IMG/VR virus record: IMGVR_UViG_3300017963_000190
Coordinates: 62,001-126,000 of that record
Direction: 5' to 3' (one strand)
Length of the DNA stretch: 64,000 nt
How positions within the stretch are numbered: position 1 is the stretch's first letter; the number at the start of each line of letters is the position of its first letter. Made by a program: the position numbers and the translations under genes. A model generated the notes under the pieces. That model did no database searches and was not told the DNA's origin. It saw only the letters and a program-made list of their open reading frames with translations. Of the stretch, positions 1 to 64,000 are shown one piece after another.

Positions 1-416
1 CACTCGGTGAAGGGCTTCCACTCACCTCCGTTGGGCCCACTCAGACGAAATCCCTTGACGAGCACATTAATGTACCTGCCTTCGTCTTTCGCTTTGAGTA
101 CCATACCATCCAGCTTGGCGTTGTAGTGCGCTCGTAGGCGATCCTCAATCGCCAGGATGGTAGCCAGCCGGGGGTTTTGTAGGACGAAAGTACTGAGATA
201 CGAATGCGTACGCTTGTTTTCCAGTCCAGTGACCTCGCTTTTGCAGTCTTCGCTAAGACCCTCGGTGAGGAGCTTTTTCACACGGGCTGTTATTCGAGCG
301 GTAATGCTCTCCCAGTTGAAGTCACCGCGTTTGTATTTTGCGTCTTTTGCCACCGCTAGCTTCTTGGGATGTGGCCTTACCGTGAAATCGATCACGACGA
401 ACGTTGGTTGTGGCAT
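1..416 (-). CDS. Hypothetical protein, 3'-truncated by the window edge (MPQPTFVVIDFTVRPHPKK...)
   Basis: Not in the ORF track. Manual translation from ATG 416 stays open to position 1; GGAGG Shine-Dalgarno at 422-426. Confidence 0.75.
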   Translation of the reverse strand, partial: MPQPTFVVIDFTVRPHPKKLAVAKDAKYKRGDFNWESITARITARVKKLLTEGLSEDCKSEVTGLENKRTHSYLSTFVLQNPRLATILAIEDRLRAHYNAKLDGMVLKAKDEGRYINVLVKGFRLSGPNGGEWKPFTE

Positions 417-472
417 CTTGGCCTCCGATTGCTGGTTCTGTGTACCTGTATTTTACAATACACGCTCACGAA

Positions 473-778
473 TCAGTCGGTAAGGCCAATCTCTCGCATC
501 ATCTCTTCTCGCCACGTGCTTCTGTCCTCACCTTTCTTCGCGGCTTTTTTCTTTGCCGTACCTTTTTTCTTGCTCTTGGTGGCGGCATGCCTCCCCCACA
601 AAAGTTCCCCTCGCTGTTTTGCTTGCGTGTACACCCGGCAAGCTTCTGCCACCGAGATGCGATCTGCTGATCCATTCGTTTTGACGAGGTAATATTCGTC
701 CTGCGCTTTTGTGGTAGATAGTGTTAGGCCACGCCCAGCCTTTGCCAATGGAGTAAATCCTTCTGATCTCTTACCCAT
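473..778 (-). CDS. Small basic hypothetical protein with a Lys/Ala-rich tract (possible DNA-binding)
   Basis: Track ORF 473..871; ATG 778 (MGKRSEG) overlaps the upstream stop by 8 nt and is the likelier start; KSKKKGTAKKKAAKK tract. Confidence 0.6.
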   Translation of the reverse strand: MGKRSEGFTPLAKAGRGLTLSTTKAQDEYYLVKTNGSADRISVAEACRVYTQAKQRGELLWGRHAATKSKKKGTAKKKAAKKGEDRSTWREEMMREIGLTD

Positions 779-1034
779 CTTTTTTATCCCCGTTCTTGTC
801 AATCCCGTCGCTTCGTTTGAACCTGGCCATAAGGGCTTCCCTGTTCTTCCGCAGGTGGCTCCCCTCTTCACGCCAGCGCAAATCCACTTCGTGTTTCTTG
901 TAAGGCTGCCAGGTATAAAGAGGGCATCCAGTTACTTGGCAGTCAATTCTGCCATCCACCATGTCTCCGCAGCAAATGAAGCACATGGCGCGCATGGCCT
1001 CTTTGCGTCCAGGTTTGTTTGTCTTGGTGCTCAA
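771..1034 (-). CDS. Small Cys-rich phage protein, probable Zn-binding
   Basis: CFICCG...DC...CPLY..QPY pattern; overlaps both neighbours. Confidence 0.7.
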   Translation of the reverse strand: MSTKTNKPGRKEAMRAMCFICCGDMVDGRIDCQVTGCPLYTWQPYKKHEVDLRWREEGSHLRKNREALMARFKRSDGIDKNGDKKDG

Positions 1035-1279
1035 TGCCCAAGTCCTCCGTTCACTTCCTGTGCACGTCTGCGGCCATTGCGGTCACAGAAGACGCGGATC
1101 TCCGCAACGAAGTCTTCCTCTGAAACGTCTTCGTGCAGCTCTAGTGCGATGACCTGCACGCGTGTTTCTTTTTTACCGTTGCGCTTTTTGATCACGCGTG
1201 AGCCGTGGTGCTCCAGGTTGTAGAAGCTGCCTGGCTCCAGTTGGTTTCCGTTAATAATTTCCATCCCTTTAAAAAGCAT
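1031..1279 (-). CDS. Hypothetical protein
   Basis: 82-aa ORF with AGGAG SD; 4-nt overlap with the next gene. Confidence 0.65.
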   Translation of the reverse strand: MLFKGMEIINGNQLEPGSFYNLEHHGSRVIKKRNGKKETRVQVIALELHEDVSEEDFVAEIRVFCDRNGRRRAQEVNGGLGH

Positions 1280-1287
1280 AGCTCTCC

Positions 1288-2724
1288 TTACGATACAGCA
1301 AGATGTGTTTTAGGTGTGATGATGAAGGGCGCAGCCTCGAACTCCCCTGGAGCCATCACTGCCAGCTGGGCGTTGACACGCTCTCTCAGCGTTGCCGCGG
1401 TCTGCGCCAGCCAGCGGACATCTTTCTGCTCGTAACGGTCGTGGGGGTAAAGTAGCTTGGCCAGCGCGGACGTGGTCTTCTCGATAGCAACCACATCCCG
1501 TCGGGTGGCCGCTGCAGGCATCTGCAGATCATTTATGAGATGTCGCCGGCTCCGGCCGCGTAGCTTCCCCAGCACCTGGCCAAGGTAGTCCACGATCAAC
1601 CCGTAACCGGAGCTAAGAGACCGTGGAGTGATCTTGGGGATCTCCCACCCAGGCAGGTAAGCGTGGATCCTGTCGAGAAGTGCGGTGTCCTGCACAACAG
1701 TTGGGAGCTCCTCGAAAAGATGTTTGTAGCGTGAAGCCGGGGAGCTCCCTTCGACTTCCAGGTTACCTGTCATGACCAGCGAGGCATCTGAGGAGTAGGT
1801 CTTTCCTCCGCGAGCAAATTGCCCACTCTCCAGGTAGTCCTTCAGCATGGAGATTGTCGTCACGCTATCGAATTGTGTATCCGCAATCTCATCAAGCACC
1901 ACTACCTTGAAGCTTCCGACAATGCCCAGCTCGCCGCTGGACACGTTGGCGAAAAGGGATGCGGCGGACACGTTGGCACCAGACGCAGTATAGACGCTAG
2001 GGGAGACGTTGCGCAGCAGGTAGGTTTTTCCTGTCTGGCGGGGTCCCAGCTCGATGAAATTGTAATTCGGCTCCACCGCTGGAAGTAGCCTGGCCAGGAG
2101 TAAAAACTTCATGTGGGGTGTAAGTGCCTCTGGCGCATATCCTACAGAAGTGAGCAGCACATCAATCCACTCGTCGACGGTGAACTGTGCTCGGTACTGG
2201 GCGAACTCTTCGAGGTCGGGCTCGTCTACCTGGAAAGGAAGGCATCCTGTGACAATCAGCCTGGAGGCGGATATCTTAGTCTTTTTGAGCTTTCCCCTTT
2301 TATACTCTAGTCGATACGCTCCCCACAGGCCGCCTGTGAGGAGGCGGGGGTATTTGTCGACAAGTGCTTCAAGAACCTCTACCCTGTTCTCGCCGGTGTA
2401 GGTAAGGGAGCCAACCAGCTCGCCACTACGCAGGTCTACACGAACGTTGAGTTTATCGATAACCAGCAGCTCCCCTTTCTTGAGGAGCTTGGCTTTGAGT
2501 AGCTCGCGCCGATCTGCCTCCGGCAACTTCCTGGCCACGTCCTCTCGTACACGTACCAGGTCGTCTGCCGCGGTACCTATGTTCACGTAATTGGCTACCA
2601 GATGCTCCACCACAAATTGTGGCAGCCTTGGTAATCCCGCATCCCGAACCAGTGATTTGTTGACTGCTAGGCTGCCGAATACCTGCCGAAGCTTGTGCTG
2701 TAATTGAGCGGAATTGCTGTTCAT
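1288..2724 (-). CDS. brxL: BREX BrxL-like (TIGR02688-type) MCM-related AAA+ ATPase lacking the C-terminal Lon protease domain
   Basis: N-terminal LPQFVVEHLV, LLTGGLWG, Walker A ELGPRQTGKT, Walker B VVLDEIAD, LKDYLESGQFARG, DTALLDRIHAYLPGWEIPKI. ATG 2724 has a GGAGG SD (478 aa). Confidence 0.85.
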   Translation of the reverse strand: MNSNSAQLQHKLRQVFGSLAVNKSLVRDAGLPRLPQFVVEHLVANYVNIGTAADDLVRVREDVARKLPEADRRELLKAKLLKKGELLVIDKLNVRVDLRSGELVGSLTYTGENRVEVLEALVDKYPRLLTGGLWGAYRLEYKRGKLKKTKISASRLIVTGCLPFQVDEPDLEEFAQYRAQFTVDEWIDVLLTSVGYAPEALTPHMKFLLLARLLPAVEPNYNFIELGPRQTGKTYLLRNVSPSVYTASGANVSAASLFANVSSGELGIVGSFKVVVLDEIADTQFDSVTTISMLKDYLESGQFARGGKTYSSDASLVMTGNLEVEGSSPASRYKHLFEELPTVVQDTALLDRIHAYLPGWEIPKITPRSLSSGYGLIVDYLGQVLGKLRGRSRRHLINDLQMPAAATRRDVVAIEKTTSALAKLLYPHDRYEQKDVRWLAQTAATLRERVNAQLAVMAPGEFEAAPFIITPKTHLAVS

Positions 2725-2749
2725 GTTGTACCTCCGTTCTGCTGAGCCA

Positions 2750-2778
2750 AATATAAGCTCGCTTGCCTCGTTTGTCAA
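2750..2778 (-). promoter_or_regulatory. Sigma70-type promoter driving the brxL-like gene
   Basis: TTGACA (2778-2773), 17-nt spacer, TATATT (2755-2750), in the intergenic gap. Confidence 0.8.
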
Positions 2779-2799
2779 GTGAGCGGCTTTACGGAGGGG

Positions 2800-3453
2800 C
2801 TATGGATGGGATTTAATGAGCCGTAGGAATTGGCGGAGCTTGTAGAGGTTGGGGTGTATGAGCACAATGCTGTAGGGTTTATTGTGGAGTACCCGTCTGC
2901 GTAGCAGCGACCACATCTGCTGAGGGGATTTGCGCCAGTCCCCTACGTGGTACATGACCGTAATGAGCCTGTACTGGGCGACTACGCGTTGCACGTGAGG
3001 GCACAGCACTGCGTGCGGTGGGCGCCAGAATCTTGGCCAGATCCCAAAGTATTTCTGGAATAATTGCTGGCTGAGAAATATCTCCCTGCGAGCTCTTCCT
3101 GTTGATGTGCGACACAGGTTAGCGTGGCTGATGCTATGATTTCCTATCGAGTGCCTCGCTTGGATGATAGCTTGTATCCATTTGTAGTGCTTTCGTGTAG
3201 GACGGCATGGACAGCGTTGATAGTGTAAGAGTGGGTAGCTGGGGATGAAGAACGTGCCACGTATCTGATGCTGTTTCAGAACCGCCAAAAATCGTGGCGT
3301 GATTGGCGTCGGATGGTCGTCAAAGGTCCAGCAGATCGTGTGCGCTCTAGTGAGTATCGTGTGCTGCTGGCACGGAAGATTTTTAGGTGGAGCGGATTTT
3401 GTATAGAGAGGGGAAGCGAGTGCTGCGAGGGCCACTAGCGTTACAGGTACCAC
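2800..3453 (-). CDS. Polysaccharide/peptidoglycan deacetylase (NodB/CE4 family), with a possible signal peptide
   Basis: TFDD, GTFFI, GNHSISH, WRPPH and IVLIH motifs; hydrophobic N-terminus. Confidence 0.85.
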   Translation of the reverse strand: MVPVTLVALAALASPLYTKSAPPKNLPCQQHTILTRAHTICWTFDDHPTPITPRFLAVLKQHQIRGTFFIPSYPLLHYQRCPCRPTRKHYKWIQAIIQARHSIGNHSISHANLCRTSTGRARREIFLSQQLFQKYFGIWPRFWRPPHAVLCPHVQRVVAQYRLITVMYHVGDWRKSPQQMWSLLRRRVLHNKPYSIVLIHPNLYKLRQFLRLIKSHP

Positions 3454-4097
3454 AGCCTTACTCTAATGGCGTGAGCAACGGCGCCGCAGGTGTTTCCTCT
3501 GTGGAGTCATCCTCCGTGGACTCTACTCCGTAGTATTTGCCAGGGTTTCTGCGGTGCATTGGGGTTTGGGAAGCTACTTGTGCGTGGTTCGCCAAGACGC
3601 GCAAGATATAGCGGTAGAGTCCCATCTTGCGTCCACTTTTCTGGTTGGCATGCTTGGACGCTTCTGTTTTTAGTTTTCGGTGGAGCGAGCGTGGCATATG
3701 CAGCTGGACGATGACCGTGTCTTCGTCGCTCTCATCGTCGATGTTAGGTACATACTCCGTCATCGCTTTTGAAATGATATTGGCTAGCTCTACCAGCCGT
3801 TGCCTTCCAGAAGGAGAAAGATTCTGCGCTGTCTGGTATTGGTACGCTAGGTCAGAGGCCAAGCCCTTTTTGTCGCTGCGTATGAAGTGCGCGAGTCGGT
3901 GAATGACGTCGTGGCAGGATCCACACAGCCACACGAGATTCTCTGGATCATCCGGAGATCCACCGAAGCCTTTCGGATGCTTATGATGCTCGTGGAGGAG
4001 TCGAACATCTACTGGAATCCCGCGGTGAATGTAACACACCGCGTTTTTGATTTGGTCAGCGGCCATAATACTCACCAGTAATTTTGTATAGAGAGGG
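3396..4097. repeat. Exact 17-bp direct repeat ATTTTGTATAGAGAGGG flanking the HNH gene
   Basis: Copies at 3396-3412 and 4081-4097. Confidence 0.9.
3458..4066 (-). CDS. HNH endonuclease domain plus C-terminal ribbon-helix-helix-like domain
   Basis: HEHHKHPKGFGGSPDDPENLVWLCGSCHDVIH (HNH); VIVQLHMPRSLHRKLKTEAS (RHH-like). Likely start ATG 4066. Confidence 0.75.
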   Translation of the reverse strand: MAADQIKNAVCYIHRGIPVDVRLLHEHHKHPKGFGGSPDDPENLVWLCGSCHDVIHRLAHFIRSDKKGLASDLAYQYQTAQNLSPSGRQRLVELANIISKAMTEYVPNIDDESDEDTVIVQLHMPRSLHRKLKTEASKHANQKSGRKMGLYRYILRVLANHAQVASQTPMHRRNPGKYYGVESTEDDSTEETPAAPLLTPLE

Positions 4098-4328
4098 TTA
4101 GCGAATGCGCACCGCTCCTCTATATAACAGTTTTTGAAGATTCCTGGAACGCCTGATGAGGTGCGGTTCAGTATGCTTGGGTACAAGTTCCATGTCTTCG
4201 TGTGCTGGAATTAACACACGGCGTTCCCCTCCATCAGGCAGCGGGACGTAGATTACAACGCTTCCAGCGTGTGGATTGTGGGCTACGACTTTTCCCTGCG
4301 CTACCGCTTTTGCTAGTTTTTGGCTCAT
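4098..4328 (-). CDS. Small hypothetical, probably virion-associated protein
   Basis: 4-nt overlap with the tape measure stop; resembles the N-termini of three fibre-region genes (see findings). Confidence 0.65.
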   Translation of the reverse strand: MSQKLAKAVAQGKVVAHNPHAGSVVIYVPLPDGGERRVLIPAHEDMELVPKHTEPHLIRRSRNLQKLLYRGAVRIR

Positions 4329-7300
4329 CCGGCTCCTCCTTTGCTCGCGTTGGTGTTACGCATTTTTCCTTTTGCCAGCTCATTTGCAGTGGCCGCGGCG
4401 TCGTGCGCTTTATCTATTTTGAACTCTGTTGTTTGTGTGAGTTGGTAAGTCATAGTTCCTGTATTGGCATCGTATTTACCTCGCTGCGCCATGCCTCCTA
4501 CAGGCTGATCTCCCCCGGCTACAGTTATATTTGGTGCAGCTGCCGCCGCCTGCTTCTCTTTTTCTTTCTGTAAGTAAGCTGCGGCCACTTCACCGTGCCC
4601 GATCCCAAGCCCCTTTTTAAGCCGTTCTTGTCTAACAGCTTCCCACTTGGCAGCTTCGGCCCCTTTGAGCGCCCCTCCGACACCAGCACCGTGAGCTCCG
4701 CTTTGCCTTATAGCTAGCTGCCATTTATCGACGAGCTCCGGAGTCAGTTTCCTGGCTTCTGCTATATCGATCCCTGCTGCTTTCATCTGCGCGGCGAAAA
4801 TGGTTCCTTGTGTCTTTCCTAATATGCCGCCTTTTGGATCCCCTTTACCAGACAAAAGCCGTTGGAGGACTGTCTTACCTCCACGATATTTGTACAGTCT
4901 GGTAGAGCGGCGGATGAGCTCATCCATAATCGCTTTTGTACGCTCTTTGGGATCTTTTATCTTTGCGTACTGCGACATGTCCATGCCCTTCATCTCTTGC
5001 ATGACGTCGGAGTACTGCCCGGCTTGCGTACCAGCTATTGATTTTCTTACCCCCTCTGTGTAGAGGTCTACCTGCCGTTTGTATTTCTTTGTGAATTTTT
5101 TGGCATCCGCTAAGCGAGCTTTATCTTGCTCTGTCATCAAGCTCGGCCACTTCTTGGACTTTTCGATGATGCGGACGTAGTCCCTGTACGCGTTGATCTC
5201 TCGTTTTGTAAGTTGTGACCTGCGGGTAACCCGAGTGCGCTGGATCTCAGCTAGAATTTTCTCTTGCTTCTTGGAGCGTTTATACCCTAGCAGGCTCATA
5301 GCTCCGCTAGCTAGAGTGCTCCCAATATACGCTGCTGGGAGCATAGCTGCAGACGCAGCCCCAGCGGCAAAGCCTTTTATCCCACCCTTACCAGAAATTC
5401 CCGCTTTAATATTGCCCATCAGACCTTTAGTAACCATTCCTTCAGCTACCATAGTCTGGAAGCGTTCCATTCCTTTTGTTTTGCCTAAAGTCCTCTTTTC
5501 GCCCTCGCCTAACCCTCTCTCGGCAAGAGCGCCAGTGAGCTCACCAGCTAGATTAACTCCAGATACCTCTGCAGCGGTTTTCCCTACAGCCGACGAGATG
5601 CCTTTGACATCAGTGATGCCTTTAATCTTTTTGAATTCGCCGATCGCGTAGGGAATGGCAGCAGCCACGGCAAGCGGGAGTGCGACCTTTCCTACAACAG
5701 CCCCAGCACCGCGGAGGGCCATACCAGCGCCCCTTCCTGCTTTACCTAGCATAGATGCGGCACGCGCTCCCTTTGTCATCGGCGCCGCTTTCGATATTTG
5801 TAACGTTCGCACGCCTCTTGAAGACACTCCTGCCGTCGCGGTGTATCCTTTTGGCAGGCGACCTCTTCCACGTATTCTTCTGAAGAGGCCTCTTAGTCTA
5901 CCTGCTCGTCCTCTGCCTCTACGCCCTCCGCCAAGGAGGTCCATGATGCCGCCGCCTCTGCTCAAGGCCATTCTACCAACAGCAGCCAGTATCCCAACAA
6001 GCAGACCCTTCAGGGTGTACTTCAACCAGTTCTTGATGCTTTCTATGGTCTCGTAGGTTTTTAAGGCAATCTTGTATTTTAGGTCGGTGGGTTTCTGCCC
6101 CTTTGAAACCATATCAGTAAGCTTTTTCTGCCAATTGGTGGATTCTTTCGCTGCATCACCAGTCTTCTCAGAAGACTCGTTTATGGACTCGTAGAATTCT
6201 CCTCCCTTACCAACAGACTCCAGCATTTTCGACGCAAGAAATCTATTCCCACCTGTATATTCAGCTACCATCTCAAGGCTGACGGCGCCCTTTCCAACCC
6301 CTTCCTGCATCTTCTGCAGTACCATCTGCATGAGCTTGGAGTCGCCTTTGGCCGCGTCCAGAAGCATTGATAGAGCTTGAGGGCTTTCCATCCCAATCTT
6401 CATGCCCTGTATGGATTTCATGGCGGAGCGTAGTCTTACTTGTGTGCTCTCCGAAAACCTACTCATGTTCGCTACTATTTCTTGCGCTGCTTGCACAGAG
6501 AACAGGCTTTTGAGTTTACCGCTTGACAGGTCCTCCATCATTTTAGCCATACCTTGGGAGGTAACTCGCATCTCTTTTGTGGTGAACCCAGCCGCTTTCA
6601 TTCGAGTAAGAAGCGGTACGAGCGCTTTAGCATACGCGCCTACATCTAGAGCTCCGGTTTCAAAAGTATCATTGGCTTGCCTAATAATTTTCAGGAAATC
6701 CTCTTTCATGATATTGCCGGTCTTAAGGGCGCGTTCTCCCATATCCTTAAGTTTCTGCGTGTATGTATCGAGCGCGCCGGCCACAAGAAAGGTTTCCTTC
6801 TGCGTCTCCTTCAAAGTTTTGTTGCTGGACTCAAGGCGGTTACGCATAAAATCGGCGGCGGTCGCTGTATCAGTACCAAACACTTTAGCTAGAACCACCG
6901 TGTCCTTCATCAATCCTTTGGTGGTTCCCTGCATATCTTTGTACGCACCAATCTGCGTTGCGAAGTTTGACAGCACTGCTTTCTGTGCTGCCTCTGCCTC
7001 CTCCTTACTAATGTGCAGCTGTCTAATAAGCGTGGCTTGGTAACGATTCGCCGAGTTCACTGTGTCGACATACTTTTGTAGATTCGCGCTGGCCTTTCCA
7101 ATCGAGGCAGAGGTAGTCAGCATCGCTTTGGAGTGGAGCTCCTGCCCAGCACGTAATTCCTTGAGAAGGCGGTTGTACTGTGCTCCCACACCGATCAGTT
7201 TTAGTAGGTCACCAGCAAAGTTTCTGGTAGCTTGACCAGCATCGCTGATCATCTTGTTTACAGTAAGGTTTTGCTGCGCAAATTCCCTGAATTTCTCCTT

Positions 7301-7534
7301 TTGCTCTTTCAGTGCGTCACTTAAACTGTGGACAGATTTCGTTGCTTCCTTACTGGCCCTATCAAAATTCTGGTAGTTTTCTATGGCTGGTGCCATAGCG
7401 TTGGACAGCTGACGAGTTTCTTTGTACGCCTCTGTCTGCGCAGTTGTAAAGTCATCGGTGGCTTTCTCTGCGCTCTTGGCAGCTTTTTCTAGTTTCCCTA
7501 AATCGCCAAATAGGGTTTTGCCGTCGTCAGCCAT
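4325..7534 (-). CDS. Tail tape measure protein
   Basis: 1069 aa, Ala/Lys/Gly-rich, helical/coiled-coil character with central hydrophobic segments; directly downstream of the frameshifted chaperone. Confidence 0.75.
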   Translation of the reverse strand: MADDGKTLFGDLGKLEKAAKSAEKATDDFTTAQTEAYKETRQLSNAMAPAIENYQNFDRASKEATKSVHSLSDALKEQKEKFREFAQQNLTVNKMISDAGQATRNFAGDLLKLIGVGAQYNRLLKELRAGQELHSKAMLTTSASIGKASANLQKYVDTVNSANRYQATLIRQLHISKEEAEAAQKAVLSNFATQIGAYKDMQGTTKGLMKDTVVLAKVFGTDTATAADFMRNRLESSNKTLKETQKETFLVAGALDTYTQKLKDMGERALKTGNIMKEDFLKIIRQANDTFETGALDVGAYAKALVPLLTRMKAAGFTTKEMRVTSQGMAKMMEDLSSGKLKSLFSVQAAQEIVANMSRFSESTQVRLRSAMKSIQGMKIGMESPQALSMLLDAAKGDSKLMQMVLQKMQEGVGKGAVSLEMVAEYTGGNRFLASKMLESVGKGGEFYESINESSEKTGDAAKESTNWQKKLTDMVSKGQKPTDLKYKIALKTYETIESIKNWLKYTLKGLLVGILAAVGRMALSRGGGIMDLLGGGRRGRGRAGRLRGLFRRIRGRGRLPKGYTATAGVSSRGVRTLQISKAAPMTKGARAASMLGKAGRGAGMALRGAGAVVGKVALPLAVAAAIPYAIGEFKKIKGITDVKGISSAVGKTAAEVSGVNLAGELTGALAERGLGEGEKRTLGKTKGMERFQTMVAEGMVTKGLMGNIKAGISGKGGIKGFAAGAASAAMLPAAYIGSTLASGAMSLLGYKRSKKQEKILAEIQRTRVTRRSQLTKREINAYRDYVRIIEKSKKWPSLMTEQDKARLADAKKFTKKYKRQVDLYTEGVRKSIAGTQAGQYSDVMQEMKGMDMSQYAKIKDPKERTKAIMDELIRRSTRLYKYRGGKTVLQRLLSGKGDPKGGILGKTQGTIFAAQMKAAGIDIAEARKLTPELVDKWQLAIRQSGAHGAGVGGALKGAEAAKWEAVRQERLKKGLGIGHGEVAAAYLQKEKEKQAAAAAPNITVAGGDQPVGGMAQRGKYDANTGTMTYQLTQTTEFKIDKAHDAAATANELAKGKMRNTNASKGGAG

Positions 7535-7581
7535 GGACTGTAATCCTTATATGTGCGTACCTCTTCACTCTAATAATATCG

Positions 7582-8061
7582 CTATGTTCTGCCTACCACT
7601 TTTGGTCTCACGAAAGCACGCACAAAGTTAAGGAAGTGATCTTTGTCGGACTCATACAGGTCTACAAACTCAGAGGTAGCGGCCCACTTCGGTGGAAGGA
7701 TACCTAGCTTGCGCCCGAAGGTTGACTTAAGCATCTCCTGAATCTCAGGGGCTAGTGTCATTGCTAAAGGCAGTCTAATTATATCCGGCGTCTCGCGTTC
7801 GGTGGTTTTCTTCTCCGACTCTACCATTTGGGCATGGTAGTCTGCTTTCTCCCAAACAATACCCAGGTCTTTGACAAGCCGGTTGTACTGATCCTCCTGA
7901 ACCTTGGTTTGCCAGAAGTCCATGAAAAAGAGCGCGGGTAGATTATGGAAAAGCATCCGCGCCCTAGGTTCTACAGGCAAGACCCCAGCTCGCGCTATTA
8001 CTCGTCCCCAGATTGCGAGGTGGGCGTCTCCTTCTGTTCTTGGGACGGTCTCGCTAAAGGG
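7582..8061 (-). CDS. Tail assembly chaperone 'T' segment, reached by a -1 frameshift
   Basis: The frame of track ORF 7582..7980 is open back to the slippery heptamer at 8061; the track's start is only a TTG. Confidence 0.7.
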   Translation of the reverse strand, partial: PFSETVPRTEGDAHLAIWGRVIARAGVLPVEPRARMLFHNLPALFFMDFWQTKVQEDQYNRLVKDLGIVWEKADYHAQMVESEKKTTERETPDIIRLPLAMTLAPEIQEMLKSTFGRKLGILPPKWAATSEFVDLYESDKDHFLNFVRAFVRPKVVGRT

Positions 8062-9239
8062 TAGAGCTCCTCCTTGTCCATACGACGATCTTTCATCGTC
8101 CTGTTTTTTAGTTCTAGGAGTGTAGCTAGCTCTTCGTACGCACCGAACTTTTCTTCTAGCATTTCATAGAATACGTCGGCGCACTTGATCCGAAGATCTG
8201 AGGGGATATCAAATGGGTCATGCTTGGTACCGCAATGCTCGCAGAGCTTGCTCTCGACTTGTATCTCTGAGCCACATTCACAGAATTTCCTGTAGAGGGC
8301 CACGTTGATAGTAACAGTCTTCTCAGGATTTCCGCCTTCCTCAACGTCCGCTTCGGATACCTTGTATTCAGCGTCCATAGGAATGCCTAGTGCTTCGTAT
8401 ATTGGCACACCATCAAGGCCGACAAGGCCAGCGGAGATCATCAGTGGCGCGATGTTAAACCCGTCATCCTCCAAGTTATCCGCGATCCAACGGTCCATGC
8501 GCATAGTATTGGGGGCAAACATCCAGGTGGTTCCGGCCCACTCTATGCTCTCAGGCTTGATTCTCTCTAAACCAAGGTTGGCCATCAGCTTTTTCAATGC
8601 TGGGTGGCGCCCTTTTGTTTTGGGTGTTCTTTCTACCTTGACGCCATTGGTCAAGCTGTCGATCATACGCCGCGCTTGCTCAGCTGCCGCGTAGTCTCCC
8701 TTGTCTCGCGCCCCGTGTTCTTGTTGCAGGAGATACTCCAAGGCGGCGCTGGATTGCGTCATCCTGTATTCGCGTGCCTCTGGACTATCTCCTGGGTGGG
8801 CTGCAAAGGGTGATGGGTTCTCTTGTACTGGAGGTGGGGCGGTTTGTTGCATCCTATTTGTCGTTGGAGCTTGGGCGTTGAACATTCCGGACATCATCTG
8901 CTCAGCCTTGTTTCTGGCAGATGGATCCTGCGCTGGGGCCTGCTGAGTACGCAAATCCTCAGTTTTTGGGGCTCCTCCTTCAACACTAGGGTCCCCAAAC
9001 ATGGGCGTATCTCCAGCGTGCATGCGGTGCGCCTTTTCCAAGTCCGCTGGAGATACCGGACGTACTCTACGGCCGTGCAATTCCCTGGGAGCTCCTTCGG
9101 GAACAAATCCACTTGGGTCGTCGGCGATGGGGCCACCATCCTCCGGGATTCCTAGATCTTGCCCATCTTTAGGGGCTGGTGCTTTACCTAGATTTGGTGC
9201 TGGTTGCTGCGGAGGCTCTCGGCGCCTTTGGGTTCCCAT
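7998..9239 (-). CDS. Tail assembly chaperone 'G' with a Pro/Gln-rich N-terminus and a Zn-ribbon insert
   Basis: Lies between tube and tape measure; slippery site near the 3' end; CECG...CEHCG. Confidence 0.65.
   Translation of the reverse strand: MGTQRRREPPQQPAPNLGKAPAPKDGQDLGIPEDGGPIADDPSGFVPEGAPRELHGRRVRPVSPADLEKAHRMHAGDTPMFGDPSVEGGAPKTEDLRTQQAPAQDPSARNKAEQMMSGMFNAQAPTTNRMQQTAPPPVQENPSPFAAHPGDSPEAREYRMTQSSAALEYLLQQEHGARDKGDYAAAEQARRMIDSLTNGVKVERTPKTKGRHPALKKLMANLGLERIKPESIEWAGTTWMFAPNTMRMDRWIADNLEDDGFNIAPLMISAGLVGLDGVPIYEALGIPMDAEYKVSEADVEEGGNPEKTVTINVALYRKFCECGSEIQVESKLCEHCGTKHDPFDIPSDLRIKCADVFYEMLEEKFGAYEELATLLELKNRTMKDRRMDKEELYPLARPSQEQKETPTSQSGDE
8055..8075 (-). promoter_or_regulatory. 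Programmed -1 ribosomal frameshift site (C CCT TTA) with an upstream SD-like element
   Basis: X XXY YYZ heptamer at 8061-8055 in the correct phase; AAGGAGGAG at 8075-8067. Confidence 0.75.
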
Positions 9240-9260
9240 AACTTCTCCTGTGTTTCTCTT

Positions 9261-10340
9261 TTAGCTGTTCAAGAACTCCCAGTTGCCTATGCCATGTCCC
9301 CATTTACTGAGGATGACCTTTGGCAGCAGTGGGCAGTAGTAGTGAAAGGCAGCTCGTTTTGTGGGTTGAACTGGAAAGGTTTTTCTCAAGATAGACGACC
9401 ACTGTGGATATTCTGTGGTCATGTACGGAAGCAACTGGGGGAATTTGTCTGTGTCTATTATTACACCACTATCCCCCTGCATGCGCATGATGGAGCTATG
9501 AATGCCAAGCAGGTACATATTCTCCAGAACCAGGTAGCCTCCAAACACGCGGTGCGGTACATAACCTATTCCTGCCTCGGCGCAGTCTCTTAGGACAGAC
9601 TCTGGAAATCGTTTTCGGCTGAAAGAGATCACAGGAAACTTCGTGACCCCTAAAATAGTTTCGTTGGATAACAGCACCCTTGGTACTTTTTGCACTCCCC
9701 GAATGATATCTATGGACTTGAGGAACTCGTCGTCTTCGTCGGGGACGGAGATAAACGATTCTTTTTCTTTGTGTACCTGGTCGGGGATACGCCAGCCTCT
9801 ATCACGAAACTTCTCTAAGATGGGATCAAGGTGCGTATCATTGGAGGAGAGCTTTGCAGGTTCAGCACATTTGATACGTTTCTTTGTAGGAACCGCGGTA
9901 ACAGCCGCGCTCCTGGTGTAGGGGGTAAGCTGAACTCGAACAGAATCTATTTCTCCCTTTAATGCTCGAAGCTTTTGCAAAACCTGCGAGAGCGGAACTT
10001 TTATGTCTACACGCCTACCGAAAGCGCCGCGGCTGTTTACGTCCCGGTAAACAACCTTGGCCATCTCGACAAGTTTCTTAGCAGCTGGCACAAGACCGGG
10101 ATTGTCAATATTCGTGTCGAGGCTGTTTGCTAAGCATACGTGGGCGCTGTCGAGCTTTGTGTACACCTCCCCAATACGTTCCACAATTTTCTTTGGCAGT
10201 CTTTTTCCCGACGAGGTATGAGCTCGCGTGCAGCGTGATTCTAGCACACTGTACACCCTGTCCAACTTGGTGGCCGCAATATCCACGAGATTAAGAACCC
10301 CCTCGATTAAGGAGTATACATGGGGCTTAAGTTTTGGCAC
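9261..10340 (-). CDS. Hypothetical protein (359 aa)
   Basis: Long ORF with GGAGG SD; no motif recognised. Confidence 0.75.
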   Translation of the reverse strand: MPKLKPHVYSLIEGVLNLVDIAATKLDRVYSVLESRCTRAHTSSGKRLPKKIVERIGEVYTKLDSAHVCLANSLDTNIDNPGLVPAAKKLVEMAKVVYRDVNSRGAFGRRVDIKVPLSQVLQKLRALKGEIDSVRVQLTPYTRSAAVTAVPTKKRIKCAEPAKLSSNDTHLDPILEKFRDRGWRIPDQVHKEKESFISVPDEDDEFLKSIDIIRGVQKVPRVLLSNETILGVTKFPVISFSRKRFPESVLRDCAEAGIGYVPHRVFGGYLVLENMYLLGIHSSIMRMQGDSGVIIDTDKFPQLLPYMTTEYPQWSSILRKTFPVQPTKRAAFHYYCPLLPKVILSKWGHGIGNWEFLNS

Positions 10341-10541
10341 AGCTATGCCTCCGATTTGTGATCAGGGTACATGCATTATATTTACAGTTCGGGGCCTCCA
10401 TTAGCACATAAATGGATCCCCTTTTTCTGACGCCAGTGAAATTGTCGATGGGTTTGAAGCTCGAAAGAGCAGGAAGGACCTTGGAGGAGTTACAGTTGTG
10501 CTGTACTTTTTTGTGGTTGTAGTGTAGCTTACACGATCGCA

Positions 10542-11084
10542 CTAACTCACGATCTGGCGCGCGACGTAGTTAAAGTTGAAGTTGGCTATCACCCGCGCAT
10601 TGCCATCAGCAGCGTATGCTGTTTCATTTCGGTCGGTTAGCCAACAGCCCTTGTACACCCAGATTCGATACTGGGTGACGCCGCGGAACCAGAACTCGTG
10701 GGTAGTGAACGGTCGGTTTTGCTCGATGAGATCGTTGAGCTGTTGATCTGCAGAGAGCCCGAGCTGGATCTCGATCTCTTTGTCCCACATCTCAGCAACA
10801 GTTGCCGCAATGGTGAGACCTTCCCAACGCGCTGGCACGTAGTCCACCGGTTTCCCCCACGTTCTATCGGAGAGCTCGTACACATGCTCCCCGCCGCGGG
10901 CCCAGGCGCCAGTGGTGTCCCAGTTTTGAATACGTCCGATGACAGCTCCATCCACAACGATGGTGATGCCATGGTACGTCTTACTGGTAGGCGCGTGCTC
11001 GTGCGAGTAATCGAGCGGCTCGGATATTTGGCCGAAAGGATTGTCTGCAAATGGTTGATAATCAGGTACTGCAGGTGCAGGCAT
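10542..11084 (-). CDS. Tail tube protein (contractile tail)
   Basis: 180 aa; ITIVVDGAVIGRIQNW...YKGCWLT...ANFNFNY; downstream of the sheath. Confidence 0.75.
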   Translation of the reverse strand: MPAPAVPDYQPFADNPFGQISEPLDYSHEHAPTSKTYHGITIVVDGAVIGRIQNWDTTGAWARGGEHVYELSDRTWGKPVDYVPARWEGLTIAATVAEMWDKEIEIQLGLSADQQLNDLIEQNRPFTTHEFWFRGVTQYRIWVYKGCWLTDRNETAYAADGNARVIANFNFNYVARQIVS

Positions 11085-11110
11085 CTTCTACTCCGTTTGC
11101 GGGTTCTATG

Positions 11111-11473
11111 CTAGCGCAATGCTTCAAGCGTCTTTTTCAAGTCCGGAAGCATTGATTGGGCACGAACCAGTTTGCCGGTAGTCTCGGCCTTTTTGCTCCA
11201 AGCCGCTCTACGCAGGACACCACGTAGCTCGGCCGTTTCGGTTTTGGTGCTCACGGCTGCGACCATTACAGCGAGCTCTTCTACGAGAGCCCCGTTCGCA
11301 TTTGTAGGAAGCTCTTTGACTCCCAAGTAATCGAGAGCAGCTTGCTTATGCAACGGTCGTAGTCGATCGCCTATATGGCGAGCTTCTTGATGGTGTCCGC
11401 TGATAGCGAGTTTCTGCTGCACTCTTCTCAGCTTGCCGATCTCTACAGCTCTTTTTGAGGCTTCGTCCATCAT
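11111..11473 (-). CDS. Hypothetical protein
   Basis: Coupled ORF in the tail operon. Confidence 0.65.
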   Translation of the reverse strand: MMDEASKRAVEIGKLRRVQQKLAISGHHQEARHIGDRLRPLHKQAALDYLGVKELPTNANGALVEELAVMVAAVSTKTETAELRGVLRRAAWSKKAETTGKLVRAQSMLPDLKKTLEALR

Positions 11474-11907
11474 GACGTTCTCGTCCTAATGATCTCCTCG
11501 TTTGCCGGCAGCTGCGCTTGGATGTCAGCAATGCCGAACAATATAAATCTAACTATTCTTTCATTGGATGAATCCAAGTTCGTGACGGAGACAGTGTTTC
11601 GGGTTGCCGCTACTGTATCGAAATCGATTTGCGGGCTAGGGGTGTAGTCCCGCAACGCATCTGTTGGGACGTCTTCATCCGCCACAATGAAGCTGTACGT
11701 TCCACTGTAGAGGGGGTCATCACCAAACCCTAGGTCTAGTAGATGTACGATTTTAAGGTGGAGCTCGTGCCCACTCTTGTTGTACATCCGCAGCACGGGA
11801 AAGAACACCGCCTTTGCGGTTTGAATCATGTCCTCGATGGTGAAGGAAATTTCCTCGTCGGGATCCAACCGGTACGGCCACAGAAATTTAACAGGTGTGA
11901 GTCCCAT
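11470..11907 (-). CDS. Hypothetical, probably structural protein
   Basis: Beta-rich 145-aa ORF in the tail operon with an SD. Confidence 0.65.
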   Translation of the reverse strand: MGLTPVKFLWPYRLDPDEEISFTIEDMIQTAKAVFFPVLRMYNKSGHELHLKIVHLLDLGFGDDPLYSGTYSFIVADEDVPTDALRDYTPSPQIDFDTVAATRNTVSVTNLDSSNERIVRFILFGIADIQAQLPANEEIIRTRTS

Positions 11908-11915
11908 ATCTGCCT

Positions 11916-12329
11916 CTAAATCGGGCTACGCTCTTGGCCTTCTCCATCCCATTTGTTGGTGAAGTCCTTTGTAGGGCGCAGCGGAACGACTGGGTTACTG
12001 GCTTCATCTTTGGCCACACGCTGGCGCATGTCCACAGCTTCTCTTACTTTGGCCGTTCTGCCATCAATTAACTCAGCGTCAAACAATGCATAGAGATGGT
12101 TTTGTACCTGAGGGTGAAGGAAGAACACGAAGTATCCTTCTTCTCCTTCATTGTAGTCTCCGATCTCTAAATCCTTTCGAAGCATCTCCGTGTCGTCGCG
12201 CATAAGCTTTACGGTTGCACGTTTCAGTTGTTTATGCAGCGACGTGACTCCATCGTCCTCCAGCAACAGCGCGGCAACCTGAACCATGTCCTGCGATCCA
12301 TAGTAAGCCGCTGTAACACGGGCCTTCAT
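11916..12329 (-). CDS. Hypothetical protein
   Basis: 137-aa ORF directly after the sheath. Confidence 0.65.
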   Translation of the reverse strand: MKARVTAAYYGSQDMVQVAALLLEDDGVTSLHKQLKRATVKLMRDDTEMLRKDLEIGDYNEGEEGYFVFFLHPQVQNHLYALFDAELIDGRTAKVREAVDMRQRVAKDEASNPVVPLRPTKDFTNKWDGEGQERSPI

Positions 12330-12335
12330 TTAGGA

Positions 12336-15300
12336 CTACTGCCTATTGTCCCAGAACCTGGTATCAACAGAGAACAGACCAAACAGGCGTTTGATTGGGT
12401 ATCTGATGTTGTAGAAGTAGCCGAAGTGGTACAGCCGTCGATCTCTTTCATCCACAAATACGTAGATGTCCGAGCTGGAGTTGATCTGCCGTACGGTGGG
12501 TGGGTTGGTTTCCGATCCATATGGAGCGATGACACCAGAAGATACAATCGCCGCGAGCTCGTCTGAGAGGAACGCCCTGACGATTGCGACACCGGATGCA
12601 GGACTAGGCGGAACGATTGAGATCAACGCATCGTCCATGTCCCGAGCTACCTTTCTGGTAACGTAGATCTTTTGGTTCATCGCTGAGATCTCTTGGAGAT
12701 CAGGTGCGCTTGTGTCGACAGTTTGCGACTCGTTGTAGCGGAATACTCCTCCACCGACATCGCTTAGGTATAGGATGGAGGCTCCACCAAGGATAAGCTC
12801 CTCCTGCTCGTTGAACGTATTCATGTCCTCGAATGAGGTGCAGTCCTTTCGCAGCAGCGTTTGCGCTGGATCCCGGAAGGCTGCATTTCGGGCAGCACTG
12901 AACCCAGCGATGAAGGATCCATCCAGCGTGACACGGGTCGACGTTCCGTCGTCAAGCACGACAGTGCGCTCGGCGCTGTCATTAGCTACCAGTACAACAT
13001 GCCCACGTCCTGGATTGTCCCCCTGGAACTGTAGTGTTTTCTTCGCGAGGTATATGAGTGAGTCGGGGGTATCCTCGTCCCCCAGAGGAGTACCAATCGG
13101 TACACCTACCCAGAGCATCCGTTCCGCATTCTCGAATGGGTCCGCCATCTTTTCGATGGAAGACTTTGAATAGGCCAGAGCTGGGAAGAAATCGATGATG
13201 ATAAGGTCTGTGATGTCCTTTTTGGTTTCGGTGGCATCAATCGCCCGGCGGAAGTCTGCAGTAGAGAACACTTGGTTTCCTGCTGCATCTTTAACTTGCA
13301 CGAAATACGCCCCGAAGAAATCGGTATCGAAAGCGATGTCTCCAGCAATCCAAAGCTGGTTATCGGTAGACTTTGGTCCGAGTCCTCGTTCCATGTCGTC
13401 TCGGTTGAGGTACCTGATAGGAGTCTCGTACTCGCTGTCCAACCGCAGCCGCTGCGCGCTGATGTAGTAGATGCTTCCTGGAGACGGCTCCTCACCACGA
13501 TGCTCGTAGTAGATTTGTAGGTCATCTCCTGGATCTGTTGCGAAGGAAAGGTAAACGGTAGGATTGCCTGCGTCGTACACTTGTGTGTAGGAAACAAGGG
13601 AACCGTCACTCACCTTTTTCACCCAGTACACCGTTTCAGGTACATCGCTGAGAATGATGTAGTAGGCCAACGGGGTTCCTGTGACACGCCCAAGAGTGTC
13701 CTGGAAGATCTCGTCTTCTGGAATTGTTTCGTTGGCTCTTGTCCGCAGAGACCAGTCCACCTCGTCTTCGTTGACAGTGGTGAACGTGAAGATATCGTTT
13801 GTTGCGAACTGCTCCTGCGCCGGGTCGATGGTGGGGAAATTCCTGAACGCCATCGTAATACTATCCGGCAAGTCGACATAGATATCGTTGTACGGGACAG
13901 TGAAGTTACCGAAGCCGCCTTCGTAGGTGTCTGTGTACCAAGCTACTGTGATTGACTCTGATCCGTTTGTGGTCACCACATTTCCAACGGTCAGTGTGTA
14001 GAGCCTGTCGTCTTTGTCGGTGTAGTCCTGTCGTGGAGCTCTAGCGACAAAGGACCAAGTGTCTCCCTCTACGAAGTTGAATGCTTGACGGTGGCGATTG
14101 AACTTCGCTTTGAAGTCGTTCAGGAACGCGGCAGCGGTAGCTGTATCAGTGATCGCGGCACTAGCCAATGCCCAGATGTCATCGACCGGGATGTGCATGA
14201 GGTTGTCGCCGATGTGTGCTGTGTACAGTGTCTGCAGCTCTTGAGTGGCGGCAACGAGCTCCGCTTCATTGGTGGGCGCCGCGACAGTAGTCTGGTGGCT
14301 ACCAGCTCCAGCCGGATGGTACACGCCTCCACCATTATTATCGTGCGCGTCATGCTGCGTCTGCGCGTCTGCACAGAGAGTAAGTGCAGTAGCTAGGCTG
14401 TTGGCGTCGGCCGCCGTGATGATGTTGGTGGTGTCCGCTAAAGCGTGTCCAGCGCCAAGATTGATATCCACGTAGATACCGTTTTCGAGGTGCTGGTTGG
14501 TAAGAGAAGTGGGCGTTGCCTCGTCGACGGCAATCACACCTTCTGTATAGGGGAGCTCGTCGTAAGCGGACCAGATAATGTTGAACCGGCGGTTACCGCT
14601 CGGCCCATCACCTGTGGGGCCTACCGGTGGGTAGTAGACCTGCATTTTGTAATGCCTGTCCATGGTGCCGGTGTATTCGGCGTTGGGATTCATCGTGATC
14701 GAGCCGGAGTCTGTTGCGGCGGCTGCGGTCAGGTAATTTGACCCCTCAACCGGTTCAGTAGTCTCCGCGAACTGGTTGGTGTTATCGTGAGCACTGGAGA
14801 GCTCGATCATCCCGGGACCGTAGCTGTCCCACGTGAACACGTCGTCCGTGTTGAAATCGCCTGCTGTGAAATCGAAGTCTAGGACGATGGCATCGTTGTA
14901 GCCGTAAGATGCCGCGGTATCGAGTTGCACGGTTGTGGGTGTTCCTGCGGCCACCGTGAACTCTATGGAACGGCCAGCTGGGATGGCGCCGGTCCCCACG
15001 AACGCACCATATTCAGGTACCTTGTTGACTTGGCTGTTACCGCCAGATACTGGTACGATGACCAGCTCGAAAGTCGCATCGACAGCAGCGGTGAAAGCGC
15101 GGCAGTACAGCGTATACTGCATTCCGTAGTCATAGGTGTACTGGGAAGTAGTTGCATGTGCAACGGTACCTACACCTGTTCCAGCACTTTTAACAACCGC
15201 TAGGTTACGCCCAGTGAGGTGCGAGTTACTGGATCCAGGGATTAGGGCATCTGGATCGCCCCCAGAAGCATTCCCGACGATTTCGGTAACGATTCTATAG

Positions 15301-15815
15301 TCGACGAATTCCTGGTATTTGTTTTGCCCCTCACTGTCGCCTACATTCCCCATTTGCCGCAATTCATTGAATCCAAGGGGATCCAGGATGTCGTCGCGCT
15401 CTGAGCTTTGGTAGTCGATAAGGTAGGTGGCGTTCTTGTCGAACTCTGTAACTTGGATTTCGACTTGATCGTACACTCCAGAACCAGGGGTCGATTCAGT
15501 GAACTGCCACTTGTCGGTGGGAACCACTTCGCGGTTCTGCTTGTACAGAAAAGCCTCGGTTTGATCGTCGACCGCAGCGTAGGATAGCGGTGCAATGTAC
15601 GGAGCTGTCGAGGAGAAATTCAATTCCTCATCTTCGACGTATGACCGACGATGCGGCATATTGAGCACGAGCGCAAGCCTGCTCCCGCGGCCCACATAAC
15701 AGGGATACCTCGGATTGCCGGGATCAGCAGTTGGGCGCGGAATGCGAACGTAGCCGATATATGTCCCAGGGCGCACGTACCTGGCGTTTGTCAACCGGAA
15801 GTCGCCAATTGCCAT
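12336..15815 (-). CDS. Tail sheath protein with large insertion domains
   Basis: N-terminal YVRPGTYI; sheath-like C-terminus (DGSFIAGFSAA, LLRK, QEIS..Q..YV, YNIRYPIKRL). Confidence 0.85.
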   Translation of the reverse strand: MAIGDFRLTNARYVRPGTYIGYVRIPRPTADPGNPRYPCYVGRGSRLALVLNMPHRRSYVEDEELNFSSTAPYIAPLSYAAVDDQTEAFLYKQNREVVPTDKWQFTESTPGSGVYDQVEIQVTEFDKNATYLIDYQSSERDDILDPLGFNELRQMGNVGDSEGQNKYQEFVDYRIVTEIVGNASGGDPDALIPGSSNSHLTGRNLAVVKSAGTGVGTVAHATTSQYTYDYGMQYTLYCRAFTAAVDATFELVIVPVSGGNSQVNKVPEYGAFVGTGAIPAGRSIEFTVAAGTPTTVQLDTAASYGYNDAIVLDFDFTAGDFNTDDVFTWDSYGPGMIELSSAHDNTNQFAETTEPVEGSNYLTAAAATDSGSITMNPNAEYTGTMDRHYKMQVYYPPVGPTGDGPSGNRRFNIIWSAYDELPYTEGVIAVDEATPTSLTNQHLENGIYVDINLGAGHALADTTNIITAADANSLATALTLCADAQTQHDAHDNNGGGVYHPAGAGSHQTTVAAPTNEAELVAATQELQTLYTAHIGDNLMHIPVDDIWALASAAITDTATAAAFLNDFKAKFNRHRQAFNFVEGDTWSFVARAPRQDYTDKDDRLYTLTVGNVVTTNGSESITVAWYTDTYEGGFGNFTVPYNDIYVDLPDSITMAFRNFPTIDPAQEQFATNDIFTFTTVNEDEVDWSLRTRANETIPEDEIFQDTLGRVTGTPLAYYIILSDVPETVYWVKKVSDGSLVSYTQVYDAGNPTVYLSFATDPGDDLQIYYEHRGEEPSPGSIYYISAQRLRLDSEYETPIRYLNRDDMERGLGPKSTDNQLWIAGDIAFDTDFFGAYFVQVKDAAGNQVFSTADFRRAIDATETKKDITDLIIIDFFPALAYSKSSIEKMADPFENAERMLWVGVPIGTPLGDEDTPDSLIYLAKKTLQFQGDNPGRGHVVLVANDSAERTVVLDDGTSTRVTLDGSFIAGFSAARNAAFRDPAQTLLRKDCTSFEDMNTFNEQEELILGGASILYLSDVGGGVFRYNESQTVDTSAPDLQEISAMNQKIYVTRKVARDMDDALISIVPPSPASGVAIVRAFLSDELAAIVSSGVIAPYGSETNPPTVRQINSSSDIYVFVDERDRRLYHFGYFYNIRYPIKRLFGLFSVDTRFWDNRQ

Positions 15816-15979
15816 GACTTCTTCTCCTCTACACGTGTTTTATTCTGCTGACGCAAATGGGTCGTCTGTTTGCTGAGCAGGGTAAAAGAACATTGCAGGA
15901 CTGCGATGGTCCAACAGATAGTAACCTAATTTGCGTTACAGAACTGTGTTGCCGAACCAGTAATGTACCAGGTAATGCG

Positions 15980-16993
15980 TTAGCCGGAGACGACTTCCAC
16001 TTCCTTTTCGCCGATGACAGCGCCTGGAGCTTCAGCCGTTCTTTTGGTCACGATAATTTTGAAAGTACCTAGACGTTTTGGGGTAATCATGTACTGAGTC
16101 TGCATGCTGCGTACGATGGCTATTTTAGAGTTGTCGCTGTACACACGCACGGGATAAGGCATGTCTCTGATGCTGAACATCACCTTGCTACCTATCCTGA
16201 CTTTATTTGGGGCGGTCAACTCCATGTTCCAAGCACGCACGCCTTGGTATCGAGGGTCCGCCAGGTATTTTCGGTAGCTCGAATTCTCGAACTCTACTGT
16301 CATGGAAATAGAAGCCTGCCAAAGCTGGTCTCTGGGATCACCTTTAAAGGTTGAGTGGGACTTGGGTCCTGGTGTATGCTGGAGTGGTACTCGAACTTCC
16401 CAGTACACCCCACTTTGATCCCAAGGAGGGCGCAACACGTAGTTGCAGGTGTATCGCTGGTCTTGACCGAAAGCAGCTGAGACAAACGCGATCATGTCTT
16501 CTATTTGCTGCTCATCGAGCGAAGCACAAACAATTTCTATTGGGATGGGCACCACATCCATGATGCGCGTTACTTGGGTGCCGTTTTTATCTCGTGTGTT
16601 GAAGCCTTCAGTGAGGCTCCCTAGGGAAGCTGGAGTGTATGTGTAGCCGCCATCCTGTATGAATATTTGGGGCGGGGCTTCGGCCATCCCCTCAAAATAG
16701 CGAGCAATCTGAAGATGTCTGTCCTCGGAGTTTCTAGGAAGAGATTCATTGATGTGGTAGTCAATCATAAAGCTGCACGTCTGGCTCATGTACGGGTAGA
16801 ATTGTCCACCAGGGCGCAGACATGCTTCCAGGAATTTTTGGAGGGTTAGCTTCGTAATTTTTAGGTACTGTGTGCGGTCCTTGGCATAGAGCCCTTTGAT
16901 AGCGGATGCTTCTAGATCATCTACTTGAATAAGGTGAGGGAACTTTTCTTGGATTTCGTCGGTCATGTGGGATCCGTGCGCAGGTGAATGCAC
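15980..16993 (-). CDS. Probable tail completion/terminator protein with a C-terminal Ig-like domain
   Basis: Immediately upstream of the sheath; beta-rich C-terminus (VYSDNSKIA...ITPKRLGTFKIIV). Confidence 0.5.
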   Translation of the reverse strand: MHSPAHGSHMTDEIQEKFPHLIQVDDLEASAIKGLYAKDRTQYLKITKLTLQKFLEACLRPGGQFYPYMSQTCSFMIDYHINESLPRNSEDRHLQIARYFEGMAEAPPQIFIQDGGYTYTPASLGSLTEGFNTRDKNGTQVTRIMDVVPIPIEIVCASLDEQQIEDMIAFVSAAFGQDQRYTCNYVLRPPWDQSGVYWEVRVPLQHTPGPKSHSTFKGDPRDQLWQASISMTVEFENSSYRKYLADPRYQGVRAWNMELTAPNKVRIGSKVMFSIRDMPYPVRVYSDNSKIAIVRSMQTQYMITPKRLGTFKIIVTKRTAEAPGAVIGEKEVEVVSG

Positions 16994-17037
16994 CTTCCCC
17001 GGTGATTATTAAAGGATAACTTCCCTTTCAAATAATT

Positions 17038-17063
17038 TGGCCCCTAGGACAGCCTAGGGGCCA
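17038..17063 (-). terminator. Perfect 11-bp stem-loop (terminator or processing hairpin)
   Basis: TGGCCCCTAGG-acag-CCTAGGGGCCA in the gap at the end of the replication/array unit; only a weak U-tract. Confidence 0.6.
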
Positions 17064-17168
17064 GGTAATAGTGGGCCGCCGTAAAGTGCGAGCCATCAAA
17101 GCGGTGTAGTAGATGACTCACTGGGGCAAAGGAGTCCGAGTAAATTCCTCTGCTTACCAGAGAGTAAC

Positions 17169-17366
17169 CTACTTCCTGGAGACGAAAATCAATTTCAGTG
17201 CGTCCCGGGCTCTAGGTGAAATGTCTATTTTGACGTTCACGTTTCCAGTCCCCAAACAAACCGTCTCCAAGAGCTCGTTTAGTTTGTGGAGCTCTACCGC
17301 TATCTGTCGTAGAGGGTCTTCCTCAAACTCAGGCTGCACGTTTGGTTCTGTGCTACTAGTACTCAT
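17169..17366 (-). CDS. Small hypothetical protein
   Basis: 65 aa, starts 2 nt after the upstream stop, AGGAG SD. Confidence 0.6.
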   Translation of the reverse strand: MSTSSTEPNVQPEFEEDPLRQIAVELHKLNELLETVCLGTGNVNVKIDISPRARDALKLIFVSRK

Positions 17367-17368
17367 CT

Positions 17369-18799
17369 CTACTCCTGATCATCCACCCCGATCCCCCAGT
17401 GCTCCGACAGCCGATAAAAAGTCTGCTGGAACACGTACCCCTCCGGCCACGACGCCGCCCGTCTACGCCGGATGATTATGTCGCGCCACCGGTCCACGAT
17501 GCACCGAGCTTGAAGCTCCGCGATCAAAGCAGCCCGCTGGTCGTTGGTGGAGCACAGCTCCCACAGGCACCGGCTCAAAGCCTTGCGGTACGGCTCACTG
17601 CTATCGGCGGTGACGTAGGTGTTGTCGTCCGGGATGGGCTGCCCGAACTCCTCGGAGTAGATTTTCTTGCACGCTTCCTTATCCGGCAGCTTGTCGGCCC
17701 ACCCGAGCTCGCCTTCGCGGTCCCACTCCCTGGGGCTTTTGTGCGGCAAAAAGCCACCAGAACCGGAGTTGATGGTGATATCGCAGCTGATCATCAGGAT
17801 CCGCTCGAATTGGGGATCTAGGCTCGTGGGGAAGTTGTCGATAGATTTGATGGCGTCCAAGTCCTCGATGCCGAAGTCTTCGAGCTTAAAGCCCACCTTC
17901 AGCAGATTTCGTATGGAGGGCTTGAGCGTGTACTTGAGCAGGTACGCGTCGATCTGCGTGTCCCTGCCGTCGCTGCTCCCGAACCAATACGACACCTCTT
18001 CGGCGATCTCCTTGCCCGCCCAGGGATTCTCCTCCCTGTTCTGGTCGTTCGCTTCCCGGATCTTCGGCACGAGCTCAGGAGCCCCACCCAGCTTCACCAG
18101 CGTCTCAGCTGAACCGCGGTTCACGTTCCAGATGCCGTAGTTCCACCAGTCCTCCAGGGCCACTGGCTTCCCCTCAGAGTCTGTCCCCACGATGATCCCG
18201 TAGTACCCGTACCCATCCTTCCCAGCCTCCCACGTGCACTCACACTCCGCGATACGCAGGGCTATAGGAGCTCTCCAGCCACCTAAATCAGGCGTCATCG
18301 CTTTCCACGTCGCCTTGCCCACGATCCCATCTACCACGAGCCCGTAAGCTTCCTGGATGCTCTTAGCCACCCGCTCCGTGTTGGGCCCGAAGGATCCATC
18401 AGCAGTAGTCTGCCAGTCCGGCCGGTTCTTGATGTCACCAAGCTTGCTGGCCGCCATCTGAAACAGATTCGCCGACGGCCGGTTGCGGTTGCGCTGCGCG
18501 GTGATGATGCTGAGCTGGTATGTCTTTGGTGGTAGTGGCACGGGGGGATCCTCCTCGACCTGCAGCACCTCAACGGCCCCGCTGGTTATCTTGTCGAAGC
18601 CAACCGACATCGTCAGCTGGACACTTCTGTTCTCAGCAGCCAGCATCACCTCCGAGGACATGTTCTCGGTGCCGACCGCGTTAACGGTAAAAATGCTTCC
18701 AGGTTCGAGCAGAATTTCTCCGCTCATCGACGGCCCCTGGAAAGTGGCCTTGAACTGCTCTAAGATGCGGAACACATCTCCTACCTTGGGCTCACTCAT
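17369..18799 (-). CDS. Peptidoglycan-binding-domain protein with a putative lysozyme-like catalytic domain (endolysin candidate)
   Basis: PG_binding_1 motif DGSFGPNTERVAKSIQEAYGLVVDGIVGKATW; then E.G..YG...NYGIWNVN.GS and DITINSG, reminiscent of lysozyme-like folds. Confidence 0.7.
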   Translation of the reverse strand: MSEPKVGDVFRILEQFKATFQGPSMSGEILLEPGSIFTVNAVGTENMSSEVMLAAENRSVQLTMSVGFDKITSGAVEVLQVEEDPPVPLPPKTYQLSIITAQRNRNRPSANLFQMAASKLGDIKNRPDWQTTADGSFGPNTERVAKSIQEAYGLVVDGIVGKATWKAMTPDLGGWRAPIALRIAECECTWEAGKDGYGYYGIIVGTDSEGKPVALEDWWNYGIWNVNRGSAETLVKLGGAPELVPKIREANDQNREENPWAGKEIAEEVSYWFGSSDGRDTQIDAYLLKYTLKPSIRNLLKVGFKLEDFGIEDLDAIKSIDNFPTSLDPQFERILMISCDITINSGSGGFLPHKSPREWDREGELGWADKLPDKEACKKIYSEEFGQPIPDDNTYVTADSSEPYRKALSRCLWELCSTNDQRAALIAELQARCIVDRWRDIIIRRRRAASWPEGYVFQQTFYRLSEHWGIGVDDQE

Positions 18800-19010
18800 C
18801 TTGCTTCTCCTCTGGTTCCTCGTAGTTTAGGAGATCAAGCCTTCCGGTCCTGGTGACCCGAATTTCGGTGCCCGGCCGTAGCGTCAGCGTTAAAACCCGA
18901 CGCTCGGTGCCGCTGCTAACGGCGCTGAAGCTGTAGTCACCGAAGAACTTCACCTCGATGGCATCGTGTACGAGGCAGATGTCTCCCTCTTTAATCTCAA
19001 TCTCGGCCAT
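18792..19010 (-). CDS. Small array protein 5 (KxGD...LRPG module)
   Basis: 72 aa; ends EEPEEKQDE. Confidence 0.7.
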   Translation of the reverse strand: MAEIEIKEGDICLVHDAIEVKFFGDYSFSAVSSGTERRVLTLTLRPGTEIRVTRTGRLDLLNYEEPEEKQDE

Positions 19011-19209
19011 TTTCTGGTTCCTCTGCTTTCTTGGAGATGACCTTTAAATCCCCATCGAGGACCTCGATGACAGCAGCACCTGGTTTGAGGTTGAGCTCAA
19101 TGGACGAACCGTCGCTCACCAAATCTACTTTGATGCGCCCGGACACCAGGACAATCTCCCCTCGCTCGAATTCCACCTCGTCGCCTTTGGCGAGCTTAAT
19201 CTTGGCCAT
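18997..19209 (-). CDS. Small array protein 4
   Basis: Start ATG 19209 (MAKIKLAKGD); ends EEPENGRD. Confidence 0.7.
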   Translation of the reverse strand: MAKIKLAKGDEVEFERGEIVLVSGRIKVDLVSDGSSIELNLKPGAAVIEVLDGDLKVISKKAEEPENGRD

Positions 19210-19360
19210 CGCTATCTTCCTCTCGATCAGCAACTCGGTCCGCGATGAGCTCCAGGTTCTCCTCGATCGTGCAGCCGTCTTCTTCGCAGCTGATGGTTAC
19301 GCGCGCCGGCCCCACGTGGATGGTCAACTGGTCACCGGGGGCCAGCTTAGTCTTGCGCAT
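19196..19360 (-). CDS. Small array protein 3 (54 aa, absent from the ORF track)
   Basis: MRKTKLAPGDQLTIHVGPARVTISCEEDGCTIEENLELIADRVADREEDSDGQD; fills the gap with 14-nt overlaps on both sides. Confidence 0.7.
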   Translation of the reverse strand: MRKTKLAPGDQLTIHVGPARVTISCEEDGCTIEENLELIADRVADREEDSDGQD

Positions 19361-19556
19361 CCTCTGGTTCCTCTCGCTCTTTTTCTAGGACGCCCTTGCT
19401 CCTGAATACCTCGATTTGGCAGCCTCGCTCCAGCTGCAGCAACAGGGCCTGATCTTCTCCCTCCAGGGGAACCTCTCGAAAAAGGTAGGCACCATCAATT
19501 AGGACCACGGTGGTTCCTGTTGCCTTGAACTTGTCTCCCACTTTAAGTTGAATCAT
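19347..19556 (-). CDS. Small array protein 2
   Basis: MIQLKVGDKF...LQLERGCQIEV...EEPEDAQD. Confidence 0.7.
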   Translation of the reverse strand: MIQLKVGDKFKATGTTVVLIDGAYLFREVPLEGEDQALLLQLERGCQIEVFRSKGVLEKEREEPEDAQD

Positions 19557-19839
19557 CCTCTGGTTCCTCCAGGGGCAACGTCTTCAGGCTCTTGATCTCC
19601 ACCGGGCACCACACCCGGATCTCCGTACCGTCCTCCTGATAAGCCACAAACTCCACCACCACCTTGGTCGCGTTCGTCGCCGGACCAACCACCACACCCT
19701 TGGCCCCAGCTTCAAAAATGATTTTCGTGTTCAGGTAGTCCAAAGAGCTCGGCTGGAGCTGGAGATCGATGCTCTTCTCCGAGAAGACCTCGGTGCCGCT
19801 GGCCAGTGTGGGCCGGTTGGGATAAGGCTTACTCATCAC
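19543..19839 (-). CDS. Small array protein 1
   Basis: 98 aa, beta-rich; ends EEPEDDST. Confidence 0.7.
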   Translation of the reverse strand: MMSKPYPNRPTLASGTEVFSEKSIDLQLQPSSLDYLNTKIIFEAGAKGVVVGPATNATKVVVEFVAYQEDGTEIRVWCPVEIKSLKTLPLEEPEDDST

Positions 19840-20566
19840 CAGCCTCTTGACCCTCGGTCACCTCCCAATCCAGGTACATCTTGGGGAGCATGTCCTCGGG
19901 CTTCCAGTTGGCCTTCGTTTCCTCGATGGTTGCGCTCTGGTACTTCCCTTTGCTGATGTAGCCGGGGTCTGTTTCTTCTAGCGGGTCGGTCTTGAAGAAG
20001 ACCACCTGGCCGATGCGGCGGCCTACGACTAGGGGGATCGTATTGAAGCGAGAGTTGTTGGTGACCTCTAAAGTCCAACGATTACAATAACTTATGTCTC
20101 CTAGGCCAGCGCAGCGGGCCACCTCCAAGAAGTTCCGTCCAGCAGAAGACCGCGCCTTCATCATGGTGGTGACGTCGTTGGAGCAGCCACCAATAAATTC
20201 CAGGGTGTGTGCCAGAATGGCTTCCTGTGGCCGAATCAAAATGACTTGATCCTTTGGGCGGATATTTTTCAGCAAGCCACGCCCGAGCTGTGATGCTAGC
20301 ACACGTTCCGCTGGCTGTGCGCGCTCAAGGTTCCATAGTTTCTGGACATGGTCTTCATCGTATGGATTGTAGAGGTACTCTGCAACACGGAGCGCAGGAA
20401 GCCCCGCACTGTCACCATTTTGCTCACGCCAGTAGTATTCCCCCAACGTTACATCGTAGCTGTTGGTTCCTACGTTCTCCGGCCTAAACGGGTCTATAAC
20501 GATCTCTTTTGCTTGGAGGCAGCTAAAAATTGCAGTACGGCTCAATAGACTATAGCGTACAGACAT
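19829..20566 (-). CDS. dcd: dCTP deaminase
   Basis: NSYDVTLG, ARSSAGR, WTLEVTN, GRRIGQVVF and YISKGKYQ motifs; likely start ATG 20566. Confidence 0.9.
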   Translation of the reverse strand: MSVRYSLLSRTAIFSCLQAKEIVIDPFRPENVGTNSYDVTLGEYYWREQNGDSAGLPALRVAEYLYNPYDEDHVQKLWNLERAQPAERVLASQLGRGLLKNIRPKDQVILIRPQEAILAHTLEFIGGCSNDVTTMMKARSSAGRNFLEVARCAGLGDISYCNRWTLEVTNNSRFNTIPLVVGRRIGQVVFFKTDPLEETDPGYISKGKYQSATIEETKANWKPEDMLPKMYLDWEVTEGQEAGDE

Positions 20567-20643
20567 CTCTACATTTCTCCCGGAGGAGCTCGTTCTGCAC
20601 GAGCACCTAATTATGATTTTACAAGATTGGGTTGCGTATGGAG

Positions 20644-21507
20644 CTATGCAGCAGCTGGGTTGATCCAAATGCACTCAACGCGCTTCTGGAAAGCCTTGAT
20701 GACGCCACTGCCTTGGAGTTGGGTATGCTTCGTTCGTGCTGCCGCGTTGCAGGATCTGTCAAACTTGACGCACTCCCAGCCATTCTTTTCGAGCGGCGCG
20801 TACATGTCATTTGGGTACCCTGAAAGGATAGCCATCCCGCGTATATTGAGAAGCACGTCTACGAGCTTCTCGTGGTCTTGTGTCTGCATCTCAAAAGAGA
20901 ACCAACCGTCTCTGCGGGTCTCTTTAGGATAAGGGGGGTCTAAGTAGAACAGAGTGTCTTCTGCGTCAAACTTTTCAACAACGACAGACCAGTCCTTGTT
21001 GTAGATTTTAACCTCTTTCATTCTATCTGCAATACGAGGGAGCATTTGAATGGCCTGGACGTAAGCGCTGATTGGCTGCGCCATTCCCCTCACACTGGAG
21101 TTTGTTACAAGTCCCCACGACGATCTGTCGAGCATTCCTCCCAGCGATTGACGGGAGTCCACGAAGAACATGCTGGCGCGTTCCACCATGTCTTCCTCAG
21201 CTGGAGCTTGATCTTTGCTTTCTAGTCGCTCCTGTCTGCTATAAGGTGTGAGCTCCAGCCGTTGGATCAGCTGCGCACGAAGATCATCATCGACAATGCA
21301 ACGAAATAAACCGGCGAACCTTGGATCGAGGTCGTTGTAGACCTCCATAGCCGACCTTGGTTTTACAAGCAGAAGATTCGCTCCACCACCAAATGGTTCC
21401 ACATAGGTGCGGTGCTCCGGGAAATAAGGCAGGATGCGTTTGCGCAGGACACCCTTTCCTCCAATCATCTTGATTGGAGACCTAAGCACGCGTTCACGCA
21501 TCATCAT
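20644..21507 (-). CDS. dam: DNA adenine methyltransferase (Dam/D12 class)
   Basis: IGGK, YVEPFGGG, YNDLD and YLDPPY motifs. Confidence 0.92.
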   Translation of the reverse strand: MMMRERVLRSPIKMIGGKGVLRKRILPYFPEHRTYVEPFGGGANLLLVKPRSAMEVYNDLDPRFAGLFRCIVDDDLRAQLIQRLELTPYSRQERLESKDQAPAEEDMVERASMFFVDSRQSLGGMLDRSSWGLVTNSSVRGMAQPISAYVQAIQMLPRIADRMKEVKIYNKDWSVVVEKFDAEDTLFYLDPPYPKETRRDGWFSFEMQTQDHEKLVDVLLNIRGMAILSGYPNDMYAPLEKNGWECVKFDRSCNAAARTKHTQLQGSGVIKAFQKRVECIWINPAAA

Positions 21508-23686
21508 TCTCCACAGGGATAGGTACGATGGTCGATACTTTCATCTTTTCCAGCGCGGCTACCGTTGCCTCTGCGGATTTGATTGCGCGCCGACCATCCC
21601 CCAGCACTACCAGGTTGCTCTCGCCAACAGAGAAAGTTGTGGCACTTGGGTCATCCAAGATGTCAACCGCGTCTATTTCAGTGCCATCGCCCAAATAGGT
21701 TTGCGTGTCAGCTTTGGCGACACGCACTGCGAGGACCTCGACCTTTTTGCGTCCAATTCCAGGAAGGCGTTTGCCTTTAACGTTTGGTCGAGTGATCTTG
21801 AACTCTTCTCCCTGAAGGAGGATTTCCTCGTCGTCGCTCTGTATCACTACCGTGTCATCTTGGTTGACGGCTCCGGCAAAAATGATATCGTGTTCTGGCA
21901 TCTCTTTGAATACCATGAACTGCGTGCGCCGCTGATCAGGAGGAAACGCTACGTAGTCTCCGTTGGCAGTAATCACGAGCATGCAGTCGTCGTTCTCCGA
22001 TGCCACACCTAAGATGGTAGCTACGTTTTTGTCGAACTTGTCTGGGAAAGACAGCGACGCGCTTTGACCGATGTTGTCTTCTGATACCACCGCAAACTTG
22101 CTGGGTGTTGCTACCAGGTTGACGTAAGGCCACGCTGCGCGGCTTTTCACTGGCGGCTCCGAGAAGCTGTCGAACTTTCCTTGAGGAGTTACGCCTACGT
22201 AGTAAGTGGTTTCTTTCGCGGTAACGTCCAGATCTTCTTTGCCGCCTCGCAGTCGTGTTCCCCGCTTGTCCGCGTACTTGAGCATCTCCTGCAGCCTGCG
22301 TTCTACCACGCCGTCTATGTTCTCTAGATCGTCTGCGACCGCACCCAAGCGCTTTTTATGTTGGTCGATGCGCTCACCTAGCTTCTTCTCGTTCAACTTG
22401 CGCACCAGTCCACGTACGGTGGTGTCCAATAATACTTGAGCCTGCCGTTCGTTGAGCTCCAACTTATTTTCAAGCTGCCGTAGAATCTCATCCATCGAGT
22501 TGGCGGAGTTGATGATCTTCATCACGAGGCTTAGATTCTGCACCGCTATATACCGGGCTTGATCCGCCTCCAGTTTCTTCTGAAGCTCCTCCTGCTCCGT
22601 TTGTAGCACGAGCTTTTCTACTTTACGCCTGAAGTTGATGAACACCTGGATGAGCTTCTTCAGCCCACACAACCGCGGACGTTTTTTCGAGTCCAGTACA
22701 TAGAATTGGTAGGAGACGGATGACTTCAGGAGCGGCAGCACGCGGTCGTTGACGATCTTAGGATCCGTGAATTCCACCACGATGCGGGTGCCTACATCCA
22801 TAGACCCTTCATCGTTGGCTGCTGATACGAGCAGTTTAGCATCAGCTAGTTTCTGCGTCTGATTAAGTAATTTGGTTGCCTTTTTTGAGGTGAACCCTGG
22901 GTCCAGACCGGTGATAACGAGCTTTTGTCTACCGCGCTTTCCTTCCTCAAATCGATAATTGCATGAGAAAGTCAGCTTGCCTTGACCAGTCTCGTAGAGT
23001 TCTCGCAACTCGGCTTTTCTAGATAGCAAAACACCTGCCCCAGAGTCCGGCCCCTTGATGTGCTTGAGCAGCTCGTCTGTGGTGCATTCCGGGTTCTTTA
23101 GGGTGTGCAGCGTAGCGTTGATTACTTCACCCAGGTTATGTGGAGGAATGTTTGTCGACATCCCCACAGCCACGCCCGAGCTTCCGTTTACTAGCACCAT
23201 CGGCACACGGGTGGGTAGTAAAATAGGCTCGTCGTGTTCCTCTGTGTAGGATTTCATCAGAGGCATCACGTGGATGTCATCAAATAATCTGTCGGCGAAT
23301 TCGGTGAGCTGCGTCTCTGTGTAACGATAGGGTGCGGGTGGTTCATCCATCAAGGATGTCTTGCCACCGAAGTTGCCGTGTTTTTCGATCAGCGGCTGTC
23401 TGAGCCATCCCATATTCACCAGGGCTCCGTAGCATGCGGAATCCCCGTGGGGGTGGTAGCGGCCGATCACCGATCCAACTACTTGGGCACATTTAACTGG
23501 GATGGCTTTGCTGTGTCGTTTTAGCTCATGCAGCGCCCACAACGTGCGGCGTTGTACGGGCTTTAGGCCATCGCGTCCATCCGCGATAGCTCTGTCCTCG
23601 ATGACGTAGAATCCATAGCTGCGGAGGTTGTCGCGAACTATCTCGGCCGTTTCTTTCTTGGAGGAGACTGTTATTGATAGAGGCAT
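21494..23686 (-). CDS. gyrA: Type IIA topoisomerase subunit A (GyrA/ParC-like)
   Basis: RDGLKPVQRR, YHPHGD, catalytic RYTE, NGSSGVAVGMSTNIPPHN; likely start ATG 23686. No canonical GyrA-box seen. Confidence 0.92.
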   Translation of the reverse strand: MPLSITVSSKKETAEIVRDNLRSYGFYVIEDRAIADGRDGLKPVQRRTLWALHELKRHSKAIPVKCAQVVGSVIGRYHPHGDSACYGALVNMGWLRQPLIEKHGNFGGKTSLMDEPPAPYRYTETQLTEFADRLFDDIHVMPLMKSYTEEHDEPILLPTRVPMVLVNGSSGVAVGMSTNIPPHNLGEVINATLHTLKNPECTTDELLKHIKGPDSGAGVLLSRKAELRELYETGQGKLTFSCNYRFEEGKRGRQKLVITGLDPGFTSKKATKLLNQTQKLADAKLLVSAANDEGSMDVGTRIVVEFTDPKIVNDRVLPLLKSSVSYQFYVLDSKKRPRLCGLKKLIQVFINFRRKVEKLVLQTEQEELQKKLEADQARYIAVQNLSLVMKIINSANSMDEILRQLENKLELNERQAQVLLDTTVRGLVRKLNEKKLGERIDQHKKRLGAVADDLENIDGVVERRLQEMLKYADKRGTRLRGGKEDLDVTAKETTYYVGVTPQGKFDSFSEPPVKSRAAWPYVNLVATPSKFAVVSEDNIGQSASLSFPDKFDKNVATILGVASENDDCMLVITANGDYVAFPPDQRRTQFMVFKEMPEHDIIFAGAVNQDDTVVIQSDDEEILLQGEEFKITRPNVKGKRLPGIGRKKVEVLAVRVAKADTQTYLGDGTEIDAVDILDDPSATTFSVGESNLVVLGDGRRAIKSAEATVAALEKMKVSTIVPIPVENDDA

Positions 23687-23688
23687 CA

Positions 23689-25554
23689 CTACTCCACGAT
23701 ATCTAGTAGTTCTTTTCGCGCAGCTGCGTCCAGTCCCATGTACAGTAGCACCCGATCTTGATCGTCTTTGCCTCCCCACACCACCTGGCACGTGTCTCGC
23801 GTTTTTTCATTCATCGCGTAGACACGTAATGCGTCTGCCCCAGATTCACCCAAGCCCTTGAATCGAGTAATGCGCAGCTTCCTGGGATTGCCTAGCTTCT
23901 CCCGAACTTCTGCTGCCGTATCTCCGAATACACGTTGTTTGGCAGTGACGCCCATGAATAGGGGACTGTTCACCACAAATAATCTGCCGGCCTCGATGAT
24001 CTCCGACAGGTGCTTGGCGAAGAATGCCAGCAACAGTGCTTGGATGTGGTGTCCATCTGTGTCCGCATCCATGAGCAAGTAGATTGCACGGTAACGGCAT
24101 TTCTTCAGGTCGAACACCGGTCCGATGCCTGTGCCGATAGCCTGTGCAATGTTGGACAGCTCTGTGTTCTTTAGAGCCTCCTCCACACCTCCCTTGCGTG
24201 CAGCGTTGAGCACCTTCCCCCGAAGGGGGAGTACTTCTTGGTAGTGGGTATTCCCCTTCAAGCTGATGCGTGCTTGCTTCACTGTGCCAAAGGCGCCATT
24301 CCCCTCGACGATGTAGAGCTCGCGTTTGTCCGGAGGGCAGTCTGGAGCGGCACAAAGCTTACCTGGTAGGATGTTTCTGGCTCCAGCGGCTACCTTCGTC
24401 CCACGCACAGCCTTTTGCTTAGCGCGGTATTTCTTGCGCTCGTCCCTAAGGTAGACTGCGTTTTCAAGCAGAGCTTCCATGCTTGTTGGGTTGGCCGCGG
24501 CGAACTTGCGCATGGCACCGTCTATGACCCGCTCAACGCCCTCCTGTACATCATGATTTTGTAGACTGCGTTTAGTCTGACCACGAAACTCCGGTTTGAG
24601 CACGTGGGCATGGACAATGGCGATCATGCCATCACGGATGTCCTCTCCACGTAGTCTACCCATTTTCCCATTTGCATGGTCGGTGACCACACGTTGGATG
24701 GCCTTTTTTGCGCCAGCAACGTGCACGCCGTGATCTGGGGTATGGGTAACGTTGACGAAAGAGCTCCAGCGTTCTGGTCCCCCTCGATCTGTCCAGACAA
24801 CCACAGCGTCCAGCGCATCTTCTTTCACCACGATTGGATCATGGAGATACGCTAGACCATCGGTCTGGGTCTTGAGCATATCTAACAGACCATCTTTTGC
24901 ATGGAACCGTTCTATAGGATCCCCGTTCACCTTGAACTCTATGGTTAGCCCAGGGCACAGGTAAGCGATGTCACGTAGCCTCCCCCGTACAAGCTTCGGA
25001 TCCAGCTTCGCCCTTTTGAAGATGGTGTAGTCCGGACGGAATTCAATCCTGGTGCCGAAACGCATCTTGCGCTTTGACCGCTTAACCTTAGTTACTGGCT
25101 CACCACGCTCAAAGGTTTGCTGGTACACCTTCTCATTCTGCACAGTCCAGACGATGAGCCTCTCGGATAGCGCATTGGTCGCCTTGACGCCCACACCATG
25201 CAGCCCAGCTACAGCACTGGTGTACGCTCCATGCCCAAACTTTCCCCCTGAGTGGAGCTTCGTTAGGACTGCGGTCAGCATCGGTAGCCCAGTCTTTTTG
25301 TGCTTCTTTACTGGGATGCCCCGGCCATTGTCGATGACAGTGACCACCTGCTGCTCGGTGTCTATTTTTACGCCGATCGCGGTAACATGTCCATCCATGT
25401 ACTCATCCACCGCGTTGGCTACTACCTCCTCGATGATGTGGTGCAGCCCTTCGGATCCAGTGTCGCCAATGTACATGGCCGGGCTTTGCCGCACCGGCTC
25501 CAGATTCTCCAGAATGCGTATCTGGTTGGCATCGTAGTGACGTTTTTTGGCCAT
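23689..25554 (-). CDS. gyrB: Type IIA topoisomerase subunit B (GyrB/ParE-like)
   Basis: GHKL ATPase (EVVANAVDE, DNGRGIP, GLHGVG); Toprim (VEG, PLRGK, DADTDG); RFKGLGE. Confidence 0.95.
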   Translation of the reverse strand: MAKKRHYDANQIRILENLEPVRQSPAMYIGDTGSEGLHHIIEEVVANAVDEYMDGHVTAIGVKIDTEQQVVTVIDNGRGIPVKKHKKTGLPMLTAVLTKLHSGGKFGHGAYTSAVAGLHGVGVKATNALSERLIVWTVQNEKVYQQTFERGEPVTKVKRSKRKMRFGTRIEFRPDYTIFKRAKLDPKLVRGRLRDIAYLCPGLTIEFKVNGDPIERFHAKDGLLDMLKTQTDGLAYLHDPIVVKEDALDAVVVWTDRGGPERWSSFVNVTHTPDHGVHVAGAKKAIQRVVTDHANGKMGRLRGEDIRDGMIAIVHAHVLKPEFRGQTKRSLQNHDVQEGVERVIDGAMRKFAAANPTSMEALLENAVYLRDERKKYRAKQKAVRGTKVAAGARNILPGKLCAAPDCPPDKRELYIVEGNGAFGTVKQARISLKGNTHYQEVLPLRGKVLNAARKGGVEEALKNTELSNIAQAIGTGIGPVFDLKKCRYRAIYLLMDADTDGHHIQALLLAFFAKHLSEIIEAGRLFVVNSPLFMGVTAKQRVFGDTAAEVREKLGNPRKLRITRFKGLGESGADALRVYAMNEKTRDTCQVVWGGKDDQDRVLLYMGLDAAARKELLDIVE

Positions 25555-25577
25555 GCGTTCTCCAATGGTTTCCAGGG

Positions 25578-25607
25578 AGTATAACCAGAAGTCTTGACGT
25601 TGTCAAG
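25578..25607 (-). promoter_or_regulatory. Sigma70-type promoter for the gyrB-gyrA-dam unit, with a palindrome over the -35
   Basis: TTGACA (25606-25601), 17 nt, TATACT (25583-25578); CTTGAC-N3-GTCAAG at 25593-25607. Confidence 0.85.
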
Positions 25608-28595
25608 TTATGCCCAAAATTGGTTGTAGCGGTAGCGGTGATCTAGGTATTTCATGGCGAGAGGAAGAGGGCCTTTTTTGAGATCTATCCTAACCTGCTT
25701 GGATCCGCACGCTTCGCAGCGCTTGTTGGTGGGCCATTTTTTCTCCGTCCTCTTCTTTTCACAAGCCAGGCAGCGTACAGTGTACACCTCATCCACGACT
25801 ACGTCCACTTGTGTTCCCCAATTGGGACCAATAGTGAAATCCGCGACGAAGGGGATAGTGAGCTCTATCTCAAAGGGAGCGAATATATGAGGGTCAGTCA
25901 TGATCCTATCTACTTCATGAATGTACTCCTCTGTGTCTGGCCACGGCACCTCCGCGATGATGCTGTCATGGACGATGTTAATCAGCCTCCATGGCTTGTT
26001 GTGCTCCTCGATGAACTTTTGGATATTGATGCAAGCCATCAGGTTGGTGTCGGAGGCGATCGATTGAATGGGCGCATTTCTACATACCCGCGCCTCGTAG
26101 GATTTGTACTTTCCTATGTCCGTAGGGATTCTGCGCTCCCCACCTCCGTAGCTAGGTACCTTGAAAAATGAATTTTCATCGTCCGCCACGAAATTTGATA
26201 TGAGGTGGCGTCTTCTACCAATCGGCGACTCCACAAAGCCCGCCTCCAGTCCTTGTTTTTCGATGGAATGCAGCCATTTCTTGGCTTCAGGGAATTGATC
26301 GAAGAATTTGTTTTGGAATACTTCGGCTTCGCTATGCGACAGCTTCAGACGCTCAGCTAAGCCATGCACAGACATACCATAGATGATTCCAAACACAATG
26401 GCCTTCGAGGCACCGCGCTCATCGTCTGAGATGTCTTGCGGCGGCTTACCGAATATCTTGGACGCTGTCTGACGGTGGAAATCCCCAGCCTTCATCAGTT
26501 TGATGAAGTTTTCCTTAGTAGGATTTTTCGTATAGGCCGCTTTTGCGTCATCCACAACAGCGAAAGCTTTATTGAGATCTGGATCTCCTGTAATCTGCGC
26601 CAGCCACCTTACCTCTGCCTGACTGTAATCAGCACAGATCATGAGATTTCCATCTTCCACTGAGTAGACAGACTTCACAGCCAGCGCCGTGGGCGTTTTC
26701 CCTTTCGGGATGTTTTGCATGTTTGGCCTGTCGCTACTGGTTCTGGACGTGGCTGTCTTGTGGAAGTTGAAGTTTGCGCGAACCCGGCCATCCTGCATAT
26801 CTGGATGGGTCAAAAGCATTTTGTAAATAGAATCGATGTACGTACCGCGCAGCTTATCCAAGGCAGTCCACTCTGATATTAGGTCAACCTCTGCTACCCC
26901 TTTATTGTTTTTCCAGAACTCTTTTCCAAAAGAGTAGCGACCAGTCGCTGTCTTGGACGTGTCTAAATTGAGGATGTCCACGAAGAGGGCTTTCCGCGAA
27001 GCTGGTTTGTTGACGTGAAATGCCCACGGCGTGGCGGAATCGTTGTTCCATATTCCCCGCATTCCATGCGTCTTACCGCTGCGCCCCAGCAGCATTTCAT
27101 TGGCCTTTTTCACAGAAGGGAGCCCGCGGAGCTCATGTATTATTTGGGATTGTCGCCCTACTATGGGGGAGTCCTTATTCATCAAGTAGCGGAGGTGGTC
27201 TTGGTCAGCCAGAATTCCATTTCGTTCCATCCGGGCGGCGAACATAGAAGCGGGTCCATGCATCACCAGCCCAAGCCTGCGCAAGACGCTGTTGTAGCCG
27301 AGCTGGTCGGCCATGATGTCCTCGAACGTATGGATCCTGTGCGTGACGTAGCAGTCCATGCCATTGTACTCGCAGAGTGGTCCTAGAGGAGCATCACGCA
27401 GCTTCCCCTGGTTCCTCATCTCCACAATAGGCGCGATGTCCTCATCTTCGTAGCCGCTGAACCAAAGCCACTCGTCCGCAAGCGCTTTCAGGCCGAAGGC
27501 GCTACCAGCTATAGATTTGCGGTTCTCGTTGAGCGCATGGGCCCGCAGCATTGTGTCTTCTAGAGGAAGATTCCAAAGAGGAACACCAAAGGCATCCAGT
27601 GTCACAGCGCACTCAAACTTGGCGTTGTGCGGCACCACGGCACGAAAGGACACTTTTCGTGTGGAAAAGAATTTGGTCAGCAGGCGACGGACCTCCACGA
27701 ACTCGCTGCCTCCCCATGGGCTCTCTGGATGCTTGTATGGAATTACGAACGATTTATCTGGGCTAAAGGCGAATCCTATAGTGAGTACGTCATTCTTCAC
27801 ACGATACGCAGAGTCGGTTTCGTAATCCATTGCCACGATTTGATCTGCAGGTAGATTGAGCACCATATGGGATAATAGCTTGCGTACGCGCTCCACGGTG
27901 TCTATTATAACGACAGGATCCCCACGCTTGGAGAAATCAGGGGTTGTTCCTCTAGCGCCCCAAAACATCCGCATGACGTCTTCCTCGAAGACGCCTGCCT
28001 GACTTGGCTGTCGGCTGACGAAAGCAAAGTGGTACGTAATGGTAGCTGGGAATTCTTGCCCGTCAGGGAGGCGCACCAGGTATTTTCTTCCGCGGAGCTT
28101 GTAAATTGAGTCTGCAACATTAATGGGCATATTTGTGGCTGGGTTGATTGCTAGCCCCTTAGCGGCAGATTTTCCCAGCAAGACTATCCGCTTGGGCTTT
28201 ATTCGCGCAATGTCCCTAAGGATGTTGAGCCTGCAGGAGTTGATTTCTTCTGGTGTGGGAGGTCGATCCTTTGAGGCGTCCTCTTTGTCTGCTGGACGAC
28301 AGCGGACGATATTTCCGTACGCTACGCCCGTCTCTTCGCCCCCGTTTAGCTTACGCACTAACCGGCGCAGGATCTTGCCTGTTCCCCCGATGACAGGACG
28401 TGCTAGCTGATTTTCTACTTTTCCTGGGGCCTCGGCAATAAACATGACGTCCACGTCGAGATCCTTGCCGGCACGCTTAGGACCTGGCCATACCTCGGTA
28501 GTGACTTGGTTGTGTACGTGCCGATTATGGTGGAGGGGACAGCTTTCGCAGGTGTGCTTAGCGTCTGGTGAAAGGATGTACGCGTCGTCGTCCAT
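25608..28595 (-). CDS. polA: Family A DNA polymerase with N-terminal family-4 UDG-like domain, 3'-5' exonuclease and C-terminal Zn finger
   Basis: CESC...AEAPG...NIVRCRP...C (UDG4); DYET/HNAKFE/YNGMD (exo); DYSQAE, KAIVFGIIYG, VHDS (pol A/B/C); CLAC...CEAC. Confidence 0.93.
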   Translation of the reverse strand: MDDDAYILSPDAKHTCESCPLHHNRHVHNQVTTEVWPGPKRAGKDLDVDVMFIAEAPGKVENQLARPVIGGTGKILRRLVRKLNGGEETGVAYGNIVRCRPADKEDASKDRPPTPEEINSCRLNILRDIARIKPKRIVLLGKSAAKGLAINPATNMPINVADSIYKLRGRKYLVRLPDGQEFPATITYHFAFVSRQPSQAGVFEEDVMRMFWGARGTTPDFSKRGDPVVIIDTVERVRKLLSHMVLNLPADQIVAMDYETDSAYRVKNDVLTIGFAFSPDKSFVIPYKHPESPWGGSEFVEVRRLLTKFFSTRKVSFRAVVPHNAKFECAVTLDAFGVPLWNLPLEDTMLRAHALNENRKSIAGSAFGLKALADEWLWFSGYEDEDIAPIVEMRNQGKLRDAPLGPLCEYNGMDCYVTHRIHTFEDIMADQLGYNSVLRRLGLVMHGPASMFAARMERNGILADQDHLRYLMNKDSPIVGRQSQIIHELRGLPSVKKANEMLLGRSGKTHGMRGIWNNDSATPWAFHVNKPASRKALFVDILNLDTSKTATGRYSFGKEFWKNNKGVAEVDLISEWTALDKLRGTYIDSIYKMLLTHPDMQDGRVRANFNFHKTATSRTSSDRPNMQNIPKGKTPTALAVKSVYSVEDGNLMICADYSQAEVRWLAQITGDPDLNKAFAVVDDAKAAYTKNPTKENFIKLMKAGDFHRQTASKIFGKPPQDISDDERGASKAIVFGIIYGMSVHGLAERLKLSHSEAEVFQNKFFDQFPEAKKWLHSIEKQGLEAGFVESPIGRRRHLISNFVADDENSFFKVPSYGGGERRIPTDIGKYKSYEARVCRNAPIQSIASDTNLMACINIQKFIEEHNKPWRLINIVHDSIIAEVPWPDTEEYIHEVDRIMTDPHIFAPFEIELTIPFVADFTIGPNWGTQVDVVVDEVYTVRCLACEKKRTEKKWPTNKRCEACGSKQVRIDLKKGPLPLAMKYLDHRYRYNQFWA

Positions 28596-28950
28596 GTCTC
28601 TGACTGCCTCCCAGTACCGTGTCCGCGGTACGCAGTAAATTTACTAGGGAGGTGCCAGCTGAGCCATGCTGTATGAATGGTGCAGGGTTTCTTGAAATGG
28701 CTTGCATTACCCGCTCGACTTGGGAACGGATCATAGTAGCTACCGGTCCCGAGCAGTTATAGCGGTAGATGAGCGCCTGCACATCCACATGGCCCTTTGC
28801 TTCGCTGTCGTACACCAGAAGTTGGTATCTGCCGTCCACGTTAGCTGGCCACAATTTCAAGCTGGCACCGCCCTGCTCTAGTATAGTACAAGGTGCCGCC
28901 TCGTTTTTGGTGGGGACGCGGCTTCGACGTTTGCCTCTACAACAGGCCAT
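28558..28950 (-). CDS. Hypothetical protein
   Basis: GGAGG SD; MACCRG start; overlaps the polA start. Confidence 0.65.
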   Translation of the reverse strand: MACCRGKRRSRVPTKNEAAPCTILEQGGASLKLWPANVDGRYQLLVYDSEAKGHVDVQALIYRYNCSGPVATMIRSQVERVMQAISRNPAPFIQHGSAGTSLVNLLRTADTVLGGSQRHGRRRVHPFTRR

Positions 28951-28967
28951 TATTAAATCCTCCGTAA

Positions 28968-29420
28968 TTAGACGCTCAAGTATAGAGGCCCTTTAGCCGC
29001 CTTTACTCCGGCGTTCATATGTAATGAAGTCCCTCTATGGACTATCTGTACCTCGCTGGACTCAAATTGGAAATGATCCTCGATTATCTGTCTGGCCACA
29101 CTAGAATCGAATACTCGGCAAGAGAAGATGTCCAGCATAACTGCTTTTTTCAGTGGCCAGGTGTGTGCAGCGATGTGCGACGTCGTTATCATACACCAAA
29201 AAGATGTTCCTCCCTCGTCGCTTTCGGTATCAAGCAAGTTTTCGTTAGGAGGCACTGTTGCTGCTTGAGGTTTGACCAGATAACGCATATTCAAGCTTTT
29301 GACTAAACGGTCGAAAAGTTTGAGCATAGGAGCTTTCCCTAAAACCGCCTCGTCCCTAACGTACCCATCGATGATTAAATGGTACCCTGCGAGCGTTTTC
29401 ATGGCAGCTGCTCTCATCAA
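28968..29420 (-). CDS. speD: S-adenosylmethionine decarboxylase-family proenzyme (pyruvoyl)
   Basis: GYHLIID, GGTS...ITTSHIAAHTWP, LDIFSC. Confidence 0.85.
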   Translation of the reverse strand: MMRAAAMKTLAGYHLIIDGYVRDEAVLGKAPMLKLFDRLVKSLNMRYLVKPQAATVPPNENLLDTESDEGGTSFWCMITTSHIAAHTWPLKKAVMLDIFSCRVFDSSVARQIIEDHFQFESSEVQIVHRGTSLHMNAGVKAAKGPLYLSV

Positions 29421-29453
29421 TGAAAGTCATTAAGTGGGTGATGTTGTGCAGTC

Positions 29454-29972
29454 CTATGAAGCGCTGTATCCGGGGCTTGAGGAACTTTTGGGAGGGTGGC
29501 ATTCCTTGGGCCAGTTCTTATCGCCGTCGAACACGATGATTACGCTATTGATTTTGTAGCCGCCATCTTCGCGCCGTTCTTTCATCAACTTCTTTTTCAT
29601 CGTCAAGCTGCATATCCAGTGCGGTCCCAAGCTGTCAGGGTAATGGAGGATTTTAGGGTGCAGCAGCATCGTGTTCCCGATCGTCTCTGTCTTGTACGTA
29701 CCAGGTATTACGTGGCTCAGTTGATTCTTGCCGCTTTCCTCCACATTCACTTTGGCAATAGGCTCCAAGAGAAAGACCCCACGAGGAGTACCCGATCCAA
29801 CCTCTTTTACTATTCGAACATACCAGAACTCCTCTGCCCCTGGAATTCCGCTGGCATCTTCTATGTGATCCCACGATAGAACGCCCGTCTTCCCCAAGGT
29901 GCGTGTGATGAACTGGTTGTTGGGAGAAGCATCTTGGCGTGGATTTCTGATGAATTTTACGAGGGTAATCAT
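29454..29972 (-). CDS. Hypothetical protein
   Basis: Track ORF 29454..30026; ATG 29972 (MITLVKF) with GGAG SD avoids overlap. Confidence 0.65.
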   Translation of the reverse strand: MITLVKFIRNPRQDASPNNQFITRTLGKTGVLSWDHIEDASGIPGAEEFWYVRIVKEVGSGTPRGVFLLEPIAKVNVEESGKNQLSHVIPGTYKTETIGNTMLLHPKILHYPDSLGPHWICSLTMKKKLMKERREDGGYKINSVIIVFDGDKNWPKECHPPKSSSSPGYSAS

Positions 29973-30004
29973 GGAAATAATTTCTCCGAAACCGGGAGCT
30001 TGAA

Positions 30005-30928
30005 TTAGAGGGTTGGGTACGGCCAACGGGAGATAAGAATTCTCCCTAGGTCAATGTATTCCCCTTTATTGACATCGTAGGTAAGTCGGATAGTGTAGGG
30101 TTTTCCGACAACATCGAACGTTCCACCGGACCTGTCTATGGTGGCTGTATGTGTGTCCCAAGATCCAGTTCCCGTAACCACTCCATTGGTCACTGTTACT
30201 GGCGCCTGAGCGACGTCGTATACTTCTATGGTCAGCTTTGTAGAGGGGGAAGCCGCGAACCTGGTGTAGACGTCTATATATAATGGACGGTAGGTGTTGT
30301 AGTACAACGTAATGTTCTGAATAACCTGTTGCACAGCAGGCACCGCTGTTGGAGAATTCTCCACTCTTTGATAGACCACAAAGTTGCTCCCGTCGAAGTC
30401 AGACTCCGTAACAGTGATATTTGGACCAGCGTTTGTGGTAGACGTGCGCGTGAGTTTGGGTATGAGCTCGATCGGAGCCGAGTTTATATAGTCCCGTGTA
30501 TAGTCAGCCGCGGTGCGCCGCGGGGCATTTAGTAGATGGGATTGTTCTAGAGGAACCCCTCCACCTGGATGGTACACCCAACCAAGCACCACCCCATTAT
30601 CGATCTCACTGTCGCTGAATATACCTTCCTCCAAGCTATACTCTACTGGTACACCACCTATAATGGCTCTGTCTTCGTGGGTAGCGATCAACGTGTAATT
30701 GGTGGCGGTGCCAGGAGAACTAAACAGAATTGTTTGGGTATCAGTTTCTCTCCAAACGATGCCGTCTTGTAGCAGGCCGGAGCCTATTGCCACTTCGAGG
30801 TTCCCAGCGGAATCCACAGTAAGCTCAAAGCCTAGGTAAACGCCCTTTTCGTTGAGCGTTCCATGGATGATGTTTTCTTGGCTATAACCAGCTGTGCCAC
30901 CGAAATTATAGTACCGTTCCTGTCCCAT
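30005..30928 (-). CDS. Virion structural protein (baseplate/fibre-associated)
   Basis: GVYLGFEL...GSGLLQDG N-terminus typical of fibre/baseplate attachment proteins; beta-rich C-terminus. Confidence 0.55.
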   Translation of the reverse strand: MGQERYYNFGGTAGYSQENIIHGTLNEKGVYLGFELTVDSAGNLEVAIGSGLLQDGIVWRETDTQTILFSSPGTATNYTLIATHEDRAIIGGVPVEYSLEEGIFSDSEIDNGVVLGWVYHPGGGVPLEQSHLLNAPRRTAADYTRDYINSAPIELIPKLTRTSTTNAGPNITVTESDFDGSNFVVYQRVENSPTAVPAVQQVIQNITLYYNTYRPLYIDVYTRFAASPSTKLTIEVYDVAQAPVTVTNGVVTGTGSWDTHTATIDRSGGTFDVVGKPYTIRLTYDVNKGEYIDLGRILISRWPYPTL

Positions 30929-30942
30929 ACTAGCTTACTCCT

Positions 30943-33144
30943 CTAGCCAAACAAAAGCATTCCCGTGTATTCGGCCGAGGTTAAGTGCACCTTGACCATC
31001 GTAGGAACAGCCCCAAGATCCGCTTCGTAGGTATTCATTTGTCCTGAAACTGGTGTTGCCGTAACAGCAGGTTGCCACGCTGTCCCGTTGTGGAATGAAA
31101 TCTGTGGTGGATCTTGATAAGTAGGGTAAAAATCTGTACGGTTTTCCTGTAACGGTACCAGAACGATCCTCCACTTTGGCCCAGAGTTGGTTCTCACAAC
31201 GAGCGCCCGCGTGACATACTGGCCGTAAGCTCCAGGCCGGAGCTTGCTGATGTTGTTCACTGGTAGCTTGCTTAACGCTGTTGCGTCCCGTTCAGTGTTT
31301 GGGATTTGATCGTGGTATCTGGGCCTTCGGAAATCCTCCAGGTATACGGTTTCGTTTCCGCCTGCCATACTATTGGCTAGGTACGTAAGGGCGTCTGCCT
31401 CTGGGCCCGTGTTGAGATACTCGCGCACAGTTGTGTCTACAATGCGTTTATCTCGTACCTTAGCCATCTGGATTCCATCCCACATCACTTCCGCGATGTG
31501 GCAGGCATCATGTAAATTATCATAAGTGTCGTATGGATTTATGAGAGCCCACATCATAATCGCGCTATTCGGGCCATCATTTTGCCGCTCTTCGATGATG
31601 AATTGGTCCACTTCCGCAAACAATACATCGGTGACCTGCAACGCGTTCTCCTCTAACGTATCCCTCGGAATAGGGCCAGGAGTTTGCCATGTCGCGCCAA
31701 ACTCAAACAAATGCTCGATGGCGGTTCCGGATGAGTCCTTTCCGTACAACCTTATTTTAACCGATAGGTTTGGGTCGGAGGTAGCGTCCGCCAACCCACA
31801 ACACACACGTGAAGGGCCGTAAAAGGAAATCGAGAACGTGTCGGATACACCTATAGCCTCTAAGCGCTTGTAGCAGTAAAACACCTGCGGCGCTTTGATA
31901 AGAGCTCCTTCATTGTCTATGAGTAGCTCGTACACCATGGGGAATTTTTGCGCATCCGCAAAGGGTTCCTGCGTGCTGCTTAGTTGAGTAAACGCCCTTC
32001 CTCCAGCTATTACGAGCTCGTCTTCTTCTGGGTTATTGGTTGAGAACGTTACTTCGTTTCTTCCTGCTGGAGGCTCGCCAGCGACCACTTTAGTGTAGTA
32101 CATCCCAATGGCTTCGTCTACAGGGGGATCGTAGGGAAACACCACTCTGTTTGTCTCGGCGACTATTTCTGCGGCCCAGTCCTCACTAGAGCTTTCTATC
32201 CAACAGCGTCCTAAACGAACCGGGAAATTTGGAAGCTCTACGTACTTAGCGTTCGGGTACGTTGTGTACGTTCCACTTCCATCATCGGTTTGTAGTGAGT
32301 TGTAGGGCACCGATACCTGGCAGCGCACGCCGGGGATTTTTTCTATAGACCTGTCATCTGATATTATTATTCCATGGTCGAGGTGCAGCTCATATGGAGC
32401 AAAGGCGCCAACAGCCAAATCATTTTGGGAGATGCCGTGAGGGTTGTTGTCGGTTGGGGGACCGCTTCCAACCTGCTCGCGATGCTGAACGTCGCGAGCA
32501 GAGAACCAAGGCCTGTTCCAGACATAGCTGTCTCTAGTGTGGTCGAAAGATGGCTGGACCTCAACCTGTAGGCTAACCGGATCCTGGACGCTTTGCATTG
32601 TCACGATGCAGAGGGGTATATAGTCAGCCCGTGTGTCAGCATCGTAGTTCAAATAAACGTCAACGGTGTCCACATTTATTTGGTCGCTCTGCGGGCTGAT
32701 ACTTTTTTCGCTGCCCATTCGAGCAGTGTAGGGAACCACTGCCTCCCCATAATCATTTAGTTCCTGGTCGGCTATCTCGACGATATAGCGCAGATAGATG
32801 ACATTGGCCACCCCTATAGATGGATCAGACAGCTCTATTTGACGAACCGTTTCGGTAAGAGCAACCCACATCCCACTTTGGGTAACCGCTAGCCCGGGGG
32901 TCACATCAATGGTTTCATTATTCACTGCGTTCTCTGTTACTCTAAAAGGGGTATCCTCGATCGTCTCGGCCAAGGACGGGTCCAGTGGAGTAACTATCCC
33001 GAAACTCGGATCCACAAACCACTCTGGATGCCCGATCATCAGCTGAATGTGCTGCACGAACTCGGCATTGTAGATGTCCGCCTGCATCTTGAGCCGGTCG
33101 AGAGATTGTCTGATGTTCCAGTTTAGTCCTGGTAGCTCTGCCAT
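30943..33144 (-). CDS. Virion structural protein (baseplate/fibre-associated)
   Basis: 733 aa, acidic; IDVTPGLAVTQSG..V and NNPHGIS fibre-type motifs. Confidence 0.55.
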   Translation of the reverse strand: MAELPGLNWNIRQSLDRLKMQADIYNAEFVQHIQLMIGHPEWFVDPSFGIVTPLDPSLAETIEDTPFRVTENAVNNETIDVTPGLAVTQSGMWVALTETVRQIELSDPSIGVANVIYLRYIVEIADQELNDYGEAVVPYTARMGSEKSISPQSDQINVDTVDVYLNYDADTRADYIPLCIVTMQSVQDPVSLQVEVQPSFDHTRDSYVWNRPWFSARDVQHREQVGSGPPTDNNPHGISQNDLAVGAFAPYELHLDHGIIISDDRSIEKIPGVRCQVSVPYNSLQTDDGSGTYTTYPNAKYVELPNFPVRLGRCWIESSSEDWAAEIVAETNRVVFPYDPPVDEAIGMYYTKVVAGEPPAGRNEVTFSTNNPEEDELVIAGGRAFTQLSSTQEPFADAQKFPMVYELLIDNEGALIKAPQVFYCYKRLEAIGVSDTFSISFYGPSRVCCGLADATSDPNLSVKIRLYGKDSSGTAIEHLFEFGATWQTPGPIPRDTLEENALQVTDVLFAEVDQFIIEERQNDGPNSAIMMWALINPYDTYDNLHDACHIAEVMWDGIQMAKVRDKRIVDTTVREYLNTGPEADALTYLANSMAGGNETVYLEDFRRPRYHDQIPNTERDATALSKLPVNNISKLRPGAYGQYVTRALVVRTNSGPKWRIVLVPLQENRTDFYPTYQDPPQISFHNGTAWQPAVTATPVSGQMNTYEADLGAVPTMVKVHLTSAEYTGMLLFG

Positions 33145-33162
33145 CGGTGATCCTCGAAAGTT

Positions 33163-35277
33163 TTACAGCCTCAGGCTGCCTGTATTGAGTTTGTCGGTCA
33201 GCCCCATCCTGAATTGTAAATCATCCAGACGTGGAAACAGCGGTTTGATCATTATGCCAGTTGAAGCGTGTGTATAGTCCCCGGTTTGCTGGCACACGTA
33301 TTCATAGGACAAAGCGGACACCTGGGGAGTGGATATATTCCAATCTCCCATTTGTATCTCACCTGGAGAATTTTCTCCACTAAACAGTATGTCTATGCGT
33401 TCCACAGGCTCGTCTGTAGCCTGCAGCTCTGCTGTTACCGTGGTTAAGGTAGCAGCTGGTATTGTCCAGTCTGGAAGCCAATCGTTGGGAAATAAGCGTA
33501 GCCTAAGCTTCACCAATTGATCTGCGTATACAGAGAAGTTCCAGCGCATGCCGCCGGAGCCTCCAATCATTCCTTGTATCACAAAGGTGGGCTCCGTTAT
33601 GTTCGTGGTGATGGGTATATTTCCCGCGATACCCTCCACCCGGCTCGTAAGCTTGAACGAGTTAAACACTCCAGGGAAATCAGCGTCCACGGTCAGGTCT
33701 GACCGATTGATGGCAGCCGACGTACTTATAGCGACCTCCACAGCGGTAGTGTCGTTTTGTATATTAATTGTCTCCACCGCATTGGTGCCGCCAGCCATGT
33801 CGGACCACGTCCATCCGATGGTCTGTAGGTTACTGGACAAAACTATTGGTTGATTTCCCCTTGGGCTGACAATATCGTTTGTCAGATTTATTTGAGCTCC
33901 GACACGGCTGGCAGTTATTTTTAGCGCGTCAACTTTGTTTATAGCGGTTTCTGTTGGCACCGAGACATCCACAGGGAACACGGCGGAGCTGATGTCCACA
34001 GTCACGTATCCAGGAGTAGGAGTGAAGGTGGAGCTGTCCTGGATGTATTCAAAAAATATTTCGGTTCCGTAGCCATCGTTCAATGAGAACCAATCATTAT
34101 TGTTGATCAGTGTTGGACTGGCAGGTAGTATCCACCCTGACGCGGGTGACGATGGGGTTGGTACATAAGATGAATTTGCTTGGTACTCAAAGTGAACCGC
34201 GTTCACACTATCATCAATGAGGAACCAATCATTGTTGAACAGCAGCGACGGATCGCAGGTTACGATTGATCCAGAAGCGTAAGTAAACGGCGGCGTTATG
34301 TTGGGCACAGCAGTATGCTTGAGCCAGAATTTCCCGTCGTTGTCTAGGTAGGCGATGAGCCGCTGCGTATCCCCATCGTAATTGAGGTCTCCCCGTACCT
34401 TTTCCCAGAACAAAAATTGGTCCGCTTTAATTGACCTGTCCAAGATAAGATGATTCTTCTCCACTTGCTCTGGAGGCCCTAGCTCCACACGCCCAGCATT
34501 GTATTTTTGTAGTGTCCGTACTTCCTTTAAGTCGGTATCCCTTATGAATGGGGCGGACATCCAGTCCACGAGAAATGGTCCATCGATCGGATGAAAGAAG
34601 CCCTCGGTTATGGGGAGGTTCAAGACTTTAGACCGGTAAGCAGTGAACGCTCGCATTTGGATTAGTTCTTCGGAGACGAGCGATCGGTGGATACCTCGAT
34701 CTAGGGTGACCTGGTACTGCCTTATATCATTGCCGTCGATGCTTACTAGGAAATAGTCTTCTACCGCGTATTCTTTGAATGACAGCGCATTTTCTGCGCG
34801 AGAAGATATAGCTATATGGTCCCCACGGACGACGAAGTCAGGTGTATCTATGTTGATCACCGAGGTTCCAGCAGAATAGTTTCCTTGCACCTCTACGGGA
34901 TTGGAATAATGAAATACATTTTGCCCTGTAGGGTGGTCTGCTAGCAGCCTAGTTTCCAGTATGATTGTGTCATTTACTAGGTCTGCTACCTCATGGAACT
35001 CGCGCTTGCCTATGGTAATGTAGCCACCGACGCCCACCCATAGGGGGAGCCTGTTTATTACAATTCGATCCATTTGGTAGATGGCATCTTGTGCCAGTTG
35101 AAATCGGTTGTCCGGGGCAATGAGCGGAAGAATAAAGCCGAGTTTTAGGCCGTACCTTATTTCTCCTTCCCCAAAAATATCCAATGGCAGGGCCAGACCA
35201 CGTGGACTCAGATGAGCTGTCATACCCTCATAGAAGGCTCTGGTGAGGGCGTCGTTGAGTGTATTCAGCAGGCCCAT
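33163..35277 (-). CDS. Virion structural protein with an internal duplicated domain
   Basis: 704 aa; two NNDWF.(I/L).D....(H/F)FEY copies and two T..AIN copies. Confidence 0.55.
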   Translation of the reverse strand: MGLLNTLNDALTRAFYEGMTAHLSPRGLALPLDIFGEGEIRYGLKLGFILPLIAPDNRFQLAQDAIYQMDRIVINRLPLWVGVGGYITIGKREFHEVADLVNDTIILETRLLADHPTGQNVFHYSNPVEVQGNYSAGTSVINIDTPDFVVRGDHIAISSRAENALSFKEYAVEDYFLVSIDGNDIRQYQVTLDRGIHRSLVSEELIQMRAFTAYRSKVLNLPITEGFFHPIDGPFLVDWMSAPFIRDTDLKEVRTLQKYNAGRVELGPPEQVEKNHLILDRSIKADQFLFWEKVRGDLNYDGDTQRLIAYLDNDGKFWLKHTAVPNITPPFTYASGSIVTCDPSLLFNNDWFLIDDSVNAVHFEYQANSSYVPTPSSPASGWILPASPTLINNNDWFSLNDGYGTEIFFEYIQDSSTFTPTPGYVTVDISSAVFPVDVSVPTETAINKVDALKITASRVGAQINLTNDIVSPRGNQPIVLSSNLQTIGWTWSDMAGGTNAVETINIQNDTTAVEVAISTSAAINRSDLTVDADFPGVFNSFKLTSRVEGIAGNIPITTNITEPTFVIQGMIGGSGGMRWNFSVYADQLVKLRLRLFPNDWLPDWTIPAATLTTVTAELQATDEPVERIDILFSGENSPGEIQMGDWNISTPQVSALSYEYVCQQTGDYTHASTGIMIKPLFPRLDDLQFRMGLTDKLNTGSLRL

Positions 35278-35712
35278 CTAATTCCACTCCTCGGGATCGG
35301 AAGCACCCTTTTCCAGATGAGTAACTCCCAGGTCTATGGCATAGCACACCGGACCGCCGATCACCGCGGCGATTATTGTACTAATGATCATATTTTGGAG
35401 GTCAAATTGACCCCACAGAAAGTAACTATCGCGCCACTTGGTATTTACCAAGGCATACAGGTACATAAGCCAGTGAGAGCCCATTCCACACCAAACCCCC
35501 AAACACAGATAGCAGGAAAGCAGTTTGCGGAAAACGCCTACGCGCAGTATGTACTGACGCACGCGAAGGATGCCCACTTTTGCGGATTTGGTAAAGTCTT
35601 CCCTGGTAGGGGATTCTGGGAAGCTGGCGGCTGGGACGCCAAATATCTTGGCATCAGCGATCAGGACCGCTAATCCGTAGGCGGTGACGGAAAAGATAAT
35701 GAATGAGAGCAT
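35278..35712 (-). CDS. Membrane protein (DUF1360-like)
   Basis: Three hydrophobic segments; KLLSCYLCLGVW motif. Confidence 0.6.
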   Translation of the reverse strand: MLSFIIFSVTAYGLAVLIADAKIFGVPAASFPESPTREDFTKSAKVGILRVRQYILRVGVFRKLLSCYLCLGVWCGMGSHWLMYLYALVNTKWRDSYFLWGQFDLQNMIISTIIAAVIGGPVCYAIDLGVTHLEKGASDPEEWN

Positions 35713-35724
35713 GGTAATTTTTTG

Positions 35725-35910
35725 CTAGACATCTTCCGCGGGCAGCTCTGAAATGGTTTGGAGGATGTCTCGAAGTTGATCGTACGTAATTTTGATGGTG
35801 TTTCCGTAGTCGTCTCTGACCCAGATAACTCTTCCATCTCTTGCCACGCTCGGGCAGTTTCCTTTCCTACGGCAACAAGATGTCCACGTGCGCTTGTTTT
35901 CCGCCATCAC
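35725..35910 (-). CDS. Small protein, DUF397-like
   Basis: W.SC...GNCPSVA.....VRD...G..I.IT pattern. Confidence 0.45.
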   Translation of the reverse strand: MMAENKRTWTSCCRRKGNCPSVARDGRVIWVRDDYGNTIKITYDQLRDILQTISELPAEDV

Positions 35911-35911
35911 A

Positions 35912-36481
35912 TCACCATCGAATTATGTGGGCATTTGTAGTAGTCGATGCCCCCTGCCCTTTTGTGAGCGCGTAGGTTAATCCAGTCACGATGGCCATGC
36001 CAATGGTCACACCAATGGCGAACCCAACCAGACCTTTGTTTTGGGACCACCAGGTATTGCGGGACTCAGCCTTTGCTTTGAGGTGGTTGATTGTGGATTC
36101 GTAGATGCGCCGTTGAATCTCAGCCTTTTCCCGAGCCGCCTGGAGCTCAGCACGGCGACGGTTGCGTTCCGCCTTCAGAGCTATGTAGTAGCGTGTCTTA
36201 TCTTCATCCATCAGGTTCCCGTTGAAGGGAGCTTTTGTGTCCTTGGGAACCGTGACAGACTTGCCAGTCTTGTAGCCAAGACGCTTCTCCAGCGTGTCGT
36301 CCACGAGCGGTCCGAGCTTGGCTACCTCTGCCTTGGCCTGCTTGTAGGTCTTAATGGGCGGAACTTTGGTGGCCGCACAACCAGATCCCAATGCGGATCC
36401 AACCGCAAGTAGCAGCATCGCGATGGCGATCAATATCCACTCACAGGAGCTTGTTGAGCTCTTCCAGTCTCTTGACCTCAT
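35912..36481 (-). CDS. Lipoprotein with coiled coil and C-terminal TM helix (spanin-like)
   Basis: Hydrophobic stretch plus GSG-C lipobox; start embedded in the 3' end of the upstream gene; C-terminal GLVGFAIGVTIGMAIVTGL. Confidence 0.55.
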   Translation of the reverse strand: MRSRDWKSSTSSCEWILIAIAMLLLAVGSALGSGCAATKVPPIKTYKQAKAEVAKLGPLVDDTLEKRLGYKTGKSVTVPKDTKAPFNGNLMDEDKTRYYIALKAERNRRRAELQAAREKAEIQRRIYESTINHLKAKAESRNTWWSQNKGLVGFAIGVTIGMAIVTGLTYALTKGQGASTTTNAHIIRW

Positions 36482-36857
36482 CGTCGATCTCCTTGATCTC
36501 CTCTAGCTTCTTAACAACGGCTTCCTCGGCCTCTTTAGCCTTGGCCACCTTGATCTTCTCATCCATGTCCGCTTTGGAGACCTCGTTTTTGGATTTCTGG
36601 ACGGCTTCCTTGACACCAGAAATTGGGCCCTTCCCTTTCAGGAGGTAAAGGATCCCAATAAGGGCACCAATGATCGCTAGGATACCGCCGCCCCAGATAA
36701 GGACCTTTTTCCACACAGAGCTCTTGGCTTTCTTGAGATCCTTTTTCAGATCCTCATCAAGCTTAGGCTCCTCTTTTTTGGGAGAGGTTTCCTCAGCTGG
36801 GGCGGCCTCAGTAGCCGCCTTGTCCGTGGTAGTCTTATCGGTGCTTTCCTCGGGCAT
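36441..36857 (-). CDS. Single-pass membrane protein with coiled coil (i-spanin-like)
   Basis: One TM (VLIWGGGILAIIGALIGILYLL) then a helical C-terminus; follows the holin. Confidence 0.5.
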   Translation of the reverse strand: MPEESTDKTTTDKAATEAAPAEETSPKKEEPKLDEDLKKDLKKAKSSVWKKVLIWGGGILAIIGALIGILYLLKGKGPISGVKEAVQKSKNEVSKADMDEKIKVAKAKEAEEAVVKKLEEIKEIDDEVKRLEELNKLL

Positions 36858-36874
36858 CGTAGGCGTTAGGGAGA

Positions 36875-37651
36875 CTACTCGCCCCCCTCCTCCTCCTTCT
36901 CTTCCGGCTTTTTTGGCTCTTCTTTATCCTCTTTCTTCTCTTCAACCTTCAGCGCCGGCTTGTCTTTCTTCTCCTCTGTGCGCGTCTCGCCGAGCTTGGC
37001 TTCGATCAATGTCTTGATGTACTCAGCACCCTTGTCCACGATACCAGAATCCTTCAGGTATACGAGGGCTTTATCGGCCGCCATGTCTAGTTTCTTGGCA
37101 CCATCGATAGGATTGTCTCGGAGCTTGTGCGCCTGCTCGTTGGCGTAGTTCAGGCCCATGACGATGGCTTTGTCCACCATTTCATCAATCTTCTTTTGGG
37201 TTTCCACGTCGTGCACCTTCATCTTCTTCAGAAGCAGTTTGACGAGTGGGGTGAGGATGATGGGCAGCGCGATGGATAGAATGATGAGGAGGATCTGCAG
37301 CAGGATGCCTCCAATGGTACTTCCCCAGGAATCCTTCTTCGCGCTCTTTTGGGGCGCTGCGGCTGGAGCCGGAGCCATCGAGGGCTCAGGTGCCTTTGGC
37401 GCAGTCATCGCCGGTGCAGGGGCCATAGCCGGCTCCATAGCAGGAGCTGGGCGTGCTGGAGCTGGCATCGCCGCGGGAGCAGTACGCCTTGCAGGCGCAG
37501 TGGGGGCCATCGTAGCCGCTGGGGCCATAGCCGGCTCCATGGTAGGGGGCGCGGATGTTGGAGCTCCGAGAGCTCCTGGGAGCGCTACACTCACCACGAG
37601 TGCGGCTGTCAGAATAGACAGCATCCTTTTGTAGGTTCTTCGTTTCGACAT
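36875..37651 (-). CDS. Holin-like protein (LL-H type) with signal peptide and Pro/Ala/Met-rich linker
   Basis: TM followed by YANEQA...DGAKKLDMA...YLKDSGI...IKTLIEAKL; MEPAMAPA repeats. Confidence 0.6.
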   Translation of the reverse strand: MSKRRTYKRMLSILTAALVVSVALPGALGAPTSAPPTMEPAMAPAATMAPTAPARRTAPAAMPAPARPAPAMEPAMAPAPAMTAPKAPEPSMAPAPAAAPQKSAKKDSWGSTIGGILLQILLIILSIALPIILTPLVKLLLKKMKVHDVETQKKIDEMVDKAIVMGLNYANEQAHKLRDNPIDGAKKLDMAADKALVYLKDSGIVDKGAEYIKTLIEAKLGETRTEEKKDKPALKVEEKKEDKEEPKKPEEKEEEGGE

Positions 37652-37684
37652 GATCTCTTCCTCCTGTGTCTGTGTTTTACAAGA

Positions 37685-38707
37685 CTAGGCTTCGTTCTCC
37701 TCGGGAGTCTGTTCTTGCCCCCGATTTCCTACGTTTGGCTTGATGATCGCCTGCCACATAAATCCATTGTTGAACGCAAAGACTACCCCACGCCAAGTGA
37801 ATGTCCCGGCCTCATTTTCGAGTCCCTGTTGTATTGAATAGTACACCATCATGGCAATGATGAATGCCAGAACTATTCGATGGGGATTGAACTGAACGTT
37901 CTCCCCATCCTCTTTGGCCTCGAAGTAATCCCAGAAGTATTTCCCCAGAACCCCAGCTACGAGGGCAAGGAAGTAGAAGATCTCGGCGTGCCTGTCTTTG
38001 AACGGCTGCTTAGGTTTCTTCTTGCCGTTTGTTGCTGGAATGTTCAGGAGAAATCCCTGCTGATGCACCATAGGGGGGAACCCTGCATCATACTTGTACA
38101 TCACATTGAAGTCATCCAGTCTAGGGGGATCCTGGGCGTAGTTGATGTTTGGCAGCGCTTTCTTCATAATCTCTCGATAGAGTTTTTTCTTGAGCTCCTC
38201 ATCCAGTGGATGCTCGGGTTCGAGCATCTGGAGATTAGTATTCTGCTGCGCTAGGTATGCCTTGACCAAAGGGGACTTCGGATCCCCACAGGTAACATTT
38301 CCGTCTCGCACAAGGATCAGCTCATCTTTTTTGCACTCGTTGTGTACGATGGCTTTTTCAACACTAAGCGATCCATCAGACACGATCAGCTTTAGTATGG
38401 GTGGGGCTTGAGGGGGTCTTCTTTTTTCTACCACTCGGTGGAGGTTCGTTCGGTTAGGCCGCTTTTTGATGCTCTTGACGTTCGCTCTGGATTCTACGAA
38501 AACGGTGTTCACAAGAATTATGCCAACTACTACAGGTGCCAATATACTGATTATGGACAGGGCAGTAGCCCACTTTCCTTTGGACTTGAACGTGTCGCCA
38601 GTTGGTGTTTTTGATTTGATTACACGGTTGCGGACGTATCCCGCCAGATACACGATGAGGACGAAAAGCGCCCCCATTACTAGAAGAGCTGCAAAAGAGA
38701 CAGGCAT
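37685..38707 (-). CDS. Multi-pass membrane protein
   Basis: Two N-terminal and three C-terminal TM segments; AGGAGG SD. Confidence 0.7.
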   Translation of the reverse strand: MPVSFAALLVMGALFVLIVYLAGYVRNRVIKSKTPTGDTFKSKGKWATALSIISILAPVVVGIILVNTVFVESRANVKSIKKRPNRTNLHRVVEKRRPPQAPPILKLIVSDGSLSVEKAIVHNECKKDELILVRDGNVTCGDPKSPLVKAYLAQQNTNLQMLEPEHPLDEELKKKLYREIMKKALPNINYAQDPPRLDDFNVMYKYDAGFPPMVHQQGFLLNIPATNGKKKPKQPFKDRHAEIFYFLALVAGVLGKYFWDYFEAKEDGENVQFNPHRIVLAFIIAMMVYYSIQQGLENEAGTFTWRGVVFAFNNGFMWQAIIKPNVGNRGQEQTPEENEA

Positions 38708-38801
38708 GCTGTACGTCCCTCCTATTGGTCACTACTCCAAGGTGTTGGATCGTCGCGTAGAGGAATAATAGGCGCGTTAATAAAAAGTAATGCGTGGTGC
38801 T

Positions 38802-39863
38802 CTATAGAAGGAACCAGTTAGAGGCGCCGTCACTTTGTACCATCAGAACAGCGTACTGTATTGCCAATGGTCTCGTCGCTATACCATCGATGGAGTCTGC
38901 TCCAGATGCAGCAAGCGTAACCGCTCCTACACCAGCATCCACTTTTTTCACGACTACCACTCTTCCAGCATTTGACGCCGCAGCAGGAAGCGTGACCTGG
39001 ATTCCTCCTGCCCCACCAGTACCAAAGACACTAAGAATTCCGTCGGTGTCTGTGATGATTAAATTTGACGCGGTAGAAGAAGTCGGCAGAGCTAGTCCAC
39101 CCACTACTTCCGCTATTCCAGTACGTAGCCTTAGCCGTGGCGCCCCCGACGTTTGGAGGATCATCTCCTCCGTAGAGTTGCTGTACTGGACAGACCCCCT
39201 TATTTGGGCATCTACATCCCCTAGGTCTAGGGCAGCAATATTTGCGTTATCCGAGACGATGGCCACACGCGCATCGTCCCCGGTGGTTGTATTTTGGAAT
39301 GCCGCTACAGTGCGACCGCTAAGAGCTGGTGTACCAGCTACGCCATTCCTTACTACGTGAAGGGGCACTTGTGGGTTAGTAGTCCAGATACCCACCTCGC
39401 CTGTATTGAAAACGAAATTGGTATTGGCATCATCTACGCGCATCCATGTACCGTTGGTTGCACCGTTGATATCTCCCAAGTCCACGGTGCTTACAGAAGC
39501 ATCCAAGAAAAGGGCGGTCCCCGCATTGGATCCTACTCGAAACAGGCTGCTTCCAATCGGCACCGAGGCATCGTAAACATTGACGCCGTTTCCAGCGCCC
39601 CCGGCGAGCTCAATGGTTCTGTTTCCAACTGGAGAGTTATCGTACGCACCCTGCAGCGAATCCGAGGATGCTGGAGGAATGGGATCTGTATCCTGCACCC
39701 CTAGCAGGCCCTTCTTCACCATACGTCCAGTGCCTGGTGTGTTGAGAACCGCGTCGTACTCGACAAACTCCAAGCTTAGTTCCTGGCCTTGGCGCAGAAT
39801 TTTGTTCACTGGTGAGGGTACAGCAAGTTTCTGCGAGGTGAGGTTTTTTACTATTACTGACAT
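38802..39863 (-). CDS. Fibre-like virion protein
   Basis: Start MSVIVKNLT; SLQGAYD, VGIWTTNP..PLHV, TLPAA...GR....KK...SDGASNW fibre motifs. Confidence 0.65.
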   Translation of the reverse strand: MSVIVKNLTSQKLAVPSPVNKILRQGQELSLEFVEYDAVLNTPGTGRMVKKGLLGVQDTDPIPPASSDSLQGAYDNSPVGNRTIELAGGAGNGVNVYDASVPIGSSLFRVGSNAGTALFLDASVSTVDLGDINGATNGTWMRVDDANTNFVFNTGEVGIWTTNPQVPLHVVRNGVAGTPALSGRTVAAFQNTTTGDDARVAIVSDNANIAALDLGDVDAQIRGSVQYSNSTEEMILQTSGAPRLRLRTGIAEVVGGLALPTSSTASNLIITDTDGILSVFGTGGAGGIQVTLPAAASNAGRVVVVKKVDAGVGAVTLAASGADSIDGIATRPLAIQYAVLMVQSDGASNWFLL

Positions 39864-39873
39864 GTTCGCTCCT

Positions 39874-40761
39874 TTACCCGAGGATTTTCTGCGCCACTTT
39901 GATTCCGTGTTCTCTGCGTTCACGAATAAGCTCAGGATCGAAATTCAGAGATCCCCCAGCTAGTACGTGCTCAGGAACGAATAGTCTGAGATCAATCTTT
40001 CTTTTCCCCTTTGCAGATGGGTGTCCAGCTTCCACGAGTTTGTTGATTGCTTCCGCATACTGCACATCACGCAAGTAGATTTCGCTAGACATTAAGTCTA
40101 CGCAACGCATTCCTACATGATACGCATTCCGTTTTGTGCCCAACCAATTGTCGTGTGGATCCTGCTCGGACGTTACAGCAGGTCCAGTGAGGATAATGTC
40201 TATAGCATCGCATCCATATTGAATGGCACTCTTGAGCGGGGTTACGCAACGATAGCCACCGTCCATCCAGAGGTCATCATTAATCCACATGCCTAGTAGA
40301 AATGGCTCCAAGGCACTGCTGGCTGCTATCCATTTCCAAAGGTCTGGTGTGTCTTGCGCAGCTTCATAGTACTGCCCTTTCCCGTACGAGCAGCAGCCAA
40401 TTCTTATTTCTCTTCCAGATGCACATGCGTCGATGTCTTTCACGTGCGTTTCGATGATATTCTGAAGTGGAGAGGAATTGTAAAAGGCGTCTTTGCTGAT
40501 TAAACCAGCTAGCTTTCCCCAGATCCACCTTTTGTAGATATCTTTGTCGCCTTTGATGTCCAGCCAAATCTTGTCTAATGCTTCCACCGCTCTGTCGAGC
40601 TGTCCAATAGGGTACTGAGAAATCATTCCGGCTTGCAGTGCACCTACGCTCACACCTGAAACAAATTCGTAGTCTTCTCCTGTTTTTGCAAGTTCCACTA
40701 ATACTCCGAGAGTGAATGCCCCCTTCGAGCCACCTCCCGACATTACTAGTCCACGTTTCAT
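39874..40761 (-). CDS. Patatin-like phospholipase
   Basis: GGGSKG oxyanion loop, GVSVG nucleophile, DGG. Confidence 0.92.
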   Translation of the reverse strand: MKRGLVMSGGGSKGAFTLGVLVELAKTGEDYEFVSGVSVGALQAGMISQYPIGQLDRAVEALDKIWLDIKGDKDIYKRWIWGKLAGLISKDAFYNSSPLQNIIETHVKDIDACASGREIRIGCCSYGKGQYYEAAQDTPDLWKWIAASSALEPFLLGMWINDDLWMDGGYRCVTPLKSAIQYGCDAIDIILTGPAVTSEQDPHDNWLGTKRNAYHVGMRCVDLMSSEIYLRDVQYAEAINKLVEAGHPSAKGKRKIDLRLFVPEHVLAGGSLNFDPELIRERREHGIKVAQKILG

Positions 40762-40764
40762 ATT

Positions 40765-41763
40765 TTACACAGCTCCGTTGCTTGTGGCGCTCCATCTGAA
40801 AAGCATGGCCAGCGCATTTATTTCCACAGCACTTGCGGGGCTCTTTGTTTTGCTCACTTCCATCCCTAGCTTCCAGTGGCGAGACATCCACTCTACTAGG
40901 TAGGCGTCTATCTCAAATATTCCCCTTGGGGAGCCTAGATTTACGTTTCTCACTAGATAAATTGGGTCTGGCGCGACAAGCAAGAGAACAATCCTTTTGT
41001 CGTATAGGTTTAAGCTTGAATCATCTGTGTATACTTTAATCTCTTCTGTTTTCTCATTCACCACCCACGGACCGCTGTTATCTGGTATAGGCACAGCCGC
41101 TGATAGGTCCACGTCGTAGTCTCCATTACCAGCAGCCGGAATTATTATATATCCGTCCACCAAGGTGCAGTTGCCTGTTCCGCCTGGGTTCGGTGTTATT
41201 GATGTAGCATTGAACCCAATGTAAATAGAAAAGTAATCTGTTCCGTCAAATTCTGCCACCGGGTTCCAGCTGAATTCCCCGTCGTGAATGTATACAGCTT
41301 CGGCGAATACTAGCTCCACAGTCTTCACGCCCGTTTCTGATGCATCATATGTAATGCGCGCTGAGGTGCCTTCGCCTCTGGCTATGGGGTCTAAAACGTC
41401 CCCTTTTGAGGTGTACCACGTGTAAGAGTGTAGAGGGGCGGGGGTCGGAACGATGACCTGTTTGCCATCTTGCTCAAAAACCGCGTTTTTGATCTCAACA
41501 GGAGTAAGCGGGAGGTCGTAAACAGGAGGAACATCGATGTTGCTGTAGTCATCGATATGCGTTCCATCACCGCTGGTCTTCCTGCTGTACCAATCCGGAT
41601 TACCCCATTTACCTGCTCGATACTTGGTAATCAGCCCATCTGGGGCACCTACGATGCGCTCTGTTGCCGTTGGATCGAAATCGGTTTGGTATGTAGCCAG
41701 AGATATATCTGTGGAGCTGAGTCCCAGCACGTCCCCGTTTGTGTTTAGGAAAGCGTAAGGCAT
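40765..41763 (-). CDS. Virion structural protein (hypothetical)
   Basis: 332 aa, acidic and beta-rich, within the fibre operon. Confidence 0.55.
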   Translation of the reverse strand: MPYAFLNTNGDVLGLSSTDISLATYQTDFDPTATERIVGAPDGLITKYRAGKWGNPDWYSRKTSGDGTHIDDYSNIDVPPVYDLPLTPVEIKNAVFEQDGKQVIVPTPAPLHSYTWYTSKGDVLDPIARGEGTSARITYDASETGVKTVELVFAEAVYIHDGEFSWNPVAEFDGTDYFSIYIGFNATSITPNPGGTGNCTLVDGYIIIPAAGNGDYDVDLSAAVPIPDNSGPWVVNEKTEEIKVYTDDSSLNLYDKRIVLLLVAPDPIYLVRNVNLGSPRGIFEIDAYLVEWMSRHWKLGMEVSKTKSPASAVEINALAMLFRWSATSNGAV

Positions 41764-41769
41764 TTGTCA

Positions 41770-43911
41770 TCATCTCCAGAAAGTTCCACTTAACGTGGCG
41801 TCTACCAGCACAACGCTTCCTGTGCAGGTGTCGTCTGGGTTTCCACCGGTGGCATCGCGGAAGACTTTAATCGCTTTTCTGTACCCCGGTAGCAGCGTGT
41901 ATATAGGTATGGAAAAAATAGTTGACGTTAAGGTATTGGCAGTAGCTGGTACAGTTATTACTTGTGATATAGTAGTATCTGTGATTGACCCATCAACCAA
42001 GTCACCGTCTTTTAGGTCTGTGTGCACTACCTCCAACTCAACGTTCCCTGCGCCACTGTCTGAATACCAACTTAAAGTGAGCTCAAGCTCGTTGGATGTG
42101 TCCAATCCTGTTGGAACTAGGATGAGTCCTCCCTTAGCGTCTACAGCATTGTTTGTGAATACAGCTGCTGTAGCATTAAGTGATATGTTGACAGATACGG
42201 GTATGTTTACGTTACCTGGGGTATTTCCAGTGATGGGATCCATCAGGTTTCTGTGCCAGGGTATTGTTCTTTCCTGTCTCGACCTTCCAGAGCGTAATGT
42301 CTGTCCATATGCATCAACGTAGGCACTATTAGGAAGTGCACGGGCCCACTCTGCTGTTGGAGGGCTTGTAATAGCAGCCACTACACGAAGACGAGCCCAG
42401 TACTTCGTGTACCCATTTAGGCTTTTTTGCTGCATGGCTTCTGCAGCTGCAGCAAAATTCATATGTTCATGGTCAGTAGCCCGTATAAATGCTGCTATTC
42501 CATATTGATTATAGGGCCATTCAGCTAGGTAGGACATTGTGCGGAACTGTACCCAAACAGCACCATCCCAGTACTCCCCTATGATTAATCCTGCTCCAGG
42601 TAGCATGGGGGAGGTTATTGCGTACTCTATTCCGGAGAACGGCTCATCTGCACCAAAATATGCGCAGTTGTTTATAGCACCGCCTTGTATCAGAGAGAAT
42701 GTGGATCCCGATTTTGATCTAGCTGCCTCTGTATTATCTACCCACGTGCCTATCTCTCCGCTGCTATTGGATAGTACTACCACCCCTTTGAAGTAAGGAG
42801 CTCCACGCCCAAGGAACGTAATTGCTGGATGATCTTTCGCCCCAACTGATAGCGAGCCTAGTATTGTTTGCCCGCGGTGTAGATCGTCTCTATTCAAGAT
42901 GGAGATCGCGTAGTTTTTGTACGCTCCTGGCAGCGATAGTTTGTCCTCGTCCGCTATCCCGGAGAAGTTGAAAACTCCATCTGTAGTAGAGGACAAATCG
43001 ATGTCCAACGAAGTGCTGCCGTGTATCTCGTAAGAGGAGCAGGAAAGCTCTGTGTCAGTGGTGCTGGATAGCATCCGCACCCCTGTTGTACAAAAGTCGC
43101 ATTCCCCAGCGGACGCTTCAACGGAACCATTGTTTGAGCTGTATAGTCCTATGGTACAATAGTTAGAATGGCTTCCTTTTACCTTCATTATGGAAGAAGC
43201 TTCTTCGCATCTATATCCATACCCGACCAAGGTTGTGACGTCTCCGCTAACTTGGCATCCTATAGCACTCAGCATACCACCGCCCTTACAATAAAAGGCG
43301 GTATCAATTGGGTTCGCGTTTGAGCTGTCTGCTGCGCATATATTACAGCTCAGAGACGCACCGCTAGCATCTACTAAGAAGCCAGTTTGGCAGTTCTTAA
43401 CGGAGCACCCGATTAATGTGGCAGTCTTGGAGGCCGTGACAAGCTGTACAGCAACTCCATTGACTCCGGTCACGCCAACGAATGCTAGACCATTAACAAG
43501 CTGCGCTCCACTAAGCGTTAGAAACGGTTGGTTCGTTAGCGTTGGTGTGAGAATGGTGGAACCAGCATAGCCAACTCCTATTAAGGACACATATTCTGGT
43601 AGAGTAAGTTCGTCCTCTGCGTATAGTCCAGGATACACTAAAATAGCTACAGGTGCCGACGCGCTTGGAGTTAGAGCAATCGCTGCGGTGATGCCAGCTC
43701 CCACTGTACTGTAGTCGGTACCGCTTTTGGCCACCAAAACCGTTCTTCCCGGATCGAATCCTCCAGACGCCCCAGGCAGCACAATTATGGAATTTCCATC
43801 AAAATACTTGAGCTTTGCATCGGTGGAATTGTACCACAAATCGCCAGCAGCGGGCGTAGACGGATCCGTTCCCAGTTCATCCAGGTAGAGACTATCGGTG
43901 CGTAGTGGCAT
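41770..43911 (-). CDS. Tail spike/fibre with a parallel beta-helix (pectin-lyase-like) domain
   Basis: P.AGDLWYN N-terminus; VAKSGTDYSTV..AI....ILVYPGLY.E beta-helix cap followed by Cys/Gly ladder repeats. Confidence 0.7.
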   Translation of the reverse strand: MPLRTDSLYLDELGTDPSTPAAGDLWYNSTDAKLKYFDGNSIIVLPGASGGFDPGRTVLVAKSGTDYSTVGAGITAAIALTPSASAPVAILVYPGLYAEDELTLPEYVSLIGVGYAGSTILTPTLTNQPFLTLSGAQLVNGLAFVGVTGVNGVAVQLVTASKTATLIGCSVKNCQTGFLVDASGASLSCNICAADSSNANPIDTAFYCKGGGMLSAIGCQVSGDVTTLVGYGYRCEEASSIMKVKGSHSNYCTIGLYSSNNGSVEASAGECDFCTTGVRMLSSTTDTELSCSSYEIHGSTSLDIDLSSTTDGVFNFSGIADEDKLSLPGAYKNYAISILNRDDLHRGQTILGSLSVGAKDHPAITFLGRGAPYFKGVVVLSNSSGEIGTWVDNTEAARSKSGSTFSLIQGGAINNCAYFGADEPFSGIEYAITSPMLPGAGLIIGEYWDGAVWVQFRTMSYLAEWPYNQYGIAAFIRATDHEHMNFAAAAEAMQQKSLNGYTKYWARLRVVAAITSPPTAEWARALPNSAYVDAYGQTLRSGRSRQERTIPWHRNLMDPITGNTPGNVNIPVSVNISLNATAAVFTNNAVDAKGGLILVPTGLDTSNELELTLSWYSDSGAGNVELEVVHTDLKDGDLVDGSITDTTISQVITVPATANTLTSTIFSIPIYTLLPGYRKAIKVFRDATGGNPDDTCTGSVVLVDATLSGTFWR

Positions 43912-43914
43912 CTT

Positions 43915-44763
43915 TTATGCCTCCCCGTAGGGAGCAGTAGTCCAGGTCACCTCTATGAGGCCGTTGATGTTGTTGGCTCCCATATTTATGGTAAACCCAG
44001 CTGTTGTCTTGCTCTCAGCTGAGGGGGTGAATTGGACGTGCACGCTAGTTACGCAGCACAATGTGATTGCGTAATTAGTGTTGGAGTAAGCGCTGGTAAA
44101 AGCTACGGATGCGGTTTTTGGGTTTCCACCAAATGACGCAAATGGGACCGCCCCGGCTTTCATGTTGGCGCCTGGGCCAGATCCGCCCCCTCCACCTGGA
44201 AGGTTTCCAAGTTGTGCCTTCTTCTTATTGAACCCGTCCGCGCTATCCTCGATTAAAACAACGTCCGCATTTACAGGAGCTACTTTTTCAGCAAACGAGT
44301 TGATGTCAGCTGCCGCCCGTTTGAGCTGCGCATCGTTTGTCACGTTTAGCAGGCCAACATCAGATTTTGTAACCACGTGGGGGTTTCCGGCTACAAGCCC
44401 ACGGTGGGTAGTATTTGCACTAACATCCGCGTTGGCAGATACTCTTCCTTCTGTGTAGTAAAGATTACCTGCTTCGGTTACGTCATCAGTGTCCAGATTT
44501 CCTGTATGAGACCCTCCGCCTATTGCATGCGTGGTTGCAACATCGTCGTACGCGTTAGCGTACGGAATAGGAGCTCCCCCAGGACCATCTATCCTTGTGA
44601 GGTTTCCTCCAGCTAGCGCAGCGTCCAAATTCGTGCTGCGTAGGATATCTTGTGGGTAAAAGGCTTCACACAGATCACGCTCCCCAGCAGCTGGTATCGT
44701 CAGCTTACGCAGGTCATTTACGGTTACTGCGCCGCCAGTTGTATTTCTGATCCAGAATGGCAT
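43915..44763 (-). CDS. Fibre-like virion protein
   Basis: TDDVTEAGNLYYT and NPHVVTKSDVGL.NV.N fibre motifs; small beta C-terminal domain. Confidence 0.65.
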   Translation of the reverse strand: MPFWIRNTTGGAVTVNDLRKLTIPAAGERDLCEAFYPQDILRSTNLDAALAGGNLTRIDGPGGAPIPYANAYDDVATTHAIGGGSHTGNLDTDDVTEAGNLYYTEGRVSANADVSANTTHRGLVAGNPHVVTKSDVGLLNVTNDAQLKRAAADINSFAEKVAPVNADVVLIEDSADGFNKKKAQLGNLPGGGGGSGPGANMKAGAVPFASFGGNPKTASVAFTSAYSNTNYAITLCCVTSVHVQFTPSAESKTTAGFTINMGANNINGLIEVTWTTAPYGEA

Positions 44764-46608
44764 TTACCCTCTCCAGGCTAGCCACAGTATAACTGCTACG
44801 TCCTGCGCCGCTGTTCCAGTCGAGTCCACTTCGATCCAGAGATTATCATTCTCGCTGAGATCGATGTTCGCGCTATTGTTTTTGTAGACGTTCGTAACCG
44901 CGTTAAAATTGAAAACCGATGCTCCATTGACGAGGATATCGAACCGCTTCGGATCCGGTCCGCTTCGCTGCCTGCAAGATATGCGGGTGATAGTAGCATC
45001 CTTCGGCATCAACACCCCTGTCCCTGTTCCAGCTACATCGATCCCATAACCTTTGAGGAGCTCTCCATCCCCGCTATCATGCCCCCACCCCAAGGCAAAC
45101 TCGTGTGCTGATAACCATTTTGTTCGAGCTCCGTCATAGACGTAAAGGATGCGCTCTCCTGCCGTATTGTCGTACCAAATCTGACCGTCGTATGGGGACC
45201 CTGGAGCAGCAGCACCGATTGTTCTTACGTCATCGATGGTCTCCATGGCAGTCTGAACTTCTGTGTCTGTAGCACTCAGAATGCCGTTGAAGTTTGTGGT
45301 ATCCAGGTCTAACACATCGGCCGGATGGCCACTTGTACTCAGGTCTCCAAGGGACGCGTGCGTGATCGGCACGAAGGATCCGGCTGGCAGATTGGTGATG
45401 GACCGGAAATCGGCTACATCTTGTATCTTGGCTTTCCTTGTACCGCCGAAAGAGGTGCTTGTTTGCAGAATTATTCTGTATAGAACCTTCATTTCTTGGA
45501 ACGGCAGCGTTCCGAAAGTGAAGTTTGGTAGTGTATTATTTTCTCTGGCGCCAGGAAGGTTATTGTCTTGGCGCTGCCCCTGTAAAGCTATGACAGGATT
45601 TTCTACGTGGTTGGTGGCGAAAAGCCAATAGGCAACATGGTAGCCATTTGTAGCCTCTGTCTGCTGCCAAGTGGCACCGGTATCCTCATTCCAGTTGACC
45701 ATCCCAGCCGCGGTGTTTTTGAAGTAGAATGTTGTGGCGGTGTCTTTCCTCCAATAACCTGAGGCACCCTCTCTGTAGTAAACAGGTATCTGTGCAGGGT
45801 CCGCTAGTATTTGCTCAAAGAACTGGGACGGGACCGCTGCGTGCTTGATGTCGATAGAGATATCCTCATCGTAGATGGTTCCATCGCTCACACCAATGGT
45901 GACATCATTATCATTGTCGCTGTTTAGCACATATCCAGATACGGTCAATCCATCAATGTAGCGGGTACCGTTCGCTCGGTGTAGATACAGGTGCGTGCGC
46001 CAATCCAGGGTTACTGTATGCCGTTCTTCTCCGAGCTCTCCTTCTGTAGTAGTAGTATTCCAGTGCACCGTGGCAATAGGTACATGGGTTTCCAGGTTCC
46101 AGGGGGTCAATGAATCCTGCAGCGCAGCCGCCGCATCGTAATAGATGAAGTGCAGTCCGTCTGTATTGGTTATTACCTTATTTTCCGACGCTAGTTTTGT
46201 TACCTGTGCGCCTTGGTAGTAATATGAGAAATTTGCGCCTACTGGGGCGATAGTGAAGGTTAGCGTTCCATCATCGAAGGAGATCGTCGTGTCAGTTTGG
46301 TTGAGGAATCCATGCGGGTCCCCGGTAACGTCTCCCAGTGTTTCCGTTACCCAATCCTCGTCTCCCTTAACTGCTTCCCAAGCGGCGCCACTGTATCTGT
46401 AGAGGGTTTGCTCATCACTACGCCAAAAGATCTCCCCAGTTGCAGGAGCTCCTGGAAAAGCGGCGCCACTTGGCGCGATAAGCTGCGTGGTGGTTTCTAG
46501 GTTGGCTACTTGGACGCTTTCGATGAGTACCCGATCACCAGAAACCAGGTCTAGTGCACGCCAGCCGCTTCCAGCAGAATTCGGTACTATGATGGTGTAG
46601 TCGGCCAT
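44764..46608 (-). CDS. Fibre-like virion protein
   Basis: Two P..G.I(F/W)....LY.Y.G..W modules; HASL..L motif. Confidence 0.65.
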   Translation of the reverse strand: MADYTIIVPNSAGSGWRALDLVSGDRVLIESVQVANLETTTQLIAPSGAAFPGAPATGEIFWRSDEQTLYRYSGAAWEAVKGDEDWVTETLGDVTGDPHGFLNQTDTTISFDDGTLTFTIAPVGANFSYYYQGAQVTKLASENKVITNTDGLHFIYYDAAAALQDSLTPWNLETHVPIATVHWNTTTTEGELGEERHTVTLDWRTHLYLHRANGTRYIDGLTVSGYVLNSDNDNDVTIGVSDGTIYDEDISIDIKHAAVPSQFFEQILADPAQIPVYYREGASGYWRKDTATTFYFKNTAAGMVNWNEDTGATWQQTEATNGYHVAYWLFATNHVENPVIALQGQRQDNNLPGARENNTLPNFTFGTLPFQEMKVLYRIILQTSTSFGGTRKAKIQDVADFRSITNLPAGSFVPITHASLGDLSTSGHPADVLDLDTTNFNGILSATDTEVQTAMETIDDVRTIGAAAPGSPYDGQIWYDNTAGERILYVYDGARTKWLSAHEFALGWGHDSGDGELLKGYGIDVAGTGTGVLMPKDATITRISCRQRSGPDPKRFDILVNGASVFNFNAVTNVYKNNSANIDLSENDNLWIEVDSTGTAAQDVAVILWLAWRG

Positions 46609-46617
46609 GATGGATAT

Positions 46618-48705
46618 CTACCGTTCAACAGGCTCTCCTGGCTGCAGTAGAATCACGCACCTTTGCACAGTAGCATAGTTGGTGGTATCGAGGATTATCC
46701 CAGCTTTCGTCTGGAAATCCTTGCTGCCATTAGCTGGAGGAACATTGGTGAACTGTCCGGTGTTGTTGTAGGACAGAAGCGCAGCATCTCCAGCGCTTAC
46801 TGCAAGCGCATTATCGAACTGGACCTCCACTTTTCCACCAATAATGATTTCTCCTACTACCCCAGCATAAACCCCAGCTATGGTTGCCGACGTAGAAGAT
46901 CCGGTTGCGCTTGATGCATCGGTTGGGGACACAGTGTTGTTCGCGCTCACATATGCAGCTTGGTACTGTGCCATAGCTGCTGTGGTAAGACCAGATAGGA
47001 GGAACGCGTTGGCAGCTGCGCCTCCGCTATGCGTGTGGTATGAATCTGCGTTGGAAGCTGGGCCACCAAAAACCGTGTCGACACCTGTGGCTGTCCACAG
47101 AGCCGTCGTGAGAGCCACACCACCGATAGAAAAGCCTGTTTGATCTGGAACGTCGAGAGTGGTGACGTTGGTTTGTAGATCCACCGTCCCAGCAGTAACG
47201 TTTAGGTTTGCTGAGCCGGTATTGATCGTCAGAACATTGTTGCCAGACGTGTCTATGGTTCCAGTGGAGTCAAATGACAGCGTGTCGTTAAGGTCAATAT
47301 TGCCTGAGCAGTCTATACCGTTTGCATCCACGGTAAGCGCAGCGCCCGTAACGTCCAGCCCAACAGTTGCATCCAGGTTTTTATTAACGGTAACCACCCC
47401 TGATCCATTTGGGGTGATCGTCAAATTGCCGTTATTGGTGGTCTGAATCAGACCGCCGTTGGGGAACACTAAATCCCCGTACATGGACACGGAGGCGTTG
47501 TCGTTGTCCAGCGTCATCCAGGTTGTAAACGCCTCGGCCAGATTCTTCGGGTCTGTTGGGTTTGCTTTGTACTCCAGATGAAAAAGCGTTCCACTGTTGT
47601 CGTTGCGTGCACGCCACGCCAGCTGGTCTGAACCGTCTGCTGATAGCCACACTGTTCCGGAGCTCTCTGAGGTAGTAGAGACGCTGTCTTCGTTGACTAC
47701 CCAAACATTGCTGTTCGTTCCGTCGGCGTTTAGATCGCCTGTGATGGTCGTGGCATCGACCGTAGTGGCATAGATCGCCCCCAGCCGATTGGCACCTGTG
47801 CCGAAGTCAAATCCTGTAGCCAGCACGTCGGATGTGATGTTAACCACACCACTGCCGTTCGGGCTGAGGTTCAGGTTCCCGTTATTGGTGGTTTGAATAG
47901 TTCCACCGTTGGTGAGGGTAAAGTTCCCTGCGGTGTCTATGTTGCCGGCGTTGTTGACGTTGAAGTTGGCAGTTGTAATAGAGAACTGTCCGTTGGCGGT
48001 TCCTGTGGTGTTGATATAAACGTTGTCGCCAACAGCTGGGCCAGTATCTGCACCTATTTTGATTGTGTTGCCGCCGTCGCCCAGGGTAATATCTCCGGTG
48101 TAGATCACAGCCCCCGCTATGGTCTCCCCGCCAGCGATCACGACGTCGCCTTCGGTATCTACGGAAAACAGATTTGATCCAACGCTGTTTTGTACCTGGA
48201 ATAGGATGGTATCTGCAGGCTCGCCTCCAGCAGCCTGTACTACGAGCTTTGGATTAGTACCAGCCGCCGCTTGGAAAGTCCACTGGCCTGAGATGGTCTC
48301 TGCAGCAGATTTATCTAAAAGGTTGGAGCTGAGAATTCCTTCGATGCTGTCGAATCCACCTAAGGTACTTCCTGCACCAGCTGATATATCAGCGCCCGCG
48401 CTAAATACCATGGTGGCAGAAAAGTCGGACGATACATCCACGTCCAGTGACCCACCAGTGATTTGGTGCGTTCCGGTGGCGCTTACTAAGAGGGACCCAC
48501 CTCCAGATAAACCAAAATCCCCACCTCCTGATACCGTAAGATCGTTGCCCGCGTTAACGTTGACCGCATCGGATACAGTAGCGCCGCCAATGGAGAGATC
48601 ACCTGTTCCAGGAGATATTATACCAACCTTCAGCGTATCAGTATCTGGAATCTCCAGCTTGCCGAGACCGGTTTCATCTATTGCTAGTGCGCGGCGATTT
48701 GCCAT
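46618..48705 (-). CDS. Fibre/decoration-like virion protein
   Basis: Gly/Thr/Asn-rich; duplicated NGG.IQTTNNGNL...PNGSGVV; shared C-terminal domain. Confidence 0.65.
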   Translation of the reverse strand: MANRRALAIDETGLGKLEIPDTDTLKVGIISPGTGDLSIGGATVSDAVNVNAGNDLTVSGGGDFGLSGGGSLLVSATGTHQITGGSLDVDVSSDFSATMVFSAGADISAGAGSTLGGFDSIEGILSSNLLDKSAAETISGQWTFQAAAGTNPKLVVQAAGGEPADTILFQVQNSVGSNLFSVDTEGDVVIAGGETIAGAVIYTGDITLGDGGNTIKIGADTGPAVGDNVYINTTGTANGQFSITTANFNVNNAGNIDTAGNFTLTNGGTIQTTNNGNLNLSPNGSGVVNITSDVLATGFDFGTGANRLGAIYATTVDATTITGDLNADGTNSNVWVVNEDSVSTTSESSGTVWLSADGSDQLAWRARNDNSGTLFHLEYKANPTDPKNLAEAFTTWMTLDNDNASVSMYGDLVFPNGGLIQTTNNGNLTITPNGSGVVTVNKNLDATVGLDVTGAALTVDANGIDCSGNIDLNDTLSFDSTGTIDTSGNNVLTINTGSANLNVTAGTVDLQTNVTTLDVPDQTGFSIGGVALTTALWTATGVDTVFGGPASNADSYHTHSGGAAANAFLLSGLTTAAMAQYQAAYVSANNTVSPTDASSATGSSTSATIAGVYAGVVGEIIIGGKVEVQFDNALAVSAGDAALLSYNNTGQFTNVPPANGSKDFQTKAGIILDTTNYATVQRCVILLQPGEPVER

Positions 48706-48722
48706 CTCTCACCTCTACATCT

Positions 48723-48941
48723 CTAGGAGATGATTTCCTCGTAAGACGGGATTTGGGCTTTGGTATCCCAATCGTATTCCCTGTGCCCTCGGATGCATTT
48801 TAGAACCCATGTTTCTGTGTCGGGTATCGTAAACACCTCGTCCGGGGCAAATTCGATTTCGAAGTTGACGGCACGCACTCGATACTTGTACTTGCCGCTA
48901 GCCATTGGCGGAGCTTTACCTATGTACTTGAACTGTGCCAT
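48723..48941 (-). CDS. Small hypothetical protein
   Basis: 72 aa; TAATG coupling to the upstream gene. Confidence 0.6.
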   Translation of the reverse strand: MAQFKYIGKAPPMASGKYKYRVRAVNFEIEFAPDEVFTIPDTETWVLKCIRGHREYDWDTKAQIPSYEEIIS

Positions 48942-49699
48942 TATGCCCTTCTGGTCGGTTCGCCGAGCTGCACCATTAAAATAGTAGAAGTCTTAGCGTA
49001 CCCGACACGTTGCACTATTCTGTTCGATCCTATCGGCGGAGTAGATGTAATTTGTCCAGACGTTGTGTCCACAAAGTACTGTGATCCAACACTTAGTCCA
49101 CTAAACCCGTCGACCTCTCCAGAACGCGCAATTATACATGATGTACCTGTTGGTTTCTGAACGATGATGCCAATGGCTGGCATTGTGGCACTGCTGTTTG
49201 CGTTGGCTTCCCGCGCTAGGTTTGACCCAGCTTCGTATACTACATCTCGTACTGCTTCCCCTAATGTGCACGTCCAGGCCCCTTCAAGGACTTCTATGCG
49301 CGGTACTGGGTCAGACCCAACAAATGTATGGGTGCTTCCATGTGGAGGCACAGGGCCACCACTACCGGGACCGATTACTACACCGTCCAAGTCAAAGGTT
49401 GGATCACCATTCTTCATTCGAACGAACCCGAGGCTATCCACCCAGAACACGTATGGAGTTAAGCGCAGCTTGGGTTCTAGGTTCCACTGGGAAACATAGT
49501 CACCGCCAGCTCGGTCATCCAGATCCTCGATGTATATGACACTTTTGCGTAAATAATCGGCTACTCTACGATCGTTTACAAATTTATCGTACTCTACGTA
49601 AGGGAAGTGCTTGGTTTCTCGTGGACGTAGGGTATAGTTGGCCGGTGACGGCAACGATACCGTGCTGTTCAATAAGAGATTGGTGACGCGAATAGCCAC
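48941..49699 (-). CDS. Virion decoration/fibre protein
   Basis: Shared N-terminal module, HGSTH..GSDP motif, shared C-terminal domain. Confidence 0.65.
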   Translation of the reverse strand: MAIRVTNLLLNSTVSLPSPANYTLRPRETKHFPYVEYDKFVNDRRVADYLRKSVIYIEDLDDRAGGDYVSQWNLEPKLRLTPYVFWVDSLGFVRMKNGDPTFDLDGVVIGPGSGGPVPPHGSTHTFVGSDPVPRIEVLEGAWTCTLGEAVRDVVYEAGSNLAREANANSSATMPAIGIIVQKPTGTSCIIARSGEVDGFSGLSVGSQYFVDTTSGQITSTPPIGSNRIVQRVGYAKTSTILMVQLGEPTRRA

Positions 49700-49705
49700 G
49701 AGCTG

Positions 49706-50164
49706 TTACCCACTAGTTGATGATGAGAATGCGTTTCTGCTGATTTTTGGCAGAACCACCTTCCCTTGTAGCCAACCGATAATTTTCTGTGCGCCTTTAG
49801 TATAGTAAAGTATATTTACCTCTTGATTAGGGTAATTCGCGAACTCGTTGTATTCCGAGATTGCTAGGGCTCCCATATTAATGGCGGCGATCAGGGTTGT
49901 TCCATCTTCCGTAAGCAGGTTTCCGTCCTGGAGTCCGATTACATCAGAGTCGTTCCATCCAAAATCGGACAACTTTTGCCATGTAGCTGGGAGCGTGAAA
50001 TTTGCTATGATCGCTTCGAGGAACTTAGCAAAGCTTCCGTTGAACAATGCATCTTGCGCATTGGCCTGTTCAATCTGGATCATTAGTTGATCTAGATCGA
50101 GGACACCAAATGCCTTCGCCAGCCCAGCTTCGTTAATGGCTTCTTGTAGAATATCTTCTGCCAT
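49706..50164 (-). CDS. Hypothetical protein
   Basis: Track ORF 49706..50185; likely start MAEDILQ. Confidence 0.6.
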   Translation of the reverse strand: MAEDILQEAINEAGLAKAFGVLDLDQLMIQIEQANAQDALFNGSFAKFLEAIIANFTLPATWQKLSDFGWNDSDVIGLQDGNLLTEDGTTLIAAINMGALAISEYNEFANYPNQEVNILYYTKGAQKIIGWLQGKVVLPKISRNAFSSSTSG

Positions 50165-50168
50165 CGGC

Positions 50169-50783
50169 TTACAGAATCGCCACAAATTGTGGCTGAATTA
50201 TTAGCGTGCTAGCGTCTTTGGCAACACCAATAATTTGAATGGCGTCACCATCGCTATGCCCAGCTACATTATTGGTGATTTGTCCAGCTGTAGTATCTAG
50301 GTAGTATGTATCTCCTGCTACTAAAGAACCAGAAAAGACGGTGGCCTCCCCAGCGAATTGAACAGTGGCAGTGGTTGGATTTGGCTTAGCTATGCAGATG
50401 CCTATAGTCAATTTGGAGCCTGTCGGTGTGGAGGCATCCGCTTGCGATACGGTGGACGCTGCAGATACGTAGACAGCGTCGCTTATACTTACTGTGGGTC
50501 CGCTAAATGTTCCTTCGACAGTACCTCCGCCTCCGCCAGAGGTGAGATCGATCCAAGTGTTTGGCGGAGCTATTTTCCACCATAGGGTAGCGTTGCTCTG
50601 TTTATAGAACTGCCCTATAGGAAGGGAATACAACCATTGTTCACCAGGTGGGCCAACAGCAGAAACCAGGTTAGGGTTGCCGTCATAGCCGAGGGGAGTG
50701 ATTTTGTCGTTCAACGTGGACAGCGGTGACCACGTGATGACACGGCGTTCTATCTCAAACCAATTGGAGGCGGGATCTGGCAT
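50169..50783 (-). CDS. Virion decoration/fibre protein
   Basis: Poly-Gly linker then the shared C-terminal domain. Confidence 0.65.
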   Translation of the reverse strand: MPDPASNWFEIERRVITWSPLSTLNDKITPLGYDGNPNLVSAVGPPGEQWLYSLPIGQFYKQSNATLWWKIAPPNTWIDLTSGGGGGTVEGTFSGPTVSISDAVYVSAASTVSQADASTPTGSKLTIGICIAKPNPTTATVQFAGEATVFSGSLVAGDTYYLDTTAGQITNNVAGHSDGDAIQIIGVAKDASTLIIQPQFVAIL

Positions 50784-53101
50784 TAGATAGTCTCCTCGAC
50801 AGTTAGATCTGTGTCATCTGAACTGGCGCTCGTTGCTGCCGTGTCGAGGATGCGTGCAGTAGTAGGACTACTCCCAAGCGTGCCGGCAAAACACCAGCTA
50901 TTGGGGTCTGGTGTTGCGGTCGTGTTGAATGCTCTTCTATTAGGAAGATCCTTCGGAGTCCATGATAAAGTGCACTTGGTGTAGTCGGCTACCGCTGCAT
51001 TGAATGTTGATTCGTTCTGGAACGCGAGCAAGGTGATCGTGCGAGAAACGAATCCTCCTATGATATAGTTGCTGTCGCCGGTGTAGGCGATTGTTACCCT
51101 GTTTGCCAGATTGGTGGCGGCCAGCGTTCCATAAGCATAGGTCCCAACGGTGTCATTGTCGTGGCACTGTAGGTCCCTGGTCCACACTTCTGGGCCCCCT
51201 ACCCATCCAGCTCCCTGCCAGGTACCTCCCCCTGCAGGTGGATTAGCGATTGTGGGCGCGATACGCAACCTTTGGTTCGCGGTTAAGGTGATCGTGTGGT
51301 TCTGCGCGCTTGTACCGTCGTTGCCGCCTGTACGCAACCTCGATGGCTCTGTCATCTGAACCTGCGCGAAATCGTGCGCAATGTAGACGACAACCGCTTC
51401 TGTTGTCGTGGCGTCATTGGCAGCTCTATTCGCGGTAATCCTGTAGTTCACCGTGGAGATGTTATACCCACCAGCAATACGCGCTACTCCAGCCTTGTTC
51501 TCGGCATATACAGTGGAACTGGGGATAGATAGCTCGCCTGTTGGAGATGAGTAGCTGATCGTGTCGAAGTCCGAGCAGGTGGAATGGACTGTGACCGTCT
51601 CCGCGTCTTTTATTGCTTCCTGTGTAGCAGGGTACGTGATGCTTAGCTGGCTCATCACCTCCACATAAGGATACGTGTTGTTCAGTTTTACGGTATCCTT
51701 TCCATCCACAGTCCCACCGCCAGCATTGGTGTATACCCAGTCAGACCAGGTGCCTGTGGACTTTTTAACGCGCAGCCTAGCCGGAAGATCTTGGGTTACG
51801 AGCCCTCTGTTTGCGATGGTGGCTGTAAAGGTATAATTGCTGGTCGGAGCTACAGAGAAATTCGTGTAGACGCAGGCGCCGCTGTTTTCTACTTCTACCT
51901 CTACAAAGTCAATATCTGTTTGGATATTGATGTCAAACGTATCCCCCGCCTTGAGCTCAGTTTGGGTTCCTGGATACCCACCAGTGAACTCAAGTGTAGT
52001 GATGAGTGGTTTAGCATCTTCGTAGACCACAATCTCGTAGTCGTTCCCGTCTTGATGGACAGCGGTAATCGTTAGCGGTAGCGTAAACCCAGATAGGTCT
52101 ACCGTTCCCTCGTACGCGGTAGGGCTCTTCTGTGGTGCCGTGCTCCAAGTAGTGGCGAAGGTATTGACCAATACCTCAGGTCTTACCTGCTCGTGCCCGG
52201 TGTAAGCAAATACATGCACGGTGATCGTTGTCACATCTGGACTGGCAACAGCGCTCACTACGCGTGTGCTATTTTCGGCGAAGGTGCATTCGATGTTCCC
52301 CACATCCGGAGTGAGGTTCTCGATGAATATCACCCCATCCTTGTCTGTGACAGGGCCGCCTCCAATAAGAGGAAAATCGGTTGTCCCGTCCCAACCATGT
52401 GGGAGGTTGTCCACATCATTCCAGTAGATGTAGCGCTCTGCTGGATCGGTTGACGGTGTGGTGGCCTGCTCGAAAAACCGGAACCTCTTTGACTGCCCAA
52501 ATTCAGAGAAGTACGCGTTGCGTGCTACCCAAAGGTCGCGTCCAACGTAGACGTCTCTTGGGCGGTAAAGCCGCACGCCATCATCGAACGATCCGATGTC
52601 AAACTCATTATCCCGAACGAATTTGAGGTGACCACCGAAATCAAAATTCCCGTCTTGGTTAACAAGCAGGAAATTATAATCCCAGGCGTCATTGGATATC
52701 ACGAAGTAGTCTATGGTTCCTGGATCGTAGGTGATCCGTACCGGACCAAGGGACGAGTCTAGGTCAATAACGCTGCCATCCCGATAAGATTCGCGAAGCG
52801 GCATATGCAGCGTGTTGTAGTCGTGCTCATGAGCTACAGCAAGCGGAGGTGCCAGCTCAAAAGTAAGAAGCAGCACGTAGGTGTAAACCCCGCCAACATA
52901 CCCCTCACTCTCCAGTGTTATCCCTACAAAGATGGTGTTTTCTGGCAGCCCAGCGCGAGCGAGGATTTCATCATAGACGCCATCCGTATTATTGCGCACA
53001 TAGACAACTGGATCTGCAATTACTACCAAACTGCGCAGCGTTGCACGCACCTGGTATATGCGTACCGATTGGGTTACTTGGGTGGTAACTTCAACTGCCA
53101 T
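50783..53101 (-). CDS. Large virion structural protein (multiple beta-sandwich-like domains)
   Basis: 772 aa, Thr-rich, within the fibre operon. Confidence 0.6.
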   Translation of the reverse strand: MAVEVTTQVTQSVRIYQVRATLRSLVVIADPVVYVRNNTDGVYDEILARAGLPENTIFVGITLESEGYVGGVYTYVLLLTFELAPPLAVAHEHDYNTLHMPLRESYRDGSVIDLDSSLGPVRITYDPGTIDYFVISNDAWDYNFLLVNQDGNFDFGGHLKFVRDNEFDIGSFDDGVRLYRPRDVYVGRDLWVARNAYFSEFGQSKRFRFFEQATTPSTDPAERYIYWNDVDNLPHGWDGTTDFPLIGGGPVTDKDGVIFIENLTPDVGNIECTFAENSTRVVSAVASPDVTTITVHVFAYTGHEQVRPEVLVNTFATTWSTAPQKSPTAYEGTVDLSGFTLPLTITAVHQDGNDYEIVVYEDAKPLITTLEFTGGYPGTQTELKAGDTFDINIQTDIDFVEVEVENSGACVYTNFSVAPTSNYTFTATIANRGLVTQDLPARLRVKKSTGTWSDWVYTNAGGGTVDGKDTVKLNNTYPYVEVMSQLSITYPATQEAIKDAETVTVHSTCSDFDTISYSSPTGELSIPSSTVYAENKAGVARIAGGYNISTVNYRITANRAANDATTTEAVVVYIAHDFAQVQMTEPSRLRTGGNDGTSAQNHTITLTANQRLRIAPTIANPPAGGGTWQGAGWVGGPEVWTRDLQCHDNDTVGTYAYGTLAATNLANRVTIAYTGDSNYIIGGFVSRTITLLAFQNESTFNAAVADYTKCTLSWTPKDLPNRRAFNTTATPDPNSWCFAGTLGSSPTTARILDTAATSASSDDTDLTVEETI

Positions 53102-53125
53102 AATATGGGTAGAGCCTGTTGGTAG

Positions 53126-53416
53126 CTAGCTGCTTGACACAACTAGGGAGAGCACATAGGTATGGTGGTCATTCACCACCGAGTAGCTGACTTGGTTTAT
53201 GGCGCTGTATACCGTCTCCTCGTTGAGGCCTGCTCGGCTAGTAATTTCCGGCAGGAGGTTATTATTTTGGATGAAATCCGCTGCGGTAGGTAGTAGCTCT
53301 TCCATAGATACTACCCAAGCAGTTACTGTGGATGGCACCCCGTCTACAAGGGAAGCGACAGCGGACATTGTGATGATGCCGCTTTTAATTGGATAATCGT
53401 CTACCCGTTGCACCAT
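53126..53416 (-). CDS. Hypothetical protein
   Basis: 96 aa; resembles the first ~80 aa of the 772-aa neighbour (E......LPE...HTYVL.L vs YTYVLLL). Confidence 0.6.
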   Translation of the reverse strand: MVQRVDDYPIKSGIITMSAVASLVDGVPSTVTAWVVSMEELLPTAADFIQNNNLLPEITSRAGLNEETVYSAINQVSYSVVNDHHTYVLSLVVSSS

Positions 53417-53429
53417 GATAGCGGCTCCG

Positions 53430-54956
53430 CTAGGCTTGTATTCCGTGCACTACGAGCTCTCGGATAAACCAACTCTGCACGAATTTCCGTTTATCCAGCT
53501 GTACCTCCAGCCGGAATTGAATTCGAGAGGTGGGTGGAAGAGCTCCAGAAGAGCAGCCCACCTCTCTAAAATCTTCGCTCTCTGCTAGGCGATAAGAAAC
53601 CGAAACCATTTCGGTGGGGATGTCTCCGCCTACCGTCCATCCCGTGATAGACACCGGCACGGAGAACTCCAGCCAGTCAAAATTGACGAAGTTGTCGATC
53701 TGGTAGGCGTTCAGATTGAAACGGTGGAGTCTTTTATTAAGACTGTCCGCACAAATCATGACGTCTGTTTCTTTGTCGTCTAGAAGCACTCGGTCCGCGA
53801 CCACTCCTTGAGCGTAGCCCACAGCTCCGTAGATATCAGTGGATAGACGATTCAGGGAATTCAGCTCGTCTTCAAGAGCGCGATAGCCGTAAGTCTCTAG
53901 GTGCTGGAGCGTCCGATGATCAAACTTTTCTATAAGTCCAGCGGCGCCATTGGCGATGTAGACGTATTTGAACCCTCCCACGGTGCTCTGCACGAACACT
54001 TGAGCTGGGGAGTAGAGAGCATAACCAGATCCTGTGGGCTCGATATATTTCACGCAGCGTGGAGTAGCGCCGCTAAGGTCAAGCGCACCAACTTCGTTGT
54101 TCCCATTGGTTACCCAAAGTAGGTTGTCCTCGAAGAAGACGTCCGCAGCGATGTCGATCTCCAGATCCAGTAGGCTGCCGGTGGAGGCGTAGTAGAGCAA
54201 ATCTTCTACGTATGTTGGGGTAGCTACAGCTGAAACATCGTATACGACCACAAATCCGCGGTTAAGTGTTGACCCAACCGGCTGTCCCTCCCTATTTAGG
54301 ATGTACAGCAATCCGTTGGTCTCGTCCACTGCTACCCCAATAGGAGTGTTCAGGTACCCGGTTATTGCATCTGGGGTGTCGATCACACCTATTCGAGAAA
54401 CGAAGGCGCCTGTGGCGTACTCGTAAATGTTGCAGATGTGGTGGCTGTACATGGTAATGGCGATGTATTCCGTGCCACCCACAGAGAACGTGCAGCAGGC
54501 GCTAGCGTCATCATACTCGTCGTTTACCAAGTCTGAGCCGAAGTTTGGGAATCTGTTCAACAGCTCCACTTCTGGGTTTAAAACCAGCACGCCACCGTTT
54601 CGGTCGGAGATCAGATAGCGGTCATTGCTTCCTGTAACGTCTCGGAACCAGATTTTCCTTGGGTCATTCACCACTCCTTCTCGGAAGGCGGATAGAGTGG
54701 TTGTGAATCCCCTTGTGTCAAACTTGATGGCACTGTTCGGTGTATCCTGGATCAGCATGCCCAGGCTGGAGATTATATCCCCATAACCCAATGTTATCGC
54801 CACGTCTGATGTCAGAGAGTCCACTCTGTCTAGATAGGACTGCAGGTAGGCATCGTCTTGGAAGACAACGTTCTTTCTTCTGAAGTCTGTGTCCGACAGA
54901 GACTGTCTGAGCGTGAGCTTAAACTGCTCGAACATCGAGCTTCCCATAATTGCCAC
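53430..54956 (-). CDS. Beta-propeller (NHL-repeat-like) protein
   Basis: LNTPIGVAVD...LYI, LYSPAQV...YIAN, ICADSLNKRL repeats. Confidence 0.65.
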   Translation of the reverse strand: MAIMGSSMFEQFKLTLRQSLSDTDFRRKNVVFQDDAYLQSYLDRVDSLTSDVAITLGYGDIISSLGMLIQDTPNSAIKFDTRGFTTTLSAFREGVVNDPRKIWFRDVTGSNDRYLISDRNGGVLVLNPEVELLNRFPNFGSDLVNDEYDDASACCTFSVGGTEYIAITMYSHHICNIYEYATGAFVSRIGVIDTPDAITGYLNTPIGVAVDETNGLLYILNREGQPVGSTLNRGFVVVYDVSAVATPTYVEDLLYYASTGSLLDLEIDIAADVFFEDNLLWVTNGNNEVGALDLSGATPRCVKYIEPTGSGYALYSPAQVFVQSTVGGFKYVYIANGAAGLIEKFDHRTLQHLETYGYRALEDELNSLNRLSTDIYGAVGYAQGVVADRVLLDDKETDVMICADSLNKRLHRFNLNAYQIDNFVNFDWLEFSVPVSITGWTVGGDIPTEMVSVSYRLAESEDFREVGCSSGALPPTSRIQFRLEVQLDKRKFVQSWFIRELVVHGIQA

Positions 54957-55002
54957 CTCTCTAATACGAGCGCTTTTCTAAGAAGTAACTTCCGTCTACT
55001 GG

Positions 55003-55344
55003 CTACTCAGATTTCTCTGCGCATATCTTTTCCAGGCGCTCCACTGTTTTTTGCAGATCATTTATCTGGCTTTCCAGTTGCCTGGCGCTGTCGTCGCTTT
55101 CGCGACGCAGTCTTTTCAACTCGTTTATCTCCGATCTCTGAAATTCTGCGCTGCTTGCTAGCTGATCGATTTTTTGAGATCGAATCTCCAGCTGCATCGC
55201 AACCGAGTTTACTTCCTCGAAGACGCTGCTAATAGTGGTTGTAAGCTCCGCCACCCTCTGCACCAGTGCACGCACCTCGATATGCAGGAGCTCTCTATAA
55301 GTTTCTACTGTGTTTCGCTTGGGAGCCTTACCCTCATTATCCAT
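55003..55344 (-). CDS. Coiled-coil protein
   Basis: Heptad pattern over most of 113 aa. Confidence 0.65.
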   Translation of the reverse strand: MDNEGKAPKRNTVETYRELLHIEVRALVQRVAELTTTISSVFEEVNSVAMQLEIRSQKIDQLASSAEFQRSEINELKRLRRESDDSARQLESQINDLQKTVERLEKICAEKSE

Positions 55345-55379
55345 TGTACATTCCTCATCAGCAGCACCTTCTTACCGTT

Positions 55380-55883
55380 TTACGGTGTGTACGTGACCGA
55401 TACGCTACAGTTATCGCAAGCTAGCGAACCGCTATCCAATTGGGTTGCTGTGAGGTGTTTGTCTGTGTTCACTGCACGGGAGGTGGACCATAAATTCCCG
55501 TCTTTGTCTAGAAACGCTACGAAATACGTGGAGCAGGCAGAGCACTGTATCAGCTTTGGTACCAACATGGATATGTTGTCAAGCGTCTCATCTGGGTCGG
55601 AGATGTTGTAGGACATGGATTGCACACCACCATGACCTGTATTCATACCAGGAACAATTTTGTTGTGCTCACCGGCATCCAGTAAACCCTCGACGGTTTC
55701 CACATCAGCGGCGTCGATGAAGAACGCGTAGTCCTGGGCAGTCTCGGTACCGTCATCGTCCTTGGTTACCAAAAGCGTGGCTGTGTTGAATTCTTTTATT
55801 TTCTTGAGAGGTTTGCCTGTGGACGAGAAAATCCTTATGGAGTTCACAAGAGCAGCGTTGGAGGTATCTTTATTGATGATCAT
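55380..55883 (-). CDS. Hypothetical protein with C-terminal Zn ribbon
   Basis: CSAC...CDNC. Confidence 0.65.
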   Translation of the reverse strand: MIINKDTSNAALVNSIRIFSSTGKPLKKIKEFNTATLLVTKDDDGTETAQDYAFFIDAADVETVEGLLDAGEHNKIVPGMNTGHGGVQSMSYNISDPDETLDNISMLVPKLIQCSACSTYFVAFLDKDGNLWSTSRAVNTDKHLTATQLDSGSLACDNCSVSVTYTP

Positions 55884-55897
55884 CCTCTTCTCCTAGG

Positions 55898-58800
55898 TTA
55901 CCATCCACATCCGGCGGCGAAGTCGGTAATCTCGTATTCTACATATGCTCCGTAGATGGTGGACAGTGCCACCGCTCCAGTCGCCACGTTTCTGTATCGT
56001 ATGATGTAGTTCCGCGATGTGTTGTCCATAGTATGTGTTACTTCATCGCTTATGATCGTCTCAGATGAAGTGGTTGTTCCGTACTTAGAGGCCACTAGCG
56101 ATCCATACGTGCTGGTGGTTAGTGTTTTGTAGCGCAGCTCTATTAATGGAAGGTTCGTACCGGTAGCGGTACCGCCGCCTCCATACGCGCGCACGGCGAA
56201 ACGTTTTATCACGGCTCTGTGCGGGACAATCACTGGGAATGAGATGTAGTAGTTGTTTCCGACGGCGATGGAGTACCAGTAGCCAACGTTGGTGTAGCCT
56301 CTGTAGTAATAGTCTCCTCCAGCAGTGTTTCCTACATTGTCTGGAGTAGCCCACTCTAGTGGTATCTGTCGTCTGTTCTGGCAAGACGAGTGAAATCCGA
56401 TTTTGTAGGCGCTTCCTTGTGTGGTAGACGAATTCCCACTATTCTCCGCGCAAAGGGCAAACACATCTGTGTTTGTTTCTGCCAGGAAAGCTTCGACAGC
56501 ATGTTGTGGGGTAGATTCAGTCGTGCTATCGTTGGTGACTTTGAGTACAGGCTCTGTGGAGCTATTCCATTGTGCGGCAGTTCGCGTAAAGGAGCTGTAT
56601 TGTGAGGTGCACACAATTCCCGCATAAAGGTTGTCTCCGAGTACAACCCCTTGATCGTTGATGCCTGAAGTGGACTCGGAATCGGAGTCCAGGTCTACCA
56701 AGTTGACGTAAGCTGATCTGCTGTCCGACCCGTTGCGTGCGTACCTGACGTTGACTCCGTACCTTGTCGTAGCCGTCGTGATGCCAGATGAGGTGAGGTT
56801 TATGTCCACTGCCCCACTAGAGGGATCCACTGTGGGCATATTATCGTAGTCACTTCGAATGTTGCATCTGTACGCCCGGAACCCATTGTTGGTGCAGTTA
56901 TCTGCATAGTATCCAATATTCCAGTTCGAGTTGGCGTGAAATCCGTACGCCATGGCAGGTGGCGCATACGAATTGTTCCTTACGGAACGAACACCAAACA
57001 ATTCACTGGTATCTCCACTGACCCCTGTTTCATGTGCAACCACTCTTAGTACATCATGGTCGCTGGCTGAGGCTATAGAAGTAATTGTTGATGTGATAGT
57101 TGCGTGCTGTCCTGAGTATCCGCTATCAAACGTATGTGCAGCATTCACCAGTCCACTGTATAACCTAATTCCGTAATCAGTGTCCTCTAAGCTGCTATCT
57201 GTTGAGAATGCTAGCTTGATAGCGTTCCCGTTTGCGGTGTTGTCCGAGAAAATAAATCCATAGTAGCGCGAAAGGATGCTATCGTCAGCATCATCTGTAC
57301 AGCTGGCCCTGTACATCGAGAAGTAGTCATTATTATCAAGGCCGGTCCCAGTTGACGCTCCGTGCGAGCGCACGATATCAAACTCTACACCACCAAAGCC
57401 GTCGGCCTGGGAGTGCGTGTGCACGTTCTCTCCGCCATCTGTCCAAATGGCGTAGGTGGCTTTTCCTACCCTTACGTATCCATATCCCGATCCAATGTAC
57501 AGGCCATAAGCCGCTGTTGTGGCGGTAGCGTTGTCTGTGAAATCTGTATAGATACCGTAGTATCCAGATGTGGACGCGTCCGTACCATCTGCACTCACGT
57601 CTATGCGGATACCCACGTAATCATCGTTTGAGTTGAGTCCGCTGGAATCAGCAGTTATTAGCAGTAGATCTCGTTCAGTACTTCCAGTCCCAGCCCATGT
57701 ATTGGATATATGATGTTTAGGCGCGGTGGAATAAAATCCTTGGTCCAAAGTGCTGTCTAGTATTAGGCCGTAGTAGGTACTAGCGCTGCCGTTTTTTGTC
57801 GCCCTGATCGTATGGCCTACAGCTGATCCTCCTGTATCGTTAGCATTTCCTATAAGATGGGTGTGAGTGCCCTCTACTGTTCCAGTGGTTTGCCCCGATG
57901 TGTACGTGCGTGGCGTAAGATGGGCGCAGCCATACTTAGTAGTTAGTGCGAATGCTCCAGTGGGGTGCTCGTAGTCGATCTCAGCAGATGAATTGGCGTA
58001 AATACTTCTATCCCAGTCGACGTCCGCGAAAACACCATACCGTACCGATGGTGAGGTTGAACTCCCTTCTAAGTGCACACCGTGTACGTATGCGGCATCA
58101 TGATCAGAAGCGTTCCCGGTGAACTTCACATTGAGGATGTGCGGGATGTTGCCGGTGGCAAGGCCCGATCCCATGGAGGAGAAATTTACGCCATGGATGT
58201 CAACGTCTGTGCTTCCACCAAAACCACTGGTCTGTGTTTCGCTAACGTAGACCTTTGACGTTGAGTATACACCGTAGGTCCAGAATGCATTGGCAATGAA
58301 TCCATACCTGGTTGCGCTACCATCTTCATCAGCGCAACTTGCGTACACACCGTAGAAGTTTCCTCCTGTATCCGATGCTGATGGATCTAGCTCTGCCTTT
58401 ATGACTTGGTACGTACCTGTAGCTACCCCACTGGAGTTTCCAAGGAAGCGCGCTACGTAGTCTCCATCGCTACTAAGCGAAACCGGGTTGTAGGTTGGAG
58501 CCTCGCTATATAAACCGTAATCAAGGGAGCTTGTCAGATATATTCCATAGAATGTGGCGGAGCTGCTATTTTTTGTGGCCTTACAGTATGTTCCAACAGC
58601 GACACCGTTGGTATCAGAAGAATTTCCTATGAGGTCTGTCGACACGCCGTGAATGGACCCAGCTGTCTGACCAGAGGTATAGGTCCTGGTCTGTAGGTGT
58701 AGATTTGCAAACGTTGATAGCGAAATCCCAGCGACCGGCCTAGCGTAATCAATTTCCGCTGGATTGTCTGTGTAGATGCTCCGGTCCCAGTCACCTGTAA

Positions 58801-60331
58801 TGTGCGTTCCATAGGTGGTGGTACTGCCACCATTGCTCGTAAAGTTGGCATAAACTCCTTTAAGGGTGCTTCCTGTATCAGACGCGTCTTCCGTTACGTC
58901 CACGCTGTAGCCGATAACAGTGTCGGAAGTGAGACCACCACTTGCGATGCTTAAGTCGAATCCTGTGAGGTTATCTTCCACATCTATGATGGAAGTGAGA
59001 TGCTTCGTTGAAGAGTAGAGGCCATATCCCCAATTTGCATCGATGTCTAGTGCTCTAGCAGTAGGACCAGTTGGGCCATCAAGATCGATACCGTGTTGTG
59101 CAGTACTATTATGATCTACTAGAAGGGCCGCACCTCCTACTGATGCGTCTGTAATAATATGGCAATCTCCGGCTTTATAGACGGAAAACCTTTCATTAGT
59201 AGCATCCCACACGGTTAGCTGGGGTTTAGTGGCGCCTACGCCAGCTTGAGCAAAAACACCAACCCCACCGGAATTGGTGGTACGCGTCATCACGTTTACC
59301 GCGTAACCACTATTATAGGTTGCATTGGTCGCGGACTGTTCTACGAACAGCGCGTTCTGATCATCAGTGGTACCGATATTAGCTATTTTTACCAGGTCTG
59401 AATCGGTGCTGGAACTAGGCAGGTCGCGGTGTATGTAAACGGCCCTTCCTTGGACAGATGTCTGCTCCACCTCGAAAGGCTTGTTGACGGTGTCAATAGT
59501 GAGCACACCGTCGGGATCCACATCGTAGACGTCGTCCCAAGAAGCAACGTTGCTGGTTCCGAAGTCGAGAGGTGTTACTCCATCATTGCTGAATTGCCAT
59601 TTGGTTGACCCGTTGACGTATTTAATGTAGGGAGACGTGGCAGATTGCTGAGCTGTGATCGTTTTGTCGGTGTCCGCTGCCGGTCCTAGCTGTAGCTCTT
59701 GTGTTTGAACCTTTGTTCCTCCGCCAAACACTGCTGTGCTGGCGTAGACATTTGCTGGTCTATTAGCAGATGACCCACCAATGCTCCCTCCTCCATCAGT
59801 GTCCCATAAAAGATCGGCGCTCGAAGAGCCCATGAGGTAAGCATCTCCGCTTTGCTCAAAACGGAAAAGTTCTTGGTACACCTCTGTGGCATTTGTGTAC
59901 CCCATGGAGAGTAGATTCGCGCCTTGGGGAGGGGAATTGGTCTGGATGTCATGAATGAGGCGGAGGGCCACATCCGCGTTCTGTGGGGTGCCACTGTCAC
60001 GTAGCTTGAAGTTTACGCTCCAAGCGCCAGTAGGGATATCCTCGGTGGCTTTGTAAATCGACAGGATGTGGTCGGAGTTTTCGTCATCGTCTATCTTCAG
60101 AAAGTCCTGCCCAGCTAGACCATCTATTTCCAGTGTGGGGGCGGTGGCTCCTGTGACACTGCGTATACGAGCCTCTCCGTAGTTTTTGACCTCAAAAACA
60201 GTATTGGCCCCTGTAGTCCTGTCCAGGGTGAGAATATTTCCTGTGTTTTCGGTGTACAGGTGGTGAATAGTGTCATCTCCACCATAGACACCAAATCCAG
60301 CTTCGTACCATACAGGGGTTTTATTTGCCAT
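55898..60331 (-). CDS. Long tail fibre/adhesin-like protein with internal repeats
   Basis: 1477 aa, Ser/Thr/Gly-rich; two ~100-aa DWDRSIY...RTYTSGQT...ATKN copies. Confidence 0.7.
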   Translation of the reverse strand: MANKTPVWYEAGFGVYGGDDTIHHLYTENTGNILTLDRTTGANTVFEVKNYGEARIRSVTGATAPTLEIDGLAGQDFLKIDDDENSDHILSIYKATEDIPTGAWSVNFKLRDSGTPQNADVALRLIHDIQTNSPPQGANLLSMGYTNATEVYQELFRFEQSGDAYLMGSSSADLLWDTDGGGSIGGSSANRPANVYASTAVFGGGTKVQTQELQLGPAADTDKTITAQQSATSPYIKYVNGSTKWQFSNDGVTPLDFGTSNVASWDDVYDVDPDGVLTIDTVNKPFEVEQTSVQGRAVYIHRDLPSSSTDSDLVKIANIGTTDDQNALFVEQSATNATYNSGYAVNVMTRTTNSGGVGVFAQAGVGATKPQLTVWDATNERFSVYKAGDCHIITDASVGGAALLVDHNSTAQHGIDLDGPTGPTARALDIDANWGYGLYSSTKHLTSIIDVEDNLTGFDLSIASGGLTSDTVIGYSVDVTEDASDTGSTLKGVYANFTSNGGSTTTYGTHITGDWDRSIYTDNPAEIDYARPVAGISLSTFANLHLQTRTYTSGQTAGSIHGVSTDLIGNSSDTNGVAVGTYCKATKNSSSATFYGIYLTSSLDYGLYSEAPTYNPVSLSSDGDYVARFLGNSSGVATGTYQVIKAELDPSASDTGGNFYGVYASCADEDGSATRYGFIANAFWTYGVYSTSKVYVSETQTSGFGGSTDVDIHGVNFSSMGSGLATGNIPHILNVKFTGNASDHDAAYVHGVHLEGSSTSPSVRYGVFADVDWDRSIYANSSAEIDYEHPTGAFALTTKYGCAHLTPRTYTSGQTTGTVEGTHTHLIGNANDTGGSAVGHTIRATKNGSASTYYGLILDSTLDQGFYSTAPKHHISNTWAGTGSTERDLLLITADSSGLNSNDDYVGIRIDVSADGTDASTSGYYGIYTDFTDNATATTAAYGLYIGSGYGYVRVGKATYAIWTDGGENVHTHSQADGFGGVEFDIVRSHGASTGTGLDNNDYFSMYRASCTDDADDSILSRYYGFIFSDNTANGNAIKLAFSTDSSLEDTDYGIRLYSGLVNAAHTFDSGYSGQHATITSTITSIASASDHDVLRVVAHETGVSGDTSELFGVRSVRNNSYAPPAMAYGFHANSNWNIGYYADNCTNNGFRAYRCNIRSDYDNMPTVDPSSGAVDINLTSSGITTATTRYGVNVRYARNGSDSRSAYVNLVDLDSDSESTSGINDQGVVLGDNLYAGIVCTSQYSSFTRTAAQWNSSTEPVLKVTNDSTTESTPQHAVEAFLAETNTDVFALCAENSGNSSTTQGSAYKIGFHSSCQNRRQIPLEWATPDNVGNTAGGDYYYRGYTNVGYWYSIAVGNNYYISFPVIVPHRAVIKRFAVRAYGGGGTATGTNLPLIELRYKTLTTSTYGSLVASKYGTTTSSETIISDEVTHTMDNTSRNYIIRYRNVATGAVALSTIYGAYVEYEITDFAAGCGW

Positions 60332-60391
60332 GGCAGACTTCTTCGTGGGAAGTTAATGGTGAGGAGCTGCTAGTAGCTCGCGATTCCAATT

Positions 60392-60423
60392 GAGGGCAGG
60401 AAGGCCGAAACCCTCCTGCCCTC
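60392..60423 (-). terminator. 14-bp stem-loop with UUCG loop (terminator or processing hairpin)
   Basis: GAGGGCAGGAGGGT-TTCG-GCCTTCCTGCCCTC; fully paired only on the minus strand (two G-U pairs); no U-tract. Confidence 0.65.
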
Positions 60424-60440
60424 TCAGGAACTACTACGAA

Positions 60441-63400
60441 CTACAGAGCCACAGGGGTTCCGATCTGGATCAGGATTTTGCCGTCGCCAGCTCCGGTTCC
60501 GACATCGGTGATAACGCCCACCCGCAGAACAATACCACTAGTTGGCGCTGTTGTAGTAACTTCACCAGCAGTACCGCTAAGGTATACATACTCACCCTGA
60601 GCATCTCCTGAAAGATCAGATGATACTGTTACCTCGCCTGCGGTGTCTACGTACACGTTGCCTGCAGCAGCCTCGGTGCTACGTGCGAATCCGACTATAA
60701 TGGCGGAATCTGTAGCATCCGAATCAGACTTACGCACTCGGTTCGCTACTGTGTCATCGGCGTCGATGTACACAGCATTACCAGCTGTGACGCCTCCAGT
60801 CCCAACGACCCTATACAGAACGATTTCGCTTGCGTCTGCTTTAAGCTCGTTGAGCGCGCCGATAATGTTCGTCGCTGTGAACGTAGACGCGAGGTCTTTG
60901 TCTCCAGCGTCGCCTGTCGTGGTTCCGTTGAACTCGATGACTGCGGAACCGTGCGCTTGGAAGGAGATATCGCTGGCAGCGTTGTCCGTCGCGGTAAGCA
61001 CCACGTCGCTAGCCGCTGGGGCTGTGAGGGTGATGTTGCCAGCAGTGGCGTCGATAGTGACGCCACCTGCATCCGCGCTCACGGTTGTCCCCGTTGAGCT
61101 GTCAAGCAGTGTGGTGCCTGCTGAATCGATAGCCACCGAGGTGGAACCGTCCATCGTTACCACTGTGCCGTCCAGGTCCAAAGCCGCCACAGACTGGAGT
61201 CCGAGGGTGCCTGAGGTCGTTGTGGAGATTGTCAGGTTGCCTGTATCGTTTGTCCACGTGGAGGCGCCGTTTGAGTTGATGTCCACGATACCAGCAGAGG
61301 TAATGTCGATCTCACCGGAGGTAGCGGTGGAGATCTCTAGATCCTGGCTGGTTGCTGTAATAGTGCACGTAGCACCACTACCATCCAGGTTGAATCCTGC
61401 AGCGCCATCCATATCGAGCAGACCAGCAGAGTCCACGAACAAGGTGCCGGAGGTCGCTGTGGACACCGTTAGATTCTGGCTGGTCGCTGTAACGTTGCAG
61501 GCAGCTCCTGTTGCGTCCAGGTTGAATCCGGCATCTCCATCCATATCGAGCAGACCAGCAGAGTCCACGAACAGCGTACCAGAAGTAATGGTAGACAGTG
61601 TGAGGTTTCCGCTCGTGGCACTCACGTTCGACGCCGCTGTACCGTCAATGGAAAACCCATTCGTGTCGATCGCGTCGATCGTAACGCCATCTCCGTCGAT
61701 GTCCACAGCGTCCACAGAATTGACGACTATGTTTCCGGAGGTGGTGGTCTGCAGAGTCAGATTATTGCTGTCATTGATGATGGAACGAGAGGTGCCATCA
61801 AAAGTGATGTTGCTGTTAACCTGTCCGTTAAAGTTAACGTAAAGGTTGCCAGCAAGATCGCCAAGGTACACTTGGCTGCTAGCCGTATCGGTACCCAAGA
61901 AAGCCGCCGTTCCGGCATCGTTGGTCACATACCAATCAGACTCACTTGCACCTGTGTCGTTGGTGCGGAAGACCAGGTCCTTGTTGGTTGCCATCTCAAT
62001 AAGGGCTGGGGCGCCGCTATTGTCGTAGGCTTCTTGCAGGGTTTCGCTTACGTCACCAAATGCTACCGCTTCCCACCCGGTTGCTGTTCCATCGGTATTG
62101 ATGTACGCGTTTCCGTTTGTAGCTAGGCAGAGAGAACCAGCGGGGGCTACCGTACCTGAACCGGCACCAGTGTCTGGATCATTGGAAGATACAAACAGCT
62201 CACAGGTCTGGGCGGTACCCTCCGCGTTGGTGAAGCTAGCGATCTGGCGGTCGTCGGTGGTGTCCAGAGCGGTGATGTGGAGAGCCGCGTTGGCATCCAG
62301 ACCACTGTTCATGTTGATACCGACTTGACCGACACTGGTGTCTACATAGATGCTGTCGACATTGACGAAGAAGTCACCAGCTGGGGCCATCGATACATTG
62401 CCAGAAGTGGCAGTGGTTAACGCGATGTTTCCAGATGCCGCATCAATTGTGACACCACCAGAACCGGCGTCGATGTCCACGGCTCCAGTACCAGAAGCCG
62501 TAAGGTTGGCGTCGCTATTAGCCGCAGCGGTGATCTGCACGTCGCCACTGGTGATCGTGGAGAGAGTGAGAATTCCACTTGTGACGCTCACATTCGAGGC
62601 CGCTGTACCATCGATGGAAAAACCATTCGTGTTGGTAGCGTCGATCGTGACCCCATCTCCGTCGATGTCAACGACATCAACTGAATCGATGACCACGTTC
62701 CCGGATGTGGTGGTGGAGAGTGTGAGGCTCGCGCTGTCAACCGTGAAATTCGATGCCCCCGCTGCGTCCAGCGAAATCTGGTCAGTAGCATCGAGAAGGA
62801 TGTCCACCCCATCAAGCTCTACGTTTCCTGTGTTGGCGCTTTGCGTGGCATCCAGATAAATGCTTCCACCTCCGCCAGTGGTGAAGATGGAGATATTCCC
62901 GGTGTTGTGCTGCATTCCGGCTGAAATGTTCGTCAGCCAGATCGTTTTATCCTCTGCTCCATTGGAGGCATCCATTTGAATGGTGCCTGCATTGGTGGTC
63001 ATCTGAATTGACCCAGAGGTTGTGGCCCCGCCGATCATACTCGCGTTGCCAGTAGAAATGTGGACGTACTCGTTTGCCGTCCCAGTACCGCCATTGAGCT
63101 CGACCGCACCATCATCCGACTTCAGCGTCAAGACGCTAGCTGCCCCCGTCGCGCTGACAGTCATGTCCTCGGCGTTGGTAAGTGTGCGTCCGGCTGTTCC
63201 ATCGAAGGTGATGTTTGTTCCGACGTTGCCCAAAAAGTGGACTTCCTTGCCGCCGGACGATCCAAGGTCGATGGAGTTGTTGGTGTAGTTGGTCGCGATG
63301 TAGTCAGCGTTCCCAGCTTCATTGGAGATGACCCAGTTGGCCGCGTCGTCATCGATCTGGACTTCCCAGTCGTTGGTCAGCAGCTGCACCGGATTTGCAC

Positions 63401-64000
63401 CACCAGAAATCTGCTGGTCGTACGCACCCTGCAAAGATGTCGGAGTTGAGGTACCGGTCTCATTCCACTGTGCGCCACCGTAGAAGTAGAGCTTACCGCT
63501 CGTGGTGGTCAACGCGACATCACCGTTGGCGCCCGACATAGTCGGTGGCTCGTCCGGGGTGACGAATACCTGTGCGTTGATCGAGTCCTCGTCGTTGGCT
63601 AGGGTCAAAATGGCGCCGTCTGCTTCACCATAGGTGAGAGTGGTGCCACCAGTTTTCCCTACCGTCACTCTAGCAGCCGCGTCACCTGAGTACACCTCGA
63701 ACAGGTTGTCGTCTGCGTACGCGGTGAAACCGGATCCACCTGTATTTGAGTAGGTAGAATCCAGTGTGAGGCTGGTATCCGTGGCGATTGCTGATACGGT
63801 GTACACCGTTACAGAAGAAGCGGATTCACGGATCTCGATGGCATCACCGACGTTCAACTCGGTAGTGAATGACGTCCCCGAGCCAGTAACCGTGGCGTTT
63901 CCGTTGGTAGCAGACACCGTCCCGGTCAGCGCGATCCCGAGACCTCCTTGTGCAATGGCGCTCCCCTCTGGGATGAGCTTCAGGTCGCCGGTTGTGGTGG
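60441..64000 (-). CDS. Very long repetitive fibre protein, 5'-truncated by the window edge
   Basis: Frame is open beyond the track start (63917) to 64000; many LTLSTxTSG repeats; IIGALNEL; shared C-terminal domain. Confidence 0.75.
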   Translation of the reverse strand, partial: TTTGDLKLIPEGSAIAQGGLGIALTGTVSATNGNATVTGSGTSFTTELNVGDAIEIRESASSVTVYTVSAIATDTSLTLDSTYSNTGGSGFTAYADDNLFEVYSGDAAARVTVGKTGGTTLTYGEADGAILTLANDEDSINAQVFVTPDEPPTMSGANGDVALTTTSGKLYFYGGAQWNETGTSTPTSLQGAYDQQISGGANPVQLLTNDWEVQIDDDAANWVISNEAGNADYIATNYTNNSIDLGSSGGKEVHFLGNVGTNITFDGTAGRTLTNAEDMTVSATGAASVLTLKSDDGAVELNGGTGTANEYVHISTGNASMIGGATTSGSIQMTTNAGTIQMDASNGAEDKTIWLTNISAGMQHNTGNISIFTTGGGGSIYLDATQSANTGNVELDGVDILLDATDQISLDAAGASNFTVDSASLTLSTTTSGNVVIDSVDVVDIDGDGVTIDATNTNGFSIDGTAASNVSVTSGILTLSTITSGDVQITAAANSDANLTASGTGAVDIDAGSGGVTIDAASGNIALTTATSGNVSMAPAGDFFVNVDSIYVDTSVGQVGINMNSGLDANAALHITALDTTDDRQIASFTNAEGTAQTCELFVSSNDPDTGAGSGTVAPAGSLCLATNGNAYINTDGTATGWEAVAFGDVSETLQEAYDNSGAPALIEMATNKDLVFRTNDTGASESDWYVTNDAGTAAFLGTDTASSQVYLGDLAGNLYVNFNGQVNSNITFDGTSRSIINDSNNLTLQTTTSGNIVVNSVDAVDIDGDGVTIDAIDTNGFSIDGTAASNVSATSGNLTLSTITSGTLFVDSAGLLDMDGDAGFNLDATGAACNVTATSQNLTVSTATSGTLFVDSAGLLDMDGAAGFNLDGSGATCTITATSQDLEISTATSGEIDITSAGIVDINSNGASTWTNDTGNLTISTTTSGTLGLQSVAALDLDGTVVTMDGSTSVAIDSAGTTLLDSSTGTTVSADAGGVTIDATAGNITLTAPAASDVVLTATDNAASDISFQAHGSAVIEFNGTTTGDAGDKDLASTFTATNIIGALNELKADASEIVLYRVVGTGGVTAGNAVYIDADDTVANRVRKSDSDATDSAIIVGFARSTEAAAGNVYVDTAGEVTVSSDLSGDAQGEYVYLSGTAGEVTTTAPTSGIVLRVGVITDVGTGAGDGKILIQIGTPVAL
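61405..61573. repeat. Exact 37-bp direct repeat, 132-bp (44-aa) period, inside the fibre gene
   Basis: CCATCCATATCGAGCAGACCAGCAGAGTCCACGAACA at 61405-61441 and 61537-61573. Confidence 0.9.

What the first reader, a model, noticed from the sequence alone, without database searches (positions are those of the whole stretch)
1288..2778. Solo BREX BrxL-like AAA+ ATPase in a phage, first gene behind a near-consensus host promoter
Seen: intact Walker A/B and BrxL-family motifs, no Lon domain, a TTGACA-17-TATATT promoter, and no pglZ/brxC/pglX beside it. Established: BrxL belongs to the anti-phage BREX system and is an oligomeric, MCM-related, DNA-binding AAA+ protein. Inference: a defence component captured by a phage and expressed early, acting as a dominant-negative or regulatory anti-BREX factor, as a weapon against competing phages, or as a DNA translocase/replication factor. 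The small co-transcribed genes (1279->1) are candidate partners.
Basis: partly seen in the sequence, partly recalled or inferred. Interest (0 to 1): 0.75.

Follow-up and report, generated by a model that had tools for sequence, protein, structure and literature searches.

The report
Solo BrxL-like ATPase in jumbo phages
A lineage of uncultivated giant phages keeps, as a conserved early gene, a stand-alone copy of BrxL, the DNA-encircling ATPase known from the bacterial anti-phage BREX system. This shows that the motor can work without any other BREX part and offers a way to study it alone.

Summary
Window 1288-2724 (minus strand) encodes an intact 478-aa BrxL-family AAA+ ATPase with no Lon-like C-terminal domain. 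The listed TTG start at 2778 is really the -35 hexamer, so the true start is the ATG at 2724. The gene sits behind an 11/12 sigma-70-type promoter.

The record is a 260-kb tailed jumbo phage. It has no PglZ, BrxC, PglX or PAPS reductase, and neither does a complete 350-kb relative.

This is not a one-off capture. The protein belongs to a well-supported clade of 29 short proteins. All eight genomic contexts examined are phage contigs with the same gene order. The gene is among the best-conserved genes in its neighbourhood (42-61% identity).

The promoter is conserved. In both this genome and the complete relative it opens a promoter-dense early arm.

All ATPase residues and the DNA-contacting hairpin are invariant in the clade. 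The phage also encodes DnaB, a primase and a clamp loader, so BrxL is not its replicative helicase.

Most likely it is an autonomous, early-made, ring-shaped dsDNA-binding motor that controls DNA replication in the infected cell. Its exact role is untested: takeover or exclusion, a helper for the phage's own DNA metabolism, or an anti-defence decoy. I rate it a new variant of a known kind.

The parts
2750..2778 (-). Sigma-70-type promoter: -35 TTGACA (2778-2773), 17-nt spacer, -10 TATATT (2755-2750). The expected transcription start is near 2743.
   Evidence: the only 11/12 site in window 1-8000; a -35 TTGAC(A/T/G) element with a -10-like hexamer lies 52-65 nt before the start codon in 6 of 8 related contexts; 20 such sites genome-wide against 2.0 expected.
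2731..2735 (-). Ribosome-binding site GGAGG, six bases before the ATG.
   Evidence: Read. AACGGAGGT is invariant in the alignment of the window with L003, L004 and L005.
1288..2724 (-). CDS of the BrxL-like AAA+ ATPase, 478 aa plus a TAA stop at 1288-1290.
   Evidence: The AF2 model (pLDDT 86.7) matches 8EMH BrxL with TM 0.92 normalised by the query.
2302..2685 (-). BrxL_N region (residues 14-141): a helical HTH-like part followed by an OB-like beta barrel.
   Evidence: PF20442, 7.9e-22; secondary structure; domain naming from PMC12839542.
1330..2253 (-). BrxL_ATPase domain (residues 158-465). It contains Walker A GPRQTGKT (2023-2046), Walker B VVVLDE (1888-1905), a beta hairpin with R305 and K308, sensor-1 N321 and the arginine-finger candidate R352.
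   Evidence: PF13337, 9.2e-105. K233, T234, D278, E279, R305, N321, R352, R409 and R447 are invariant in 29 of 29 phage-clade proteins.
1031..1279 (-). 82-aa ORF starting 8 nt after the BrxL stop, with its own GGAGAG. It has no homologue in the related phages.
771..1034 (-). 87-aa Cys-rich (zinc-finger-like) ORF that overlaps the previous stop (ATGA). Homologues follow BrxL in L007 and L004.
473..778 (-). 101-aa basic ORF (ATG at 778), overlapping the previous gene by 8 nt. The gene at the same position in L003, L004, L005, L007 and L008 is a weak homologue (20-34% identity).
   Evidence: (alignment A4).
2800..3453 (-). Upstream neighbour, a polysaccharide deacetylase. It is the last gene of the preceding, tail-side block and is conserved next to BrxL in all relatives; L008 and L103 have one extra gene in between.
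3458..4186 (-). HNH endonuclease gene. The probable true start is the ATG near 4066, giving about 202 aa as in relatives. It is conserved in the same position.

Best explanation
This is a functional, stand-alone BrxL-family (MCM-clade) AAA+ ATPase that a lineage of uncultivated jumbo myovirus-like phages carries as a conserved core gene.

Shown: the protein consists of the BrxL N-terminal DNA-binding region plus the ATPase and lid, with no Lon-like C-terminal domain. Every catalytic residue is intact. No other BREX gene exists in the phage. A conserved sigma-70-type promoter precedes the gene, and the gene is the first in a promoter-dense arm of small genes that also encodes a phage sigma factor.

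Inferred: host RNA polymerase transcribes it immediately after infection. With ATP it assembles into a ring around double-stranded DNA, as Acinetobacter BrxL does. It probably forms a single ring, because the domain that glues two BrxL rings tail-to-tail is missing.

The role I commit to (inference): control of DNA replication in the infected cell at the onset of infection. Most likely it clamps or translocates on non-phage DNA (host chromosome or co-infecting elements), using the BREX effector logic for the phage's benefit and independently of PglX, PglZ and BrxC.
For: Family and fold. Catalytic and DNA-contact residues are invariant in 29 of 29 clade members. The N-terminal OB region is more basic than in cellular BrxL (+3.4 against -2.1 net charge), and K/R99, which aligns with BrxL R104, is kept in 26 of 29. 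Phage-only clade: SH-aLRT 100 and 99, forming one side of a branch against 79 cellular sequences. Same synteny in 8 contexts. BrxL identity of 42-61% exceeds that of most neighbouring genes. No BREX partners in this record or in the complete 350-kb relative with terminal repeats. Promoter and early arm. In the complete relative the arm runs from its BrxL gene at about 31 kb to the genome end. A sigma factor gene lies inside the arm. The phage has its own DnaB-like helicase, primase, clamp loader, PolA, topoisomerase II and ligase elsewhere, so BrxL is an extra DNA motor rather than the replicative helicase. No integrase or ParA was found, so a lysogeny-defence role is unlikely. Biochemistry of BrxL from PMC10164562: ATP-dependent assembly on dsDNA, DNA-stimulated ATPase, C-terminal domain used for ring-ring dimerisation, required for restriction without DNA cleavage, and no helicase activity detected.
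Against: There are no expression, biochemical or genetic data for any clade member, and no RNA run holds the sequence. Without a methyltransferase partner it is unclear how the ring would tell phage DNA from other DNA. Strong conservation and fixed synteny fit a housekeeping DNA-metabolism role as well as, or better than, a takeover role. The early arm also holds ParB-like genes and, in relatives, PolX-like genes. Basic residues of one pore-side loop are lost in the phage clade: BrxL R265 aligns with G264, and region 240-275 has net charge +1.0 against +3.4, so DNA contacts may differ. Early timing is inferred from the promoter type only. The host is unknown.
Confidence: 0.4

Rival explanations
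1. It helps the phage's own DNA metabolism. As an MCM- or RadA-like ring it would assist origin opening, recombination-dependent replication, branch migration or genome organisation, working with the ParB-like and other DNA proteins of the same arm.
For: It is one of the most conserved genes of the neighbourhood, with fixed synteny, as expected for a core enzyme. After BrxL, MCMs are the next structural matches. ParB-like genes and PolX-like genes share the arm. Catalytic and DNA-hairpin residues are invariant. The phage relies on recombination proteins: RecA/UvsX, SbcCD, DprA and UvrD.
Against: The phage already has a DnaB-like helicase, primase/helicase, clamp loader and two other helicases. 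Helicase and strand-exchange activity could not be shown for BrxL (PMC10164562). The gene heads the host-promoter early arm rather than sitting with PolA and topoisomerase at window 21-29 kb.
Confidence: 0.3
2. It is an anti-defence factor. As a truncated BrxL look-alike it would poison or titrate host BrxL-containing immunity (BREX, or the Gemmatales TerB/Mrr-BrxL pairs) by forming mixed rings that cannot dimerise, or by sequestering partner proteins.
For: It is made first in infection. It lacks exactly the domain that joins two BrxL rings. The cellular proteins with the highest identity (42-49%) are BrxL-Lon proteins of Gemmatales, a possible host group. All known anti-BREX proteins are early phage proteins.
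Against: A decoy does not need invariant Walker B, sensor, arginine-finger and DNA-hairpin residues in 29 of 29 members. Arms-race genes are usually fast-evolving and patchy, whereas this one is slow-evolving and always present. At under 50% identity to any cellular BrxL, co-assembly is doubtful. The tree does not nest the clade within a host group. The host and its defence content are unknown.
Confidence: 0.15
3. It is an artefact or passenger: an assembly chimera, a fragment of a bacterial BREX island in a misclassified contig, or a decaying remnant of a captured long BrxL.
For: The record is only 74% complete by CheckV and is linear. Some 'phage' records in GenBank that hit BrxL are in fact whole BREX operons.
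Against: One contig with zero differences spans the junctions in two runs. Eight syntenic contexts come from different samples. The genome has a tail sheath, baseplate J, an endolysin-like gene and a full phage replisome. A complete relative with terminal repeats carries the same gene. The ORF is intact with all motifs. None of the 80 best cellular matches from the scan of 185,579 species genomes exceeds 49% identity.
Confidence: 0.03

Closest known systems
Acinetobacter type 1 BREX BrxL (PDB 8EMC and 8EMH; PMC10164562)
   Same: It shares the N-terminal HTH-like and OB region and the MCM-clade AAA+ domain: E=6e-80, 33% identity, TM 0.92 over the whole phage protein. Walker A and B, the beta-hairpin arginine, the arginine finger and the residue aligning with R104 are all conserved.
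   Different: It lacks the roughly 200-residue Lon-like C-terminal domain that makes the tail-to-tail double ring. It has no BrxA, BrxB, BrxC, PglX or PglZ partners. It is encoded by a virus. One basic pore-side loop is lost (R265 aligns with G264), and the N-terminal region is more basic.
Short BrxL of type 4 BREX (NCBIfam TIGR02688; for example the operon on MT835511)
   Same: It has the same two-part architecture without a C-terminal extension, and it scores above the TIGR02688 cut-off (419.7 against 329.3 bits).
   Different: Type 4 BrxL sits in an operon with PAPS reductase, BrxC, PglZ and cysteine desulfurase. None of these is present in the phage. In the tree the phage clade is separate from the 481-aa cellular short forms.
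Gemmatales (Planctomycetota) BrxL-Lon proteins paired with TerB-domain, Mrr-type or unknown upstream genes
   Same: These are the cellular proteins with the highest identity (42-49%). They also mostly operate outside canonical BREX: PglZ is missing in 4 of 5 genomes.
   Different: Most keep the Lon-like C-terminal domain, they are chromosomal, and they have a different upstream partner gene. The phage clade is not nested among them.
MCM replicative helicases of archaea and eukaryotes
   Same: They share the AAA+ clade and an OB-containing N-terminal tier, and they are ring-shaped DNA motors. They are the next structural matches after BrxL (E about 1e-10, TM 0.40-0.48).
   Different: Only 11-16% identity, and the protein has no Pfam MCM hit. 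No helicase activity is known for BrxL. The phage has a DnaB-type helicase.
Known phage anti-BREX proteins (T7 Ocr, T3 SAM lyase, ICP1 OrbA)
   Same: They are early phage gene products linked to BREX biology.
   Different: They are small inhibitors unrelated to any BREX component, targeting PglX, SAM or BrxC (titles and abstracts listed). None is a BrxL homologue. No sequence comparison with them was run here.

Membership tests
BrxL family (Pfam BrxL_N + BrxL_ATPase; NCBIfam TIGR02688) | N-terminal BrxL_N domain followed by the BrxL_ATPase domain, scoring above the curated cut-offs | tested here: met
   78.1 bits (cut-off 28.2), 350.3 bits (cut-off 25) and 419.7 bits (cut-off 329.3).
BrxL family (Pfam BrxL_N + BrxL_ATPase; NCBIfam TIGR02688) | Fold of solved BrxL across both domains | tested here: met
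   model pLDDT 86.7; top 24 PDB matches are all BrxL chains, with TM by query of 0.83-0.92.
BrxL family (Pfam BrxL_N + BrxL_ATPase; NCBIfam TIGR02688) | Intact ATPase site (Walker A Lys, Walker B Glu aligning with E280, sensor 1, arginine finger) | tested here: met
   K233, E279, N321 and R352 are present and invariant in the clade.
BrxL family (Pfam BrxL_N + BrxL_ATPase; NCBIfam TIGR02688) | ATP-dependent ring assembly on dsDNA and DNA-stimulated ATPase | not testable with these tools
   This needs purified protein. Only conservation of the DNA-contact elements could be shown.
Long (type 1) BrxL, TIGR02653 | C-terminal Lon-protease-like (or HKD) domain | tested here: not met
   339.9 bits against a cut-off of 628.25, with the match ending at profile position 462 of 675; alignment stops at BrxL residue 465 of 679; no Lon_C domain anywhere in the genome.
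BREX system (any type) | Co-occurrence with PglZ and BrxC, plus PglX or PAPS reductase | tested here: not met
   none found in the 260-kb record or in the complete 350-kb relative. The 20-kb contexts of seven related contigs lack them as well.
MCM helicase family (PF00493) | Significant match to the MCM P-loop domain model | tested here: not met
   no MCM hit at E<=0.1. There is only structural similarity, TM 0.40-0.48.
Lon protease | Lon_C proteolytic domain with a Ser-Lys dyad | tested here: not met
   The PHROG 'protease' hit is marginal (2.3e-4).
Phage early (host-RNA-polymerase) gene class | Sigma-70-type promoter directly upstream, conserved in relatives and shared with a cluster of similar promoters | tested here: met
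   The actual timing of transcription was not testable, because no RNA run holds the sequence.

The most novel reading that the evidence does not exclude
The BrxL module is an autonomous effector. A single AAA+ ring, made first in infection, loads onto DNA and arrests or redirects replication with no methyltransferase, PglZ or BrxC. Giant phages would then use offensively, against the host chromosome or rival elements, the same motor that BREX uses defensively. The phage clade is as deep as the split between the cellular BrxL types, so it could even be close to the form from which defence systems recruited BrxL.
Probability: 0.2. Interest if true: 0.85.

Novelty: new variant of a known kind. 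Interest (0 to 1): 0.6.

Why it matters
How BREX stops phages is still unresolved, and BrxL is its least understood effector. It is needed for restriction but not for methylation, it encircles DNA, and it resembles MCM, yet no activity beyond DNA-stimulated ATP hydrolysis is known. A natural BrxL that has worked alone for a long evolutionary time, in a virus, shows that the N-terminal and ATPase core is a self-sufficient functional unit. It also gives a minimal protein, without the C-terminal domain or partners, in which to ask what the ring does to DNA. It would be an example of a defence-type motor used as a conserved viral early gene. Together with the Gemmatales TerB/Mrr-BrxL pairs seen in passing, it indicates that BrxL-like motors are used well beyond BREX.

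Tried and rejected
1. Single-protein scan of IMG/VR found nothing. The alignment-based scan found only two further viral contigs, so the lineage is rare in that collection.

2. The reference phage collection gave six hits at 35% identity or less. The two examined are whole BREX operons, one type 1 and one type 4, not solo genes. The other four were not examined.

3. Complex prediction of BrxL with the conserved 101-aa downstream protein returned 'no answer' (score 0.00). This is not evidence either way.

4. ESM Atlas look-ups of the 87-aa and 101-aa proteins gave only viral hypothetical proteins and no functional lead. Pfam and PHROGs gave nothing for the 82-, 87-, 101-, 150- and 153-aa proteins.

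5. The replicative-helicase idea was set aside, because the phage has a DnaB-like helicase, primase and clamp loader.

6. The idea of a prophage-borne defence gene expressed in a lysogen was set aside, because no integrase or ParA is present in this genome or in the complete relative.

7. Origin from Gemmatales by recent transfer is not supported. Gemmatales proteins have the highest identity, but the phage clade joins at the central polytomy of an unrooted tree.

8. Host identification failed.

9. No RNA run holds the sequence, so promoter use could not be checked.

Full report
1. WHAT IS THERE

The ORF listed at 1288-2778 on the minus strand is real and intact. Its TTG 'start' is the first triplet of the -35 hexamer. 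The coding sequence begins at the ATG at 2724, six bases after GGAGG. This gives 478 aa, identical to a 478-aa protein already present in the public protein collection.

- The protein matches Pfam BrxL_N (7.9e-22) and BrxL_ATPase (9.2e-105).
- It scores 419.7 bits on NCBIfam TIGR02688, the short BrxL model, whose cut-off is 329.3. It fails TIGR02653, the long Lon-bearing form (339.9 against 628).
- It matches five PADLOC BrxL models. PHROGs has no real family for it.
- Against solved structures it aligns to Acinetobacter BrxL (8EMC, 8EMH) at E=6e-80, with residues 3-464 matching BrxL 4-465 of 679. The protein is therefore the N-terminal region plus the ATPase, and it stops where the linker to the Lon-like domain begins.
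- An AlphaFold model (pLDDT 86.7) matches BrxL chains with TM 0.83-0.92. MCM helicases follow at TM 0.40-0.48.

2. THE GENOME

The window is bases 62,001-126,000 of a 260,067-bp IMG/VR virus record, estimated 74% complete.

- It encodes a tail sheath, baseplate J and an endolysin-like protein.
- It encodes family-A DNA polymerase, topoisomerase II, a DnaB-like helicase, DnaG-type primase, clamp loader, ligase, RecA/UvsX, SbcCD, UvrD and ribonucleotide reductase.
- It has two sigma-factor genes.
- No isolated phage is close; the DNA polymerase is 27% identical at best.
- No integrase or ParA was found.

It is a virulent-looking, uncultivated jumbo myovirus-type phage. Two public runs, a sediment metagenome and a seawater metagenome, hold the region.

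3. SOLO STATUS

PglZ, BrxC/BrxD, PAPS reductase, Eco57I/PglX-type methylase and Lon_C were searched for in all six frames of the whole record, and none was found. Apart from PAPS reductase, the same families were searched in IMGVR_UViG_3300018080_000098, a 349,793-bp relative with direct terminal repeats rated 100% complete. None was found there either.

4. NOT A CHIMERA AND NOT A ONE-OFF

- A single 3,255-bp Logan contig with zero differences covers window 626-3880 in both runs. The two runs may be one dataset filed twice.
- Base composition shows no break.
- The 5.8-billion-protein search found 23 clusters at 54-63% identity, all about 470 aa. The next tier, at 47-50%, is dominated by 690-aa proteins with a Lon domain, several named as Gemmataceae BrxL.
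- In a tree of 94 family members, the window's protein lies in a clade of 29 short proteins with SH-aLRT 100.
- In a second tree, with 79 named cellular sequences from the scan of 185,579 species genomes, the 29 form one side of a branch (SH-aLRT 99). No cellular sequence falls inside.
- I looked up genomic context for members of all three subclades: L003/L105, L004, L005/L006, L007, L008, L102 and L103. Every one shows the same order: a 900-1,069-aa protein, a 76-78-aa protein, HNH endonuclease, polysaccharide deacetylase, BrxL, then small ORFs. A ParB-like gene follows further downstream in most of them. L008 and L103 have one extra gene before BrxL.
- Against the window, BrxL is 42-61% identical across these contigs. 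That is more than the deacetylase (34-46%), the 413-aa and 359-aa structural proteins (26-47%) and ParB (32-50%). Only two small structural proteins are more conserved.

It is an old, vertically inherited, strongly constrained gene of this phage lineage.

5. PROMOTER AND TIMING

TTGACA-17-TATATT at 2778->2750 is the only 11/12 match in the first 8 kb.

- An equivalent element lies 52-65 nt before the start codon in six of the eight contexts. AACGGAGGT is invariant in the four sequences that were aligned.
- Genome-wide there are 20 sites at 11/12 or better, against 2.0+-1.0 in shuffles.
- Seventeen of these lie on the minus strand between genome positions 1,957 and 64,778. This stretch of mostly small genes begins, in the direction of transcription, with BrxL.
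- In the complete relative the promoter-like sites fill 2.3-31.0 kb next to one genome end. The most upstream site, at 30,973, sits directly before its BrxL gene, which starts at 30,910.
- One of the phage's sigma factors is encoded inside this arm.

This layout fits a host-RNA-polymerase early region headed by BrxL. The timing itself is inferred, because no RNA data exist.

BrxL and the 82-, 87- and 101-aa ORFs are separated by 8 nt or overlap, so they probably form one transcription unit. By local alignment, the 101-aa protein has a weak homologue at the same position in five of the seven related contigs.

6. IS IT AN ENZYME OR A SHELL?

In all 29 clade members the following are invariant:
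- Walker A K233 and T234;
- Walker B D278 and E279 (E279 aligns with BrxL E280, whose mutation abolishes restriction);
- sensor-1 N321;
- the arginine-finger candidate R352, plus R409 and R447;
- R305, at the tip of the beta hairpin between Walker B and sensor 1.

K/R308 is kept in 25 of 29. K/R99, which aligns with BrxL R104 (the only pore mutant that lowered restriction), is kept in 26 of 29.

The OB-like N-terminal region is more basic than in cellular homologues (+3.4 against -2.1). The loop at 240-275 has lost basic residues (+1.0 against +3.4; BrxL R265 aligns with G264).

The protein therefore looks like a working DNA-binding ATPase with a somewhat shifted DNA interface. In Acinetobacter BrxL the C-terminal domain makes the tail-to-tail contact between two rings and may restrain the ATPase. 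Without it, a single, possibly less restrained ring is expected. This is inference.

7. WHAT IT DOES

This cannot be settled by computation. My estimates are:

- 0.4: an autonomous early DNA clamp or translocase that controls replication of DNA in the infected cell, most likely non-phage DNA. For: its position at the head of the early arm; the only known biological role of BrxL is a non-cleaving block before phage replication; and a separate complete replisome is present. Against: there is no evident self/non-self discrimination.
- 0.3: a helper in the phage's own replication, recombination or genome organisation. For: core-gene behaviour and DNA-metabolism neighbours.
- 0.15: an anti-defence decoy. 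For: early expression and the missing dimerisation domain. Against: invariant catalytic residues and slow evolution.
- 0.03: an artefact or passenger.
- The rest: something else.

8. COMPARISON WITH WHAT IS KNOWN

By sequence, fold and motifs it is a member of the BrxL family (short architecture, TIGR02688). It is not a member of a BREX system, because the partner test fails. It is not the long type 1 form, not an MCM by sequence, and not a Lon protease.

[quoted passage not shown] I found no paper describing a phage-encoded BrxL. The 'phage' GenBank records I examined that hit BrxL carry whole BREX operons.

The highest-identity cellular proteins, from Gemmatales, are themselves mostly not in BREX loci. 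PglZ is absent from four of five genomes. Their upstream genes encode TerB-domain, Mrr-type or unknown proteins.

9. VERDICT

The 'captured defence gene' reading should be replaced by 'a deep, phage-specific, conserved clade of stand-alone BrxL-type motors heading the early region'. Novelty: a new variant of a known kind. Interest: 0.6.

Caveats:
- The trees are quick maximum-likelihood searches with SH-aLRT support only, and they are unrooted.
- Family absence in the 74%-complete record is backed by one complete relative only.
- The host, expression and activity are unknown.

Noticed in passing
Genome G000 1,957-64,778 (window 1-2778 is its upstream end); L106-L108 (G006 1-31 kb): A minus-strand arm of mostly small genes is packed with sigma-70-like promoters (TTGACA-N16/17-TATACT). 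It holds 17 of the 20 genome-wide sites at 11/12 or better, against 2 expected by chance. In the complete relative the equivalent arm abuts a genome end with terminal repeats. It looks like a host-RNA-polymerase early or takeover region.
   Followed up: partly
G000:C1:40287-41177 (-) and about 184831-186264 (+), both outside the window: There are two phage sigma-70-family sigma factor genes (Sigma70_r2 at 3.8e-20 and 6.9e-12). One lies inside the early arm, which suggests a sigma cascade for middle and late genes.
   Followed up: partly
L034:8051-9964, L058:8246-9856, L024:6622-8676, L022:7813-9900, L033:8122-9906: In Gemmatales MAGs the long BrxL-Lon gene is preceded by a TerB-domain protein, an Mrr_cat restriction-endonuclease protein or an unknown 600-700-aa protein. 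Four of five of these genomes have no PglZ at all. These are candidate two-gene, non-BREX systems built on BrxL.
   Followed up: partly
L009:7354-11497 (MAG GCA_027435735.1): A short BrxL (498 aa) follows a Ser/Thr protein kinase (447 aa), an 81-aa protein and a 371-aa protein with no Pfam hits. No PglZ lies within 10 kb. This is another non-canonical BrxL context.
   Followed up: no
L008:8830-9963: One related phage has an extra ClpX/ClpB-like AAA+ gene (AAA_2, ClpB_D2-small) inserted between the deacetylase and BrxL. In that contig no promoter-like site lies directly before BrxL.
   Followed up: no
window 2800-4328: A 76-aa protein, an HNH endonuclease and a polysaccharide deacetylase form a conserved trio at the end of the tail-side block in all relatives. 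A deacetylase is an unusual conserved phage gene and might act on the host envelope.
   Followed up: no
window 4325-7534: A 1,069-aa protein has no Pfam or PHROG hit and only 23-32% identity between relatives. It has coiled-coil-like, Gly/Ala/Arg-rich and hydrophobic stretches. Its position suggests a tape-measure-like protein.
   Followed up: no
L002:10155-11810 (genome 56155-57810, minus strand): A 551-aa classic-clade AAA ATPase (phrog_8638, 4.9e-96) lies in the early arm. It is about 30% identical to the AAA-ATPase of Corndog-type mycobacteriophages and is conserved in the related jumbo phages.
   Followed up: partly
L110 (CAKLQH020000045.1) and L109 (MT835511.1): GenBank records labelled as phage carry complete BREX operons. 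One has type 1 (ATPase, 'restriction enzyme', PglZ, long BrxL). The other has type 4 (PAPS reductase, 1,380-aa ATPase, PglZ-like DUF7862-7864 protein, short BrxL, cysteine desulfurase). They are either mislabelled bacterial DNA or BREX carried on mobile elements.
   Followed up: partly
window 25578-25606 (genome 87578-87606, minus strand): A lone 11/12 sigma-70-like promoter lies outside the early arm, immediately downstream of the DNA polymerase gene and before the 621-aa ORF at 23689-25554.
   Followed up: no

What the first reader, a model, noticed from the sequence alone, without database searches (positions are those of the whole stretch)
17369..19839. Cassette-like array of five mini-genes with a stereotyped junction, capped by a cell-wall enzyme carrying the same module
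Seen: five consecutive 54-98 aa genes. Four successive junctions overlap by exactly 14 nt (19543-19556, 19347-19360, 19196-19209, 18997-19010). The motif GAGGAACCAGA(G/A) recurs at four junctions (one further copy is degenerate), acting as SD for the next gene while encoding the acidic EEPE tail of the previous one. The proteins share a faint pattern: N-terminal (K/P)xGD (LKVGD, LAPGD, LAKGD, IKEGD) and a later LxL.(P/R)G..I.V (LTLRPGTEIRV, LNLKPGAAVIEV, LQLERGCQIEV, IIFEAGAKGVV). The first ~80 aa of the downstream PG-binding protein repeats it (PKVGD...ILLEPGSIFTV). The block also looks GC-richer than its flanks. Inference: an expandable gene accordion of highly diverged small beta-barrel paralogues with a conserved recombination/translational-coupling joint. 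The free modules may co-assemble with, inhibit, target or decoy for the module fused to the muramidase. I know of no described system with this layout.
Basis: partly seen in the sequence, partly recalled or inferred. Interest (0 to 1): 0.82.

Follow-up and report, generated by a model that had tools for sequence, protein, structure and literature searches.

The report
Diverged tandem copies of a lysin domain
In one 260-kb phage, the start of a cell-wall-binding protein gene (a small SH3-like barrel domain) appears to have been copied several times out of frame, leaving five tightly overlapping mini-genes in front of it; the array is real and tidy, but it is old and shows no copy-number change in the available assemblies, and its function is untested.

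Summary
Five minus-strand mini-genes (97/98, 69, 54, 70 and 72 aa) tile 18792-19839. Four junctions overlap by 14 nt and the last by 8 nt. GAGGAACCAGAR occurs exactly four times in 64 kb, only at these junctions.

The four inner genes are true paralogues: their cores still align after the shared ends are removed. Profiles link them weakly but reciprocally to the N-terminal module of the downstream 476-aa PG_binding_1 protein. That module is predicted to be an SH3-like beta-barrel ending in the same EEPE motif. The fifth junction is a DNA homologue of the others, which puts the enzyme's 5' end in register with the repeat. The 14-nt overlap follows from this: codons 4-5 of each copy, read in the shifted frame, give the stop.

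Best reading: an old, lineage-specific tandem duplication of the enzyme's 5' module, kept as a translationally coupled operon.

- No fetched relative locus has the array; four place the deaminase gene directly before the enzyme.
- All five mini-proteins are database orphans.
- The "accordion" and "recombination joint" ideas are unsupported: cores are at saturation and all assemblies are identical.
- "Muramidase" is unproven.
- The first gene's membership and the fold of the four inner proteins are unresolved.
- Co-assembly with the enzyme is an analogy only.

The parts
19829..20674 (-). dCTP deaminase gene, the upstream neighbour. Its stop overlaps the g98 ATG by 8 nt (ATGAGTAA).
   Evidence: Pfam DCD 4e-25 and PHROG dCTP deaminase 6e-27; sequence read.
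19543..19836 (-). g98 (97 aa from the ATG; 98 aa from the GTG at 19839). First mini-gene, full-size (~88 aa) with an EEPEDDST tail. Membership of the family is unproven at sequence level; its predicted neighbours are SH3-like.
   Evidence: ORF; called as 97 aa by an independent caller; hhalign to the inner minis P=0.016, tail only, and to N-modules P=0.18; ESM Atlas structural neighbours DUF4926, NifZ, NdhO and FTR variable chain, TM 0.57-0.63 by query; orphan.
19347..19556 (-). g69. Its N-terminus (MIQLKVGD) is the most like the enzyme N-termini of relatives (MIELKPGD, MIDIKVGD).
   Evidence: core similarity to g72 p<0.001.
19196..19360 (-). g54, the shortest paralogue, with a degenerate tail (EEDSDGQD).
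   Evidence: core similarity to g70 p=0.002.
18997..19209 (-). g70 (ATG start at 19209).
   Evidence: core similarity to g72 p=0.008; AlphaFold model uninformative, pLDDT 43.
18792..19010 (-). g72, the last free paralogue and the best hit of the relatives' N-module profile among the minis.
   Evidence: hmmsearch E=0.018, rank 2 of 815 window ORFs.
19543..19569 (-). Junction J1 (g98/g69): GAGGAACCAGAGG, ATG, then a 14-nt overlap ending in TAA.
19347..19373 (-). Junction J2 (g69/g54), same layout.
19196..19223 (-). Junction J3 (g54/g70). The motif is degenerate (GAGGAAGATAGC) but the 14-nt overlap is kept.
   Evidence: repeat family D1, 69% over 29 nt.
18997..19023 (-). Junction J4 (g70/g72). 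Motif with a final A, and a TGA stop.
18792..18821 (-). Junction J5 (g72/enzyme). Same motif, 87% identical to J2 over 23 nt. The ATG at the J2-equivalent position is absent and the start lies 9 nt downstream, giving an 8-nt overlap.
   Evidence: Repeat family D4.
18560..18799 (-). N-terminal module of the 476-aa protein (residues 1-80). Predicted all-beta, SH3-like barrel, ending in VEEDP and followed by a disordered Pro-rich linker (residues 80-97).
   Evidence: AlphaFold pLDDT 77-89, seven strands; Foldseek hits to eL21, SH3 and the TagH C-terminal domain over about 80 columns; ESM Atlas neighbours SH3_3, SH3_13 and DUF4926, TM 0.52-0.73; consensus L.PVEE.PE in homologues.
18296..18409 (-). 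PG_binding_1 domain (residues 131-168).
   Evidence: Pfam 7e-10; PDB profile hits to endolysin PG-binding domains only.
17396..18277 (-). Conserved helical C-terminal domain (residues ~175-468) of unknown family. E185, C188 and E191 are invariant. A wall-hydrolase role is presumed from the architecture only.
   Evidence: pLDDT mostly above 85; no Pfam, NCBIfam, PDB or Foldseek match; invariant columns.
17169..17366 (-). 65-aa gene immediately downstream, probably the last gene of the same transcript.
   Evidence: no family hits.
17038..17063 (-). Terminator-like hairpin (11-bp stem, 8 GC) that would end the transcript.

Best explanation
The block is an old, lineage-specific tandem array of duplicates of the 5' segment of the phage's PG-binding wall-enzyme gene. 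The duplicated segment is start codon, SH3-like N-terminal module and the first residues (EEPE) of the acidic linker.

The repeat unit is 1 mod 3 in length, so each copy runs into the next in the +1 frame. It then ends at a T-R-A stop formed by codons 4-5 (xxT RAR) of the next copy. This is why four overlaps are exactly 14 nt.

The EEPE-coding GAGGAACCAGAG also places GAGGA 9-13 nt before the next ATG. The copies are therefore separate, translationally coupled genes on one transcript: deaminase, five minis, enzyme, 65-aa gene, terminator.

Shown:
- the anatomy;
- paralogy of the four inner genes;
- homology of all five junctions;
- coding-type codon usage;
- absence of the array from relatives;
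- the predicted SH3-like fold of the enzyme's module.

Inferred:
- derivation from the enzyme's module;
- membership of g98;
- coupled translation.

Most likely function (inference by analogy, about 0.25 on its own): the free proteins are stand-alone SH3-like modules made in fixed proportion with the enzyme. They would act with it, either by associating with its own module or by binding the same wall or partner ligand, as in multi-subunit endolysins.
For: - Anatomy and motif statistics.
- With the shared N-motif and tail removed, the cores still align colinearly: g69-g72 p<0.001, g54-g70 p=0.002, g70-g72 p=0.008.
- A profile of relatives' N-modules, built without the window's own, ranks g72, g69 and g70 second to fourth of 815 window ORFs, directly after the enzyme.
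- The reverse profile of the minis ranks enzyme homologues and g98 directly after itself.
- hhalign of minis against N-modules gives P=2.6e-4.
- Homologues' modules end in L.PVEE.PE with no gene junction there, so EEPE is ancestral to the module.
- J5 is 87% identical to J2 over 23 nt.
- Four relatives have deaminase directly followed by the enzyme, and none of the fetched relative loci has the array.
- The family's N-terminus varies from 0 to 2 modules.
- Mini-gene frames score as coding.
- SD position matches other genes of the window.
- A terminator follows the 65-aa gene.
- SH3-like fold.
- Precedents for free wall-binding modules assembling with an endolysin: PMC9430671 (1:5 complex), PMC4777826, PMC7098653, PMC10604209 (PlyC, one PlyCA plus eight PlyCB).
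Against: - Sequence links between the minis and the N-module are individually weak (E 0.009-0.7; hhalign probability 42%, N-terminal 21 columns only). They rest largely on the KxGD and EEPE ends.
- g98 shares only the tail at sequence level.
- The AlphaFold model of g70 is uninformative (pLDDT 43), so a common fold for the four inner proteins is not shown.
- The minis are 20-30 aa shorter than the module, which requires an internal deletion.
- There is no expression, interaction or activity evidence.
- The enzyme's catalytic nature is itself unknown.
- The known multimeric endolysins use identical free copies of a C-terminal domain, not diverged paralogues of an N-terminal one.
Confidence: 0.6

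Rival explanations
1. Same origin but divorced function. The duplicates have been taken over for jobs unrelated to the wall enzyme, for example small host-takeover or anti-defence proteins. They stay next to it only because tandem duplication put them there.
For: Cores have diverged to 19% identity, far more than is needed to keep a common ligand. The five proteins differ in length from 54 to 97 aa. Small SH3-like barrels are common stand-alone phage proteins of unknown function. All five are orphans.
Against: Tight +1 overlaps and preserved SD/ATG keep all five coupled to the enzyme's translation. The N-terminal KxGD motif and the acidic tail, which the enzyme family also conserves, are retained.
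Confidence: 0.25
2. One reading: a currently dynamic gene accordion or cassette array whose conserved junction is a recombination joint, letting copy number and order change quickly.
For: - A conserved 16-29-nt junction flanks every unit.
- The array exists in this lineage only.
- Synonymous sites in the junction are conserved (third-position identity 0.54-0.62, against 0.32 in the cores).
- Contig ends from independent assemblies cluster inside the block at 19375, 19299, 19291 and 18392. This could reflect structural variants.
Against: - Copies are at saturation divergence, not near-identical.
- Every assembly is 100% identical over the region it covers.
- No variant proteins at 90% identity or more.
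- No second array was found by the motif-pair search in viral or metagenome contigs.
- No inverted repeats or unusual RNA structure at the junctions.
- Dual coding plus the SD explains most of the junction conservation.
- One break cluster coincides with an extremely GC-rich palindromic stretch (19300-19318), so a technical cause is plausible.
Confidence: 0.1
3. The mini-ORFs are decaying, non-functional relics of duplications, or chance ORFs.
For: No homologues anywhere. g54 has lost part of the unit and most of the motif. The g70 model has low confidence.
Against: All five frames stay open and tile exactly despite saturated divergence. Every indel has been a multiple of 3, since all units are 1 mod 3. 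Every unit keeps ATG plus SD. Codon-usage scores equal those of bona fide genes in the annotated frame only.
Confidence: 0.04
4. Programmed +1 frameshifting at each junction fuses modules into a multi-SH3 polyprotein ending in the enzyme.
For: All six junctions are +1 relative to the upstream frame, and an SD-like element precedes each.
Against: Each unit has its own ATG at a normal SD distance. No slippery codon sits at the stop or shift site. The junction RNAs have no stimulatory structure, with z-scores from -1.0 to +0.9. The uniform +1 phase is simply inherited from the duplicated junction.
Confidence: 0.02

Closest known systems
Multi-subunit endolysins: PlyC (one PlyCA plus eight PlyCB), and single-gene two-polypeptide endolysins such as CTP1L, LysIME-EF1, LysP7951 and phi2638A (PMC10604209, PMC4777826, PMC7098653, PMC9430671, PMC12203907)
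   Same: A wall-targeting module is made as a free small polypeptide alongside a lysin-type protein, from the same transcription unit. In several of these cases the free module must assemble with the full-length chain. One complex is 1:5, the same count as one fused plus five free modules here, which may be coincidence.
   Different: In those systems the free subunits are identical to each other, and in the single-gene cases to the fused domain. They are C-terminal domains produced from an in-frame internal start (or from one extra gene in PlyC), and they come from phages of Gram-positive hosts. Here there are five separate out-of-frame genes at 19-36% identity, derived from an N-terminal module. 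Assembly is untested and the enzyme's activity is unknown.
Bacterial SH3b-type wall-binding domains of peptidoglycan hydrolases (Pfam SH3_3, SH3_5 and related) and small stand-alone SH3-like barrels (DUF4926, NifZ, NdhO)
   Same: The predicted fold of the enzyme's residues 1-80 and of g98. The position is that of an accessory domain of a PG-binding protein.
   Different: No sequence match to any SH3 Pfam family. The predicted module has seven strands. Ligand binding is unknown. The fold of the four inner proteins is not established.
Gene accordions (tandem amplification under selection, as described for poxviruses; recalled from general knowledge, not searched here) and lineage-specific tandem paralogue families of large phages
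   Same: Head-to-tail copies of one gene segment in a single lineage.
   Different: Accordions are recent, near-identical and polymorphic in copy number. Here the copies are saturated in divergence and identical in all assemblies. The duplicated unit is a domain-coding part of a gene, not a whole gene.
Translationally coupled overlapping genes in phage operons
   Same: A stop-start overlap with the SD inside the upstream coding sequence, in one long same-strand cluster (54 of 60 candidate ORFs of the window are on the minus strand).
   Different: The overlap is an unusual and repeated 14 nt, because it is a copied junction rather than independently evolved ATGA-type overlaps.
Integron-type cassette arrays
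   Same: A run of small ORFs separated by a recurring sequence.
   Different: The recurring element lies inside coding sequence and lacks the imperfect inverted repeats of attC. The ORFs are paralogues of each other. The adjacent genes are replication or nucleotide-metabolism genes and the enzyme, not an integrase.

Membership tests
Tandem paralogue array derived from the enzyme's N-terminal module | The units are homologous to each other beyond the shared junction. | tested here: met
   For g69, g54, g70 and g72, cores without the N-motif and tail align colinearly with p from <0.001 to 0.008. Not met for g98, whose core p-values are 0.04-0.58.
Tandem paralogue array derived from the enzyme's N-terminal module | The units are homologous to residues 1-85 of the enzyme family. 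| tested here: inconclusive
   Reciprocal profile ranking is striking, but E-values are 0.009-0.7 and hhalign gives P=2.6e-4 with probability 42%. The DNA homology of J5 to J2 supports it.
Tandem paralogue array derived from the enzyme's N-terminal module | The array is absent in relatives that keep the ancestral gene order. | tested here: met
   L004, L007/L008, L016 and L017 have the deaminase gene followed directly by the enzyme. The other relatives carry an unrelated 97-132-aa gene upstream.
SH3-like small beta-barrel | A small all-beta barrel whose structural neighbours are SH3 or SH3b domains. | tested here: met
   On predicted models only, for the enzyme's residues 1-80 and for g98 (ESM model pTM 0.54).
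SH3-like small beta-barrel | The same fold for g69, g54, g70 and g72. | tested here: inconclusive
   The AlphaFold model of g70 with the four-sequence alignment has pLDDT 43. The Atlas feature score of 0.81 for g69 is at noise level.
SH3-like small beta-barrel | A sequence match to a curated SH3 family. | tested here: not met
   No Pfam, NCBIfam or PHROG family above threshold. SH3_1 scores E=0.07 on g70 only.
Multi-subunit (heteromeric) endolysin | The large subunit is a peptidoglycan hydrolase. | tested here: inconclusive
   PG_binding_1 is present. The conserved C-terminal domain has no recognisable catalytic family.
Multi-subunit (heteromeric) endolysin | The free subunit is identical to the fused domain, made from an in-frame internal start or one dedicated gene. 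| tested here: not met
   There are five distinct out-of-frame genes, with identity to each other of 24-36%.
Multi-subunit (heteromeric) endolysin | Physical assembly of the free and fused modules. | not testable with these tools
   No multimer prediction or experiment was available.
Gene accordion | Near-identical copies and copy-number polymorphism between isolates. | tested here: not met
   Core third-position identity is 0.32. All fetched assemblies are 100% identical over the parts they cover. Each protein's 90% cluster has one member. Caveat: contig ends cluster in the block.
Integron-like cassette array | An attC-like inverted repeat at each junction and an adjacent integrase. | tested here: not met
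   None of the six inverted repeats found lies at a junction. The neighbours are topoisomerase, Dam methylase, deaminase and the enzyme. The whole 260-kb genome was not scanned for an integrase.

The most novel reading that the evidence does not exclude
The five diverged free SH3-like proteins and the enzyme's own module assemble into one hetero-oligomeric wall-binding unit, or compete for it. The array would also be structurally variable in natural populations, as hinted by the clustering of contig ends. The phage could then retune the targeting or timing of its wall enzyme by adding, losing or diversifying free modules. That would be a multi-gene, diversifying counterpart of PlyC-type lysins in a jumbo phage.
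Probability: 0.1. Interest if true: 0.75.

Novelty: new variant of a known kind. Interest (0 to 1): 0.45.

Why it matters
The locus is a clean natural example of new small phage genes being made from a piece of an existing gene. An out-of-frame tandem copy of a domain-coding 5' end yields a free-standing domain protein, and its stop, Shine-Dalgarno site and start are all supplied by the copied junction.

It also extends the idea of lysins that come with free copies of their targeting module. Here the module is N-terminal and SH3-like, sits in a large phage, and has five diverged copies.

The downstream protein family has a confidently modelled C-terminal domain of about 300 aa that matches no known family. 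That domain is a target in its own right.

If the free modules do assemble with or regulate the enzyme, the system would be a new design for multi-component wall enzymes. If they do not, it is a tidy but ordinary lineage-specific paralogue expansion.

Tried and rejected
- Pfam, PHROG and NCBIfam scans of all six proteins found nothing for the minis. Only PG_binding_1 was found for the enzyme.
- tblastn of the enzyme against 50,697 phage records gave no match.
- A profile of the four inner minis against 1.84 billion representative proteins found only the minis themselves. The other six hits are ankyrin, WD40 and DUF11 repeat proteins, which are spurious summed matches.
- A word-indexed search with g98 found only itself.
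- AlphaFold of g70 with the four-sequence alignment gave pLDDT 43 and was unusable, so no fold search was run on it.
- The Atlas search with g69 was at noise level.
- Foldseek of the enzyme model against PDB and BFVD gave nothing at E<=0.001.
- The motif-pair DNA search in viral and metagenome contigs returned 14 and 87 stretches of DNA. All except the source contig are Glu/Pro-rich in-frame repeats, not gene junctions.
- The 124-132-aa genes upstream of the enzyme in some relatives were tested as possible module relatives. They are a different family.
- g98 was tested against the second module of two-module homologues. There was no profile signal.
- RNA structure and inverted repeats at the junctions showed nothing above shuffles.
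- A search for closer relatives through the deaminase gene found only a 56%-identical one that was already known.
- Searches for alternative continuations at the contig break points in viral contigs found only the source contig.
Full report
**Context**

The window is part of a 260-kb viral contig, IMGVR_UViG_3300017963_000190. It encodes a tail sheath and a family-A DNA polymerase. Nearly all its genes are on the minus strand.

On that strand the local order is:
- topoisomerase IV subunit A-like gene (21494-23791)
- Dam-type methyltransferase (20644-21507)
- dCTP deaminase (19829-20674)
- the five mini-genes
- a 476-aa protein with a PG_binding_1 domain (17369-18799)
- a 65-aa gene
- a strong terminator-like hairpin (17063-17038)
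- genes of 337 and 1159 aa

Yes. The ORFs and all overlap coordinates are as stated. GAGGAACCAGAR has four perfect matches in 64 kb, all at mini-gene junctions. With one mismatch allowed there are six matches where 0.72 are expected, and no shuffle reaches that number.

The repeat finder returns families of 16, 23 and 29 nt covering motif, ATG and the first codons. The DNA alignment gives a consensus GAGGAACCAGAGGATGnnCAAGATTnAG.

Every junction, including deaminase/g98 and g72/enzyme (8-nt overlaps, ATGAGTRA), places the next gene in the +1 frame. All unit lengths are 1 mod 3 although they range from 151 to 280 nt.

The 14-nt overlap has a simple cause. Codons 4-5 of each downstream gene are xxT RAR (L/I/T followed by K/E). 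Read one base out of phase, they give TAA or TGA.

The GC rise is real. It peaks in the enzyme gene (0.595, against a window mean of 0.518 +/- 0.029), with the array at 0.562.

**Are these genes?**

In each mini-gene the annotated frame has the best codon-usage log-odds of the six frames (0.21-0.29 bits per codon). The enzyme scores 0.25 and the deaminase 0.13. The 124-aa antisense ORF scores below zero.

An independent gene caller on another assembly called the same five genes.

GAGGA lies 9-13 nt before each ATG. Other genes of the window carry GAGGAG at about the same distance.

**Are they related to each other?**

Whole-protein local alignments are significant for g69-g70, g69-g72, g70-g72 and g54-g70 (z = 7-10). 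With the KxGD N-motif and the acidic tail cut off, the cores still align colinearly: g69-g72 p<0.001, g54-g70 p=0.002, g70-g72 p=0.008.

The four inner genes are therefore whole-unit paralogues, not unrelated ORFs sharing a linker.

g98 shares only the tail at sequence level.

**Are they related to the enzyme's N-terminus?**

Twenty-three homologues of the 476-aa protein were found, at 33-55% identity. Most begin M-I/V-E-L-K-x-G-D. About 80 residues later they reach a consensus L.PVEE.PE, followed by a Pro/Glu linker, the PG-binding domain and a conserved C-terminal domain. KxGD and EEPE are thus features of the enzyme's module in phages that have no gene junction there.

The evidence linking the minis to this module is:
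- A profile built from ten relatives' modules, without the window's, finds the window's enzyme at 1.7e-12. It then finds g72 (0.018), g69 (0.33) and g70 (0.73) as ranks 2-4 of 815 window ORFs.
- The reverse profile of the four minis ranks enzyme homologues and g98 directly after itself.
- hhalign gives P=2.6e-4, but over the N-terminal 21 columns only.
- At DNA level, J5 in front of the enzyme is 87% identical to J2 over 23 nt. The ATG of the J2 type is absent and the start sits 9 nt downstream.

Together these make descent from the enzyme's 5' module the best reading. Each sequence signal is weak on its own.

**Fold**

AlphaFold of the enzyme with 16 homologues gave mean pLDDT 82.5. Residues 1-79 form seven beta-strands, 80-97 are disordered, then come the PG-binding helices and a helical C-terminal domain.

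Foldseek found nothing significant in PDB or BFVD. The 80-column hits are SH3-like barrels (eL21, an SH3 domain, the TagH C-terminal domain) and small phage proteins of 68-92 aa.

The ESM Atlas places residues 1-82 next to SH3_3, SH3_13 and DUF4926 models, several of them inside NlpC/P60 or M15 wall hydrolases (TM 0.52-0.73). It places g98 next to DUF4926, the ferredoxin-thioredoxin reductase variable chain and CRR42-like models by structure, and next to NifZ and NdhO clusters by sequence features. To my knowledge these are SH3-like barrels.

The model of g70 was useless (pLDDT 43). "One fold" is therefore supported for the enzyme's module and g98, and open for the four inner proteins.

**The enzyme**

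Only PG_binding_1 is recognisable. The C-terminal 300 aa are confidently modelled and strongly conserved, with invariant E185, C188 and E191 in RIAECxCTWE. They match no family or solved structure. "Muramidase" is therefore an assumption from the domain architecture.

**Relatives**

Loci were fetched for ten homologues. L004, L007/L008, L016 and L017 have the deaminase gene directly followed by the enzyme, and L004, L007 and L017 also show the topoisomerase and Dam genes upstream. L002, L009, L011, L012 and L018 carry an unrelated 124-132-aa gene upstream, and L005 a 97-aa one. None has mini-genes.

The array is thus an insertion specific to this lineage.

The family's N-terminus is modular in general. 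One homologue has no module, one has a stub, most have one, and four have two xFQxGDxV-type modules in one chain.

All five mini-proteins are orphans in 1.84 billion representatives and in the 5.8-billion-cluster index.

**Age and dynamics**

Codon-aligned identity among the four inner genes is as follows:

| Region | Amino-acid identity | Third-position identity |
|---|---|---|
| Core | 19% | 0.32 (about random) |
| N-motif | 48% | 0.54 |
| Tail | 60% | 0.62 |

The junction is constrained in two reading frames and also as an SD, which accounts for most of its conservation.

The junctions have no inverted repeats and no RNA structure above shuffles.

The array is 100% identical wherever it is covered in assemblies from five different samples or runs. 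This is an old, fixed array, not an accordion in the usual sense.

One caveat is unexplained. Every shorter contig that reaches the block ends inside it:
- at 19375, 2 nt before J2 (one Logan contig, with a second Logan contig showing the same truncated g69)
- at 19299 and at 19291, from opposite sides in two JGI samples
- at 18392

The 19291-19299 cluster lies next to a very GC-rich palindromic stretch, so a technical drop is plausible. Strain-level structural variation cannot be excluded without reads.

**Mechanism proposed**

The proposed history has four steps:
1. Unequal recombination duplicated the segment from start codon to EEPE of the enzyme gene, with a unit length of 1 mod 3.
2. Each upstream copy became a separate ORF that stops inside the next copy's codons 4-5.
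3. The EEPE codons double as the SD.
4. Repeated duplication and long divergence, with only in-frame indels tolerated, gave five coupled genes in front of the enzyme.

Function is inferred by analogy. Several endolysins work as complexes of one catalytic chain with free copies of their wall-binding module:
- PlyC has eight PlyCB per PlyCA (PMC10604209).
- CTP1L (PMC4777826).
- LysIME-EF1 (PMC7098653).
- LysP7951 is a 1:5 complex (PMC9430671).

The free SH3-like proteins here could associate with the enzyme or share its ligand. I rate this at about 0.25. A divorced function for the paralogues is about equally likely.

**Verdict**

This is a new variant of known kinds: a tandem paralogue expansion, and a lysin accompanied by free targeting modules. 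Interest is moderate.

Noticed in passing
window 18392, 19291, 19299, 19375 (loci L015, L123, L124, L125): Contigs from independent assemblies that reach this block all end inside it. They are 100% identical to the window up to their ends. One ends 2 nt before junction J2, and two from different samples meet at 19291-19299 from opposite sides. The cause could be strain-level structural variation or a coverage drop at the GC-rich stretch 19300-19318.
   Followed up: partly
window 17369-18799 (and about 17300-20250): The enzyme gene has the highest GC of the whole window (0.595 against 0.518). Homologous genes in ten related loci match their flanks within about 0.025. The enzyme-plus-array block may have been imported by recombination from a GC-richer relative.
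   Followed up: partly
window 17396-18277 (enzyme residues ~175-468): A strongly conserved, confidently modelled helical domain matches no Pfam, NCBIfam, PDB or Foldseek entry. E185, C188 and E191 are invariant. It is a candidate new wall-enzyme family found in about 24 large-phage contigs.
   Followed up: partly
homologues P0011, P0012, P0014, P0018, P0021, P0023: The N-terminus of the enzyme family varies between relatives. P0023 has no module, P0021 a 27-aa stub, most have one, and four have two xFQxGDxV-type modules in one polypeptide.
   Followed up: partly
window 19829-19836 and 18792-18799: g98 and the enzyme both start ATGAGTRAGCC (MS-K/E-P) and both overlap the upstream stop by the same 8 nt (ATGAGTRA). 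This may be a trace of the first duplication or a coincidence.
   Followed up: no
window 17038-17063, minus strand: A strong terminator-like hairpin (11-bp stem, 8 GC pairs) follows the 65-aa gene and probably marks the end of the transcript that carries the array and the enzyme.
   Followed up: no
window 19031-19405, plus strand: A 124-aa ORF lies antisense to g54 and g70. A naive longest-ORF caller would prefer it, but its codon-usage score is below zero, so it is very likely not a gene.
   Followed up: yes
L002, L009, L011, L012, L018 (gene immediately upstream of the enzyme homologue): A conserved 124-132-aa protein family of unknown function, unrelated to the mini-genes, sits directly upstream of the enzyme in the relatives that lack the deaminase-enzyme adjacency.
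   Followed up: partly
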